The notes under the pieces were generated by a model. It saw nothing but the letters and a program-made list of their open reading frames with translations, was not told the DNA's origin and did no database searches. 53,925 nt of DNA from Sphingomonadales bacterium (GTDB lineage: Bacteria > Pseudomonadota > Alphaproteobacteria > Sphingomonadales > Sphingomonadaceae), in NCBI GenBank assembly GCA_038209235.1, contig JBBQXX010000001.1, positions 1 to 53,925 of the forward strand. The letters run 5' to 3'. The translations under genes and the position numbers were made by a program. This document shows, piece after piece, positions 1 to 53,925 of the stretch (positions are counted from its first letter, which is position 1; the number at the start of each line of letters is the position of its first letter).

Positions 1-461
1 CGATTGAGCTGCACAATGCGGATGTTGAGGATCGCGGCAAAGCTCACCCAGACAAGATAGGGCACGATCAGCCAGCTGGCGAGCATCGAATATGGGCGCA
101 AGCCGATGCATAAGGCCAGCACCGAAGACCACAGGAACACCACCTCGATCAGCGCCCAGTCGGGTCTTTGCAGCTTGAAGAACAGCGGCGACCAGAAGAA
201 GTGGCAGACGAAGTTGGTGCCAAACAGCACGATGATCGCCATTCGCCCGGCATCGGTGGTGGCCCCGTTCCAGGCGAGCACTGCTGCCCATGCACCAAGA
301 CCCAGAATCGTCGTCCAGGCCGGACCGAACAACCAGTCGGGCGGCTGCCAGCTGGGCTTCTTGAGATTACGATACCACGGGCCGATTTTGGTCAGCAGCC
401 CACCTGCACCGCCCAGAATGACGGCCCAGGCGATTGCGGCGATGACCGGTGTGCTGACCAT
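1..461 (-). CDS. tspO: TspO/MBR tryptophan-rich sensory protein (3' end runs off the window)
   Basis: Not in the ORF track. Manual translation from ATG 461 gives MVSTPVIAAIAWAV...GPWYRNLKKPSWQPPDWLFGPAWTTI...LIVPYLVWVSFAAILNIRIVQLN, with the TspO motifs WY..L.KP.W.PP.W.FGP.W and PYL.W..FA..LN. Confidence 0.93.
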   Translation of the reverse strand, partial: MVSTPVIAAIAWAVILGGAGGLLTKIGPWYRNLKKPSWQPPDWLFGPAWTTILGLGAWAAVLAWNGATTDAGRMAIIVLFGTNFVCHFFWSPLFFKLQRPDWALIEVVFLWSSVLALCIGLRPYSMLASWLIVPYLVWVSFAAILNIRIVQLN

Positions 462-589
462 CAAGGAATAATGGGGGTCGGCGCAGTCCAGCGCAATGGT
501 GCAATGCGGCATTGCCCGATATTCGCTTGCCGCCGCCAAGCCAAGCTGCGGATATAGCCTGTATCGAGCAATTAAAAGGTTCGCTTTAC

Positions 590-1129
590 ATGTTCAGGAC
601 ACGCCGCGCGTCCATCGCTATTCTCACCGCCGTCATGGCCGCAACCTGACTCATCGCGCCCGGTTTCGCGCAATCCGTCACCCCGTCACCCCGTCATTGA
701 TGCTCATGGCTGCCGAGCCGCAACATCGCCGCGTTAATTTTGCCAACGCGCCTACCCGCCAGACCTGATTATTCGGCGCTGTTCAGCCGCCACGACGTGC
801 TGGCCGATCAGCTGCTCAAGGCAGGCGATGTCAGCGGCGATTCGCTGTGGCGGATGCCGCTGAACCCCAGCTATGCCGAGGATACCAAATCGACCATCGC
901 CGATATCAAGAATCCGGGAGCCAGCGGCGCAGGCGCGGGTGTGGACACGCATTTCATCGGCGCATTCGTCAATCCCCAGACCCCCTGAGCACATATCGAT
1001 ATCGCGGGCATGGCGTGGAGCGGGGCCAGTGACCTGAAACCTGCAGGCTCATCGGGCTATGGCGTGCAATTGCTCGAGACGTTCGTGCGCGATTTCCAGC
1101 CCCTGCCAAAGGTTGCCGCAAAAGAATAA
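590..1129 (+). pseudogene. Decayed secreted leucyl aminopeptidase (M17) pseudogene
   Basis: C-terminal M17 sequence LFS...LWRMPL..Y...KSTIADIKN...FV...TP*AHIDIAGMAW...SSGYGVQLL has TGA (986-988) at the conserved Trp of PWAHxDIAG. A signal-peptide-like 5' remnant starts at ATG 590, with a stop at 647-649 and an 8-bp duplication at 675-696. Most of the gene is missing. Confidence 0.85.
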
Positions 1130-1178
1130 GCGCGGGCGACGCGTCGCGTGTGAAGAAAGCTGCCAAGGACAGGATCGC

Positions 1179-1907
1179 TTAGCCCTTGAAGCTGTCCTTG
1201 GCCGCGCGGCGGTCGGCGAGCTGGCTTGCGTCCTTGGCGCGCATGAACGGATTGGTGGCGCGCTCCAGCGCAATGGTGGTGGGAACAGTCGCATCGCCGC
1301 GCGCGCGTGCTGCGTCAACCCGTGCCATCCGGTCGGCAATCGCCTGGTTGCCAGGCTCGGCGACCAGAGCATAGCGGCCGTTGGACTGGGTATATTCGTG
1401 CGCGCAATACACTTTGGTCTCGCCAGGCAACGCGGCGAGCCGGGTCATATTGTCAAACATCTGCTCGGCGGTCCCCTCGAACAACCGGCCACAGCCCATC
1501 GCAAACAGGGTATCGCCGACAAAAATGCAGCCCTCGCTGGCCAGATAATAGGCGATATGGCCGCTGGTATGCGCAGGCACATCGATGACATCACCGTGCA
1601 ATGGACCAAAAGCCACCGTGTCGCCGCCGCTGACCGCAACCTCCAGAGTGGCAATCCGCTCCTGCTCGGCTGCAGGCCCTGTGATGGTGCATCCGGTTGC
1701 CGCCTTGATCGCAGCATTGCCGCCGACATGATCGGGATGCCAGTGGGTGTTCCAGATCTGCGTGATCGACCACCCGCGCCGCTGCGCCTCGGCCAGCACC
1801 GGCGCAGCTTCTGCCGGATCGATAACTACGGTCTCGCCGCTCGACGGCTCGTGGGCCAACCAGATGTAGTTGTCGGACAGGGCGGGGATGCGGACGATTT
1901 CAATCAT
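1179..1907 (-). CDS. gloB: Hydroxyacylglutathione hydrolase (glyoxalase II)
   Basis: DNYIW, THWHPDHVGG, HTSGH, GDTLF..GCGRLFEG, CAHEYT and E.ATNPF motifs. Confidence 0.96.
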   Translation of the reverse strand: MIEIVRIPALSDNYIWLAHEPSSGETVVIDPAEAAPVLAEAQRRGWSITQIWNTHWHPDHVGGNAAIKAATGCTITGPAAEQERIATLEVAVSGGDTVAFGPLHGDVIDVPAHTSGHIAYYLASEGCIFVGDTLFAMGCGRLFEGTAEQMFDNMTRLAALPGETKVYCAHEYTQSNGRYALVAEPGNQAIADRMARVDAARARGDATVPTTIALERATNPFMRAKDASQLADRRAAKDSFKG

Positions 1908-1979
1908 GCAGCATGTTTGCCCGTTTCCAGCCGGATTGCCAAGTGTGGCAGCGAATTCCGGCGATGAAATTCCAAGGGG

Positions 1980-2065
1980 TGGTGGACAGGGCTGGATTCG
2001 AACCAGCGTACGCTCTCGCGGGCAGATTTACAGTCTGCTGCCATTAACCACTCGGCCACCTGTCC
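1980..2065 (-). tRNA. tRNA-Tyr (GTA)
   Basis: Reverse complement GGACAGGTGGCCGAGTGGTTAATGGCAGCAGACTGTAAATCTGCCCGCGAGAGCGTACGCTGGTTCGAATCCAGCCCTGTCCACCA: cloverleaf with long variable arm, GTA anticodon and encoded CCA. Confidence 0.98.
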
Positions 2066-2224
2066 ACACGCAAAGCCCTGGTGCGATTGACCTCTTCACC
2101 AGAAGCCGTATTTGCCGAGAGGCGGTCCCTTGAACAATTCGCGCTTGCCTGTCAATGGCGACAGGACGAAAAGCAAAGCTGATCACCCCCGGCGCAATCA
2201 CCGCCCATGAAAGACCCGATAACT

Positions 2225-2989
2225 ATGGCAAAGCGCGGCGTGCGCAACCGGCAACGCAAGGCCGGACTGGAAGGCGGAAAATTTCCGCGATTTTGGGGTA
2301 CTCATGCGGTGGAAGCCGCGATCAACAATCCTGAGCGCCAAATTCGCTGGATTCGTGGCACGCGCGAGGCGCTGGAGCAATTCGAGCTGCCCGCAGGCGT
2401 ATCGGTCGAATTTGCCGATGTTGCCGACCTTGGCCGGCTGGTGACGCGCGATGCGCCGCATCAAGGCGTGGTGGCAGAGGTCGAGCCGCTTGACGATATG
2501 CTGCTGGGCGATGTGTTGTCAGGCAATCCGATGCGGCCGCTGGTGGTGCTCGATCAGGTGACCGATCCGCACAATGTCGGCGCGATCTTCCGGTCAGCAG
2601 CAGCGTTCGATGCCGCAGCAATCATTACGCAGGACCGGCACGCCCCGCCCGAATCGGGCACGATCGCCAAAGCTGCCTCGGGCGCGCTGGAAATCGTGCC
2701 TTGGATCCGTGTCGTCAATCTGGCGCGCGCGCTCGAAGAGATGGCGGGTGCCGGTTACTGGCGCATCGGGCTTGCCGGGGAGGCCGACGAAACTTTGGCC
2801 ACAACGCTTGGCAGCGGACCTTTGGCGCTGGTACTTGGCGCCGAAGGCGAAGGATTGCGCCAGAACGTTGCTGCGCATTGTGATGTTCTGGCGCGGCTGC
2901 CGATCAATTCGGCGATGGAAAGCCTCAATGTCTCCAACGCGGCGGCAATATCGTTGTATGCAATCAGGATAGACCGCGGGGGAAGCTGA
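2225..2989 (+). CDS. rlmB: 23S rRNA (Gm2251) 2'-O-methyltransferase, TrmH/SpoU family
   Basis: HQGVVA, LDQVTDPHNVGAI.RSA, LVLGAEGEGLR and ESLNVSNA motifs. Start is 2225 or 2207. Confidence 0.92.
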   Translation: MAKRGVRNRQRKAGLEGGKFPRFWGTHAVEAAINNPERQIRWIRGTREALEQFELPAGVSVEFADVADLGRLVTRDAPHQGVVAEVEPLDDMLLGDVLSGNPMRPLVVLDQVTDPHNVGAIFRSAAAFDAAAIITQDRHAPPESGTIAKAASGALEIVPWIRVVNLARALEEMAGAGYWRIGLAGEADETLATTLGSGPLALVLGAEGEGLRQNVAAHCDVLARLPINSAMESLNVSNAAAISLYAIRIDRGGS

Positions 2990-3939
2990 TGATGACGGGC
3001 CAGGGGATGGGATTGCGGCTGCTGGCTATGGCGGGCACCGCGCTGATGCTGACGGGCTGCCTGTTGTCACCCGGCAAGTTCGCTGCGGATATGACGGTGA
3101 TGCGTAATGGCGAATTTTCGTTTGCCTATAAGGGCGAGATCTATCTGCTTGGCCTTAGCCAAATTGTGGAAATGGGCGCATCGCTCGACAAGAATGGCAC
3201 GCAGTTCACTCCTGGCCCCTGCTATGGCGACCCGGCCCAGATCGATGGCGTGGTGCTCAAGACTGCGCTGCTGCAGGACGAAGCCTGGGCCGAAGAGGCG
3301 CTTGAGCGCGAGTGCACACCTGCGGAAATCTACGAGCAAAAAGTCCAGTGGGACGACCAGCGCGCGACAAAGAAGGCCGAGGATGCGCGCAATATCGAGC
3401 TAATGAAGGCATTGCTGGGTGGCATCGACCCCAGCGCACCCGAGGCGATCGACGAGTTCATCGCCCGGATCAAGAAACAGAAAGGCTGGCGCGATGTTGT
3501 TCACAAGGGCGATGGGTTGTTCGAGGTGGATTATGCCGTTTCAGGCCGGATCGATCAGGATTTCACTTTTCCGGTGATCGAGAAAACCCAAGGGCTGACC
3601 CCGTTCATCGTGGCGGTGGCGCGGGCCAACGGTGCGGTGCGTATCGATGCGCCCGCCTTTGTATCGGCAGGGCAAAACAGTTTTATGGGCGGAAGCATGG
3701 GCGGTCTTTTGCCAATCTTTCAGGCGATTGGTGCGTCTGGCGATAGCGAAGAGGCAAAGCTGTTTGCCAGGCTGCCCAAGCCTGAGGGCACATTCACCCT
3801 CCGCACAGACGGCGAGATTCTGACCAACAACACTCAGGATGGTCCAGAGCCATCGGGGGCAATGCGCGCATTGCAGTGGAAAACAGGCCCGCGCACGCCC
3901 AGCGCGCCAGAGGCCCTGATCATGCTGGACGCAGCGTAA
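2989..3939 (+). CDS. Uncharacterised lipoprotein (paralog 1)
   Basis: Lipobox LTGC followed by LLSPGKF; start overlaps the rlmB stop; similar to the next gene. Confidence 0.8.
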   Translation: MMTGQGMGLRLLAMAGTALMLTGCLLSPGKFAADMTVMRNGEFSFAYKGEIYLLGLSQIVEMGASLDKNGTQFTPGPCYGDPAQIDGVVLKTALLQDEAWAEEALERECTPAEIYEQKVQWDDQRATKKAEDARNIELMKALLGGIDPSAPEAIDEFIARIKKQKGWRDVVHKGDGLFEVDYAVSGRIDQDFTFPVIEKTQGLTPFIVAVARANGAVRIDAPAFVSAGQNSFMGGSMGGLLPIFQAIGASGDSEEAKLFARLPKPEGTFTLRTDGEILTNNTQDGPEPSGAMRALQWKTGPRTPSAPEALIMLDAA

Positions 3940-3995
3940 ACACTCGACCATAAGTGCTTGCAATTATCCCTCTTGGGTCGCGCCGGGAAGGAACC

Positions 3996-4808
3996 ATGCC
4001 GATGAAGATGATGCGCCTGCTCGCGGCTCTTGCCATGCCGCTGCTGCTGACCGGTTGCTTGCTTTCGCCTGGCAAATTTACGTCCACGCTCGATTTGCAA
4101 CGCAATGGCAGTTTTACCTTTACCTATACTGGCGAGATCGTGATCATCGACACCTCAACGCCTCCCGTCGAGTTTTCGGCCAGCGGCTGTTATGATGAAA
4201 CAACTTATGAAGACCGCACCTGCACCGCTGCAGATCTGGAAAAGCAGCGCAAGGAGTTTGATGAAAACCAGGCTGCCAACAAGGATGCCAACGATATGGG
4301 CGGAATGGTCAGCAAGGGCATGGGCGATTTCGGCAGCGATGACAGCATCGCCGAACTGGTCGAACAGCTCAAGAAACAGGAAGGCTGGAAAAGCGTCAGC
4401 TATCGCGGCAACCGCATCATCGATGTGGAATATGCGATCACCGGCACGATGAGCCATGGCTTTTCCTTCCCGATGGTCGATGCCGGTGCTGGTGTAATGC
4501 CGTTTGTCACCATGACGCGGCGCAAGGATGGCAGCGTCAAGGTCATCGCGCCGGCCTTCTCGGGCACCGGTATGGGCGGAGATCTTGCCGGCCTGGGTGC
4601 GATGGCAGGAGCAGGTGCCACCGGCGCAGGCAAACCAGAGCAGCCCAAGGCCGATGGCACATTCATCATCACCACCGATGGCAGCATCCTGACCAACAAC
4701 ACCGAAGAAGGCCCCACCACTGCGGCAGGTCGGTCAACCTTGCAATGGGTGGTCAACAGCCGTCTGGACAAGGGCCCTGAAACCCTGATCGGCCTTGCTG
4801 CCCGGTGA
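3996..4808 (+). CDS. Uncharacterised lipoprotein (paralog 2)
   Basis: GGAAGGA RBS before ATG 3996; lipobox LTGC-LLSPGKF; shares K.Q.GW, G.F...TDG.ILTNNT..GP and L.W blocks with paralog 1. Confidence 0.82.
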   Translation: MPMKMMRLLAALAMPLLLTGCLLSPGKFTSTLDLQRNGSFTFTYTGEIVIIDTSTPPVEFSASGCYDETTYEDRTCTAADLEKQRKEFDENQAANKDANDMGGMVSKGMGDFGSDDSIAELVEQLKKQEGWKSVSYRGNRIIDVEYAITGTMSHGFSFPMVDAGAGVMPFVTMTRRKDGSVKVIAPAFSGTGMGGDLAGLGAMAGAGATGAGKPEQPKADGTFIITTDGSILTNNTEEGPTTAAGRSTLQWVVNSRLDKGPETLIGLAAR

Positions 4809-4830
4809 TTGATCGCATAGCGGTTCCTAG

Positions 4831-5466
4831 ATGAACCGTGCAAAGATCACAGTGTCGTTGCTGGGCTTGCCGCTGGTCTTGTTGCAGGGCGGATGCATTG
4901 AGCGGCCCAGCGACGAGATGCTGCGCCCGCCCCCGCAGTTTGAGCGTGCAGTGACCGTGCTGGGCGAGCAGACCCGTTCTTCATCGCGGCGGCTGGCGAC
5001 TCAGGCTCAGCGTGGCTCACAGCGGCTGGTGCAGCGGTCTGGAAGGTTGACCGTGCCAGTTCTGGCGCAAGCCATCCGTCATGGCGAAGTCCAGGCGGCG
5101 CGTGCAGGTGCCAAGCCCATTCCCGATCCGATGGTGCGCATGCTCACGCCGCATTTTTCTGAAGACCTTTTGAAATCGGTGCGCTGGTCGACTGGCAATG
5201 GCCGCATTGATCTGGGCACATTCCTGACCCAACAGTACATGGATGAAGGCGCGGTCGCGCTGAACCGGCAGGTGGTATTCTCAAGTCATCGGCTGACCGG
5301 AAATGTGTGGATCTGGGCGCATGAACTGGCGCATGTCGAACAATACCGGCGCTTGGGCGTCAACGGTTTTGCGGCGGCCTATATCGCGGACTGGCGCACG
5401 ATCGAACGCGAGGCGACCGATCGTGCCAACCAGGTCTCGGCTGCTATTCGCAAGACAAACCCATAG
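4831..5466 (+). CDS. DUF4157-like putative zinc metallopeptidase, possible lipoprotein
   Basis: WAHELAHVEQY (HExxH) and downstream IEREA; hydrophobic N-terminus ending in GGC. Confidence 0.7.
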   Translation: MNRAKITVSLLGLPLVLLQGGCIERPSDEMLRPPPQFERAVTVLGEQTRSSSRRLATQAQRGSQRLVQRSGRLTVPVLAQAIRHGEVQAARAGAKPIPDPMVRMLTPHFSEDLLKSVRWSTGNGRIDLGTFLTQQYMDEGAVALNRQVVFSSHRLTGNVWIWAHELAHVEQYRRLGVNGFAAAYIADWRTIEREATDRANQVSAAIRKTNP

Positions 5467-5500
5467 GCCATCGAGCTCTGGTGCAGGGCGGATCATAAAC

Positions 5501-5531
5501 AAAAAAGGCGGGCCATCTGGCACCGCCTTTT
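5501..5531. terminator. Bidirectional Rho-independent terminator
   Basis: AAAAAAGGCGG-GCCATCTGGCA-CCGCCTTTT hairpin between convergent genes. Confidence 0.7.
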
Positions 5532-5643
5532 CCGTTCAAGTTTCAATCGACTGGGTTTTTGGCCTGTGCGACCCTTTCCCGCTCAAAGTCTGCGTGTTGT
5601 GAATCACCGCTGCGTATAGCGTGACTCACATAGGTTCAGCCGA

Positions 5644-5916
5644 TCAGTTGACTGCGTCTTTCAAGCCCTTGCCAGCCTTGAATTTGGGCTGGGTGGAGGC
5701 CTTTATTTCCATCTTTTCGCCGGTGCGTGGATTGCGGCCGGTCGATGCCTTGCGCTTGCTTACCGAGAACGTGCCAAAGCCGACAAGGCGGACTTCACTG
5801 CCCTTGGAGAGCGCGCTGCTGATTGCATCAAACACTGCCTCGACTGCCTTGCTGGCATCGGTCTTGGTAATGCCGCTCTGATCAGCGACCGCAGAGATGA
5901 GATCATTCTTGTTCAT
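5644..5916 (-). CDS. hup: HU family DNA-binding protein
   Basis: MNKNDLI...V.LVGFGTF...GRNPRTGE...PKFKAGK.LKDAVN; lies downstream of lon. Confidence 0.97.
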   Translation of the reverse strand: MNKNDLISAVADQSGITKTDASKAVEAVFDAISSALSKGSEVRLVGFGTFSVSKRKASTGRNPRTGEKMEIKASTQPKFKAGKGLKDAVN

Positions 5917-6114
5917 GCTGTAGGAACCCCCTGATATTTTTGAATCTTGCTGAATTACCGCTTCGAGGGAGCAGATTTAGGACCAGTTGTTTCCGCCTGT
6001 CAAAGGGAAATGCACAGGATTCCTAGCGTCGGATTGCATTATTGCGGCAGAGTGGCTGGCCGAACACACGTTCTGCCAGATGCTGCATCGCAACAATGCG
6101 TCAACGATGCGTCA

Positions 6115-8511
6115 TCAATGCTTCACTGCGCCCTCGGTAACTTCATGCCCCAGCACCGGGGGTTGGGCTGCCAGTTCATCCGCCTCGGTCCACACAATCG
6201 GCACAAGCGGATCGACCAGCGCGATGCGCAATACCTCATCGACATGCGCAACAGGGATGATCTGCAAACCCTGTTTCACATTTTCGGGGATCTCGGCCAA
6301 ATCCTTCTCATTCTCGATCGGGATCAACACTGTAGTGATACCCCCGCGCAACGCCGCGAGCAGCTTTTCCTTGAGGCCGCCGATCGGCAGGACCCGACCG
6401 CGCAACGTGACCTCGCCTGTCATCGCGACATCGCGGCGCACAGCGTTGCCGGTCAGCGTCGAGATGATCGACGTCACCATGCCAATACCCGCCGACGGAC
6501 CATCCTTGGGCACCGCACCTTCGGGAAGGTGGATGTGAATATCCTTGCGCGCAAAGATGCTGGGCTTGATCCCGTAAGCCGGAGCCCGCGCCTTGACGAA
6601 CGAGAACGCCGCCTGGACCGACTCCTGCATCACTTCGCCCAGCTTGCCGGTGGTCTTGATCATACCCTTGCCGGGGACGGTCACCGCCTCGATGGTCAGC
6701 AGTTCGCCGCCCACTTCGGTCCACGCCAGGCCGGTTACCGCACCGATGTCGTTCTCGGTCTCGCCGATGCCGTGACGAAATTTGCGGACGCCGGCAAAGT
6801 CGGACAGATTGTCCCCGGTAATCGTGATGCTCTGGTCCTTGCCTTCCAGAATCCGGCGCAAGGATTTGCGGGCAAGCCGTGCGATCTCGCGTTCCAGCGT
6901 GCGCACGCCAGCCTCACGCGTATAGTAACGGATCAGGTCGCGCAGGCCATCGTCGGCCAGCACGAACTCCTTGTCCCTCAGGCCATGCGCCTCGATCTGC
7001 TTGGCGATCAGGTGCCGTTTGGCGATCTCGACCTTCTCATCTTCGGTATAGCCTTCCAGCCGGATGATCTCCATCCGGTCGAGCAGGGCTTGCGGCAGGT
7101 TAAGGCTGTTGGCGGTGGTGACGAACATGATATCCGAAAGATCGATGTCGATCTCCAGATAATGGTCCTGAAACTTGCTGTTCTGTTCAGGGTCGAGCAC
7201 TTCGAGCAGCGCAGAGGCGGGGTCACCCCGAAAATCCTGCCCCAGCTTGTCGATCTCGTCGAGCAGGAACAGCGGGTTGCTGGCCCCGGCCTTTTTGAGG
7301 TTGTTGACGATCTTGCCCGGCAGCGATCCGATGTAGGTGCGCCTGTGACCGCGGATTTCCGCCTCATCACGCACCCCGCCAAGCGACTGGCGAACGAATT
7401 CGCGCCCCGTAGCCTTCGCGATGCTGCGCCCCAACGAGGTCTTGCCGACGCCCGGTGGCCCGACAAGGCAAAGAATCGGCCCCTTTAGCTTATTGGTCCG
7501 CGCCTGAACGGCCAGATGTTCGATGATCCGGTCCTTGACCTTCTCCAACCCGAAATGGTCATCATCGAGCACCTTTTGCGCTTCGCCGATATCCTTCTTG
7601 AGCTTCGATTTCTTACCCCAGGGCAGGCCCAGCAGCACATCGAGATAATTGCGCACAACGGTCGCTTCGGCCGACATCGGCGCCATGCCGCGTAGTTTCT
7701 TGAGTTCGGACGTCGCCTTGGCCTTCGCCTCGGGTGACATCTTCAGTTTTTCGATCTTGGCGGCCAGTTCGGATACGCCGTTGCCGTCTTCGCCATCGCC
7801 ATGGCCAAGCTCGGACTGGATCGCCTTGAGCTGCTCGTTGAGATAATATTCGCGCTGGGTCTTTTCCATCTGGCGCTTGACGCGGCCACGGATCTTCTTT
7901 TCGACCTGAAGCACGCCCAGTTCGCCTTCCATGAAGCCGAACACCATTTCCAGCCGCCTGACCGGGTCTTCCTCGGTCAGCAGGCTCTGCTTGTCGGCCA
8001 CCTTGACCGCGATATTGGCCGCAACCGCATCGGCCAGCTTGGCAGCATCGTCGATCTCGGCGAGCTGGACCGCGGTTTCGGACGGCATTTTCTTGTTGAG
8101 CTTGGCGTAATTTTCGAACTGATCCACCACAGAGCGCATCAGCGCATTGACATCGGTGCCGCTGACCGCGCGGCTTGCCAGCATCTCGACTTGCGCCAAC
8201 ACGTGATCGCCCGAATCCTGCAACTGGGTCAGCCGCGCGCGTTCGCCGCCTTCGACCAGAACACGCACCGTCCCATCGGGCAGCTTGAGCAGCTGAAGCA
8301 CGGTGGCGACGACACCAATATCGTAAAGATCATCGCGGTCAGGATCATCGCGCGCCGGGTCAAGCTGCGCGACGAGGAAGATTTCCTTGTCCTGTTCCAT
8401 AGCGCGTTCGAGCGCGGCAACGGACTTGTCGCGTCCGACGAACAGCGGCACGATCATCTGCGGAAAAACCACAATGTCGCGCAAGGGAAGCAGCGGATAG
8501 CTCTGAGACAT
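6115..8511 (-). CDS. lon: Lon ATP-dependent protease
   Basis: [11 protein letters not shown]-domain, Walker [25 protein letters not shown] (catalytic Ser) and IGGLKEK. Confidence 0.99.
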
Positions 8512-8573
8512 GGTCAATTCGGTTCAATCCATCTTGGGTGGCAGCGTCAGTTCAATGACGCCTGTACTTTCCG

Positions 8574-8604
8574 ATATATGGGCACAGGGCTGTTGGACGA
8601 CAAG
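8574..8604 (-). promoter_or_regulatory. Putative RpoH (sigma-32) promoter of lon
   Basis: Minus strand reads CTTGTC-N16-CCCATATAT, about 60 nt upstream of the lon start. Confidence 0.7.
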
Positions 8605-8633
8605 CAATGGTAATCGCAGCCCGGTTAACGCAA

Positions 8634-8969
8634 TCAAAACGGCAGCTTGAAGCCGGCGGGAAGCGACAGGCCCTGTGCCATCTTGCTCATCTCTTCTTCG
8701 CTGGCCCGGTCCGCCTTGGTGCGCGCATCGTTGAACGCGGCGGCGATCAGGTCTTCGAGCATCTGCTTGTCGGCAGGCACCATCAGGCTGTCGTCGATCG
8801 ACACCCCCAATATGCGGCCCTTCGCAGTGGCGCGGACCTTGACGAGGCCTCCCCCGGCAGCGCCTTCGACCTCGACCGTTTCGAGCTTGGCCTGCGCCTC
8901 GTTCATCTGGCGCTGGACGGTCTGGGCAGCTTCCTGCGCCGCCTGCATCATTTCTTCCATGCTTTTCAT
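8634..8969 (-). CDS. ybaB: YbaB/EbfC nucleoid-associated protein
   Basis: G.AGGGLVKV and D..MLEDLIAAAFNDA motifs; overlaps the dnaX stop. Confidence 0.95.
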   Translation of the reverse strand: MKSMEEMMQAAQEAAQTVQRQMNEAQAKLETVEVEGAAGGGLVKVRATAKGRILGVSIDDSLMVPADKQMLEDLIAAAFNDARTKADRASEEEMSKMAQGLSLPAGFKLPF

Positions 8970-10822
8970 GCCTTGGCACTCCGTGTTGGCAGCCGATTGC
9001 CCCCATGTGGGGACGGTTCTGCCCCATTCCAGTCTATTTGCGTCCAGTCTATTTCCGCATCGGGAAATGCAGCCTGAGTTGCAATCACCAGCGGATGGTT
9101 CAGAATTTCATCGCGCATTGCCGCCTCTTGCAGCTTTTCCTGCTCGGCAAGACTGGGCATCGCCTCGCCATCGCCGCGCTCGATCTGCCAGCGCCGTCCG
9201 GTGATCACGGCCAGCGTCTCGCGCAGCAGCGGCACATAATCATCCCGTCCGCTCACCGACTGGTAGATCAGGCGGTCGGTCGTAACTTGGACCGGCCGCA
9301 TATCAGCCTTGACCTGCCCGGCCAGCAGCAACCTTCCGGCGTTGTCGAGCAGGCCGACGATATCGGCTATCGTGAAAGGTGCCTCGGTCTGCGGTGGAGC
9401 ATCCTGGACGCCGGTTTCCCAAGGAGGCGCATGATCCGGCGCAGGGCGATCGGGCACGGCCGGGCTGGCTGGCTGTGCAGCGGCAACGGGTGCCTCGCCC
9501 AGCCGCCGCGCCAGTGTGCCCGGATCGGGCAATGTGCCTGCATACAGCACCCGCAGCAGCGCCATTTCGCAAGCCTCGCGCGGGATCGGCGCAGTCTCGA
9601 TCTCGTCATGCCCCTTGAGCAGCAGCTGCCAAAGCCGGTGCAAGGTCGCATGGCCAAGCTTGCCCGCCCATGCCGCCAATGCTGCACGGTCTTCCTCGCC
9701 ATGCACGGTGCGCACCTGGCCAGATGCCTTGTGCAGCGTGATCGCGTGCACCATCGCCAGCAACCCGCGCATCACCGCCAGCGGATCGACGCCCAGCCCA
9801 TGCTGCGTATCCAGATCGGCGAGCATAGCATCGGCATCGCCCGCGATCAGATTCGCAAACAGGCCGCGCATCGCGCCGCGATCCGACAGGCCCAGCATCT
9901 GGCGCACCTGATCTGAACGCACCGAAGGCCCGCCAATACCGTCTGATGCATGGTCGGTTGCATCGTCTGCGGCACAGCCAAGATCGGCGTGTGCTATCGC
10001 CTGATCGAGGATCGACAGACCATCGCGCACCGACCCTTCTGCAGCTTCGGCGATCATCGCCAGCGCATCGGGCTCGGCGACGATTGCTTCCTTGACGCAG
10101 ATGTCGGCAAAATGGCTAGCGAGCAGCTCGGATGGAATACGTTTCAGATCGAACCGCTGGCAGCGCGACAGTACCGTCACCGGCACCTTGTTGACTTCCG
10201 TCGTGGCAAACAGGAATTTTACGTGCGGCGGCGGCTCTTCCAGCGTCTTGAGCAGGCCGTTCCACGCCTGTTTGGAGAGCATGTGCGCTTCATCGATGAT
10301 GTACATCTTGTAGCGCGCCGAGACAGCGGCATAGCGCACCGCCTCGGTAATTTCGCGGACGTCATCGATGCCGGTATGGCTGGCGGCATCCATCTCGATG
10401 ACATCGATATAGCGGCCCTCGGCAATCGCCACGCACGGCTCGCATACTCCGCATGGCGCAATCGTCGGCCCGCCCTGCCCGTCCGGCCCGATGCAGTTCA
10501 GCGCCTTGGCGATCAGCCGCGCGGTCGAGGTCTTGCCCACACCGCGCACCCCGGTCATCAAAAACGCATGCGCCAGCCGGTCCCGGCGAATCGCGTTGCC
10601 CAATGTCTGAACCATCGCGTCCTGCCCAATCAGTTCGGCAAAGGTCTGCGGACGGTATTTGCGCGCCAACACGCGATAGGCCTGCCCGCTGGCTGAAGAT
10701 GGCGCAGGTGAAGACGCAGGTAATTGCGGCGGCGATTGCGGCGGCAGATCGAGCCCAAGGCCCGGCATGTCCGCCGCATCGCCGGGTTCGCTAGCCAAAT
10801 CAGGATGCCGGGAATCGTGCAT
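8966..10822 (-). CDS. dnaX: DNA polymerase III subunit gamma/tau
   Basis: YRVLARKYRPQTF, GVRGVGKTS, Cys cluster, IIDEAHML, SRCQRF and GSVRD motifs. Confidence 0.98.
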   Translation of the reverse strand: MHDSRHPDLASEPGDAADMPGLGLDLPPQSPPQLPASSPAPSSASGQAYRVLARKYRPQTFAELIGQDAMVQTLGNAIRRDRLAHAFLMTGVRGVGKTSTARLIAKALNCIGPDGQGGPTIAPCGVCEPCVAIAEGRYIDVIEMDAASHTGIDDVREITEAVRYAAVSARYKMYIIDEAHMLSKQAWNGLLKTLEEPPPHVKFLFATTEVNKVPVTVLSRCQRFDLKRIPSELLASHFADICVKEAIVAEPDALAMIAEAAEGSVRDGLSILDQAIAHADLGCAADDATDHASDGIGGPSVRSDQVRQMLGLSDRGAMRGLFANLIAGDADAMLADLDTQHGLGVDPLAVMRGLLAMVHAITLHKASGQVRTVHGEEDRAALAAWAGKLGHATLHRLWQLLLKGHDEIETAPIPREACEMALLRVLYAGTLPDPGTLARRLGEAPVAAAQPASPAVPDRPAPDHAPPWETGVQDAPPQTEAPFTIADIVGLLDNAGRLLLAGQVKADMRPVQVTTDRLIYQSVSGRDDYVPLLRETLAVITGRRWQIERGDGEAMPSLAEQEKLQEAAMRDEILNHPLVIATQAAFPDAEIDWTQIDWNGAEPSPHGGNRLPTRSAKA

Positions 10823-10933
10823 GGTAGAGTGATTAGCCGCTGGCGCGCCGGGATGGAAATGAAACCGCCAAGCTGTTCAAAACGTGCTGTTCAAAAGCAA
10901 CGGCATTGCCCGGGCGATGACAGATCGGGAAAG

Positions 10934-11023
10934 TAGGAGCCGGACGACCCGCGGCGAATATCGTTGTGGCTGCTTCCTTCCGGACCTGACCAGATTGGCG
11001 AAGGCCACGTCCGCCCGACTCCC
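10934..11023 (-). ncRNA. ffs: Signal recognition particle RNA (4.5S)
   Basis: Minus strand contains GGTCAGGTCCGGAAGGAAGCAGCC (domain IV) inside a long hairpin, upstream of dnaX. Confidence 0.96.
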
Positions 11024-11079
11024 GGATGGGCATATGGCGGCAAGCGCAACGGAAAGCAAGATCAGGTGAGGGCGGGAAT

Positions 11080-11952
11080 TTATCGTACGTGTGACAACAC
11101 AATCCGCGTTGCATCGGCGATGATTGCATTGGCTTGTTCGCCTTTGACTGCCGGGCGGTCGAGATAGATGGCCAGCGTGTAGGTGCGGCGGGCATCGGTG
11201 GTGAAGACTGCGATATCGTTGAAGGCATTGCCGCAGCTTCCGGTCTTGTCGCCAGCGACCCAGGTTGGCGGCAAACCGCCTCGGATGCGTTGCAGCCCGG
11301 TGCTTGTCGCCTTCATCCAGCCGAATAGTGTTTTCTGCTGCGCCGCTGCCAACCCATCCCCCGTCACCAGCACGCGCGTCGTGCGCGCAATGGCGAGCGG
11401 GCTTGTCGTGTCACGCGGATCGCCGGGCAAGTTTTCATTGAGCGCAGGCTCGCGCCGGTCAAGCCGGGTGACCATGTCCCCTTTTGAGCGCAACCAGGCC
11501 GTAAAGCCATCCGGTCCACCCATCTGATCGAGCAGCAGGTTGGCGGCGGTATTGTCGCTCAGCGAAACCGCAGCACCAGCCGCTGCGCCGACGGTCACCG
11601 GTGCAGGTGGGACCATGGCAAGCTGGGCTTCGACATAAGGCGAATAAGCGACCATATCGGCCTTGGTGACGTTCAGCGGCTGATCAAGCGTCATCGCGCC
11701 GCTGCTGACTCGGTCGAGCACCATGGCGGCCAGCGGCAGCTTGAAGGTCGAGCACATTGCGAAACGCTCGGCGGAACGGTAACCTGGGTGCAATCTGCCG
11801 TCGCCGTCGATCAACGCCACACCAAGGCGGCCGCCGCTGCGCGCCTCTATTGCGGCAAGGTCGTCCAAGATCGATTGCGGCGGAGGCGAGGCGATACAAG
11901 CCCCCAGCAGCAGACACAGTGCCGAACGGGCCAACCAGGCTAAACGCACCAT
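11080..11952 (-). CDS. Class A beta-lactamase (lipoprotein-type signal)
   Basis: STFK (SxxK), SDN, EPALN (Glu166 omega loop) and KTG motifs; LLLGAC lipobox. Confidence 0.93.
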   Translation of the reverse strand: MVRLAWLARSALCLLLGACIASPPPQSILDDLAAIEARSGGRLGVALIDGDGRLHPGYRSAERFAMCSTFKLPLAAMVLDRVSSGAMTLDQPLNVTKADMVAYSPYVEAQLAMVPPAPVTVGAAAGAAVSLSDNTAANLLLDQMGGPDGFTAWLRSKGDMVTRLDRREPALNENLPGDPRDTTSPLAIARTTRVLVTGDGLAAAQQKTLFGWMKATSTGLQRIRGGLPPTWVAGDKTGSCGNAFNDIAVFTTDARRTYTLAIYLDRPAVKGEQANAIIADATRIVLSHVR

Positions 11953-12287
11953 CACATTTCCTGCATATCGTAGCTTTCAGGTGGCACACGCACCGTCAGG
12001 CTCTGCCATTCGTCGCGCAGGAAAATCTGGCATGACAGGCGCGACGTGCGAGTCACCGCAACCGCCAGATCAAGCATATCCTCTTCCATCTCCACCGGCT
12101 CGGGCAGCATGGCAAAATCACCGGCATCGATGATCAGATGACAGGTCGAGCAGGCCATCTGGCCTTCGCACGTACCCTCGAGCGGCTGATCATGAGCCTG
12201 CGCCACATCAAGCAACCGGTCGCCATCATTTGCCTGCACGGTCTGGCGGGTTTTGCCATCGGCGCTGATGAAGGTGACGTCGATCAT
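11952..12287 (-). CDS. fdx: [2Fe-2S] ferredoxin, adrenodoxin type
   Basis: CEGQMACSTCH...SRLSCQ motif. Confidence 0.94.
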   Translation of the reverse strand: MIDVTFISADGKTRQTVQANDGDRLLDVAQAHDQPLEGTCEGQMACSTCHLIIDAGDFAMLPEPVEMEEDMLDLAVAVTRTSRLSCQIFLRDEWQSLTVRVPPESYDMQEM

Positions 12288-12290
12288 CGG

Positions 12291-13421
12291 TTATCCCTGT
12301 TGCGCGGTGGCGGCCTCGTTGATCAGATGCGCGGCGCGCTCCAGTTCGTCAACCGTCGTATAGCGCCCAAAGCCAAGCCGAACCGATGAACGGACCATTT
12401 CAGGCGACAGGCCCAGCGCGCTCAACACATGGCTTGGCCGTCCCGAACCGCTGGCGCACGCCGACCCCGCCGAAAAGGCGACACCCCGCAGATCGGACAG
12501 CAATCGTGCGACATCCAGTCCGTCGCGCCGCAGGTTGAGATTCCCGTAATAGCGATGCTCTGCCGACCCGTTGATCGACCAGCCATCAAACAGCTGCAAG
12601 GCCCTGTCCCAAAGCTGTCTGGCATGCGCCGCGTCCTGCGCCTGACGGGCTTTGGCAACCGTGGCTGCTGCGCCAAATCCCGCGCACAAGGCTGGCGACA
12701 ATGTACCCGATCGCAGCCCCATTTCCTGCCCGCCGCCATGGATCAGCGGCTCGATATCGACGCCATCGCGCACCCACAACGCACCGATGCCCTTAGGGCC
12801 GTGGATCTTGTGCGCGCTGATCGCGATCAGATCGGCGGATTCAGGACTCGCTACCCGGCCATAGCCCTGCACCGCATCGCACAGCAACAGCGCGCCAGCC
12901 TGATGCGCGAGCGCGGCCAGCGCACCGACCGGCTGGATTACGCCGATCTCGTTGTTGACCAGCATCGCTGCAACCAGCGCGGTATCGGAGCCGATGGCTT
13001 TGCGCGCTGTTTCCAGATCGACCAGACCGTCGGTTCCCACCGGCAGCAGATCGAGCCCATAGCCCTGTTTCTCCAGCCAGAAGCAGGTATCGCGCACTGC
13101 GGCATGCTCGCTGGCAAGGGTGACAATACGGCGGCGCGGTAACTGTCCCGCCAGCACACCGCGAAGCGCCATGTTGAGCGCCTCGGTCGCGCCGCTGGTG
13201 AAGATGACCCGGCCAGCACCGGGTAACAGCGCGCCCACCTGCCCCCGCGCGACCTCGACTGCGGCTGTTGCCTTGCGCCCTGCGGCATGCGAACTGTGCG
13301 GGTTGGCCCACCCGGTCGCCGAACCCGTTTCGCCCAGCCAGGGCAGCATCGCGGCGCGCGCTTCTGGTGCCAGCGGCGTGGTGGACTGATAGTCGAGATA
13401 GATTGGCGGCGGCATTGCCAT
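12291..13421 (-). CDS. Cysteine desulfurase (IscS/NifS type)
   Basis: IYLDYQSTTP, FTSGATE, VNNEIG, SAHKIHGPKG, RSGT and SAGSAC motifs. Confidence 0.93.
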   Translation of the reverse strand: MAMPPPIYLDYQSTTPLAPEARAAMLPWLGETGSATGWANPHSSHAAGRKATAAVEVARGQVGALLPGAGRVIFTSGATEALNMALRGVLAGQLPRRRIVTLASEHAAVRDTCFWLEKQGYGLDLLPVGTDGLVDLETARKAIGSDTALVAAMLVNNEIGVIQPVGALAALAHQAGALLLCDAVQGYGRVASPESADLIAISAHKIHGPKGIGALWVRDGVDIEPLIHGGGQEMGLRSGTLSPALCAGFGAAATVAKARQAQDAAHARQLWDRALQLFDGWSINGSAEHRYYGNLNLRRDGLDVARLLSDLRGVAFSAGSACASGSGRPSHVLSALGLSPEMVRSSVRLGFGRYTTVDELERAAHLINEAATAQQG

Positions 13422-14506
13422 CACCGGCGCGCCCGCTCGGCCATCGCACGCCATAATTCGATGAAGCGATAGATATGCGCGCGGCTGGTCGATGGACCAA
13501 AGCTTACGCGGACCACCTCGCTGGCTGCCTTTTCATCCCAGCCCATGGCGGTCAGCACCGCACTGGTCTTCAGCGTGCCCGACGAACAGGCGCTGCCCGC
13601 CGAGACCGACACCCCTGCCAGATCGAACTGGATCAGTTGCGCGTTGGCGGCAAGGCCCGGCATGCGATAGCTGGCTATGGTCGGCAGACGCGCCGCGCCC
13701 TCGGCGACGATTTCGCCGCCGCCAGCGCGGATTGCGCTGTCGAGCTGATGCCGAAGGTCGGCAGCGCGCTCAAGCCAGTTGCGCGATGTCTCCAGAGCGG
13801 CAGCAAAGCCCAGCGCGCCGGGCAGGTTTTCGGTACCCGCACGATAGCCCTTTTCCTGCCCGCCGGCCGGCTCCAGCAAAGCCAGGTCGCGCACCAGCAA
13901 TGCGCCGATACCCGGCGGGCCACCCAGCTTGTGCGCCGACACGACGATCATGTCCGCATCGGGCAGCGGCAGCTTGCCCGCGCTTTGCGAGCAATCGCAC
14001 AGCAACAGCCCGCCGACCGCGCGCGTCATCGCAGCAATAGCCAGGATATCCTGCATCACGCCGGTCTCGCTGTTGACCGACTGCACCGCCACCAGCGCGC
14101 GCCCGCCGCCGACGTTGAGCGCGCGTTCCAGGCTTGCCTGCACCAGCCGTCCGTCAAGATCGACCGCCAGCCGCAACGCAGAACGCCCGACCAGCGGATG
14201 CGACGCAATCCGCAGCACCGCATCATGCTCTGTCGGCGAAAATATCCAGCCGTCGGTCTTGCTGCCGGTCATCGCCAGCGCAACCGCCTCGCTGGCACCG
14301 CTGGTCAAGATAATCTCACCATCCCAGCCCATCGCGGCCGCGATACGGGCTCGCGCATCTTCAAGCGCGGCGCGGGCGGCGCGGCCATCAGCATGCGGTG
14401 AGGAAGGGTTGGCCCAAAGCTCCAGTCCGGCCTGCGTCGCTGCGCGCGCCTCGGTTAGCACCGGCGTAGTGGCGGCATGGTCCAGATAAATGCGTGGTTC
14501 GGCCAT
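13421..14506 (-). CDS. Cysteine desulfurase family protein (second copy)
   Basis: IYLDHAATTP, NPSS.H, NSETG, SAHKLGGPPG, RAGTEN and SAGSACSSG motifs. Confidence 0.93.
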   Translation of the reverse strand: MAEPRIYLDHAATTPVLTEARAATQAGLELWANPSSPHADGRAARAALEDARARIAAAMGWDGEIILTSGASEAVALAMTGSKTDGWIFSPTEHDAVLRIASHPLVGRSALRLAVDLDGRLVQASLERALNVGGGRALVAVQSVNSETGVMQDILAIAAMTRAVGGLLLCDCSQSAGKLPLPDADMIVVSAHKLGGPPGIGALLVRDLALLEPAGGQEKGYRAGTENLPGALGFAAALETSRNWLERAADLRHQLDSAIRAGGGEIVAEGAARLPTIASYRMPGLAANAQLIQFDLAGVSVSAGSACSSGTLKTSAVLTAMGWDEKAASEVVRVSFGPSTSRAHIYRFIELWRAMAERARR

Positions 14507-14697
14507 AGTCAGCCGTGATAATCGAGGAAAGCGGCTAGGTTCATTGCGTTCGTCTACCCGCAGCCGCTGGCCTTGCCACGCATTTTGTTGCTTTTTGACA
14601 GGCAATTTGCGTATAGGCGCTCTCCCTGCGCGTCCGGTCCGCCATGCCGCGTGAGCCCGTCCGTGTCATTTTCATAGTTCTGAAAGAGCGCCAAACC

Positions 14698-15354
14698 ATG
14701 CCCGCCGTCATCTTTCCCGGCCCCGAAGGCCGTCTCGAAGGGCGTTTCAGCCCCGCCCCCCGCCCACGCGCTCCGGTGGCGATGATCCTGCATCCGCACC
14801 CTCAGGGCGGCGGCACGATGAACGACCGGATCACACAGGCGCTCTACAAATCTTTTGTGCGGCGTGGCTTTGCAACGCTGCGCTTCAACTTTCGCGGCGT
14901 CGGGCGCAGTCAGGGTACCTTCGACAACGGTATCGGCGAGTTGTCCGATGCAGCTTCGGCGCTCGACTGGGTGCAAAGCTTCCATCCCGAAGCGCAGACC
15001 ACCTGGGTGGCAGGCTTCAGCTTCGGCGCGCTGATTGGCATGCAACTGCTGATGCGGCGTCCGGAAATTCGCGGCTTCATCTCGGTGGCACCGCCTGCCA
15101 ACATGTATGATTTCAGTTTCCTTGCTCCCTGCCCCGCCTCGGGCATCATCGTGCAGGGTGCATCGGACACGGTGGTGACATCGGGCGCGGTGCAAAAGCT
15201 GGTCGACAAGCTGCGCACGCAAAAGCATATCACCATCCACCATGACGAAATTTCGCGCGCCAACCACTTCTTCGAGCATGAACTGGACGACCTGATGCAT
15301 TCGGTCGACAATTACCTCGACATGCGGCTCGCCCCGGATTCGCCGATCAAGTAA
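14698..15354 (+). CDS. Alpha/beta hydrolase, divergent from the desulfurase genes
   Basis: GPEGRLEG, HPHP..GGTM, RFNFRGVG.S.G, GFSFG nucleophile elbow and NHFF. Confidence 0.92.
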   Translation: MPAVIFPGPEGRLEGRFSPAPRPRAPVAMILHPHPQGGGTMNDRITQALYKSFVRRGFATLRFNFRGVGRSQGTFDNGIGELSDAASALDWVQSFHPEAQTTWVAGFSFGALIGMQLLMRRPEIRGFISVAPPANMYDFSFLAPCPASGIIVQGASDTVVTSGAVQKLVDKLRTQKHITIHHDEISRANHFFEHELDDLMHSVDNYLDMRLAPDSPIK

Positions 15355-15462
15355 ACGCTGCGCTTTGACGTATCGTGGATGACATTCGTCGAACCGGTGT
15401 CGTCTGTGTCGTGATGAGCTGATAACTCTCAATCCTGGCCAGATAGCCAGGGGAGCAGCCGA

Positions 15463-16497
15463 TTGATGCGAAATGTCCACATTGGTCTTGTCAGCGCAGC
15501 CGTTCTGGCGCTGACGTCTGCACCGCCTCTTTCAGCGCAGACGCAGCCAGACACCGCCATCACGGATGACGATTCCGATCCGACGATCAATGTCATTGGC
15601 CGCAAGCAAAGCGAGGAAGAGGCCCGGCGCGAGGCCAATGACTTCGTTCGGCGCACCGGCATAGCCAATGGCGAGGCACCGGTTGCGCGCTGGGTTGGAC
15701 CGGTCTGCCCGCGTGTGCTGGGCATCCAGGAGAATTACGCCGCCATCGTCGAGCAAAAAGTGCGTGCGATTGCGCAGAAAGCGGACATTCGCCTCGCCCC
15801 GGCACCGTGCAAGGCAAATGTTGTCATCAGCTTTGCCACCGATGCCCGCGCCGTCGTGCAACGGATTGCGCAAAAGGCCCCGGGCCGCATCGCCGAGGTG
15901 CCCGGCCCGGCACGGTCTGCGCTGCTGAAAGGCGATGCGCCGGTACGCTGGTGGTACACGACTCAAGAAACCGGTGTTGACGGGATCAGCGCGACGGTTT
16001 CGGACAATCTGGCAGCCAACGCAGGAACCGCAGAGGGCGGCGGTTCATCGATCGGCAACGGCCTGCCGACAATTCAGGCCTATAGTTCCAGCATCATTCG
16101 CACTCAGGTGGTCCGCGCGCTGCGCAGCGCCACGGTGGTGATCGACGTGAAACTGGCCCAAGGTGTTCCGCTTGATGCGGTTGCCGATTATGCCGCGATG
16201 GTGGCCTTTGCCGAAATCAAACCCAGCCAGATGCCGCCACCCAATTCGGTGCTGGGCCTTTTTGGCCAAGGCAAGGGGCTGGTCGGCGAAGGCAAGGGGC
16301 TGGTCGGCGAAGGCAAGGAACTGGTGGCAGCCACCGACTGGGACATCAATTTTCTCCGCGCGCTCTACAGCATCCCGGCCGCGCGCGCTGGATGGAAGCA
16401 ACGGCGCATGCTGGTCGGTGAGATCATGAAGGGGGCAGAGGCTGCCGGACAGATCGACGATGATGACCTGACCGAAGGCCTTGGCGATCAGCGCTGA
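15463..16497 (+). CDS. Hypothetical secreted protein
   Basis: Signal peptide ending LSAQ; RW..PVCP.V.G, C.ANV.I.F and ADYAAMV..A blocks; genomic codon bias. Confidence 0.8.
   Translation: MMRNVHIGLVSAAVLALTSAPPLSAQTQPDTAITDDDSDPTINVIGRKQSEEEARREANDFVRRTGIANGEAPVARWVGPVCPRVLGIQENYAAIVEQKVRAIAQKADIRLAPAPCKANVVISFATDARAVVQRIAQKAPGRIAEVPGPARSALLKGDAPVRWWYTTQETGVDGISATVSDNLAANAGTAEGGGSSIGNGLPTIQAYSSSIIRTQVVRALRSATVVIDVKLAQGVPLDAVADYAAMVAFAEIKPSQMPPPNSVLGLFGQGKGLVGEGKGLVGEGKELVAATDWDINFLRALYSIPAARAGWKQRRMLVGEIMKGAEAAGQIDDDDLTEGLGDQR
16270..16325 (+). repeat. In-frame 21-bp tandem repeat (about 2.7 copies, GKGLVGE)
   Basis: GGCAAGGGGCTGGTCGGCGAA twice exactly, plus partial GGCAAGGAACTGGT. Confidence 0.95.
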
Positions 16498-16514
16498 GCT
16501 TGCAGTCCGGTAGA

Positions 16515-17522
16515 TCAGCCCGCCGTCACCGTCTGTTCGATCGCGCCGAAGATCGTGTGCTCGCGCTCGTCGTGGACGTCGATGCGAACGGTGTCGCCGT
16601 GCTTGAGGAATGGCGTGGTCATCTCGCCTGTGGTGATCTTCTCGACCATGCGCAGTTCGGCGATACAGCTATAACCCAGACCGCCATCGGCCACCGGCCT
16701 GCCCGGCCCGCCATCGGCATCGCGGTTCGATACGGTGCCCGATCCGATGATCGAGCCTGCCCGCACCCGGCGGGTCTTGGCCAGATGCGCGATCAGGATG
16801 CCGAAATCGAAGGTGCAATCATCCGAGGCCACCGCCCGCCCGAACGGCTCACTGTTGAGATCGACCATCAATGCCCGGTGCAGCTTGCCATCCTGCCAGT
16901 AATCACCCAGCGTATCGGGGGTGACGAACACCGGCGAAAACGCGCTGGCCGGCTTTGACTGGACAAAACCGAAGCCCTTTGCGAGCTCATCGGGGATCAG
17001 GTTGCGCAGCGACACATCGTTGACCAGGCCGACCAGCCGGATATGGCCGCGCGCCTCTTGAGGCGTCACACCCTGCGGCACGTCGCCGGTGACAACGATG
17101 ATCTCCGCCTCCAGATCGCAGCCCCAGGCCTCGTCCTTGAGCGCAATCGGATCACGCGCGCCGATCAGGTCATCCGAGCCGCCCTGATACATCAACGGAT
17201 CGCTCCAGAAGCTCTCGGGCAGCTCCGCGCCGCGCGCTTTGCGCACCAGTTCGACATGGTTGACATATGCCGAGCCATCCACCCATTGATAGGCGCGCGG
17301 CAACGGCGCTGCGGCGTCGTGCTCATGGAAACGCTCGCGCGGAATGGCGCCATGTTCAAGATCGCGCGCCAGAACCTCAAGATAGGGTGCCATCCGGTCC
17401 CAATCGTCGAGGGCCGCCTGCATCGTCGGCACAAGATGGCGTGCGTCTGCATACCAGGCCAGATCGTTTGATACGACGACCAGATGGCCATCGCGGCCGC
17501 TTTTCAAAGACGCGAGTTTCAT
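16515..17522 (-). CDS. Fumarylacetoacetate hydrolase family protein
   Basis: MKLASLK.GRDG.LVVVS, PLPRAYQW.DGSAY, D.EAE, NDVSLRNL and GSGTVSN motifs. Confidence 0.92.
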   Translation of the reverse strand: MKLASLKSGRDGHLVVVSNDLAWYADARHLVPTMQAALDDWDRMAPYLEVLARDLEHGAIPRERFHEHDAAAPLPRAYQWVDGSAYVNHVELVRKARGAELPESFWSDPLMYQGGSDDLIGARDPIALKDEAWGCDLEAEIIVVTGDVPQGVTPQEARGHIRLVGLVNDVSLRNLIPDELAKGFGFVQSKPASAFSPVFVTPDTLGDYWQDGKLHRALMVDLNSEPFGRAVASDDCTFDFGILIAHLAKTRRVRAGSIIGSGTVSNRDADGGPGRPVADGGLGYSCIAELRMVEKITTGEMTTPFLKHGDTVRIDVHDEREHTIFGAIEQTVTAG

Positions 17523-17575
17523 AGGGTGCGGATTCCTCTCACTTTGGTTCCGACGCGCGAAATGTTGCGCAACAT

Positions 17576-17591
17576 AGTATCATATGAAACT
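17576..17591. promoter_or_regulatory. Palindromic operator upstream of the FAH gene (likely MarR site)
   Basis: AGTATCAT-ATGAAACT, a 16-bp palindrome with one mismatch in an AT-rich promoter region next to the marR gene. Confidence 0.55.
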
Positions 17592-17620
17592 GGACGGCAA
17601 GGCTAAAAGCTCTCAGATTA

Positions 17621-18073
17621 TCATTCGCGCGCCAACTCATCGGCCCTGCAGAGCAGCTTGTCCAGCAGCGCAGAAAACTGTGCGTTCTCCGGCGGGCTAA
17701 GGACTTCGAGCACCAATGCCTCCATCTGCAGCGCCAACGGCATGATTTCTACATACAGCGCCTGCCCCGCCTCGGTCAGCGCCAGATGGTGCGACCGGCC
17801 GTCGTGCATATTGGGCGCGCGCGTGATCAGCACCCGCTCGCCAAGTGCCTTTGTCGCGCGGTTGACGGCGACCTTGTCCATGCGCGTTGCGGCCACAAGT
17901 TCGCGCTGCGTCGCGTCTCCGACATCGCCCAGCACCGCCATCACCCGCCACTCGGTAATCTTGAGGCCAAAGCGGCTGCGGTATTCGCGGGCAATCAGGT
18001 CGCTGACCGCATTCGACGTGATCGACATGCGGTAGGGCAGGAAATCGGCAAGGCGGGTTGTGGGCTGGGTCAT
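17621..18073 (-). CDS. MarR family transcriptional regulator
   Basis: FLPYR....SN.VS, FGL...EWRV.AVL, MDKV.V.RA and D.RS..L.LT.AG motifs. Confidence 0.92.
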   Translation of the reverse strand: MTQPTTRLADFLPYRMSITSNAVSDLIAREYRSRFGLKITEWRVMAVLGDVGDATQRELVAATRMDKVAVNRATKALGERVLITRAPNMHDGRSHHLALTEAGQALYVEIMPLALQMEALVLEVLSPPENAQFSALLDKLLCRADELARE

Positions 18074-18086
18074 CAGGCTTGAAATG

Positions 18087-20243
18087 CTATTCAATGTCCA
18101 GTTTGACGCCAAGCCAAATCGTCCGGGGGATGCCGCGCTCGACGATCCCCGGCCCGCTGATCGCTGCCTGCACGGTAGCATTGAACAGGTTTTCGCCACG
18201 CAGTTCGACCAGCACTGTGCGGCTGATGCGCAGCGCTGCGCGTGCATCGAAAGTCAGCGCATCATCGAGCCGCAACACGCCCAGATCATCCTCGAACTGC
18301 GACCCGACATAGCGCAACGTCGCATTGATGCCGCTATCGCCGCCTTGCGGAAACCAGCCGAGCGAGCCGATGGCAAAATGGCGCGGCACTTGCGCCGGAC
18401 GCAGCCCGTCGATCGCCATCTGGCCGGGGCCAGCTTCGACCCTGGCATCGACAAAGCTATAGGCGGTAAACAGATCGAAATCGCCGATATTTGCGCGCGC
18501 CTCGATCTCGATGCCTTTGGCTTCGACCGCATCGAGATTCTGGCGTTGGTTGAAGCTGCCCGCCGCCGAGACGAACCCTGCCCCGGGGAATATGCCGGGC
18601 CCACGTGCCAGCGTGACATTGGCGATCGCATTGTCGAGCCGGTTCCAGAACACGGTAGCGCCAAACCGCAGCGTGAAAATCTCGTAATCCAGGCCCAGCT
18701 CAACGCCCTGCAAACGCTCTGGTGCAAGCGCGGCGTTGGCCGCGGTCGCATCTGCGCCGACACGGAACGGTCGATACAGCTCGTTCAATGTGGGCAAGCG
18801 CCAGCCAAGATAGCCCGCGCCGCGCACCGTCAGCAGCGATGCAGCGTCCCACGCGAAACCCAGCCTGCCGGTGCCTTCCCAGCCATCACGATCGCCAAAA
18901 TCGGTGCTGGTCAGCGCCGCGCCGCTGGCGAGCACTGTCTCACGCAGCGTGCCGTTGCTCAGCTGCCAACGGTCGATCCGCGCGCCGCCGGTGAGCAGCA
19001 GGTCAGGGCTGGCCTGCCAGCTCGCCTCGGCAAAGCCACCCAGCGTGTCGGTGGACCCGCCCGCCCGGCGCATCCGGGTGGGGCTGCCTGCAACAAACGT
19101 GAACAGTTCGCGCGTCTCGCCAACCGTGCGTCGCCATTCGCCGCCAATCCGCAATTCGATCCCCTCGCCCACTGGCGGGCGAACCTCCAGCCGGGTACCA
19201 AGGCCGGTTGAAGGCACATTGAACTGATCGAGCGTTTGCGTAGCGGTGGATCGGTTGGCGCTGACCGCCGCAAAGCTGTTCTCGAAACTGCGCATCTGCA
19301 CATAGGCCAGCGCCGACCAGGCCCAGCGCCCGCGCCCGACCAGGCGGACGCTGGCATCGGCACCGTCGTTGGCGTTGTCGCTGAAGGCAAAGCCGCGCTC
19401 GCGCTGATCGGTAAACGCGCGCGCGCTGGCCTGCAATTCGGTGGTGGAGTTTATGGGTGCAACGAAGCGCAGCGCCAGCCCGGCCTGCTCATACGCCGCG
19501 GGCCTGTCGACCGCTCCGCGCTGGCGGGCGATAATCGGGATGAAGCCATCGCCGCGCGCGTATTGCGCCGAGATCGAAAGCCCGCCTGCTCCCAGAGCCT
19601 GGGTGGTGCCGACACTGGCTTCGAGCGAATCGCGGCTGCCATAGGCCAGATCACCGTAGACAGTCGACTGATCGGTCGCGATCCCCGCGCTGTTCAGTTC
19701 GATCGTGCCGGCCAGCGCGCCGGGCCCATCGGTGCCGGTGCCGCCGCCGCGCCGCACGCGCACCGAAGCCAGGTTCAACGCATCATAGCCGGGAAAGCTG
19801 ATCCAGCCGCCAAACGGATCGGATTGCGGGACGCCGTCGAGGATCAGCAGCGCCCGGCTGGATGCATTCCCGCCAAGACCGCGCAGGGTGACGCCCTGGC
19901 TCGTCGGGTTGGCGCTTCTGGCATCGGTACGGCGGAACTGTTGCAATCCAGGAACGAGCCGCAGGGCGTTCTCCAGTCGCTGGCTGGGCTCGTTGGCAAG
20001 CATGGCGGGGCTGATGCTGGTGATGCTGTAGGCGCGGTCACCGATCGGGTCTGCCAAAGGTTCGCCGACGACCGTGATGACCGGGTCGGCAATGGCAATT
20101 TCGTCCTGTTGCGCCCAGGCGGGAGACGCAGCGAGAAATGAAGCGACGGTAACGGCAACAACAATGCTGTTTTCCGGCGCAAGGCGGCTCCTGGGTTGCG
20201 GGTTTCGCCCGAAAACGGTGTGTGATCCCAGGCGCACACTCAT
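18087..20243 (-). CDS. TonB-dependent receptor
   Basis: Signal peptide ending AWAQ, plug motifs LRG.G...RAL...DGVP and GALAG.I, and C-terminal ENLFN...PRT...G.K. Confidence 0.92.
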   Translation of the reverse strand: MSVRLGSHTVFGRNPQPRSRLAPENSIVVAVTVASFLAASPAWAQQDEIAIADPVITVVGEPLADPIGDRAYSITSISPAMLANEPSQRLENALRLVPGLQQFRRTDARSANPTSQGVTLRGLGGNASSRALLILDGVPQSDPFGGWISFPGYDALNLASVRVRRGGGTGTDGPGALAGTIELNSAGIATDQSTVYGDLAYGSRDSLEASVGTTQALGAGGLSISAQYARGDGFIPIIARQRGAVDRPAAYEQAGLALRFVAPINSTTELQASARAFTDQRERGFAFSDNANDGADASVRLVGRGRWAWSALAYVQMRSFENSFAAVSANRSTATQTLDQFNVPSTGLGTRLEVRPPVGEGIELRIGGEWRRTVGETRELFTFVAGSPTRMRRAGGSTDTLGGFAEASWQASPDLLLTGGARIDRWQLSNGTLRETVLASGAALTSTDFGDRDGWEGTGRLGFAWDAASLLTVRGAGYLGWRLPTLNELYRPFRVGADATAANAALAPERLQGVELGLDYEIFTLRFGATVFWNRLDNAIANVTLARGPGIFPGAGFVSAAGSFNQRQNLDAVEAKGIEIEARANIGDFDLFTAYSFVDARVEAGPGQMAIDGLRPAQVPRHFAIGSLGWFPQGGDSGINATLRYVGSQFEDDLGVLRLDDALTFDARAALRISRTVLVELRGENLFNATVQAAISGPGIVERGIPRTIWLGVKLDIE

Positions 20244-20929
20244 GCCCCGGCTTTTACCGCATCAGGATGGGCCATCGCAAAGGCTGGCAACACCTGTAAG
20301 TCCGCATCGATCCGCACCAGCCTGGGATAAGGCGACAGGTCCAGATCGAACCGCCGCGCATTGGACATCTGCGGCACCAGACACACGTCGGTCAGGTCGG
20401 GGCCTGCCCCGCCTGCCAATGCTGCCCCGCCTGCCAATCCTGCCCCGCCTGCCAACCTTGGCCCGCCGAACAATCCGGCGTCAGGCGCAAGCGCCTCCAG
20501 CGCAGCAAAGCCTTCTGCAACCCAATGCCGATACCAGTCATCGATGGCCGCCTGGTCCTGCCCCATCACGGTCTTGAGATATCTGAGCATCCGCAAATTG
20601 TTCACCGGATGAATGTCGGCAATGATGATCATCGCCCGCGCCAGCGTTGCCGCGCGCGCTGCCGGATCGGCAGGAAGCAGGCGAGGAATGGGGCATATGG
20701 CATCGAGATAGTCGATGATCGCCAGCGACTGGGTGAGGTCAAGCCCATCGATTTGCAGCATCGGCACAAAGCCTTGCGGATTGCGCGCGACATAATCTGG
20801 CGCTTTCTGGGCGCTGGCCACCAGATCGGTCGGGATGGCGCGATAGGCTATGCCTTTGAGGTTGAGCGCGATGCGGACGCGGTAGCTGGCCGAAGACCGC
20901 CAATAATCGAAAAGCACAACCTCTTGCAT
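20240..20929 (-). CDS. maiA: Maleylacetoacetate isomerase (GST zeta class)
   Basis: YWRSSASYRVRIALNLKG, NPQG.VP.L, LTQSLAII.YL, DIHP.NNLR and D.CLVPQ..NARRF motifs. Confidence 0.95.
   Translation of the reverse strand: MQEVVLFDYWRSSASYRVRIALNLKGIAYRAIPTDLVASAQKAPDYVARNPQGFVPMLQIDGLDLTQSLAIIDYLDAICPIPRLLPADPAARAATLARAMIIIADIHPVNNLRMLRYLKTVMGQDQAAIDDWYRHWVAEGFAALEALAPDAGLFGGPRLAGGAGLAGGAALAGGAGPDLTDVCLVPQMSNARRFDLDLSPYPRLVRIDADLQVLPAFAMAHPDAVKAGA
20403..20456 (-). repeat. In-frame 18-bp tandem repeat x3 (LAGGAG) inside maiA
   Basis: (C/G)CTGCCCCGCCTGCCAA(T/C) three times on the + strand. Confidence 0.95.
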
Positions 20930-21039
20930 ATATCGCTCCGCAACGTTGGGGCCGGTCGCTGGCCGGGCCGCGCACCATATGGTCCGAACGCGGCTATGCA
21001 AGGCTTGTTTCCTGCAAGAGCAAAGCTATTGCTCTATAT

Positions 21040-21633
21040 ATGACCGACACGCCTGTCCTTGTGCTGTTCGCCAAATATCCGGTCCCCGGCTATGCCAAGA
21101 CACGGCTGATTCCGGCGCTGGGGGCCAATCGAGCAGCGCTTGTCCATCGCCATCTGGCAGCGCTTACCGTGGCAAAGCTGATGGCCAGCAACGCGCCGGT
21201 AGAGGTGCGCTATGCCGGTGCCAGCGCCGATATGATGCGCGAGTGGCTGGGGAACGGTGTCACCCTGATCGAACAGGTCGAGGGCGGCCTGACCGAGCGG
21301 CTGATCGATGCCAGCCGCGCTGCGCCGCATATATTTTTCGGTGCCGATACCCCGGATCTGGATGGCGAAACCATCAACGCTGCGATCACGGCGCTGCGCG
21401 ACCATGACATTGTCATCGGTCCAGCAGAAGATGGCGGCTACTACCTCATCGGCATGAATGAGGCGCGCCCAGAACTGTTGACCGATATGCCGTGGAGCAC
21501 CGAGCAGGTTTTTCCCGAAACGATGCGGCGTTGCGCATCGCTTGGCCTGACGACAGCCATTCTGCCGATGTTGGCAGACTGCGATCGGCCCGAGGATCTG
21601 GCGCGCTGGCCCGCCTTGCGCAGTCTTGCATGA
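21040..21633 (+). CDS. DUF2064 / TIGR04282-like transferase
   Basis: FAKYP.PG.AKTRL, Q..G.L.ERL, GAD.P.L, GPAEDGGYYLIG, PWST and D.D.PEDL motifs. Confidence 0.88.
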   Translation: MTDTPVLVLFAKYPVPGYAKTRLIPALGANRAALVHRHLAALTVAKLMASNAPVEVRYAGASADMMREWLGNGVTLIEQVEGGLTERLIDASRAAPHIFFGADTPDLDGETINAAITALRDHDIVIGPAEDGGYYLIGMNEARPELLTDMPWSTEQVFPETMRRCASLGLTTAILPMLADCDRPEDLARWPALRSLA

Positions 21634-22352
21634 CCAGCGTAACACTGATGATTCCGGCGCTCAACGAGGCTACAGCGCTGCCCGCAACCATCGCCAATGT
21701 CGCGCAGATGGAGCCCCAGCCCGACGAAATTCTGCTGATCGACGGCGGCAGCGAGGATGACACATTTGCGCTGGCGAAAGCCGCCGGATGGCGGGTGCTT
21801 GTGTCGCCGACACGCGGGCGCGGACCGCAGATCAATTATGGGGTGGATCAGGCCAAAAGCACTCTGGTGTGCATCCTCCATGCCGACAGCCTGTTGCCCG
21901 CCGATGCGATCAGCCACATAAGGGCTGTGCTCAGTGACGACCGGATTGCGCTGGCGACGTTTTTGCCGATCATCCGCGGTGAAAAGCTGCGCTGGTTCAC
22001 CACCGCGCACAACTGGTGGAAAACCTATTACCCGCTGATCACCCACCCGCATCTGTTCATTCGCGGGGTGCGGCTGCTTTTCGGCGATCATGCGATGTTC
22101 TTCCGGCGCGCCGATTACCTGCGAATCGGAGGCATTCCGGCAGATGCAACAATCATGGAGGAAGCCGACCTGTGCGTCGGCTTCGCGCGAATCGGCAAGC
22201 TGAAAATGACCTGCAAGCCGGTGATCACCTCAGACCGCCGAATCGCAGCATGGGGACCGCTGAAGGCCAACTATATCTACCTGAAAGTCGGGCTCGCCTG
22301 GACCTTCGGGATGCGGCACCGCCTCAAGGATATGTACCCCGACATACGGTAA
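21630..22352 (+). CDS. GT2 glycosyltransferase, TIGR04283-like
   Basis: IPALNEA, DGGSEDDT, GR..Q.N.G, LHAD, FGD, MEE and TS.RR motifs; ATGA overlap with the upstream gene. Confidence 0.88.
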   Translation: MTSVTLMIPALNEATALPATIANVAQMEPQPDEILLIDGGSEDDTFALAKAAGWRVLVSPTRGRGPQINYGVDQAKSTLVCILHADSLLPADAISHIRAVLSDDRIALATFLPIIRGEKLRWFTTAHNWWKTYYPLITHPHLFIRGVRLLFGDHAMFFRRADYLRIGGIPADATIMEEADLCVGFARIGKLKMTCKPVITSDRRIAAWGPLKANYIYLKVGLAWTFGMRHRLKDMYPDIR

Positions 22353-22355
22353 ACT

Positions 22356-22389
22356 GCCTTTTTTTGGCAATTACCCCTGCCAAAAAGGC
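22356..22389. terminator. Hairpin after the glycosyltransferase pair
   Basis: GCCTTTTTTTGGCA-ATTACCCC-TGCCAAAAAGGC inverted repeat. Confidence 0.45.
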
Positions 22390-22512
22390 TGGGTTCGATG
22401 CTTTTGCAAACAATCGTCGCAAGATGGGCACGTTCGCGCATTTCGCAGTTGCAATATAATTGTGTTTATGACATTCAAGATTTGAAAGTTCACCGTCTCC
22501 TGGAGATACCGC

Positions 22513-22743
22513 ATGAAACTCTTTAAACCTGCATTGGTTGCGATTGCCCTGACCGCGATGGTCGGTGCTCCCGTTCTTGCCCAGGCTGTCTCGGCACCTG
22601 TGGCTGCTCGCACCTCGGCTGCTTCTTCGGAAGACAGTGAAGCCGAAGGCAGCACCGGCATCATCATCGGTGTGGTAGCTGCTGCTGCCGTTATCGGCGG
22701 CATCATCATCATCGCTGATGATGATGAACCCAACAGCCCCTGA
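22513..22743 (+). CDS. Small exported protein with C-terminal hydrophobic helix
   Basis: GGAG RBS, signal peptide ending VLAQ, C-terminal IIIGVVAAAAVIGGIIII followed by acidic tail DDDEPNSP; has its own terminator. Confidence 0.85.
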   Translation: MKLFKPALVAIALTAMVGAPVLAQAVSAPVAARTSAASSEDSEAEGSTGIIIGVVAAAAVIGGIIIIADDDEPNSP

Positions 22744-22766
22744 TTTTATCAGGCGCCAGCTATACG

Positions 22767-22795
22767 AAAAAGGCGGCCCTAGGGTCGCCTTTTTT
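22767..22795 (+). terminator. Rho-independent terminator
   Basis: AAAAAGGCGGCCC-TA-GGGTCGCCTTTTTT. Confidence 0.85.
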
Positions 22796-22969
22796 GATTC
22801 TGGGTGACGTTTGCCAGGAAGACATCGTTGGTGAAAGTCGATTGAACGTGTCGCGACAATCGAATTGTGAACAGCTGCAACGTCAAGCTTTCAAAGTGTC
22901 AAAGCCAGGGCAACCGACTGATCACCATCCATCTGCCGGGCAGAAATTTGCATGCTGTCCCCCGGCCAC

Positions 22970-22985
22970 TTACCTGTTTATTAAC
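22970..22985 (+). promoter_or_regulatory. CtrA-like box upstream of wecC
   Basis: TTAC-N7-TTAAC, one mismatch to TTAA-N7-TTAAC. Confidence 0.45.
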
Positions 22986-23062
22986 CGAAACCGCCGATAG
23001 CAAGCGTCTGTCATGGCCACAGGCGCGCGCAGCACCGGGCCGTATCACGCCGGGGATTGACC

Positions 23063-24361
23063 ATGTTATCCGACAAGAAGCCTGAAGTTTGCATCCTTGG
23101 CCTTGGCTATATCGGCCTGCCGACAGCAGCGATCATCGCCCGGTCGGGCTGCCGTGTGCTCGGCGTCGATGTCAGCGAACATGTCGTCAACACCATCGCC
23201 GAGGGCCGCATCCACATCGAGGAAGTCGATCTCGATGGGCTTGTCCAGGGGGTGGTCGGCCGGGGCATGCTGCGCACCTCGCTTGCGGTCGAACCGGCAG
23301 ATGTGTTCGTCATCGCGGTGCCGACGCCGTTCGACGAGGATCACGCGCCCGATATCAGCTACGTCCTGCAGGCCGCCAGCAGCATCGCTGCCGTGATCAA
23401 GCCGGGCGACTGTATCATCCTTGAATCGACCTCGCCGGTGGGGACCACCGAAGAAATGCGCGATATGATCGCCAGGCTTCGGCCCGATCTCAGGATTCCC
23501 GGCCTCACCGCAGATATTCCCGATATCGCGATCGCCTATTGCCCGGAGCGCGTTCTGCCCGGTCGCATCCTGGAAGAGCTGACCAACAACGATCGCTCGA
23601 TTGGCGGAATAACACCGCGATGCGCGCGCAAGGCGCTGACCTTTTACCGGCGGTTTGTGCGCGGCGAATGCATCACCACCGATGCCCGCTCGGCCGAGAT
23701 GACCAAGCTGGTCGAAAACGCCTATCGCGATGTCAATATCGCCTTTGCCAATGAACTGTCGATGGTCGCTGATCACATGGGGCTGGACGTTTGGGAGGTG
23801 ATCCGCCTCGCCAACCGCCACCCACGCGTCAATATCCTTCAACCCGGCCCCGGCGTTGGCGGCCATTGCATTGCGGTCGATCCGTGGTTCATCATCTACG
23901 GTGCACCCGATGACACCCCGCTCATCCGCACCGCGCGCCGGGTCAACGATGGCAAGGTCGGTCATGTGCTCGCCAAGGCAGGCGCGATGATCGAGGCCAA
24001 TCCGGCGGCGCGCGTTGCGTGTCTGGGGCTGGCGTTCAAGGCCAATATCGATGATTTCCGCGAAAGCCCGGCCAACAAGGTCGCGCTCGCGCTGGCCAAG
24101 ACATATGGCGATCGCATCGCGATTGTCGAGCCTTATGCGCAAAGCCTTCCGCCCGCCTATGATGGCCTTGGCGCGAGCCTGATCGATCTGGATGATGCCA
24201 TCGAAAACTGCGATATGTTCATCGTGCTGGTCGATCACGACGTGTTCAAATCGATCCCGCTTGCCGAGCGCGCGGGCAAGACGGTTTATGATACGCGCGG
24301 CATCTGGCCCGACCAGCCAGCCATGCCGGCGCGCGCGGGTCAATTGCGACTTGCCGGTTGA
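23063..24361 (+). CDS. wecC: UDP-N-acetyl-D-mannosamine dehydrogenase
   Basis: GLGYIGLPTA, IAVPTPF, ESTSPVGTT, YCPERVLPG, GPGVGGHCIAVDPWF and GLAFKANIDD.RESPA motifs. Confidence 0.93.
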   Translation: MLSDKKPEVCILGLGYIGLPTAAIIARSGCRVLGVDVSEHVVNTIAEGRIHIEEVDLDGLVQGVVGRGMLRTSLAVEPADVFVIAVPTPFDEDHAPDISYVLQAASSIAAVIKPGDCIILESTSPVGTTEEMRDMIARLRPDLRIPGLTADIPDIAIAYCPERVLPGRILEELTNNDRSIGGITPRCARKALTFYRRFVRGECITTDARSAEMTKLVENAYRDVNIAFANELSMVADHMGLDVWEVIRLANRHPRVNILQPGPGVGGHCIAVDPWFIIYGAPDDTPLIRTARRVNDGKVGHVLAKAGAMIEANPAARVACLGLAFKANIDDFRESPANKVALALAKTYGDRIAIVEPYAQSLPPAYDGLGASLIDLDDAIENCDMFIVLVDHDVFKSIPLAERAGKTVYDTRGIWPDQPAMPARAGQLRLAG

Positions 24362-24378
24362 TCGGGCAAGATCGGTCG

Positions 24379-25377
24379 ATGGCGATTCTTGTTACTGGAG
24401 CGGCAGGCTTTATCGGCCATGCGCTTGCCCGCGCGCTGATGATGCGCGGCGAGCACGTTATCGGCATCGACAACCTCAACGCTTATTATGAGCCGGCGCT
24501 GAAACATGCCCGATTGGCCGATCTGGCGCGGATCAACGCGGGGCGGTTTGAGTTTTTGCCGATCGACTTTGCCGATCACGCAGCGCTCGATGCCGCGCTG
24601 GCCGGACATGATTTCGGCCCGATCGTTCACCTGGGAGCACAGGCCGGTGTGCGTTACAGCATCGATCATCCGCGCGCCTATGTGCAGTCCAATCTGGTCG
24701 GGCACCTGAACATGCTCGAGCTGGCACGCCAGCGCGGATCTTCGCATTTCGTCTATGCGTCCTCGTCATCGGTCTATGGCAATACGGCCAGAACCCCGTT
24801 CAGCGTTGCAGATCGGGTCGATCATCCGGTCTCGCTTTATGCTGCCACCAAAAAGGCGGACGAACTGATGAGCGAGACCTACGCGCATCTGTATCGCCTG
24901 CCGATGACCGGTCTGCGTTTCTTTACCGTCTACGGCCCCTGGGGCCGACCGGACATGGCGTTGTGGAAGTTCACCAGCGCTATTTTGCAGGGCAAGCCGA
25001 TCGACGTTTACAACCACGGCGATATGCGCCGCGACTTCACCTATATCGACGATATCGTGGCAGGCGTGGTTGCGGTGATCGACCACCCGCCCGCCGATGA
25101 CGCTCAGGCCAAGCCCGGCGGCAGCGTATCCCCGCACACGCTCTACAATATCGGCAACAACCGGCCTGAGCCGCTCGGGCGGATGATCGATGTGATCGAG
25201 GCGGCGTGTGGCAGGCCCGCAGTGCGCAATATGCTGCCGATGCAGCCAGGCGATGTTTATGAGACATACGCCGATATCAGCGCAATTTCGGCAGATCTGG
25301 GATATGCCCCGGGCACCAGCATCGACACCGGCATCCCGCGCTTTGTCGAATGGTATCGCAGCTATACCGGCCAATAG
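24379..25377 (+). CDS. NAD-dependent epimerase, UDP-glucuronate 4-epimerase type
   Basis: VTGAAGFIG, AQAGVRYS, YASSSSVYG, YAATKK, FFTVYGPWGRPDMA and MQPGDV motifs. Confidence 0.93.
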   Translation: MAILVTGAAGFIGHALARALMMRGEHVIGIDNLNAYYEPALKHARLADLARINAGRFEFLPIDFADHAALDAALAGHDFGPIVHLGAQAGVRYSIDHPRAYVQSNLVGHLNMLELARQRGSSHFVYASSSSVYGNTARTPFSVADRVDHPVSLYAATKKADELMSETYAHLYRLPMTGLRFFTVYGPWGRPDMALWKFTSAILQGKPIDVYNHGDMRRDFTYIDDIVAGVVAVIDHPPADDAQAKPGGSVSPHTLYNIGNNRPEPLGRMIDVIEAACGRPAVRNMLPMQPGDVYETYADISAISADLGYAPGTSIDTGIPRFVEWYRSYTGQ

Positions 25378-25471
25378 CTTGTGCCGGTAACCTGCCGACT
25401 GTAGCGTGGCTGCAAGCACAGGCAAGACTGCCAATCGGCGCAGGGGCCAAGTGCAGCAGGAGAGCGGGCAG

Positions 25472-25774
25472 ATGCTGATCGTCGAAGGGTGGGTGCGCTT
25501 TGCCCCAGGAGACCTGGACAAGCTTATCCAGATGGCGCGGATGATGGTCGACGAAACGCTGCAAGAGCCAGGCTGCCTGCATTACAGCTATGCCCGCGAC
25601 ATCAGCGATCCCGATGTGTTGCGCATATCCGAACGCTGGGCCGATCAGGCAGCGCTCGATGCGCATTTCACCGCGCCGCATATGGCGTCGTTCGGTGCCG
25701 GGCTGGCGCAGGTCGAACGGCTTGGCGCTGACGTGCGGGTTTACTCTGGCGAAGAAATCAAGCGCCTGATGTAG
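25472..25774 (+). CDS. Antibiotic biosynthesis monooxygenase (ABM) family protein
   Basis: EPGCL.Y, ERW.D.AALDAH..APHM motifs; AGGAG RBS. Confidence 0.88.
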   Translation: MLIVEGWVRFAPGDLDKLIQMARMMVDETLQEPGCLHYSYARDISDPDVLRISERWADQAALDAHFTAPHMASFGAGLAQVERLGADVRVYSGEEIKRLM

Positions 25775-25776
25775 GG

Positions 25777-25806
25777 CTTGCGCGGCCATGCCGTTCCCAC
25801 CATATC
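25777..25806 (+). promoter_or_regulatory. Putative RpoH promoter of hslVU
   Basis: CTTGCG-N16-ACCATATC just upstream of hslV. Confidence 0.6.
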
Positions 25807-25813
25807 GCGCAAC

Positions 25814-26377
25814 ATGAGCAGAAATGACAGCAGCATGCCGGTTTGGCATGGCACCACCATCGTCGGCATTCGCAGGAACGGCAAGGCGGTGATCGCAGGC
25901 GATGGCCAGGTTTCGATGGGGCAAACGATCATGAAGCCCAACGCGCGCAAGGTGCGCAGGCTGGGTGACGGATCGGTGATCGCAGGGTTTGCAGGCGCGA
26001 CGGCAGACGCCTTTACGCTGTTCGAACGGCTTGAGGCGAAGCTGGAGCGTCATGCCGGGCAGTTGATGCGCTCTGCTGTGGAACTGGCCAAGGATTGGCG
26101 GACCGACAAGTATCTGCGCAATCTGGAAGCGATGATGATCGTTGCCGACAGGGACGTGACGTTGATCCTCACCGGCAATGGCGATGTGCTGGAACCGGCT
26201 GATGGTGTTGCTGCGATCGGATCAGGCGGTAATTACGCGTTAGCCGCCGCACGCGCGTTGCTCGATTACGAACAGGATGCCGAGGTGATTGCACGCAAGG
26301 CAATGAAGATTGCCGCCGATGTTTGCGTTTATACGAACGAGTCGGTCACCATAGAAGTGCTGACAGACGCCGCCTGA
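25814..26377 (+). CDS. hslV: ATP-dependent protease subunit HslV
   Basis: HGTTI (catalytic Thr), [26 protein letters not shown] and IGSGGNYA motifs. Confidence 0.98.
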
Positions 26378-26410
26378 AACCTGTCCCCCATTTCATACAG
26401 AAGAACACCC

Positions 26411-27712
26411 ATGACCGACAGCCTTACCCCCAAGACCATTGTCGCTGCACTCGATGCGCATATCATCGGGCAGCAGGACGCCAAGCGCGCGGTCGCCGTG
26501 GCGCTGCGCAACCGCTGGCGCCGCCAGCGGTTGCCCGTTGAGCTTCGCGATGAGGTAACCCCGAAGAACATTCTGCTGATCGGCCCCACCGGGTGCGGCA
26601 AGACCGAAATTTCGCGGCGTCTGGCCAAGCTTGCCGACGCACCGTTCATCAAGATCGAGGCGACCAAGTTTACCGAGGTCGGCTATGTCGGGCGCGATGT
26701 TGATCAGATCGCGCGTGATCTGGTCGAGGACGCGGTGCGGCTCGAAAAGGACCGTCGGCGTGACAAGGTGCGTGAGGCTGCTTCCGATGCGGCAATGGAG
26801 CGGCTGCTCAACGCGCTGGTCGGCGACAGCGCCAGCGAAGCGACGCGGCAGAGCTTTCGCCAGCGCATCACCGACAATCATATGAACGATACCGAAGTCG
26901 AGATCGAGGTGGAATCCGCGCCCAATATGCCGATGGAGATACCCGGCATGGGCGGTCAGGTGGGCATGATCAACCTTAGCGACATGATGGGCAAGGCCTT
27001 CGGGCAGCAACGCACCAAGCCGCGCAAGATGCGCCTGGCCGACGCGTGGGACAAGCTGATCGAGGAAGAATCCGAAAAGCGGATGGATCAGGACGATGTC
27101 GCGCGCGTCGCGCTTGCCGACGCCGAGGCCAATGGCATCGTGTTTCTCGACGAGATCGACAAGATCGCGGTGTCCGATGTGCGCGGAGGCTCGGTCAGCC
27201 GCGAGGGCGTGCAGCGCGACCTGCTGCCGCTGATCGAAGGCACCACGGTTGCCACCAAATACGGCCCGATGAAGACCGACCATGTGCTGTTCATCGCATC
27301 TGGCGCATTCCACATCGCCAAGCCCAGCGACATGCTACCCGAATTGCAGGGCCGCCTGCCGATCCGGGTCGAACTCAAGGCGCTCACCGAGGAAGACTTT
27401 TTCCACATCCTCACCCAGACCAAGGCCAACCTGGCGCAACAGTACAGCGCATTGCTGGGCACCGAAGAGCTGACGCTCCACTTTACCGAAGATGCGTTGC
27501 GCGAGGTTGCGCGGATTGCGGCAGCGGTGAATGAATCGGTCGAAAACATCGGAGCGCGCAGGTTGCAGACGGTGATGGAAAAGCTGCTCGAAGACATCAG
27601 CTTCAACGCCGAGGACCGCCGCGGCGAGACGGTGACCGTTGATGCGGCGTATGTGCAGCAGCAGTTGGCCGGCATCGCAAAGAACACCGATCTGAGCAAG
27701 TACGTGCTGTAA
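26411..27712 (+). CDS. hslU: ATP-dependent protease ATPase subunit HslU
   Basis: [38 protein letters not shown] and ENIGARRL motifs. Confidence 0.99.
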
Positions 27713-27716
27713 CTAA

Positions 27717-27742
27717 GGAACCGCAAGGCGCGAACCGGGGTT
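27717..27742 (+). promoter_or_regulatory. Possible EcfG (sigma-T) promoter
   Basis: GGAAC-N17-GGTT, about 20 nt upstream of the redoxin gene. Confidence 0.4.
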
Positions 27743-27761
27743 GGCAACAAAAGGATATTTC

Positions 27762-28391
27762 ATGGCAAGATACGCATTGGTTCTGGCGCCGCTGGCATCG
27801 GCCTTAATGGTTGGCGCGTGCAACGCGCCGACCGCAACCTCCGCCCAGAGCGAAACGGCAGCTATAAAGCCTGCCGATGCGATCTCACAGCCCGGTCCTG
27901 CGGTGGGTGCCATGGCTTCGGCGAATGCCGCGATGGCAACCGCGTCGGGAGAAACCAGAACCATTCTGGACATGGCGGGTCCCAACGGCGTGGTGCTGGT
28001 ATTCAATCGCTCGCTGGAATGGTGCCCCTATTGCAAGGGCCAGGCGATCAAGCTGAACACTATGGCCAAGCAGATCACCGATCGCGGCTATGGTTTGACC
28101 GTGCTGACCTATGACAGCCCGGCAAAGCTTGCCAGCTTTGCCAGCAAGGAATCGATAGGCTTCGCGTTGATGTCCGACCCCCGGTCGCAAACCATCGACG
28201 CCTTTGGCGTACGCGATCCGCAATATACCGAAGGCAAGGCGGTTGGGGTTCCCTTCGCCTCGATTTTCATCCTGTCGCCCGAAGGCAAGGTGCTCGCCAA
28301 ATCGGTCTCGTCCGATTACAAGGTGCGCCCGACCGACGATGAAGTCATCGCGCTGATCGATCAGGCTGACGCGGCAAAACCGTTGGGTTGA
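27762..28391 (+). CDS. AhpC/TSA peroxiredoxin-like (redoxin) lipoprotein
   Basis: Lipobox VGAC; FNRS..WCPYC and L.SDP....I.AFGV motifs. Confidence 0.82.
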   Translation: MARYALVLAPLASALMVGACNAPTATSAQSETAAIKPADAISQPGPAVGAMASANAAMATASGETRTILDMAGPNGVVLVFNRSLEWCPYCKGQAIKLNTMAKQITDRGYGLTVLTYDSPAKLASFASKESIGFALMSDPRSQTIDAFGVRDPQYTEGKAVGVPFASIFILSPEGKVLAKSVSSDYKVRPTDDEVIALIDQADAAKPLG

Positions 28392-28547
28392 CCGCTGGGC
28401 TCGCCAGGTTGGCAAACGGCACTGTCAAATCGACGACAGACCAGCTACCATCCCCCGGTTGGTCCGATATTTCATCCGTTGTTCATCGACAGCCGACCAT
28501 CAGGCGGCGTGGCACGCATATCGTTCAGATGCATGAAACAGGTGGCA

Positions 28548-29933
28548 ATGCACTTTATGGTCAAACGATGGGGCACTGCCGTCACACGGTCGGCCACGCA
28601 CATGCTGGCCTTGGCGGGCATGCTGGTGCTCGCGGTGCAGCCCGCCGCTGCGCAATCGATCCTGCGCGATGCAGAGACCGAGGCGCTGCTCGCCGATATG
28701 TCGCGGGATCTGATCGCCGCTGCTGGACTGCTGCCCTCCAACGTTAACGTCGTTGTCATCAACGACCGCAGCATCAACGCCTTTGTTGCCGGCACGCAGG
28801 ACGTTTATATCCACAGCGGGCTGATCGAGGCGGCAGGCAATGTGAACGAGGTTCAGGGCGTGATCGCGCATGAGATCGGTCATATCGCCCTCGGCCATTC
28901 TATCACCCGCTCCGAAAGCGCATCCAACGCATCCAGAATCACCATCCTATCGCTGCTGCTGGGCATTGCGGCGGTCGCAGCAGGCGCTGGCGAAGCTGCG
29001 CTGGGCATCATCGGTGCTGGGCAACAGGCGGCGTTGGGCAATTTTCTGGCGCACACGCGCGGTGAAGAGGCTGGCGCAGATGTCGCCGGAGCCAAATATC
29101 TGTCGCAGGCAGGCCTGACCGGCAAGGGATCGCTCAACTTCTTCAAGCGGCTGCAGAACCTGGAGTTCCGCCTCGCGATCCCGCAGGTGGACAGCTACAA
29201 CCGCTCGCATCCGCTGTCGGGCGAGCGCATCACGCTGCTTCAGGAAATCTACGAGAACGATCCTGCCTATGAACGGCCGATAGAAGCGACGCTTGAGGCG
29301 CGGTTTCAGCGGGTGAAGGCCAAGCTGGTCGGCTACGTCGCAGACCCGGCCGAGACGTTGCGCGACTATCCAGAAAGCGACCAGAGCGTACCTGGACGCT
29401 ATGCCCGCGCCTACGCCTGGCATAAGAGCGCCTATCCTGAAAAGGCGCTTGATGCGGCGCGCTCGCTACTCGCCGAAGCTCCCGATGATCCCTATTTCCT
29501 TGAGATTTACGGCCAGATTCTGCTTGAATCGGGCCGCCCCAAAGAGGCCATCGCTCCCTTGCGCAAAGCTGTTGCCAGCACCAACGCACAACCGCTGATT
29601 GCAGGGGTCTACGGCCATGCACTGATCGCCAGCGAAGACCCCGCCAACCTGCCCGAGGCCGAGCGCGTGCTGAAGGCCGCAGTGGCGCGCGATGCCGCCA
29701 ACCCGTTCGCCTGGTATCAACTTGGCGTCGTCTATGCCGATCGCGGCGACACGCCGCGCGCCGCGCTGGCCAGCGCCGAACGCTATGTGCTGGAGGGCAA
29801 TGCACCCCAGGCGCTGCGCAGTTCGGAACAGGCGCTGACCAGCCTGCCGCAGGGCAGCGCCGACTGGATCCGCGCGCAGGATATCGCGATATTGGCGCGC
29901 GATGCAGTTGAACGGCAGGCGCGCCGCCGCTAA
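28548..29933 (+). CDS. M48 family metalloprotease with TPRs (BepA/YfgC-like)
   Basis: ILRDAETE, INAF, VIAHEIGH (HExxH), E..AD, SHP....R and a TPR tail. Start is uncertain (28479-28611). Confidence 0.92.
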   Translation: MHFMVKRWGTAVTRSATHMLALAGMLVLAVQPAAAQSILRDAETEALLADMSRDLIAAAGLLPSNVNVVVINDRSINAFVAGTQDVYIHSGLIEAAGNVNEVQGVIAHEIGHIALGHSITRSESASNASRITILSLLLGIAAVAAGAGEAALGIIGAGQQAALGNFLAHTRGEEAGADVAGAKYLSQAGLTGKGSLNFFKRLQNLEFRLAIPQVDSYNRSHPLSGERITLLQEIYENDPAYERPIEATLEARFQRVKAKLVGYVADPAETLRDYPESDQSVPGRYARAYAWHKSAYPEKALDAARSLLAEAPDDPYFLEIYGQILLESGRPKEAIAPLRKAVASTNAQPLIAGVYGHALIASEDPANLPEAERVLKAAVARDAANPFAWYQLGVVYADRGDTPRAALASAERYVLEGNAPQALRSSEQALTSLPQGSADWIRAQDIAILARDAVERQARRR

Positions 29934-29973
29934 GCGCACATAAACCCTCGCCCTGTTTAACCGAAAGCCCGCC

Positions 29974-30804
29974 ATGAAAAACCGCACCTCCTCCTCTGGC
30001 GAGGCATCATCAAGGAATTGGCTGTTCATGGCTGTCGCTGCTTTGCTTACCATCGCTGCCGGAGTTGGCACCTTCCTGTGGCAGAGCGGCGGGATTACCG
30101 CTGAAACTGGCAAGGCTGCGCAAAATGCGAGCACGGCCGCCGCAGCGGCGGGCTTCGATACGCAGGACAAGGCTGCTATTGAGGCGATCGTGCGCGCCTA
30201 TATCCTGGCAAACCCCGAGATTATTCCTGAAGCGGTGCAGTTGCTCCAGACCCGGCAGGCCGCCAAGCGGATCGATGCGGTGCGCGCCAGTCTGGAGACA
30301 CCGTTTGCCGGGGCCTATACAGGCAACCCCGATGGCGATGTCGTTCTGGTCGAATATTCGGATTTCGCCTGCGGCTTCTGCCGCCAGAGTGTCAGCGATG
30401 TGGCGCGGCTCGTAAACGAGGACAAGAACCTCAAGATTGTCTTTCAAGAGCTTCCTATCCTGTCCGACGAAAGCCGTGTCGCCGCCGCCTGGGGTCTGGC
30501 AGCAGCCCAGCAAGGCAAATATTACGCGTTTTACAAGGCGATGTTCGGCGCGGGAAAGCCTAGCCAGGCCACTATCGAACAGTCAGCCAGAACCGCCGGT
30601 CTGGACATGGCAGCAGCGCGCAGTTTTGCTGCCGCCAAAACCACCGATGAAGTCATCGACGCCAACATCCGCATTGCCCAGCAGCTGGAGTTCAGCGGCA
30701 CGCCCAGTTGGGTGGTGGGCAACAAGGTTTTGAATGGCGCGGTCGGTTATGACGATCTGAAGGCCGCAATCGACGAAGCGCGCGCCGCCAGGGTTGCAGG
30801 CTGA
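29974..30804 (+). CDS. DsbA family protein (Com1-like)
   Basis: YIL.NPEII.EA, EYSDFACGFC (CxxC), ELPIL and GTP motifs. Confidence 0.92.
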   Translation: MKNRTSSSGEASSRNWLFMAVAALLTIAAGVGTFLWQSGGITAETGKAAQNASTAAAAAGFDTQDKAAIEAIVRAYILANPEIIPEAVQLLQTRQAAKRIDAVRASLETPFAGAYTGNPDGDVVLVEYSDFACGFCRQSVSDVARLVNEDKNLKIVFQELPILSDESRVAAAWGLAAAQQGKYYAFYKAMFGAGKPSQATIEQSARTAGLDMAAARSFAAAKTTDEVIDANIRIAQQLEFSGTPSWVVGNKVLNGAVGYDDLKAAIDEARAARVAG

Positions 30805-30814
30805 TTTTGTCAGG

Positions 30815-32632
30815 TCAGGTCCGCAGCCGCACCAGCCGGTACATGCCAATCTGGCCGTAATCTTTGTCGAGTTCCACGCGACCAACATAATACTGGGTGA
30901 ATGCATCGGCATTCTCGAGCGCCAGCATCGCAGCAAAAGCCTCGGTGCAATAGACCGCGCCGGTTGGCGTCACCGGCTCGATCCGCGCGGTACGGGTAAC
31001 CTCGGTGCCAAACCACAACGGTTGCTTCACCACCCGGTCGAACCCCTTGTAGATCGGTCCGTGATGCACACCGATGCGCATCCCCATCTTAGCGCCATTG
31101 CCCGCACCATCGCCTCGCCCGATCAGCTCGGGCGGCGGTGTCGCCAGCCGTTCCTGCAACAGGATGGCGACACGCGCGGCAATCGCGGGGGTCGAGATGA
31201 CCGCGTACACCGCATCGCCCCAGGTGTTGCGAAACAGGATATTATCGCCAAAATCATCGAGCACCTCGCCGATTGCCCCCATGACCTTGGTGGCAAAGGC
31301 AGGCAGTTCGCGCTCGCCCAGCTTCGAAAAGCCTTTGTAATCGGCAAACAGGATCGAATAAGCGCCGCGCTCGAGGGTATCGTCACCCGGATCGACGTAT
31401 GGAAAGTTCAATTGGCGATCAACCGGCCCAGCTTCGACCACCACGCTCTCACGCCCCAGCGCGCGCCACAGCGCCATATCAGCATGCGTGCCCGCAATAT
31501 TCGATCGCACCAGCGCGGCTGCATTATCGCTCAGCACGGCCAGTTGCACCGCGCTGGTCTCCAGCTGGCGGGCGCGGATTTCGGCCAGGCCCAGCGCCAC
31601 ACGGGTGCCATAGGCAAACTGGTTGTCATCGCCGACAAAGGCCGATTCGGTCGCCAGAACGACTTCATCGGCAGCATCGATACAGGCCCGATAGCGTGCC
31701 TCCCAGCCAGCGCCGCCACAGCGCACCGATTGATCGAGAAAATCTGACTCCTTGAACGGCAGCACCACGTTCAGCTCACCACCGCGCGCCAAAATCGCCT
31801 CGGCGACCAATATGTCCGCCCCGCAGGCAAGCGGGCCAAAGGCGATGCAAGTGCCAAGCTCGTCCAGCGCTGTATCGATCCGCACGCGCAGGTCCGGCTC
31901 GGCAGCGCAGCCTTCGACAAACATATGCCCGCAGTAGACCAGAACCGGTGGCGGCCTGAGCGCCTCGATCACCGGAGTTACCAGCGCTGCATCCAAGCCG
32001 GGCCGCGCGGCCAGCCGTTGGAATTGGCGAATGGTCGAGGCGCGATCGGCAAAGGCCACGCCGATGATGCCGCGCACCTGTTGCAGCGCTTCAGCCAGGC
32101 CAGCTGCATCGCCGAGCAAAAAACACGCTTCCATCTGCGATGCGAGCGTCCAGTAATCGGCGTCGCCCGACGCGCCGATTGCCTGTCGCACGCTGGTTGC
32201 AAGTGCGCGCGCTGCTTCGTCCCGGCCAGCGAGCATCATCAGGCTGGCGGCATTGATCGCGGGGTAATGCTCTCCGCTCAAGTCATACGCGCGGACATAG
32301 GCCTCGCCTGCCCGGTGCAACAGATTGGTCCGCTCGACCCCCTGCTGCAAAAACGCCTGCTCTTTGAGGATGCGGCCCCTTAATGCCAGCGAATCGACCG
32401 CATCGTGCGCTTCCAGCCCCAGTTCGTCATAAAGCCGCAAAGCGCCGTCATAATCGCCAAGTTCGGTGGTCAGCCGGACGACCAGATAATCGAGCTGGGG
32501 TGAACGGGTGCCCAGCTCTCTGCCCCGCTGCAGCAGATCAAACGCGGCCAGCACATCACCATGCGCGCGGTCGGCGTCTGCGGTCGCGAGCAGCAGCCCG
32601 GCATCGCGCAGGATTTCATCTTTGGTTGGCAT
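30815..32632 (-). CDS. TPR (TRAF-binding/DUF4071/TPR-S-like) + SLOG-like + class III nucleotide cyclase fusion protein
   Basis: N-terminus: L.GRI.K, Y..INAA, DYW..AS..EA..LLG and ST.RQ helical-repeat motifs. Middle: Rossmannoid YCGHM...GPLACGADILVAEA...VVLPF. C-terminus: ILFADYKGFSKL, NTWGD, RIG.H.GP, FG.EV...ARIEP and G.VY.TE.F cyclase motifs. Confidence 0.85.
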   Translation of the reverse strand: MPTKDEILRDAGLLLATADADRAHGDVLAAFDLLQRGRELGTRSPQLDYLVVRLTTELGDYDGALRLYDELGLEAHDAVDSLALRGRILKEQAFLQQGVERTNLLHRAGEAYVRAYDLSGEHYPAINAASLMMLAGRDEAARALATSVRQAIGASGDADYWTLASQMEACFLLGDAAGLAEALQQVRGIIGVAFADRASTIRQFQRLAARPGLDAALVTPVIEALRPPPVLVYCGHMFVEGCAAEPDLRVRIDTALDELGTCIAFGPLACGADILVAEAILARGGELNVVLPFKESDFLDQSVRCGGAGWEARYRACIDAADEVVLATESAFVGDDNQFAYGTRVALGLAEIRARQLETSAVQLAVLSDNAAALVRSNIAGTHADMALWRALGRESVVVEAGPVDRQLNFPYVDPGDDTLERGAYSILFADYKGFSKLGERELPAFATKVMGAIGEVLDDFGDNILFRNTWGDAVYAVISTPAIAARVAILLQERLATPPPELIGRGDGAGNGAKMGMRIGVHHGPIYKGFDRVVKQPLWFGTEVTRTARIEPVTPTGAVYCTEAFAAMLALENADAFTQYYVGRVELDKDYGQIGMYRLVRLRT

Positions 32633-32635
32633 CGC

Positions 32636-33865
32636 TCAGCGACCCCTTTCGGCGGCGGCAAGCAGATCGACATTGGCCTGCTCGGTGGCGTTCAGGCTGA
32701 CATTATCTGCTACCGGGCGATACCACGCAAAGCGACTGAAATGGTTGCGCAGCGCCGCCTTCTGAAACCGCCGCCCCTTGCGCGCAAAAATCTCGTTGCG
32801 CGCCAGCCGCAGTTGCTGCGGGCCAAGCGCGGCGATGTCAGCCTCGCCCAGCCGGCGCGAATCGGAATCGGGGATGATCTGGCCATCGCGCGAGCCTGTT
32901 GCGGTGCCGGGGCCAGTGACGGGGCCAGTGATGGGGCCGGGAGCAGGTTCCGACGGCGTGGCAGGGACAGCGCCACCCAGGCTGACGGCAGGCGCGGCGG
33001 CCGCCGGTGGCGCAGCGGCCACCGGAACGCCATCGCGCAACAGCCTGATCCGGCTGCGCGCCATAAAGCCGGTCAGGCCATCGGCGGTGCGCACCTGCCA
33101 CCACGACCCGGTTTGTTCAAACGTGGCAAAGGCCTCGCCTGTATTGATCTTGCCGACAATTTCCGCATTAGTGGCAGGCTTGGCGCGGATGTTGGTAAAA
33201 CCATCGGGATCATCGATCATTGCGGCAAGGCGATAGCGTCCCGTTGCATCATCGCTGGCATTCGGCGCGTCGCTCGCCTGACTGTCTTCGGCGGTCTGCG
33301 GGGTTTGCGGTTCGAGGGTATCCTGAACATCACCGCCCAATGCCATCCAGGCGGCAGCCACCAGGACAAGCAGCAGAACCACCGTCCCTGCCCCCAGCAA
33401 TGCAGGCGACAGGCGCGATCCGGCGGGCGGTGGCGGCGCAGGTGACACAGCCGCGATGGGCTGGATGTTCCCCGGCGGTCCACACAAATCGCTAAGGCTG
33501 GCCTGCACCTTACGCCATCCCGAATGGTCCGCCTGCCCCTGCCAGTCGGCCAGCGAGGCAAACTGGATCTGGTTGAATGGCATTGGCGGCATAACGTCAT
33601 CATAGGATGTCTGGATCAGCTTTTTCTGGTTGCGCGCCAGATCGGCCTCCGCCCGCACCCATTCGGATTGCGCCGCATCGGCAGACCAGCAAACGATCGC
33701 AGCACGCGCAGCAGCGATCATCTCGGTGATGACATCGCCATAGCTTTTGTGCGGCGGCAGTTCGTCATCCCACCAGACGACATAGCCCAGCGCCTTGACC
33801 GCATCGGCCAGCACCCGCACGCGTTCGCGGTTGCTGCGTGAATAGGATATGAAAACATCGACCAT
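32636..33865 (-). CDS. TIR domain - TM - SH3b - YARHG protein
   Basis: TIR: DVFISYSR...WWD...WS..A..SEWVRAEA. One hydrophobic helix at 33342-33403. SH3b: DPDGFTNIRAKP...WWQV....G.TGFM..S.I. YARHG-type: LRLARNEIFARKGRRF...HF..F.WY.P...E..N..L. Confidence 0.88.
   Translation of the reverse strand: MVDVFISYSRSNRERVRVLADAVKALGYVVWWDDELPPHKSYGDVITEMIAAARAAIVCWSADAAQSEWVRAEADLARNQKKLIQTSYDDVMPPMPFNQIQFASLADWQGQADHSGWRKVQASLSDLCGPPGNIQPIAAVSPAPPPPAGSRLSPALLGAGTVVLLLVLVAAAWMALGGDVQDTLEPQTPQTAEDSQASDAPNASDDATGRYRLAAMIDDPDGFTNIRAKPATNAEIVGKINTGEAFATFEQTGSWWQVRTADGLTGFMARSRIRLLRDGVPVAAAPPAAAAPAVSLGGAVPATPSEPAPGPITGPVTGPGTATGSRDGQIIPDSDSRRLGEADIAALGPQQLRLARNEIFARKGRRFQKAALRNHFSRFAWYRPVADNVSLNATEQANVDLLAAAERGR
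32909..32938 (-). repeat. In-frame 12-bp tandem repeat (GPIT/GPVT) in the SH3b-YARHG linker
   Basis: GGGGCCAGTGAC GGGGCCAGTGAT GGGGCC on the + strand. Confidence 0.85.
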
Positions 33866-33984
33866 GATCGGCTCCCCGGCAGGCGCGCCACTGTCCGCAA
33901 TGCCATCATCAAACGCAAGCGAAACCGGCCAAGCCGATCGGTTGAGGCTGGCACCGGGCAGCGGTTCGCCATAAGGCCATCGTC

Positions 33985-34992
33985 ATGATCCGGCTGTTGC
34001 TTGCCCTGCTGTGCTTTACGCTGTCGCCCTTTGCGCATGCCGCACCTGCGCCCGATGCCGCCGCCGGACTGGCAGACCTTCGCGCAGCCGACGCGCGGGT
34101 GCTGACAATCGGTTACCGCCTCGCCACCACAAACGCACCGTTTTGCCGCGTGACCGAGAATGCATCGGGCATGACGCTGCATCACATTGGCCAATATGGC
34201 GATGGGGCGGCAGCGCGTGCGACCTTCGGCTTTGCCCGCGAATATGCGGTGCTGGCGCTGGTGGCCGATGGTCCGGCGGCAAAAGCCGGGGTGCAGATCG
34301 ACGATGCGCTGGTCGCGGTGAACGGCAGCAGCCTGCAGCCGACGGCAGCCCAGCTTGCCGCCATCGACCAGCCTGCGGCCTATCGCCCGATCGCCTGGGC
34401 AGACGCGACATTGCGTGCCGCGCTGGACACCGCGCCTGTCAGGCTCTCGGTGCTGCGCGATGGTGCGGCTGTCGATGTCACTTTAACCGGGGTTCGCTCC
34501 TGCCGCAGCCGCTTCGAACTTCGCCCGACCAGCAACTATGGCGCGTCGGCCGATGGCGATATCGTCAGTATCACCAGCGCGATGCTGGGTTTCATGGCTG
34601 ACGATGACGAACTGGCCGCAATTCTGGCGCACGAGATGGCGCACAACCTGCTGGAACACCGCCGCAGGCTGAACGACGCGGGGATACAGCGCGGCCTGAT
34701 GCAGCAGCTGGGCCGCAACGCGCGGCTGACGCTGGCCACAGAGATCGAGGCGGACCGGCTGTCGATCTGGCTGATGGCCAACGCCGGTTTCGATCCGGCA
34801 GGTGCGGTGCGGTTCTGGACGCGATACGGCAAGCAACGCGGCAAAGGCATTTTCTCAGCCCCGACGCATTACCGCTGGAAAAAACGCGTCGCGCTGTTCG
34901 AGGAGGAAATCGCCAAGCTGGCGGCGGCACACCGTCAGCCCGAAGGCTGGATGCCGCCTTTGCTTGCCGAAACGCCACCGCCACTGCAATAA
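33985..34992 (+). CDS. Secreted M48 metallopeptidase with PDZ-like domain
   Basis: Signal peptide ending AHA; GPAAKAGV..DD.LV.VNG (PDZ); DDELAAILAHEMAHN, E.EAD and PTH motifs. Confidence 0.88.
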   Translation: MIRLLLALLCFTLSPFAHAAPAPDAAAGLADLRAADARVLTIGYRLATTNAPFCRVTENASGMTLHHIGQYGDGAAARATFGFAREYAVLALVADGPAAKAGVQIDDALVAVNGSSLQPTAAQLAAIDQPAAYRPIAWADATLRAALDTAPVRLSVLRDGAAVDVTLTGVRSCRSRFELRPTSNYGASADGDIVSITSAMLGFMADDDELAAILAHEMAHNLLEHRRRLNDAGIQRGLMQQLGRNARLTLATEIEADRLSIWLMANAGFDPAGAVRFWTRYGKQRGKGIFSAPTHYRWKKRVALFEEEIAKLAAAHRQPEGWMPPLLAETPPPLQ

Positions 34993-34999
34993 GCTACGA

Positions 35000-36013
35000 T
35001 CACGCCCTTGCTGCCGGTCTCCGCGCCAATTCCAGCGCAAAGGCAGCCAGTAACGGCAAAAACATGAACGTCGCACCCCACGTCATAGAAATGATCAGCC
35101 AGACAAGATCGAGATTGTCCGCCGAATAAAGGCGCTCGGGTTCCAGACCGAAACCGGCCCGGATAAGTGGATAGTCGCCCGGACACTGGCTTTCAGTATC
35201 CTGCGAGGGTGCCAGCTTGCCGCCAACCGCCTGACGAATCTGCTTCTGCGCATCTTCACGCCAGCCACAGCCAAGCACCATCCGGTCGCGCGCGGCATCT
35301 TCAAACACGAACCTTTGGCTGATCAAATTATAGCCTATTGCCGAGCTGAACGTCGCAAGCGTCGCTATGACTGCAAGCTGGATCAAGGTTTTGCGGGCCA
35401 ATGTTTTAGCGATCAACAATCCCACGACAAAAAAGGCTGCTACCATGAAGGCCAGAATGACAGTTTGTACGTTGCCTTCAGGCGGCGCAAATCCAGCCAG
35501 CCAGCCAACCACTGGCAACGCTGGGAGCAGCACGACCAGCAATGGCATGGTTATATCTGTTCGCTCCGCGCTTGGTCTGGGCCTCGCGGCCTGAGTCGCT
35601 ATCTCGGACAAAGGCTGTGAACTGCGACCGTTGAGCGCTGCTGCGCTGGCGCATATACTACGCCATGCCGGGTCATTGCGGTCGCCTGTCCAGTGACCCA
35701 TGCGAACACACTGCATCTGATCAAAGGGCATGGGCAGTATCGCATCGTCAATGGCTGCCTGAATCAGTTTACCAGCCTGTCGCGCCCGGTCCGCTTCGGA
35801 ACGCACCCATTGTGAACGTGCGGCCTCCTGCGACCAGACGACCAATACCGCTTTGGCGCCACCAAGTTGCTCTTCGATTTCCTCACCATAGTTGCGATGT
35901 GCCTGCAGCTTGCGGTCCCACCAGACGTCAAAGCCTTCATCGACAAGGGCTGCGGCAATATTTTCTGTCTGCTCATGCGTTCGGCTTGAATAGGAAATAA
36001 AAATATCCGCCAT
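35000..36013 (-). CDS. TIR domain protein with about four C-terminal TM helices
   Basis: DIFISYS...WWD...WS..AA.SQWVRSEA TIR domain followed by four hydrophobic segments; visibly more AT-rich than its neighbours. Confidence 0.87.
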   Translation of the reverse strand: MADIFISYSSRTHEQTENIAAALVDEGFDVWWDRKLQAHRNYGEEIEEQLGGAKAVLVVWSQEAARSQWVRSEADRARQAGKLIQAAIDDAILPMPFDQMQCVRMGHWTGDRNDPAWRSICASAAALNGRSSQPLSEIATQAARPRPSAERTDITMPLLVVLLPALPVVGWLAGFAPPEGNVQTVILAFMVAAFFVVGLLIAKTLARKTLIQLAVIATLATFSSAIGYNLISQRFVFEDAARDRMVLGCGWREDAQKQIRQAVGGKLAPSQDTESQCPGDYPLIRAGFGLEPERLYSADNLDLVWLIISMTWGATFMFLPLLAAFALELARRPAARA

Positions 36014-36036
36014 CTGGGTGTTCCCCGTCAAAACTC

Positions 36037-36630
36037 CTATTTTGCGTACATCGAGTTGATCGGCCTTGCCATCACACGGCGCAGCATGGGTTCGAAGAAC
36101 TCCAGCGTTTCGTTGTCATAATCGGCATCGAACGCAGCCTGATCATATTTCTCGCAGAATTCGGCGCACGCATCGAAATGCGGATGGCTGCGGAAATTAT
36201 CACGCACGTTGCGGTCGCCGCCGATGAAGTGGAAATAATAATGGCCCTGAAACGCGCCGTGATTGGCGCAGATCCAGTGCGCTTCATCTGAGACGAACGG
36301 TTTGATGATCGCCGCGGCGACATCGGGGTGGTTGAAGCTGCCCAGCGTGTCGCCGATGTCGTGGAGCAACGCCATCACGACATATTGCTCGTCACGGCCA
36401 TCGCGGTGCGCGCGGGTGGCGGCTTGCAGGCTGTGCTGCATCCGGTCGATGGGAAAGCCACCGAAATCACCTTCGAGCAACCGCAGATGCGCCAGTACCC
36501 GGTCGGGCAAACCGGTGGCGAAATCGCGATAATGGTGCGCGATGATCGCCCAGTCTTCCTGCGTGCCTTCGGTCATCGCCGAAAACCCGGCGCGGGTCTG
36601 GTGATCCAGCGTGGCTGCACTCTCGCTCAT
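36037..36630 (-). CDS. HD domain protein (phosphohydrolase or PhnZ-like)
   Basis: HSLQAAT.A, ALLHDIGD, NH, H and DQ..FD motifs. The ORF-track extension to 36912 overlaps the kinase gene and is rejected. Confidence 0.88.
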   Translation of the reverse strand: MSESAATLDHQTRAGFSAMTEGTQEDWAIIAHHYRDFATGLPDRVLAHLRLLEGDFGGFPIDRMQHSLQAATRAHRDGRDEQYVVMALLHDIGDTLGSFNHPDVAAAIIKPFVSDEAHWICANHGAFQGHYYFHFIGGDRNVRDNFRSHPHFDACAEFCEKYDQAAFDADYDNETLEFFEPMLRRVMARPINSMYAK

Positions 36631-36742
36631 GGCTTCACAATCCTCTGTGCTTCTGTTCTTGCCCGGCAACCTACCGCAGCGTGGGGCGCGATGCAAAAAA
36701 ATCTCGGCGAACGGCGCAAATCCGGCTAAGCCCGGTGTTATC

Positions 36743-37840
36743 ATGGCGATGCTGCCCTTCAAGCCGACACCGTTCTTTGCCAACAAGAACCGGGCCTTCT
36801 GGAACCTGCAAACCTTGGGGTGGGCAGGCGCGCTGGGGCTGCGCGGGATTTCGGGCATCGCCAATGGCCAGCCACTCTCGTTCCTGGTGCCGATCATCAT
36901 CGCGACGATCACCGGCTATTCGATCTCGCTGGTGATGGGGGTGATCTACCAGATGCTGATCAATCGCAAACCGTTGGTGACCTGGGGGATTACGCTGGTT
37001 GTGCTGTTGGCAGGCTCGGGGCTTTACGCGTTTGTCGATGCGTGGGTGGCGACGCTTTATCGCCCGGGCAGCGACAGCAACTTCACCGCCATACTGCTCG
37101 GGTCGTTCTATCTCGACCTGACGTTGCTCGGCGCCTGGTCGGCACTGTATTACGCGATCAACTTCTTCCTGCGCATCGAAGAGCAGCAGGATCAGATGCT
37201 GCGGCTTGAGAACCAGGCAACCAGCGCGCAGCTGGCGATGTTGCGTTATCAGCTCAACCCGCACTTCCTGTTCAACACACTCAACAGCATTTCGACGCTG
37301 GTGCTGCTCAAGCAGACTGAACCTGCCAACGCGATGCTCTCGCGGCTGTCTTCGTTCCTGCGCTATACGCTCGCCAATGAACCAACGGCGCGGGTGACAC
37401 TTGCGCAAGAGGTCGAAACGCTCAAGCTTTATCTAGACATCGAAAAGATGCGGTTCGAAGAGCGTTTGCGCGCGCATTTTGACATTGAGACCGGTGCTGA
37501 AAACGCCCTGCTGCCGTCATTGCTCTTGCAACCCTTGGTCGAAAACGGCATAAAATATGCCGTTACTCCAAAAGAAGATGGTGCCGATATCACCATTGCA
37601 GCGCAACTCATCGGACCCCTGCTGCGTATTACCGTGACCGACACAGGGCCCGGATTGAAGAAGCAGGGCATTGCCGCCAATGCATCAACCGGGGTCGGGC
37701 TGGCGAATATCAGGGACAGGCTGTCCCAGGCTTACGACAACAATCACCGGTTTGAGACACGATCATCACCCGGGGGCGGCTATAGCGTGATTATCGAGAT
37801 TCCGTTTGAAACACGCGAAACAAGGCAATTACTGGCATGA
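36743..37840 (+). CDS. LytS/YehU-type sensor histidine kinase
   Basis: TM region, LRYQLNPHFLFNTLN, IEK.RF..RL, LLQPLVEN.IKY, D.GPG and TGVGL.NI..RL motifs. Confidence 0.94.
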   Translation: MAMLPFKPTPFFANKNRAFWNLQTLGWAGALGLRGISGIANGQPLSFLVPIIIATITGYSISLVMGVIYQMLINRKPLVTWGITLVVLLAGSGLYAFVDAWVATLYRPGSDSNFTAILLGSFYLDLTLLGAWSALYYAINFFLRIEEQQDQMLRLENQATSAQLAMLRYQLNPHFLFNTLNSISTLVLLKQTEPANAMLSRLSSFLRYTLANEPTARVTLAQEVETLKLYLDIEKMRFEERLRAHFDIETGAENALLPSLLLQPLVENGIKYAVTPKEDGADITIAAQLIGPLLRITVTDTGPGLKKQGIAANASTGVGLANIRDRLSQAYDNNHRFETRSSPGGGYSVIIEIPFETRETRQLLA

Positions 37841-38643
37841 CCATCCGCACAATCCTGGTAGACGACGAGAAACTCGCGATTCAGGGCATGCAGCTTCGGC
37901 TGGAAAAGTTTGACGACATCGAGATCATCGACACCTGCCTCAATGGCCGCGAGGCGATCCGCAAGATCAAGACGCTGAAACCCGATCTGGTGTTTCTGGA
38001 TATCCAGATGCCGGGTTTCGACGGGTTTTCGGTGGTCAAGGGCATCCTGGATATCGAGCCGCCGCTGGTGGTGTTCTGTACCGCCTATTCCGAGCATGCG
38101 GTAAAGGCATTTGAAGCGCAGGCTATCGATTACCTGCTCAAGCCCGTCGACGATGTTCGCCTCGCCGATGCCATCGAGCGCATCCGTGAGCGCATCCGCG
38201 ACAAAAAGGGCCGTGAAGAGGCCGACAAGCTGATGAACGTACTGAATGCAGTTGCACCCGACGCGGTCGAGGGCCTCGATCTTGGCGACGATGATGACAC
38301 CTCGCCATCGAACCGCTATGAAAAGCTGATCAACATCAAGGATCGCGGCCAGATTTTCCGGGTCGATGTCGACACCATCGAGCGCATCGATGCGGCTGGC
38401 GATTACATGTGCATCTACACCGGCGACAATTCGCTGATCCTGCGCGAGACGATGAAGGATCTGGAACGGCGGCTGGACCCGCGCAATTTCCAGCGCGTCC
38501 ATCGCTCGACCATCGTCAATCTGGGGCTGGTCCGCCAGGTCAAACCACACACCAACGGAGAGTGCTTCCTGGTGCTCGAATCAGGCGCCCAGGTAAAGGT
38601 GTCGCGCAGCTATCGCGACGTTGTGGCGCGGTTCGTGCACTAA
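37837..38643 (+). CDS. LytTR family response regulator
   Basis: VDDE, FLDIQMP, DYLLKP receiver motifs; F.RVHRS.IVN and VSRSY LytTR motifs. Confidence 0.95.
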   Translation: MTIRTILVDDEKLAIQGMQLRLEKFDDIEIIDTCLNGREAIRKIKTLKPDLVFLDIQMPGFDGFSVVKGILDIEPPLVVFCTAYSEHAVKAFEAQAIDYLLKPVDDVRLADAIERIRERIRDKKGREEADKLMNVLNAVAPDAVEGLDLGDDDDTSPSNRYEKLINIKDRGQIFRVDVDTIERIDAAGDYMCIYTGDNSLILRETMKDLERRLDPRNFQRVHRSTIVNLGLVRQVKPHTNGECFLVLESGAQVKVSRSYRDVVARFVH

Positions 38644-38661
38644 GCCGATCCGCGAAGGTTG

Positions 38662-38688
38662 AGCGTTTTCCGGCGAAAACCGGAACGC
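38662..38688. terminator. Hairpin between convergent genes
   Basis: GCGTTTTCCGG-CGAAAA-CCGGAACGC. Confidence 0.4.
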
Positions 38689-38772
38689 AGAAGGTAGATT
38701 GCAGTATACAACTCCTGGGCTTTGGCTTTCGCCAGAGAGCGGCGTACTTTTAACTCGGCCGCACGATTGTTC

Positions 38773-39228
38773 TCACCGGCGCTGCGCGAAGAACGCCTTC
38801 AGTAACTCCGAAGCCTCCGCCTCACCCAGCCCTGCATAGACCTCAGGCTTGTGCAGTACCGTTGCCTGCTCGAATAGCCGCGGGCCATGCTCGACTGCGC
38901 CGCCTTTGGGATCGCTCGCCGCGTAATACAGCCGGGCGATGCGTGCGTGGCTGATGGCACCTGCGCACATGGCGCATGGCTCCAGCGTCACCCACAGATC
39001 ACAACCGGTCAACCGGTCGCTGCCCAGTGCCGCGCAGGCGGCGCGAATGGCCATGATCTCGGCATGCGCGGTCGGATCATGCAGCGCGCGTGTCTGGTTG
39101 TGGCCCTGCCCGATGACTGTGCCCCGCCGCACGACGATGGCACCGACGGGCACCTCACCCAGCAGCGCTGCCCGCTGCGCCTGTTCAAGGGCCTGCGCGG
39201 CCAAACTTCTGGCGTGATCGAGCGTCAT
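38773..39228 (-). CDS. tadA: tRNA adenosine(34) deaminase
   Basis: GEVPVGA, DPTAHAE, TLEPCAMC and D.KGGA motifs. Confidence 0.9.
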   Translation of the reverse strand: MTLDHARSLAAQALEQAQRAALLGEVPVGAIVVRRGTVIGQGHNQTRALHDPTAHAEIMAIRAACAALGSDRLTGCDLWVTLEPCAMCAGAISHARIARLYYAASDPKGGAVEHGPRLFEQATVLHKPEVYAGLGEAEASELLKAFFAQRR

Positions 39229-39377
39229 TCCGCTTGCCTAGCCAGATTGGCTTTGCGCTGCCAGCAAATTTGGCTAACGCAGGCACGGCGAAGGCTTGCG
39301 GCAGTTGACTTGAACGCCATCTGGCGTTATCGGCCCGTCTTCCAGAATTTCAACGCTTTAATCAGGATACTCACACC

Positions 39378-39659
39378 ATGTCGCGTATTTGCGAACTGAC
39401 CGGCAAGGGCCGGATGGTGGGCCACAATGTGTCCCACGCCAACAACAAGACCAAGCGCGTATTTCTGCCCAACCTGCAGAACGTCACACTGATGAGCGAA
39501 AAGCTCGACCGCAGCTTCAAGCTTCGTGTTTCGACCGCAGGACTGCGCTCGGTGGAACACGTCGGCGGCCTCGACAACTGGCTGATCAAGACCGGCGAAG
39601 AAAAGCTGTCAGCACGCGCTGCCAAGATCAAGCGCGAACTGCAAAAGGCTGCGGCCTGA
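39378..39659 (+). CDS. rpmB: 50S ribosomal protein L28
   Basis: [10 protein letters not shown]...[20 protein letters not shown]. Confidence 0.99.
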
Positions 39660-39661
39660 TC

Positions 39662-40129
39662 ATGGCGGACCGGCGCACCGCGTTGATCGCTGGTGCGCTG
39701 GGGCTTGCATGCGTTGTCCAACCTGCCTGGGCGGGCACACGGACGACTGCAGAAGTGCTGTATTCGCAGAACGCCGAGGAACGCGCCTTTCAGGAGAGTG
39801 CAGGCTATAGCGATGCGGTGATGCTGACCGATGGCACCATCTATCTGTCGGGCGTCGTGGTCGGCCCTGAGGCGGATGAAGCCGCGTTCAACCGCGCCTA
39901 TCAAAAGATCAGCGATATCCTGATTCGCGCTGGATCCAGCTGGGAAGATGTCGTCGATATCACCAGCTATCACACCGATATCGACAGCCAGCTTGGCGTT
40001 ATGTCGACAGTGCAAAAGCAATATCTTGCACCCCCGTTTCCCGCCTGGACCGCAATCCAGGTGACGCGTCTGTATCTTGCCGAGGGCAAGACCGAGATCA
40101 AGGTCGTGGCGAAGCGCTCGCCTCGCTGA
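39662..40129 (+). CDS. RidA/Rid family protein with N-terminal signal peptide
   Basis: GYSDAV, IYLSG, L..AG....DVV, PAWTAI.V..L and EI...A motifs; N-terminus MADRRTALIAGALGLACVVQPAWA. Confidence 0.85.
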   Translation: MADRRTALIAGALGLACVVQPAWAGTRTTAEVLYSQNAEERAFQESAGYSDAVMLTDGTIYLSGVVVGPEADEAAFNRAYQKISDILIRAGSSWEDVVDITSYHTDIDSQLGVMSTVQKQYLAPPFPAWTAIQVTRLYLAEGKTEIKVVAKRSPR

Positions 40130-41099
40130 ACACGAACTTCAGCAGCAAAGTGCGCTGCATCGTGAAATAATTATCGTCCGAGATTATCCAGACGATGGTT
40201 TGTCCGCGCTCGCGTTCCACCGCGATCCCCTCCATATTATCGATCGGTAAAGGCGGCGCCATCGTGGCTATGATGCGCGGGATGACCAGCCTGCCCGGTG
40301 CGATCTGCGCAGGGTCTATCAGCCCCACCTTGGCGCTGACACCGCTTATGTAATTGAAACGGCGATGCAACGTGAGCAGGCGTCCATCGGGCAACGCTGC
40401 GATGTCGGTGATCCGGTAACCCTCGGGCGGCTGGTAGGCGAAGCTCTTTACGGATGTACCAGGTTCTGCCGGATCGCTTGCGAATATCAGCCCCACGGTG
40501 ACCCCGGGACGCACCGAACGTGATTCGGAAAATACTACAAAGCTGCCATCACTACGCCTGACGATCGCCTCTGCGCCGCCGTTTCTGGGCCAGCCCTGCA
40601 TTACATCAGGCTTGCCGGTTGCCTCGGCGCGCGCGAAGCCCGGCGAAAAGCGCCGGATAAGGTGAAGCTGCTCATAGCCGACCCAGAACCTTCCGGTCTC
40701 CGGATCATGGGTCAGGCTTTCTGCGTCCTGATCCTGCTTGGTGCTGCGCTCGCCTTTTCGGACCGGCAACCGCGCGACGAAGCTGTCGCGGGCGACCTTG
40801 CCGCTGGCCAGCGTGAACCCGGCCAACACCGCAGCATCGCTGAGCGCCAGCAACCTGCCGTCGCCCATCGCATGCAGGCCCGAAAACCCTCCGAAATCGG
40901 TGTTCTGGCTTTCGAGTTCCCAGCCATCGATCAGGGTCAGTTCGCCGTTGCCCAGACGGTGCGGCAGCGGTGGCAGATCGACCGGGCGGCGCAGTGTAAC
41001 AAGCTGGCTGAAGTTGGGGGGAACAGGCGAATCAGCGACAAATGCGCCGGTTCCCAGGAAAAACATCAGCGACAAGATGGCAAGAATCCGGCTCATCAT
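40098..41099 (-). CDS. Esterase-like activity of phytase family protein
   Basis: FGGFSGL, DAESL, N.GAEA, DNMEG, ISDDNY and QRTLLLKF motifs. Confidence 0.88.
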   Translation of the reverse strand: MMSRILAILSLMFFLGTGAFVADSPVPPNFSQLVTLRRPVDLPPLPHRLGNGELTLIDGWELESQNTDFGGFSGLHAMGDGRLLALSDAAVLAGFTLASGKVARDSFVARLPVRKGERSTKQDQDAESLTHDPETGRFWVGYEQLHLIRRFSPGFARAEATGKPDVMQGWPRNGGAEAIVRRSDGSFVVFSESRSVRPGVTVGLIFASDPAEPGTSVKSFAYQPPEGYRITDIAALPDGRLLTLHRRFNYISGVSAKVGLIDPAQIAPGRLVIPRIIATMAPPLPIDNMEGIAVERERGQTIVWIISDDNYFTMQRTLLLKFVFSEASASPRP

Positions 41100-41151
41100 G
41101 ACGCACAGCGCCCAACTGCATCACGGTGCCGCAAAGGCATAGACCTGCCAG

Positions 41152-43047
41152 TCACTCGGCTGCCAGCGGCCCCTCAGTGAACTGCAGGCTGGACAGGCGC
41201 GCATAAAGCCCGCCCTTGGCCGAAAGCTGGTCATGCGTGCCCTGTTCGACAATCGCCCCATCATCCATGACGATAATCCGGTCGGCCGAACGAATGGTGG
41301 CGAGGCGATGCGCGATCACCAGCGTCGTGCGGCCCTGCATCAGCCGCTCCAGCGCGTTCTGGACCAGCTTCTCGCTTTCTGCGTCCAGCGCCGATGTCGC
41401 TTCATCAAGCAGCAGGATCGGCGCGTTGCGCAACAATGCGCGCGCAATCGATATCCGCTGGCGCTGTCCGCCCGAAAGCCGCGCCCCGCCCTCACCCATA
41501 TCGGTGTCCAGCCCGTCGGGCAGCTTGCGCAGGAACGCCTCGGCATTGGCGGCGCGCGCCGCATCCCAGATTTCATCGTCGCTTGCTGCCCAGTTGCCAT
41601 AGCGCAAGTTGTCGCGCGCGCTGGCGGCAAACAGGATGATGTCCTGCGGTACAAAGGCCATCCGCTGGCGGATCGCCTTGGGGTCAGCCGACGGCAGCAC
41701 GACGCCATCGATGCGGATTGAGCCCGCCTGAGGGTCATAAAACCTCTGCGCCAGCTGAAACAGCGTTGATTTACCAGCACCCGATGGCCCGACAATCGCC
41801 ACGGTTTCCCCTGGCGTCACCTGCAGCGAGAAGTCCTTCAGCGCCAGTGTTTCGGGCCGGGTAGGATAGGCAAAGCTCACATTTTGAAAGCTGATCTGGC
41901 CGCGCGGCGGTTCAGGCAGCACGATCGGATTGGCAGGCGCGTGAATCTCGGGTTCCTCGTTCAACAATTCGTTGAGCCGGCCCGCCGCGCCGCCTGCGCG
42001 CAGCAGATCGCCATACACTTCGGTCAGCGCGCCGAAGGCTCCGGCCACCAATCCGCCGGTCAGCACAAAGGCTGCGATATCGCCGCCAGACAGCCGCCCC
42101 TCGATCACGTCGACCGCACCTTGCCACATGATCATCGTGATTGCGCCGAAGATCAGCGTGATCACCACGGCGGTCAGGCTGGCGCGCAACGTTATGCGCC
42201 GCTTGGCAGTGGCGAAGGTCGTCTCGACCGCATCACCAAACCGCGCAGCCTCACGCTCTTCCTGGCCAAAAGCCTGCACGATCTTCATTGCGGCAAGAAC
42301 TTCGGTGGTGGTCGCGCCGACATTGGCAACACGATCCTGGCTGGACCGCGCCACCTTCTCAAGCCGCCGCCCGATAAACACGATCGGCAGCACGATCACC
42401 GGAATGCCAAGCAGCAGCATGCCGGTAAGCATGGGGGCCAGCGAAAACAGATAGGCGATACCGCCGATGCCGACGACGACATTGCGCAACGCGACCGACA
42501 CGGTCGTGCCAACCACCTGTTCGACAATCGCAGTGTCCGACGTCATGCGTGAGGCGATTTCGGACGGCCGGTTCGTTTCGAAAAAGCTGGGGGCGAGCCC
42601 GAGCAGGTTGCGCTGCACCGCCAGCCGGATGTCGGCGACGACGCGTTCGCCCAGCCATGACACGAAATAGAACCGCAGCGCGGTGGATAGTCCCAGCACG
42701 ATCGTGATCAGAAACAGGTAGCGGAACCAGCGGCCGATATCCTCGGCGCTGCCGCCAGCGTCAAAGCCCCGGTCGATGACAAGCTTGAAGCCTGCGGGGA
42801 TTGCAAGCGTTGCTCCTGCGGCCACAGCCAGCGCCAGCATTGCAAAGGCAATCTGACGCGGATACGCCGATGCAAACCGCATGATCATCGCCAGATTGCC
42901 AAGCTGACGCGAATTGCCGCGTTTGCCTTTCCCAGCAGCCTCGGCACCCGCCTCGGTACGGGGCTCAGCGACCGCTGGTGAGACAGTGCTCGTACGCAGT
43001 TCAGTAACCGGCTCATGCAAACCCGATGTAAGTTGTGTTTCCGCCAT
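41152..43047 (-). CDS. ABC exporter, fused TMD-NBD (MsbA-related)
   Basis: RFYFVSWLGERVVAD.R, GPSGAGKST, LSGGQRQR, LLDEATSALD and IAHRL motifs. Start is uncertain. Confidence 0.95.
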   Translation of the reverse strand: MAETQLTSGLHEPVTELRTSTVSPAVAEPRTEAGAEAAGKGKRGNSRQLGNLAMIMRFASAYPRQIAFAMLALAVAAGATLAIPAGFKLVIDRGFDAGGSAEDIGRWFRYLFLITIVLGLSTALRFYFVSWLGERVVADIRLAVQRNLLGLAPSFFETNRPSEIASRMTSDTAIVEQVVGTTVSVALRNVVVGIGGIAYLFSLAPMLTGMLLLGIPVIVLPIVFIGRRLEKVARSSQDRVANVGATTTEVLAAMKIVQAFGQEEREAARFGDAVETTFATAKRRITLRASLTAVVITLIFGAITMIMWQGAVDVIEGRLSGGDIAAFVLTGGLVAGAFGALTEVYGDLLRAGGAAGRLNELLNEEPEIHAPANPIVLPEPPRGQISFQNVSFAYPTRPETLALKDFSLQVTPGETVAIVGPSGAGKSTLFQLAQRFYDPQAGSIRIDGVVLPSADPKAIRQRMAFVPQDIILFAASARDNLRYGNWAASDDEIWDAARAANAEAFLRKLPDGLDTDMGEGGARLSGGQRQRISIARALLRNAPILLLDEATSALDAESEKLVQNALERLMQGRTTLVIAHRLATIRSADRIIVMDDGAIVEQGTHDQLSAKGGLYARLSSLQFTEGPLAAE

Positions 43048-43240
43048 GGCAGTGCGCCTAGCAGGCCTGTCCACCGCGCTCAACGATTTTGGCGGCTGCT
43101 GCCAAAGGGATTTTCGATATCAGCCCAACTAATTTGCACTCGGTTAACGCGCTGTAACCGATGCATTAACCCCGGTGTGACAGTACGGTTACCGCAGCGG
43201 CCGGGCTGACGCGCGCGTTAATTGCTTGTATTTTTATTGG

Positions 43241-43252
43241 TGCAGCGCAACA
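43241..43252 (+). promoter_or_regulatory. Putative PhaR (AniA) box upstream of phaZ
   Basis: TGCAGCGCAACA, a TGC-N3-GCA palindrome about 70 nt upstream of phaZ. Confidence 0.5.
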
Positions 43253-43320
43253 CAGGTTCACGACAGACCGCCGATACGGACCCGCGAGAAGCGAACGCGG
43301 CGGTTTTGCAGGGGAATTAC

Positions 43321-44541
43321 ATGCTCTACCATGCTTACGAATTACAGCGCGCATTTCTGTCGAGCGCCAGCGCCATCGCCACGATGAGCGCCAATATGCT
43401 CAACAGCCCGCTCAATCCGATGACCTATTTCGGTGGTGAGCCGGTCATGTCGTCCGCGCTTGAAGTGTTTGCACACGCGTCTGCGCCGCGTGGCAAGCCA
43501 GTGTTCGGGATCGATATGGTCGATATCGATGGCAAGCCAAGTGCCGTGCACGAAGAGATCGTCGTAGAAAAGGCTTTCGGCCAGCTGGTGCGTTTTCGCC
43601 ACGAACTGTTGCCCGATGATGCCCCCCGGTTGCTGATCGTCGCGCCGATGTCTGGCCACTATGCCACCTTGCTGCGCGGCACCGTCGAGCGAATGGTTCC
43701 CGGGCACGAGGTGTACATCACCGACTGGCGCGATGCGCGCGATGTACCGCTGTGCGAAGGCCGTTTCGATCTGGATGATTATATAGATTATCTGGTAGGG
43801 TTTCTGGAGCATATCGGCCCCGGCGCGCATATGCTGGCGGTGTGCCAGCCTTCGGTGCCGTGCTTTGCAGCCGCCGCGCTGATGTCTGCCGACAAACACC
43901 CCTGCCGCCCCAGGTCGCTGACCATGATGGGTGGGCCGATCGACACGCGCGAGGCCCCCACTGCGGTCAACACCATGGCGACCAAGCGCCCGCTGGCATG
44001 GTTTGAGCACAATGTCATCGCCAAGGTACCGTTTCAGTACAAGGGCTCGGGGCGCAAGGTCTATCCCGGCTTTATGCAGCTCAACGGGTTCATGTCGATG
44101 AACCTTGGCAACCACATGATCAGCCACTGGGAAATGTACAAGCATCTGGTCGCAGGCGATGGCGAAAGCGCCGATGCGGCCAAGGAATTCTACGAAGAGT
44201 ATCGCTCGGTTTGCGACATGACCGCCGAATTCTATCTGCAGACCGTGGCAAACGTCTTCCAGACGCACAGCCTGCCCAAGGGAGAGTTCATGCATCGCGG
44301 CAAGCGGATCGATCCGGGCGCGATCACCGATATCGCCTTGCTCGCCATCGAGGGCGAGCGCGACGACATCAGCGGTCTGGGCCAGACCCGTGCCGCGCTC
44401 ACGCTCGCGCCAAAGCTGCCCAAGGCGAAGAAACAGTATCTGATGGCAGAAAGCGTCGGCCATTATGGGATCTTCAACGGCAGCAAATGGCGCGATCGTA
44501 TCGCCCCTGTCGTCGAACAGTGGATTTTGACCCATAATTGA
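43321..44541 (+). CDS. phaZ: Intracellular polyhydroxyalkanoate depolymerase
   Basis: VAPMSGHYATLLR.TV, YITDW, AVCQP, MGGPID, VYPGF, EGE.DDISG.GQT and GHYGIF.G motifs. Confidence 0.96.
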   Translation: MLYHAYELQRAFLSSASAIATMSANMLNSPLNPMTYFGGEPVMSSALEVFAHASAPRGKPVFGIDMVDIDGKPSAVHEEIVVEKAFGQLVRFRHELLPDDAPRLLIVAPMSGHYATLLRGTVERMVPGHEVYITDWRDARDVPLCEGRFDLDDYIDYLVGFLEHIGPGAHMLAVCQPSVPCFAAAALMSADKHPCRPRSLTMMGGPIDTREAPTAVNTMATKRPLAWFEHNVIAKVPFQYKGSGRKVYPGFMQLNGFMSMNLGNHMISHWEMYKHLVAGDGESADAAKEFYEEYRSVCDMTAEFYLQTVANVFQTHSLPKGEFMHRGKRIDPGAITDIALLAIEGERDDISGLGQTRAALTLAPKLPKAKKQYLMAESVGHYGIFNGSKWRDRIAPVVEQWILTHN

Positions 44542-44609
44542 GGTGATTGGCGGCGGCAGGGTCAGTTTCGGCCTTGCCGCCCTGCCCTCGGCCCCCTAAT
44601 CGGTCGGGC

Positions 44610-45581
44610 ATGATCACTCTCAAGACCGTGCGCGTCGAGCGCTTTGCCGTCGACGGCAGCTTCATCATCAGCCGCGGCGCGAAAACCGATGTCGATGTCG
44701 TCTATTGCGAAGTGACCGACGGTAGCCATGTCGGGCGCGGTGAAGGCACGCCGATCTATTACGAGGGCGAGACCGCTGAACTTTGCGCCGAAGCCATCGA
44801 CATGCGCGCCAAGCAGAATCGCGCGCTCACCCGGCAAGATCTGCTGAAAACGATGATGGAAGGCGCTGCGCGCAACGCCCTGGACGCAGCCTTGTGGGAT
44901 CTGGAAGTCCAGGCGACCGGTACGCCGCTGTGGAAGCTGGCAGGACTACCCGAACCCAAGCCACTGGTAACCGCATATACGATTTCGCTCAACGAGCCGG
45001 AAGTCATGAAAGCCGATGCAAGGAAAGCAGCTGCCAAGGGCTATCCGTTGCTCAAGCTGAAGCTGAACGGCGAAGATGACCTGATGCGCGTCGCTGCAGT
45101 GCGGATCGGCGCGCCGGATGTGCGGCTGATCGTCGATGCCAACGAAGCGTGGGTCGATGTCGATGTTGAAGAAATGGCAGGCGCGCTTAAAAAGCTGGGG
45201 GTCGAATTGATCGAACAGCCGGTGGAGGCCGGCTTCGAAGAGGATCTCGAAGGTATCGCATCGCCGCTGCCATTCTGTGCCGATGAAAGCTGTCATGTCG
45301 CCGAAGATATCGAGCGCGTCGCGGGCACTTTTCAGGCGGTCAACATCAAACTGGACAAATCAGGTGGATTAACCGAGGCATTGCGGCTGAATGAGGCGGC
45401 CAAGGCGCGAGGCCTGAAAACCATGGTGGGTTGCATGCTTTCGACCAGCCTGGGCATAACGCCTGCGTTCTATCTTGCCCAGACCGCCGATTGGGTCGAT
45501 CTGGATGGCCCTGCCCTGCTCAAGAAGGACCGGGCAGGCGGTTTCCGCTTCGAGGGCGGAAAGATCAGCCTGCCCGGATGA
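44610..45581 (+). CDS. Dipeptide (L-Ala-D/L-Glu) epimerase, enolase superfamily
   Basis: F.ISRG.K, ARNALD.ALWD, KLK, DANE, EQP, ADES, NIKLDK.GGLT, GCM and DLDG motifs. Confidence 0.92.
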   Translation: MITLKTVRVERFAVDGSFIISRGAKTDVDVVYCEVTDGSHVGRGEGTPIYYEGETAELCAEAIDMRAKQNRALTRQDLLKTMMEGAARNALDAALWDLEVQATGTPLWKLAGLPEPKPLVTAYTISLNEPEVMKADARKAAAKGYPLLKLKLNGEDDLMRVAAVRIGAPDVRLIVDANEAWVDVDVEEMAGALKKLGVELIEQPVEAGFEEDLEGIASPLPFCADESCHVAEDIERVAGTFQAVNIKLDKSGGLTEALRLNEAAKARGLKTMVGCMLSTSLGITPAFYLAQTADWVDLDGPALLKKDRAGGFRFEGGKISLPG

Positions 45582-45606
45582 CTTCAGCTATTCTTGGTTG
45601 ACCTGA

Positions 45607-46089
45607 TCATAGAGCGATTTCGATATGCTTTCCGGCCATGTCGCTGGCCTTCATCGTACCGCCGAACATCATTTTGAGCTTGCCCATCATCGACATATCG
45701 GCCTGCCACACTTCGATGTGATCGGGATCAAAACGCAGCATTATAAGATCAGGGTCGGACTTGCCCTGCGGATACCAAACTTCCACCGAGTTCGACCAGA
45801 ATTTGTCGATCATCGCGCGATCATTGTCGATCGTCAGCAAACCGGAGATACAAGCGAACAGTTTGTGCGCTTCACCGACATATTGCGCCATGGCATTATT
45901 GGTTGAGCTCAGCCCCTCGACCAAGCGGCTCGACCGCGTCCCGTAAAACCAGATCGGCCCGTCATGCCCATCAAACTGAGCGGTCATCGGCTGGCTATGC
46001 GCGACCTGCGAAGGCAGACCCAGCATGACGAAGGGGCTGCTTTCAAGCGCGCTCCAGAATGCATCGAGCGATTCATAAGTATCTGACAT
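45607..46089 (-). CDS. General stress protein, pyridoxamine 5'-phosphate oxidase-like (GSP26 type)
   Basis: PMTAQ, IWF, FACISG.L and W...V..WY..GK.DP motifs; AGGAG RBS. Confidence 0.85.
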   Translation of the reverse strand: MSDTYESLDAFWSALESSPFVMLGLPSQVAHSQPMTAQFDGHDGPIWFYGTRSSRLVEGLSSTNNAMAQYVGEAHKLFACISGLLTIDNDRAMIDKFWSNSVEVWYPQGKSDPDLIMLRFDPDHIEVWQADMSMMGKLKMMFGGTMKASDMAGKHIEIAL

Positions 46090-46117
46090 GGCCGTCTCCT
46101 GTGATTGATACAGAAGA

Positions 46118-46143
46118 TTACGGCTGGCCCCCAATGACGTTCC
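46118..46143 (-). promoter_or_regulatory. EcfG (sigma-T) general stress promoter
   Basis: Minus strand reads GGAAC-N16-CGTAA, about 30 nt upstream of the general stress gene. Confidence 0.65.
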
Positions 46144-46332
46144 CGCACTGATCAAGCATCTTACCAGTCGGCATCGACCAAGCCCACCGGCGCGCCAATA
46201 TTCAGGCGAAACCCAACCGGACGCTGTGCCATGCGCACATAATCGGACCAGGATCGCCCGGCGGTAGCATGTCTTTGCCGCGCGCCGGGCTAAACTCAGT
46301 CCAATCCAAAACGGATCGGGACCGCGCTTTTG

Positions 46333-47508
46333 TCAGAACACCTCGAACAGCCCGGCAGCGCCCATGCCGCCGCCGACGCACATGGTGACGACGACATATT
46401 TCGCGCCGCGACGCTTGCCTTCGATTAGCGCGTGCCCGGTGCAGCGCGCACCGGTCATGCCATAGGGGTGACCGATCGAGATTGAGCCGCCGTTGACGTT
46501 GAGGATTTCATCGGGGATGCCCAACACGTCCTGGCAATACAGCACCTGCACCGCGAACGCCTCGTTGAGTTCCCACAAACCGATGTCGTCCATCTTCAGG
46601 CCGAAGCGCTTGAGCAGTGGCGGCACCGCGAAAACCGGGCCGATGCCCATTTCGTCAGGCTCGGTTCCGGCTGCTGCCATGCCGATATAGCGGCCCAGCG
46701 GCTGCAACCCTTTTTGCTCGGCGATCTTGGCTTCCATGATCACGCACGACGATGCACCGTCGGAAAGCTGGCTGGCATTGCCTGCGGTGATGTTCATGCC
46801 TGGCCCCATCACGGGTTGCAGGCCATTGAGCCCTGCCAGCGTCGTGTCGGCGCGATTGCCTTCATCCTTGGTCACCTCGACATCGGTCATCGTGACCTCG
46901 CCGGTTTCCTTGTTCTTGAATGCCATTTTGGCCCTCACCGGGATGATCTCGTCGTCGAACTTGCCGGCAGCCTGTCCGGCAGCGGTGCGCATCTGCGAGC
47001 GATAGGCATATTCGTCCTGCCGGTCGCGGCTGATATTGTAGCGCGCAGCGACCGTCTCGGCGGTCTGCAACATCGGCATATAGACATTGTTGTGCATCGC
47101 CAGCAGCTCGGGGTCTGGCGCGACACGCATTTCCGGCGTTTGCACCATCGAGATCGATTCGACCCCGCCAGCCACCACGATATCCATACGATCAACGATC
47201 ACCTGCTTGGCGGCGGTGGCAATGGCCATCACGCCTGACGAGCACTGGCGGTCGATCGACATTCCCGCAACCGTGACCGGCAGGCCGGCGCGAAGCGCAG
47301 CGGTGCGGCCGATGGTGTGCTGCACGCCTTGCTGGAGTGCCGCACCGTAGACGACGTCATCCACTTCGCCGCCTTCGATTCCGGCGCGCTCGACAGCGGC
47401 GCGGATCGAATGGGCGGCGAGCGTCGGCGATGGCGTCGCGTTGAAGCCACCGCGATACGCTTTGCCGATGGGGGTGCGGGCGGTCGAAACAATAACTGCA
47501 TCACGCAT
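46333..47508 (-). CDS. Acetyl-CoA C-acyltransferase (thiolase)
   Basis: [37 protein letters not shown] and C.GGG.G motifs. Confidence 0.96.
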
Positions 47509-47558
47509 ATTAATTCTCCTTGATATCGCGGCTTTCGCTCACTGCGGAACCGACAGGT

Positions 47559-48017
47559 TCAAACGAAAAACTGGCTGATCCACTCGGCGAGCACCGCAGG
47601 CTTGTCTTCGCCTTCGATCTCGACAGAAAATTCAAGCGTCTGCTGCCACTGGCCGGGACGCTTTTCGTCAAGTTCGAGCAGCTTGAAATGGCCGCGAACG
47701 CGCTTGCCCGAACGCACCGGGGCAAGAAAGCGAACCTTGTTGCCGCCATAGTTGACGCCCATCTTGACGCCCTCGACATGGGGGCAGTCCGATTTTGCCA
47801 TCAGCACCGGAAAAAGCGAGAGCGTGAGAAAGCCATGCGCGATGGTGCCGCCGAACGGAGTCATCTTTGCCATCTCGTCGTTGACATGGATAAACTGGTG
47901 ATCGCCCGTCGCATCGGCAAACTTGTTGATCATGTCCTGATCGACCAGCAGCCATTCGGAAGTGCCTAAGGTCTGGCCCACCATGCCCTGCATTTCCTGT
48001 GCGGAAATTGCCTTCAT
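47559..48017 (-). CDS. MaoC family dehydratase
   Basis: FADATGDHQFIHV, FGGTIAHGFLTLS and NYG..KVRF..PV motifs. Confidence 0.93.
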   Translation of the reverse strand: MKAISAQEMQGMVGQTLGTSEWLLVDQDMINKFADATGDHQFIHVNDEMAKMTPFGGTIAHGFLTLSLFPVLMAKSDCPHVEGVKMGVNYGGNKVRFLAPVRSGKRVRGHFKLLELDEKRPGQWQQTLEFSVEIEGEDKPAVLAEWISQFFV

Positions 48018-48153
48018 TCTCGCTCTCCTGTCAATGGCCCGGCGATTGCCCTTTTGGCATGGTGCCGAACGGAACGCGCGTCTTCTGGCGCTTTTCTGAT
48101 CGATGCACAAGGCCCCGTGGCACGCCGCTACGGCATGCGGTCAGCCAGCCAAG

Positions 48154-48171
48154 GTTTACGCAAACGTAAAT
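48154..48171. promoter_or_regulatory. LiuR-like palindromic operator upstream of maoC-thiolase
   Basis: GTTTACGCAAACGTAAAT, one mismatch to TTTACGT-N2-ACGTAAA. Confidence 0.6.
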
Positions 48172-48197
48172 TTCACAAGCGGTTGCGAATCGCGGGA

Positions 48198-49376
48198 TCA
48201 GCGACTTTCGTCCCCTGGGCTACCATAGCCGCCTTCGGGGTAGGGCAGGACGAATTTGCCGTCGGGCGCTGCTGTAAAGCTGGTCTGGGTCGGGTAGGCA
48301 AATTCAAGGCCTTCTGCATTGCACCTCTCAAGGATCGCCAGCCCGATGCGGTGACGCGCCTCGAATACCACCTCGAAATCGCTGCTCATGATGTCGAAAT
48401 CCATCTCGAAATCGATCGAACTCGCGCCAAAACCGACAAATCCGCAGCGGATGAACACGCCGTTTGCCTGCTCCACCACTTCGCGCAGCATAGTTGGCAA
48501 CAGCCGCGCCTTGTCCGGGGGTGTCTGGTAAACCAGACCGATGCGATAGCGGGTGCGACGCCGGTTGAGCCGCGTGTAATTGATGATCAGTTTGGAGAGC
48601 AGATTGGTGTTCGAGATGATGATCTCTTCCCCCGTCAGCGAACGCAGCCGCGCGCTTTTCAGGCCGATTTTTTCGACCGTCGCCTGGGTCGAATCAAAGC
48701 CGATCGTCTCGCCACGTTTGAAGGGCTTGTCGAAGATGATCGACAGGGCTGCGAACAAATCCGAGAATATCCCTTGCGCGGCCAGACCGATAGCGATGCC
48801 GCCGATACCCAGACCCGCAATCAGGCCGGTGACATTCACCCCCAGATTGTCGAGCACCATGATCGCGGCGATGGAAAACAGCACCACGCTGACCAGCAGC
48901 TTGATCAGCGACATGGCGTTGGCGAGCGTCTCGCTGCCCTCATCGTCGCCCGCCAATGCACGGCGTTCGATGATGCCCAAAATGATCTCGCGCAGCCAGA
49001 TGGCGGCCTGGAACACCGACGCCACGGTGAACAGGAAACCGACCACCTGCACCATGCCCAGCGGCGCTTCTGAAAAGCCGACCACCAGCCGAACAGCGAC
49101 CATGATCAGGAAATACTGCTTGGTCTTGGAGAGGGTGCGCGCAATGATAGCCGACAGTGATAGCCTGTCAGGCTGTCGATCGGCATATATCCGGGCGCGC
49201 CGCTGAATATAAGCAAGCGCCAGATAAGTCGCGGTGCCAATGCCAACAGCAATCGCAATTTCAACCGCGTGGTTGGTTATCCATAACCAAAGGCCGTTGA
49301 GCCGAGCCCCGGCGTTCTCGGCGGTTAATGGAGTCGGGAGGATAGCAATGGCATCAGCCGAAAGTTTCGCGGTCAT
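48198..49376 (-). CDS. MscS family mechanosensitive channel
   Basis: LDNLG.N.T.L.AGLGIGGIAIGLAAQ, DKPF..G, VEKIGLK and FAYPTQ motifs. Confidence 0.95.
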   Translation of the reverse strand: MTAKLSADAIAILPTPLTAENAGARLNGLWLWITNHAVEIAIAVGIGTATYLALAYIQRRARIYADRQPDRLSLSAIIARTLSKTKQYFLIMVAVRLVVGFSEAPLGMVQVVGFLFTVASVFQAAIWLREIILGIIERRALAGDDEGSETLANAMSLIKLLVSVVLFSIAAIMVLDNLGVNVTGLIAGLGIGGIAIGLAAQGIFSDLFAALSIIFDKPFKRGETIGFDSTQATVEKIGLKSARLRSLTGEEIIISNTNLLSKLIINYTRLNRRRTRYRIGLVYQTPPDKARLLPTMLREVVEQANGVFIRCGFVGFGASSIDFEMDFDIMSSDFEVVFEARHRIGLAILERCNAEGLEFAYPTQTSFTAAPDGKFVLPYPEGGYGSPGDESR

Positions 49377-49403
49377 GCCCCGCAACTAGGGCGCACAGCA
49401 GTG

Positions 49404-50762
49404 TCATGCAACCCGCGCCGCTGCTCCCTGCTTGCTGAGCGGACGGTATGAGGCTTCCCTGCGGCGACGCGCCAGATATGTGTCCAGCCCGATCTGCAGC
49501 GCAATCAGCATATAAATAAACGGCTGAAATGCGATGCCGACAAACAACGACCCCACCAAGTAAATGATCTGGCCATTCTGCAACGCCAGCGCCAGCGGCA
49601 CCACCCAATCCTCCTCGGCCCGCGCCCGCTTTCGATAGAGCCGCTGCACCACCTCCATCCGCCAGATGCCGCCCAGATGGATGATCAGCCACATGATCAG
49701 CCCCGCAAAGCCCTGCTCGCCCAGCATCTCGAAATAGCTGGAGTGATAGGCACGGCCCGCATCATTGACCTCCTGCCTTTCGATCTGGGTGTTGGTGCCA
49801 TCGCCTTTGGCCGCGACGGTGTCGAATTTCACTTTGTTTTGCAGATACGCCTCAAATCCGCCGCCCATCGGATTGGTCTGGACATAATCCCATGTCCAGG
49901 CCCACACCGCTACGCGGGTCGAGGCGGATTGATCGGCTTTATACTCGCCGATTGTCGCCATGCGATTGGTGAAGCTTTGCGGCAGCACAGGGATCGACAG
50001 CACCGCCAGCGCCGCCGCCAGCCCCGCGTATACAAACCGGTAACGCACGAAGCGCAGCATCAGCAGCGCCAGCACGCCAATACATACCAGCCCGGTCCGC
50101 GCCTGGGTGCCAACCGGGATCAGCAGGCACGCAAAGACCAACGCCCATGCAAAGCCCTTTACCCGCCAATCGGGCGCAAACACCGTGCCGAATTTCGCCA
50201 GCCACAAGATCAACGGTATGATGCAGATCGCCACGGTCGATATGATCGAGCCTTCGTAAAGCCCGCTGTTGTCATCGACCAGCAGCCGCATGACACCATA
50301 GCCGCCACCGGTCGCCACCGTCTTGATGCCGCCGGTTATGATGATCGAACTGGCGCACAGCACCATCAACAGCGCCAGCGCCTCGATCCGCAATTTGGTC
50401 CGCAAGGTGAGCGGAAGGAACATCGCAAAGACCAGAGCCTTCCACACCCAGTCCCATTTGCCCTGCGCATCGATCGGGAAATCGGCAACGCTGGTGGTGT
50501 AGGCGCAATACACGAACAGCAACGCCATCACGCCCTGCCGAAATGAAACCCGCGTATCACGCTTGTCGTCGGCAATCAGCCAGCCCAGAAACGCAAGGCC
50601 AAAGACGACCAGCGAAACCGGCACCGCATTGAGCATCCAGTAGCTCAGCCGCTGCGGCGCGACGATATCGACATAGGCATAGACCAGCACGAATATGAAA
50701 GGCCGTTTGAATCCCAGCGCCAGAAACGCCATGAGAAAGCCGACAAAGGCAAGATCACGCAT
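49404..50762 (-). CDS. Putative O-glycosylation ligase, exosortase A-associated (TIGR03097-like)
   Basis: MRDL N-terminus, multiple TM helices, D.SA..R...W and HS.YF..LGE.G..G O-antigen-ligase motifs. Confidence 0.85.
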   Translation of the reverse strand: MRDLAFVGFLMAFLALGFKRPFIFVLVYAYVDIVAPQRLSYWMLNAVPVSLVVFGLAFLGWLIADDKRDTRVSFRQGVMALLFVYCAYTTSVADFPIDAQGKWDWVWKALVFAMFLPLTLRTKLRIEALALLMVLCASSIIITGGIKTVATGGGYGVMRLLVDDNSGLYEGSIISTVAICIIPLILWLAKFGTVFAPDWRVKGFAWALVFACLLIPVGTQARTGLVCIGVLALLMLRFVRYRFVYAGLAAALAVLSIPVLPQSFTNRMATIGEYKADQSASTRVAVWAWTWDYVQTNPMGGGFEAYLQNKVKFDTVAAKGDGTNTQIERQEVNDAGRAYHSSYFEMLGEQGFAGLIMWLIIHLGGIWRMEVVQRLYRKRARAEEDWVVPLALALQNGQIIYLVGSLFVGIAFQPFIYMLIALQIGLDTYLARRRREASYRPLSKQGAAARVA

Positions 50763-50928
50763 CGCGATCCTCCGGCTGCGGCCTGGCCTTGCGGCCGACG
50801 AAAAAGCCGCTGCCTACCTCGTCCATCGGCGGCCGCGTTTCCTTGTCGAGATCAGCACGCCAGACCAGCCGCCAGGCAGCAAGCGCGACCAGCAGATGCG
50901 CAACGGCGATGGCAAAATTATCGACCAT
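50755..50928 (-). CDS. Small membrane protein (57 aa)
   Basis: Below the ORF-track cutoff. Manual translation MVDNFAIAVAHLLVALAAWRLVWRADLDKE...EDRDA; stop overlaps the ligase start. Confidence 0.72.
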   Translation of the reverse strand: MVDNFAIAVAHLLVALAAWRLVWRADLDKETRPPMDEVGSGFFVGRKARPQPEDRDA

Positions 50929-51007
50929 GCATCCGGTTCCTGCCTGCGTTTCCTTATGCCCGACTATGCACAGCGCAGCATCCTGTCTACAGTCTTAGCG
51001 GCAATGG

Positions 51008-51023
51008 GTTGACGCGGCGTTAA
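51008..51023. promoter_or_regulatory. CtrA-like box in the divergent promoter region
   Basis: GTTGA-N7-TTAA (TTAA-N7-TCAAC on the minus strand), one mismatch to consensus. Confidence 0.45.
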
Positions 51024-51050
51024 TCCTTTTGCGCCATAGATTTGGCTGCC

Positions 51051-52298
51051 ATGACCCGGATACTGCACGTCCTCGACCACAGCCTGCCGCTACACAGCGG
51101 CTATGCGTTTCGCACCCGCGCCATCCTGACCGCGCAGCAGCGCGCCGGGCTGGAGGTACGCGGCGTCACCAGTGTACGGCATAACAATTCGTTGCCCGCA
51201 GGTTCGAAAATTGAGCCTGTCGAGGTCCATGATGGCCTGACCTTCCACCGCACGCTGGATGCGGTGTCCGGGCCACCGGGCCTGCGCGAGTGGCGCGATA
51301 TCGCAGCGCTTGCCCGCGCCACCGAAGGCACATGCCGCAGTTGGCGGCCCGATATCCTGCACGCGCATTCGCCGATGCTCGACGGATTGGCAGCGCTGCG
51401 TGTCGGCAGGAAGCTGGGAATTCCGGTATTGTACGAGATCCGCGCCTTCTGGGAAGACGCAGCGGTGGGCAATGGCACCGGCACGCAAGGCTCGGCCAAA
51501 TACTGGCTGACACGCCAGATGGAAAACCGCGCAATTGCCGGAGCCGACGCCGTGGCCGTGATCTGCGAAGGTCTGCGCGCTGACCTGATCGAACGCGGCG
51601 TTCCGGCGAGCAAGATCATGGTCTCCCCCAATGGCGTGGATATGGAACTGTTCGGCAGCCCTGCCCCCGCCGATCCGGCGCTGACCGAGGCGCTGGGGCT
51701 GACCGGCAAGACGGTGATCGGCTTCATCGGCAGCTTTTACCCCTATGAGGGTCTGGACGACCTGATTGCTGCGATGCCGATGCTGCTGGCGCACGATCCG
51801 GACATTGCGCTGTTGCTGATCGGGGGTGGCCCTGCCGAAGCTGCCTTGCGCGCGCAGGCCGCAGCCTCCACCGCTGCCGCAGCGATCCGCTTTGTCGGAC
51901 GAGTGCCGCATCGTCAGGTCGAGCGTTATTACAGCCTGATCGATATCCTTGCCTATCCGCGCAAGGCGATGCGGCTGACCGAGACCGTGACCCCGCTCAA
52001 ACCGCTAGAGGCGATGGCGCAGGGCCGGTTGGTGGCCGCATCCAACGTCGGCGGCCACCGCGAACTGATCACCGATGGCGTAACCGGAACGCTGTTTCCC
52101 GCCGATGATCCGGCAGGCATGGCCGCAGCGCTTGCCAATCTGGCACAGGCTCGCCACCTGTGGGACGATCGCCGCGCCGCAGCGCGGGCTTTTGTCGCCC
52201 AGGATCGCAACTGGGAGCGCAACGTTCAGCGTTATCAACCCGTTTACCAGACCATGCTAGACCGGCAATCATCAAGCCGCATTGCCGATGCTGCCTGA
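51051..52298 (+). CDS. GT4 glycosyltransferase, PEP-CTERM/exosortase A-associated (TIGR04063-like)
   Basis: ILHVLDHSLPLHSGY.FRT, HAHSP, YEIRAFWEDA, GSFY.YEGL and VTPLKPLEAMA motifs. Confidence 0.92.
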   Translation: MTRILHVLDHSLPLHSGYAFRTRAILTAQQRAGLEVRGVTSVRHNNSLPAGSKIEPVEVHDGLTFHRTLDAVSGPPGLREWRDIAALARATEGTCRSWRPDILHAHSPMLDGLAALRVGRKLGIPVLYEIRAFWEDAAVGNGTGTQGSAKYWLTRQMENRAIAGADAVAVICEGLRADLIERGVPASKIMVSPNGVDMELFGSPAPADPALTEALGLTGKTVIGFIGSFYPYEGLDDLIAAMPMLLAHDPDIALLLIGGGPAEAALRAQAAASTAAAAIRFVGRVPHRQVERYYSLIDILAYPRKAMRLTETVTPLKPLEAMAQGRLVAASNVGGHRELITDGVTGTLFPADDPAGMAAALANLAQARHLWDDRRAAARAFVAQDRNWERNVQRYQPVYQTMLDRQSSSRIADAA

Positions 52299-52490
52299 CG
52301 CGATACCGGTGGTTCGATCGTGACATTTGCATCCGCGTTCGGCTAGGTTGCAGGTCAATGTCAGAATCTTTAGGACCACTGGTAATTAACTGATTTTGGT
52401 GGATTTTATGATTTCTATATTTGCCACTGCCCGATCCGGCTTGAGAGATGCAAATGTCGAAATCGATCCACTAGCCGAGGCGTAGAACCG

Positions 52491-53925
52491 ATGACCGACG
52501 AGCTTACCGACGAGACCGGAGACCTGCAGGCGGCGGCCCAGCTTTCGCCTGTGCGGTATGCCGGGCTTATCGGCATTGGCGGCGGCGTGGTCGCAGGCTT
52601 TGCCAGCAGCTTCATTCCGATGAGCGCCATCGAAGGCTTTGTCAGCGCTTATGGCATCGCTGAACTGCTGCCCGCCGCCGCACCGCCGCTGGGCAACACC
52701 GCCCAACTGGCGCTCAGCGCCGGGATTGGAACACTGACCGCAGGGGCGCTGTTTGCATTGCTGCCGCGCAGGGAGACAAATGACATGGGTTCTGAAGCAA
52801 GCTTCGCGACAGGGAATGCAGAACCTGGCATGCAGCATGAAGCCGAATGGGCAGGAAAACCGACTCCATCGAGTGCTGGCTTTGTCGGCCCCAGATTAGG
52901 CGGATGGTTGCGCGGCTTGCGCTTTGGCAAACCCGAGGCCGCCGAGGGTGAGATCACCGATTTTGCAGACCTGAATCGCAAGCGTTTGCGGATGGCCGAT
53001 CAACATCCCGACGCTCCTGTTCGTGCGCCAATATTCGCCAGCAGCGATCTTGCCGAGCCGCTGGATGTGCCAGTGGCGGCACGCTCGATTGCCACGCCAT
53101 TGCCCGCTCAGGAAGAGATAGAAGACGCACAGCGGGTGGCACCGTTGGACCTGGGCGAAGACATGGCAGTTGCAGCAGAAGACGCCGCTGCCGAATTCAT
53201 GGCGCTATCAACGCGCTTTGCGCCGCCGCTGACCCAGGCGGAGGAGAACGAAGACACCACAGCGCCGCTGCGCCCGTTCGATACGGAGCGCAAAGCAGCG
53301 CTCACGCAGGCCACGGGTCCAAAATCCGGGGCTTCCCAAACCCCGCGTGAACCCTTGGTTGCAACAGCAGGTTCTGCTGCCCCGGCTACCGATGATCTTT
53401 CCCAGCTGAGCATCGCCGATCTGATCGGCCGCCTGGAAAGCGGACTGGATCGGCGCAAGGCTCAAGCTGTCGGCGCAATGGCATCGACGGCAGACTCAGG
53501 CCTTTCCGACACTCGCCACATCCGCCTTGCGCAAGCTGGCTCTGCCACGGCAAGCGGGAAAGAGCGCGAACCGGTCGATGCAGCAGATGCCACGCCGCCC
53601 GAAACCAGTCAGCGTTTCCCGCTTCGCCTTGATCGCGCCGAAACGGACATACTTGCTGAAGCAACCGGCTTTACCGCTTCTACCAACCGCCTGGCTTCTT
53701 TCGGGTACAGCGATACGTGGAACGGTGAGATTGAGTATCAGCAGCCTTCTGTCGGCAGTACGTCAACCCCGATTGAACCGACCTGGGTGGCTAGTGAACC
53801 TGTCATCAAGCAACACTCCAGCCCAACGCCGAATGTCGAACCGGTCAGCATGACCCAGACACCTGCAGCGGACGATATGGACGCCGCCTTGCGCGACGCG
53901 CTGGCTACCTTGCGGCAGTTGTCAG
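52491..53925 (+). CDS. Hypothetical membrane-anchored protein with long acidic low-complexity region (runs off the window)
   Basis: Absent from the ORF track, consistent with no stop in the window. Manual translation gives two N-terminal TM segments around LPAAAPPLG.TA and an R.AD.HPDAP.R.PIFA..DL motif; DDMDAALRDALATLRQLS at the window end is in the same frame. Confidence 0.8.
   Translation, partial: MTDELTDETGDLQAAAQLSPVRYAGLIGIGGGVVAGFASSFIPMSAIEGFVSAYGIAELLPAAAPPLGNTAQLALSAGIGTLTAGALFALLPRRETNDMGSEASFATGNAEPGMQHEAEWAGKPTPSSAGFVGPRLGGWLRGLRFGKPEAAEGEITDFADLNRKRLRMADQHPDAPVRAPIFASSDLAEPLDVPVAARSIATPLPAQEEIEDAQRVAPLDLGEDMAVAAEDAAAEFMALSTRFAPPLTQAEENEDTTAPLRPFDTERKAALTQATGPKSGASQTPREPLVATAGSAAPATDDLSQLSIADLIGRLESGLDRRKAQAVGAMASTADSGLSDTRHIRLAQAGSATASGKEREPVDAADATPPETSQRFPLRLDRAETDILAEATGFTASTNRLASFGYSDTWNGEIEYQQPSVGSTSTPIEPTWVASEPVIKQHSSPTPNVEPVSMTQTPAADDMDAALRDALATLRQLS

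Follow-up and report, generated by a model that had tools for sequence, protein, structure and literature searches.

The window analysed here, a stretch of 53,925 nucleotides from a Sphingomonadales bacterium, carries two co-oriented genes on the reverse strand, gene 1 (P0001, 409 aa, positions 32636-33865) and gene 2 (P0002, 605 aa, positions 30815-32632), with a gap of 3 nt (32633-32635) between the stop of gene 1 and the start of gene 2. The pair is flanked by a DsbA gene (29974-30804, forward strand) and, on the opposite side, by a divergent PDZ-M48 peptidase gene (33985-34992, forward strand), and this layout reproduces the coordinates of the original prediction. A purine-rich run resembling a ribosome-binding site lies inside the end of gene 1, ahead of gene 2, and in 35 of the 39 homologous gene pairs measured the two genes overlap by 1, 4 or 11 nt. 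The layout suggests that gene 1 and gene 2 are likely to be translationally coupled. A scan of the locus for promoters and terminators gave nothing exceeding shuffled sequence.

Gene 1 encodes a TIR_2 domain (aa 4-110; 33536-33856; Pfam E-value 8e-18), one transmembrane helix (aa 156-174; 33344-33400; hydropathy 2.44), an SH3b domain of the SH3_3 family (aa 224-271; 33053-33196; Pfam: PF08239, E-value 2.4e-11) and a YARHG domain (aa 330-406; 32648-32878; Pfam: PF13308, E-value 3.2e-21), all on the reverse strand. Pfam and hydropathy thus agree with the architecture that had been read from the sequence before, including the catalytic-type Glu73 in the motif SEWVRAE (33647-33649), which is present in 65 of 65 aligned TIRs. 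The helix is the sole hydrophobic segment, with an Arg ahead of it and an acidic stalk behind it, and no N-terminal signal peptide was seen by inspection. Gene 1 is predicted to be a type II membrane receptor with the TIR inside and the SH3b and YARHG domains outside, in the periplasm. The genomic comparison supports this topology: of 63 partner proteins, 60 have a hydrophobic segment after the TIR. Over 14 partners the mean identity is 61% for SH3b and 56% for YARHG. A cNMP-binding domain was found neither in P0001, nor in the second TIR protein of the window (P0003), nor in the partner TIRs scanned; furthermore, the original statement that the window holds no gene for a cNMP-binding effector extends to its whole contig.

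Gene 2 is predicted to encode a soluble protein of three domains. Pfam detects TPR-S (aa 29-132), MAP3K_TRAF_bd and Guanylate_cyc (aa 425-589). The TPR-S helical region as a whole (aa 1-225; 31958-32632, reverse strand; Pfam: PF20308, E-value 1.4e-12) resembles the central regulatory region of ASK1 in a fold search (5ulm, Z 17.4, rmsd 3.3, 213 residues aligned). The middle domain (aa 227-403; 31424-31954, reverse strand) has no Pfam match at an E-value of 5 and gave a weak LOG match with a PDB profile (E-value 1.2), so that it is detected by fold search alone and missed by sequence profiles. Its AlphaFold model (pLDDT 93.7) matches YpsA best (2nx2, Z 17.2, rmsd 2.4, 153 residues aligned), followed by another SLOG structure at Z 11.6, whereas LOG hydrolases reach Z 7.6-9.1 and ThsA (7uxs) only Z 6.4. 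The SLOG fold proposed for this domain is therefore found in the model, and the proposed likeness to the SLOG of ThsA is not. The residues G235, G266, G271, D273 and E278 are conserved in 95-99% of 147 distant relatives (G271 in 97% and D273 in 95%), and the GxD at 271-273 fits the GxD/E signature of the YpsA clade, matched by pattern and without a residue-level superposition. On the predicted structure, the middle domain is a SLOG domain with the characteristics of the YpsA clade.

The C-terminal domain (aa 418-605; 30818-31381, reverse strand) has the fold of a class III cyclase, with CyaB (3r5g) at Z 21.4 and pyrimidine cyclases at Z 15.7-17.5. Alignments show that D431, D473, R519, R550 and K590 are retained, which include the two metal-binding aspartates and the transition-state arginine; among the 147 relatives D431 is kept in 99%, D473 in 100% and R550 in 99%. 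With TPR-S and cyclase found by Pfam and SLOG by fold search, the domain order originally assigned to gene 2 stands. Canonical adenylyl and guanylyl cyclases of this class select the base with a Lys/Asp pair for ATP or a Glu/Cys pair for GTP, and they also carry a catalytic Asn. Gene 2 lacks these standard adenylyl and guanylyl cyclase residues and carries N469, L539 and T546 where Lys, Asp and Asn are usual; its cyclase has an N-T-W-G-D motif. In the relatives Asn469 is found in 93%, position 539 is variable and position 546 is Thr or Ser. Neither PADLOC families (at an E-value of 0.1) nor NCBIfam matched gene 2, and an Atlas search with a homologue returned solely uncharacterised TPR-S/cyclase clusters. 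Modelling the TIR domain and gene 2 as a complex scored 0.00, which is given no weight in either direction. The N-terminal extension of P0250 and P0258 looked Macro-like by eye and gave no Macro match in Pfam.

A cyclase without the standard purine-selecting pair, in a two-gene unit with a TIR, recalls Pycsar-TIR, which is defined by such units (PMC11224242). In the Pycsar order the cyclase would act first and its cNMP would activate the TIR as an NAD-depleting effector. We consider this order highly improbable here: the PADLOC model of PycC found no match and the pyrimidine cyclase structures score below the purine cyclase CyaB, the scanned TIRs lack the fused cNMP-binding domain of a Pycsar effector, and the TIR bears sensor domains of its own. 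The TIR is more plausibly placed ahead of the cyclase.

A further TIR gene had gone unnoticed in the original prediction. Gene 3 (P0003, 337 aa; 35000-36013, reverse strand; Pfam: PF13676, E-value 2.8e-17) lies about 1.1 kb from gene 1 and encodes a TIR with three hydrophobic segments. At another locus (L100) the gene immediately upstream of the SLOG-cyclase encodes a TIR with which gene 3 shares 31% identity over 323 aa, and gene 3 is likely to be a second input into the cyclase of gene 2.

The original prediction proposed a survey for recurrent pairs of TIR and TPR-SLOG-cyclase genes and named a lack of linkage as evidence against itself. The linkage recurs. Of the 80 closest homologous loci, 59 have a TIR gene no more than 1.2 kb away, against an expected chance of about 0.6% from the TIR density of the source genome; the 80 loci include kin and hence are not independent, and it is the varied layouts that carry weight. 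A sample of 251 genomes, drawn evenly from the order, gives 57 loci, of which 52 have a TIR gene no farther than 3 kb away. The TIR may be placed upstream, downstream, convergently or divergently, its sensors vary (SH3b/YARHG, LprI, TPR, WD40, FHA or multi-TM), and one record (P0271) fuses TPR-S-SLOG-cyclase with TIR-TM. Moreover, the partner TIRs fall in several subfamilies which interchange at loci, and at a fixed site TIR partners have been swapped and lost. TIRs of the gene 1 type (at least 65% identity) occur in 8 of the 251 genomes, all eight of which hold a close-clade SLOG-cyclase, adjacent to the TIR in seven and distant in one, while among 16 genomes whose TIRs are more distant (38-57%), 10 are without a SLOG match. 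All 13 genomes that hold a gene 2 homologue have TIR_2, versus 18 of the 48 that do not. The calls of neighbouring TIR, Crp and pNTSase1 genes come from our own profiles, which were built on few loci and may miss members, pNTSase1 above all.

The pairing of TIR and SLOG-cyclase is above chance, and it is not obligatory. At 15 of the 80 loci with long flanks no TIR neighbour is present, a lone cyclase occupies the syntenic site in one genome (G012), and outside the class none of six full-length homologues, some on short contigs, has a TIR neighbour. In each of the 10 lone-cyclase genomes tested, TIR_2 has 2-9 matches at other places; a transmembrane segment is present in 22 of the 25 TIRs retrieved from such genomes. 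That gene 1 and gene 2 are neighbours by descent and functionally uncoupled could draw on these lone cyclases and on the cyclase tree, in which a 52-row clade represents one inherited arrangement for much of the 80-locus count (a quick tree, with the split gene of L055 omitted and three outside rows added). The several layouts, the different TIR subfamilies, the fusion and the 38 of 41 loci with a TIR neighbour in a sister clade leave almost no probability for this reading.

Coupling could also be direct. The TIR would then be an adaptor that touches TPR-S or SLOG and in this way switches on the cyclase, without a diffusible messenger. The translational coupling and the P0271 fusion would fit a complex of fixed stoichiometry, TPR-S is similar to the scaffold of ASK1, and BcTir works in a complex with BcTpr (bioRxiv 10.1101/2023.05.26.542521). 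However, in a clade of 24 of the 80 loci TPR-S is gone and SLOG is kept, and an adjacent TIR is retained at 16 of the 24. Since this subclade mostly retains its TIR, the SLOG is a likelier sensor than TPR-S. The interchange of TIR subfamilies, the invariant TIR Glu and the co-occurrence of lone cyclases with distant TIRs further argue against contact, which we judge distinctly unlikely.

The sister clade offers a possible output of the cyclase: 36 of its 41 loci have a Crp gene no more than 1 kb away. The Gly-Glu..Arg cNMP-binding cassette of Crp, whose role is described in PMC11224242, is retained at 15 of 15 loci with both cyclase aspartates (G039 is one locus where an intact cyclase adjoins Crp) and lost at 24 of 24 loci with a degenerate cyclase. 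The matched loss probably represents one to three events. The cyclase fails the motif test at 27 of the 41 sister loci, 25 of them clearly degenerate, and the TIR linkage persists there, so the cyclase is not always what the linkage preserves. The clade of the window keeps the cyclase motif at 16 of 16 loci and has a linked Crp at 0 of 16. A candidate unlinked Crp in the source genome (G000:C23:10272-10952) scores 108 bits, compared with 175-273 for the linked members, and is not a clear orthologue of them.

These sister loci also bear on an enzymatic role of the SLOG, as a LOG-like hydrolase that would alter or remove the TIR product or make the messenger itself, with gene 2 as a processing or feedback unit. 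SLOG proteins have been predicted to be sensors or nucleotide-processing enzymes (PMC6459960; PMC9503650), D273 and E278, two acidic residues of the pocket, hardly vary, and in the sister clade SLOG and TIR linkage outlast the decay of the cyclase; a pNTSase1-like gene (Pfam: PF20301) often intervenes there (at least 11 of 41 loci). The poorer match of LOG hydrolases than of YpsA and the intact cyclase motif throughout the clade of the window make this very unlikely, and we retain a ligand-sensing SLOG.

We propose that an envelope cue drives a relay from a TIR product through SLOG and cyclase to a cNMP and Crp, and we give this reading a probability of roughly 55%, on the basis of sequence comparison and structural models. 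Gene 1 would span the membrane with its sensor domains outside, and the domain families suggest that a peptidoglycan or envelope cue would cluster the receptor. The TIR, which has the catalytic-type Glu, would then turn NAD+ into a derivative of ADPR by cleavage. The SLOG, on account of its fold, its conserved pocket and the linkage, is the site predicted to bind this derivative, although in bacteria ThsA carries the one SLOG with demonstrated binding of a TIR product and the distance of the gene 2 SLOG from it speaks against this step. The cyclase so switched on, with its catalytic residues in place, would make a cNMP. A Crp-type factor would likely read the cNMP, as linkage and matched loss suggest for the sister clade; in the genome of the window the reader would be encoded elsewhere, possibly by the C23 gene. 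Of the two-messenger cascade as originally proposed, the TIR linkage and the intact catalytic residues agree with it and the sister clade adds a Crp end point, but in the clade of the window Crp is unlinked. The cyclase is likely a hub served by several TIR receptors, gene 3 among them, and the output is likely a non-lethal shift in gene expression.

The same relay might instead serve as a Thoeris-like anti-phage system, in which phage adsorption, or damage that phage enzymes do to the wall, is sensed and the cyclase output leads to dormancy or death. TIR with SLOG follows the logic of type I Thoeris, TIR with a TPR-bearing effector that of type VIII Thoeris, which was shown to defend (bioRxiv 10.64898/2025.12.03.692087), and BcTir/Tpr protects E. 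coli (bioRxiv 10.1101/2023.05.26.542521). Its presence is patchy (55 of 251 genomes), and the swapping and loss of TIR partners at a fixed site also fits defence. An association with defence islands, one of the checks originally named, was not found: the neighbours are genus-stable housekeeping genes, and a PADLOC scan of 76 neighbour proteins (44 window genes and 32 recurrent ones) gave eight matches, by inspection all housekeeping look-alikes (Lon, two cysteine desulfurases, RsmB-like and UbiG-like methyltransferases, a DEAD helicase, MoaA and one partial match). Gene 2 itself is without a PADLOC match, the cyclase tree tracks genera, the sensor domains are well conserved, and the linked output, in the sister clade, is a transcription factor, with no killing domain linked. 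Phage defence is thus unlikely, and given the housekeeping neighbours envelope signalling fits better.

Extended to the family, the relay would amount to a sphingomonad Toll-like pathway, in which single-pass TIR receptors with interchangeable sensors feed an ADPR-type messenger to one SLOG-cyclase hub, and a second, possibly non-standard cNMP acts on Crp. We put this forward tentatively, with the odds somewhat against it. In the papers compared, the outcome of the characterised bacterial TIR signals is that phage-infected cells die or stop growing; if true, the pathway would represent everyday, non-lethal TIR signalling with transcription as its endpoint, would provide a first ligand for the YpsA clade and would link two second messengers for ordinary sensing and gene control. 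The module bears on the ligands of YpsA-type SLOGs, the role of TPR-S and the product of the N-T-W-G-D cyclase.

TPR-S systems were reportedly predicted by Burroughs and Aravind in 2020. Gene 2, a TPR-S protein beside a TIR gene, falls within the definition given in citing preprints (a TPR-S protein beside a TIR or NAD-processing gene). The PF20308 scaffold beside a TIR is common to both, and the pNTSase1 family is shared with the sister module; according to the citing preprints, the systems include YpsA-TPR assemblies. Assemblies of TPR-S with TIR and YpsA were predicted earlier, as reported in bioRxiv 10.1101/2023.05.26.542521, and the legend of Fig. 1A of PMC6459960 names an A/G cyclase among the YpsA-family contexts. 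The components (a TIR paired with TPR-S, a cyclase paired with YpsA) have thus been predicted before by bioinformatics. Our literature search, with subscription journals and bioRxiv supplements outside its scope, found no experimental work on a cyclase-bearing TPR-S member and no paper pairing TPR-S, SLOG and cyclase or a TIR domain with YARHG, in line with the original remark, which did not recognise the cascade as a characterised system. The TIR survey of bioRxiv 10.64898/2025.12.03.692087 left out multi-gene systems containing PF00211, which places the module outside its scope.

Type I Thoeris (ThsB TIR, ThsA SIR2-SLOG) likewise pairs a Glu-bearing TIR with a SLOG-containing enzyme as a predicted ligand-gated switch, and in the broad sense of a TIR with catalytic Glu and a ligand-sensing partner, here the predicted SLOG, the module resembles Thoeris. 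It differs in its YpsA-like SLOG, in a cyclase instead of the SIR2 NADase (the three domains cover gene 2 and SIR2 is absent), in a membrane-anchored TIR with outside sensors and in its location among housekeeping genes rather than in a defence island. In type VIII Thoeris (ThsB and ThsI, cADPR; bioRxiv 10.64898/2025.12.03.692087) and BcTir/Tpr the effector is a nucleotide hydrolase without SLOG or cyclase, and type VIII is defined by a CMP-hydrolase with TPR, whereas the enzyme domains here are SLOG and cyclase and TPR-S is dispensable in the gene 2 family. The NADase of BcTir/Tpr is the TPR protein, not the TIR (bioRxiv 10.1101/2023.05.26.542521), which counts against the proposed relay. Pycsar (PycC with PycTIR or PycTM) also places a TIR gene next to a class III cyclase, but here TPR-S and SLOG are present, PycC and a cNMP-binding domain on the TIR are not, the linked cNMP binders are Crp regulators and the predicted order has the TIR first. 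With the YpsA clade (PMC6459960) the module shares fold and GxD motif; the YpsA protein of B. subtilis stands alone and is linked to cell division, whereas the SLOG here is fused. TPR-S matches the central regulatory region of ASK1.

As an analogy, the Toll-like receptors of animals are single-pass receptors with a sensor outside and a TIR inside. Gene 1 would share this plan in reversed orientation, with an N-terminal, enzyme-type TIR and a cyclic nucleotide as the predicted output instead of a kinase cascade.

The two ORFs, gene 1 (32636-33865, minus strand, 409 aa) and gene 2 (30815-32632, minus strand, 605 aa), lie at the originally predicted positions with a 3-nt gap between them, flanked by DsbA on one side and a divergent PDZ-M48 peptidase on the other, and share the GC content of the flanking DNA. 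Their closest named homologues are found in Blastomonas and Sphingopyxis. A domain scan of gene 1 returned the expected TIR_2, one hydrophobic helix, SH3_3 and YARHG. The helix has a basic residue before it and an acidic stalk after it, which suggests that the TIR domain is inside and the sensor domains are outside. For YARHG, the accessible text of PMC3355149 hypothesises peptidoglycan binding, places the domain outside membrane kinases and describes a weaker motif in Gram-negatives.

The AlphaFold model of gene 2 (pLDDT 90.9, 28 rows) bears out the proposed fusion of TPR-S, SLOG and class III cyclase domains. In fold comparisons of the full model, residues 1-225 resemble the ASK1 central regulatory region (Z 17.4), residues 227-403 YpsA (Z 17.5) and residues 418-605 class III cyclases (CyaB, Z 21.4). 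Folded alone, the middle domain again has YpsA as top match (Z 17.2, rmsd 2.4), followed by DprA (11.6) and then LOG and TRPM domains, with the ThsA SLOG at 6.4; Foldseek agrees. The predicted SLOG fold is thus retained, but not its likeness to ThsA. The family comprises 1,235 clusters at E 1e-30. In 147 relatives drawn from it, conservation is 95-100% for both the SLOG pocket residues and the cyclase residues D431, D473, R519, R550 and K590. In the same alignments, the usual base-selecting positions are occupied by Asn469 and by a residue that varies, and Thr/Ser replaces the usual Asn. Judged by its residues, the cyclase looks active, with a product that they do not predict.

At least 581 relatives of gene 2 were detected in GTDB contigs. 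Within the best 80 loci a TIR gene is present at 60, at 59 of them within 1.2 kb (chance expectation about 0.6% from the TIR density of the window genome), and a wider TIR profile found the same 60 loci. Five of the 20 TIR-less loci have short flanks, one of which shows the SH3b-YARHG end of a receptor, and at 15 of the 80 no TIR was detected over long flanks. A second sample, in which similarity played no part in the choice of genomes, covered 251 members of the order and yielded 57 loci in 55 genomes, all of which were examined; 52 of the 57 have a TIR gene within 3 kb (14/16 in the window's clade, 38/41 in a separate sister clade). The pairing with TIR is recurrent. Because kin inflate these counts (a quick tree places most upstream receptor pairs in one 52-row clade), the variety of layouts and partners and a fusion are stronger evidence of linkage. 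The TIR gene is found upstream, downstream, convergent or divergent, and the partner proteins bear SH3b/YARHG, LprI, TPR, WD40, FHA or several TM helices. In the protein P0271 the cyclase is fused to TIR-TM; this record is the only one and comes from a 5 kb contig, so the fusion is possibly an assembly error. The TIR Glu is conserved in 65/65, a TM segment is found in 60 of 63 partners, and the two genes of a pair overlap at stop and start in 35 of the 39 cases measured. The pair is a real, conserved, uncharacterised module. At one locus (L014:443-5659, genome G003) a second TIR-TM-LprI gene and ricin-lectin and MliC genes precede the pair, so that lysozyme-inhibitor-type domains cluster with the module; at another (L055:6311-8713) the cyclase gene is broken into two ORFs.

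A clade of 24 loci without TPR-S retains SLOG and cyclase and has kept an adjacent TIR at 16 of them, and SLOG is found at all loci throughout. This loss of TPR-S with the TIR kept favours SLOG as the receiver domain. TPR-S may also bind a messenger by analogy with type VIII Thoeris, where the accessible text of bioRxiv 10.64898/2025.12.03.692087 presumes such binding.

The SLOG-cyclase is likely a hub with several TIR inputs. Out of 61 relatives, 13 have a gene 2 homologue, and all 13 have TIR_2 genes, as do 18 of the 48 without the homologue. We scanned 10 of the 15 lone-cyclase genomes, and each has 2-9 TIR_2 matches; from these 43 matches 25 TIRs were retrieved, 22 with a TM segment and five with the gene 1 motif. 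TIRs with 65% or more identity to gene 1 occur in 8 of 251 genomes, all with a close-clade cyclase, which in one lies 827 kb from the gene-1-type TIR. In genome G012 the cyclase occupies the site syntenic to that in the window but lacks a neighbouring TIR; at a distance, the genome encodes a TIR that shares 65% identity with the TIR part of P0271. A DDE transposase (L015:9095-9733) directly follows this lone cyclase. Within the window, gene 3 (35000-36013, minus strand), a second TIR-membrane gene with three hydrophobic segments, is inserted between an HD gene and the PDZ-M48 peptidase and is homologous over its full length to the receptor immediately upstream of the cyclase in locus L100. A third TIR gene of a different type, without a known sensor domain, lies on another contig (G000:C38:14032-15321, L026). 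Upstream of it are an MFS gene and a 609-aa gene, homologues of which (~50% and 66% identity) precede the Sphingopyxis TIR-cyclase pair.

Two results count against a strict TIR-cyclase rule. Of the 16 genomes in the 251-genome sample whose TIRs are more distant, 10 have no SLOG match, and none of the six homologues outside the class, some of which lie on short contigs, has a TIR neighbour; these adjoin phosphatase/STAS, STAND or vWA genes. No TIR was detected at three outside-class loci (L116-L118), where the operon joins the core to a cNMP-binding transporter, a Cache-SpoIIE-HATPase protein and a STAS protein. Related ~490-aa cyclase-TPR-S proteins with an N-terminal cyclase (L121:5876-7348, L124:7278-8723, also L122 and L123) have TIR genes alongside in 2/4 cases, one of them FHA-TIR.

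The usual sister-clade order is TIR-TM(-TPR), a 200-aa gene sometimes matching pNTSase1, TPR-S-SLOG-cyclase and a convergent Crp (L017-L025, L163-L194), and Crp lies within 1 kb at 36/41 loci. According to the part of PMC11224242 available, the Gly-Glu..Arg cassette binds ribose and the cyclic phosphate. At the 39 loci where Crp could be aligned, its cassette is intact in 15/15 where the cyclase retains both aspartates (catalytic site Arg in 13, Lys in 2) and lost in 24/24 where the cyclase is degenerate, likely reflecting one to three events rather than 39. Many sister-clade members combine a decayed cyclase and a decayed cNMP pocket in Crp with a SLOG and a TIR that persist, a hint that these have moved to a different signal or to direct contact. 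In P0388, a single-member cluster, a DNA-binding activator (OmpR-type HTH-BTAD) and a cNMP-binding domain are fused to the same core. In other single-member clusters the core is fused to an unannotated N-terminal region of 315 aa (P0244) or to N-terminal alpha/beta regions of ~175 aa that by eye may resemble Macro domains (P0250, P0258). At none of the 16 loci of the window's clade is a Crp linked, and, as originally noted, no cNMP-binding effector gene lies in the window: the genome's eight cNMP-binding matches are all on other contigs. One of them, the Crp on contig C23, retains the cassette but is not a clear ortholog of the linked Crps. Contig C50 (1394-12751) of this genome has co-oriented genes for a 969-aa protein, for a class III cyclase of 964 aa, for some six short proteins of unknown kind and for a Crp-like protein.

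From the observed anatomy, linkage and matched loss we infer all biochemical steps of a chain to which we give a probability of roughly 55%: an envelope cue would reach the gene 1 receptor, its TIR would generate a messenger, this would gate the cyclase via SLOG, and the cyclase output would act on Crp. The suggested defence-island association was not recovered. Recurrent neighbours are genus-stable housekeeping genes, PADLOC matches 8/76 neighbours, all housekeeping-enzyme look-alikes by inspection, and does not match gene 2, and the cyclase follows the genera in a quick tree. With a transcription factor as the likely output, a non-lethal envelope response is likelier than phage defence, and defence against phages or predators may act through such a response.

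The Pfam-named TPR-S and pNTSase1 reportedly come from Burroughs and Aravind 2020. TIR-TPR and YpsA-TPR assemblies are listed, from 2020 data, in the available part of bioRxiv 10.1101/2023.05.26.542521, and the Fig. 1A legend of PMC6459960 names A/G cyclase among YpsA family contexts. The accessible portions of PMC9503650, PMC8195603, PMC7159879 and bioRxiv 10.64898/2026.10.19.760177 do not describe the module, and our literature search found no experimental study of it. In the text available, the Sorek-lab survey (bioRxiv 10.64898/2025.12.03.692087) validated type VIII Thoeris and excluded systems holding PF00211. The module resembles type I Thoeris in its logic, but differs from it in effector and context.
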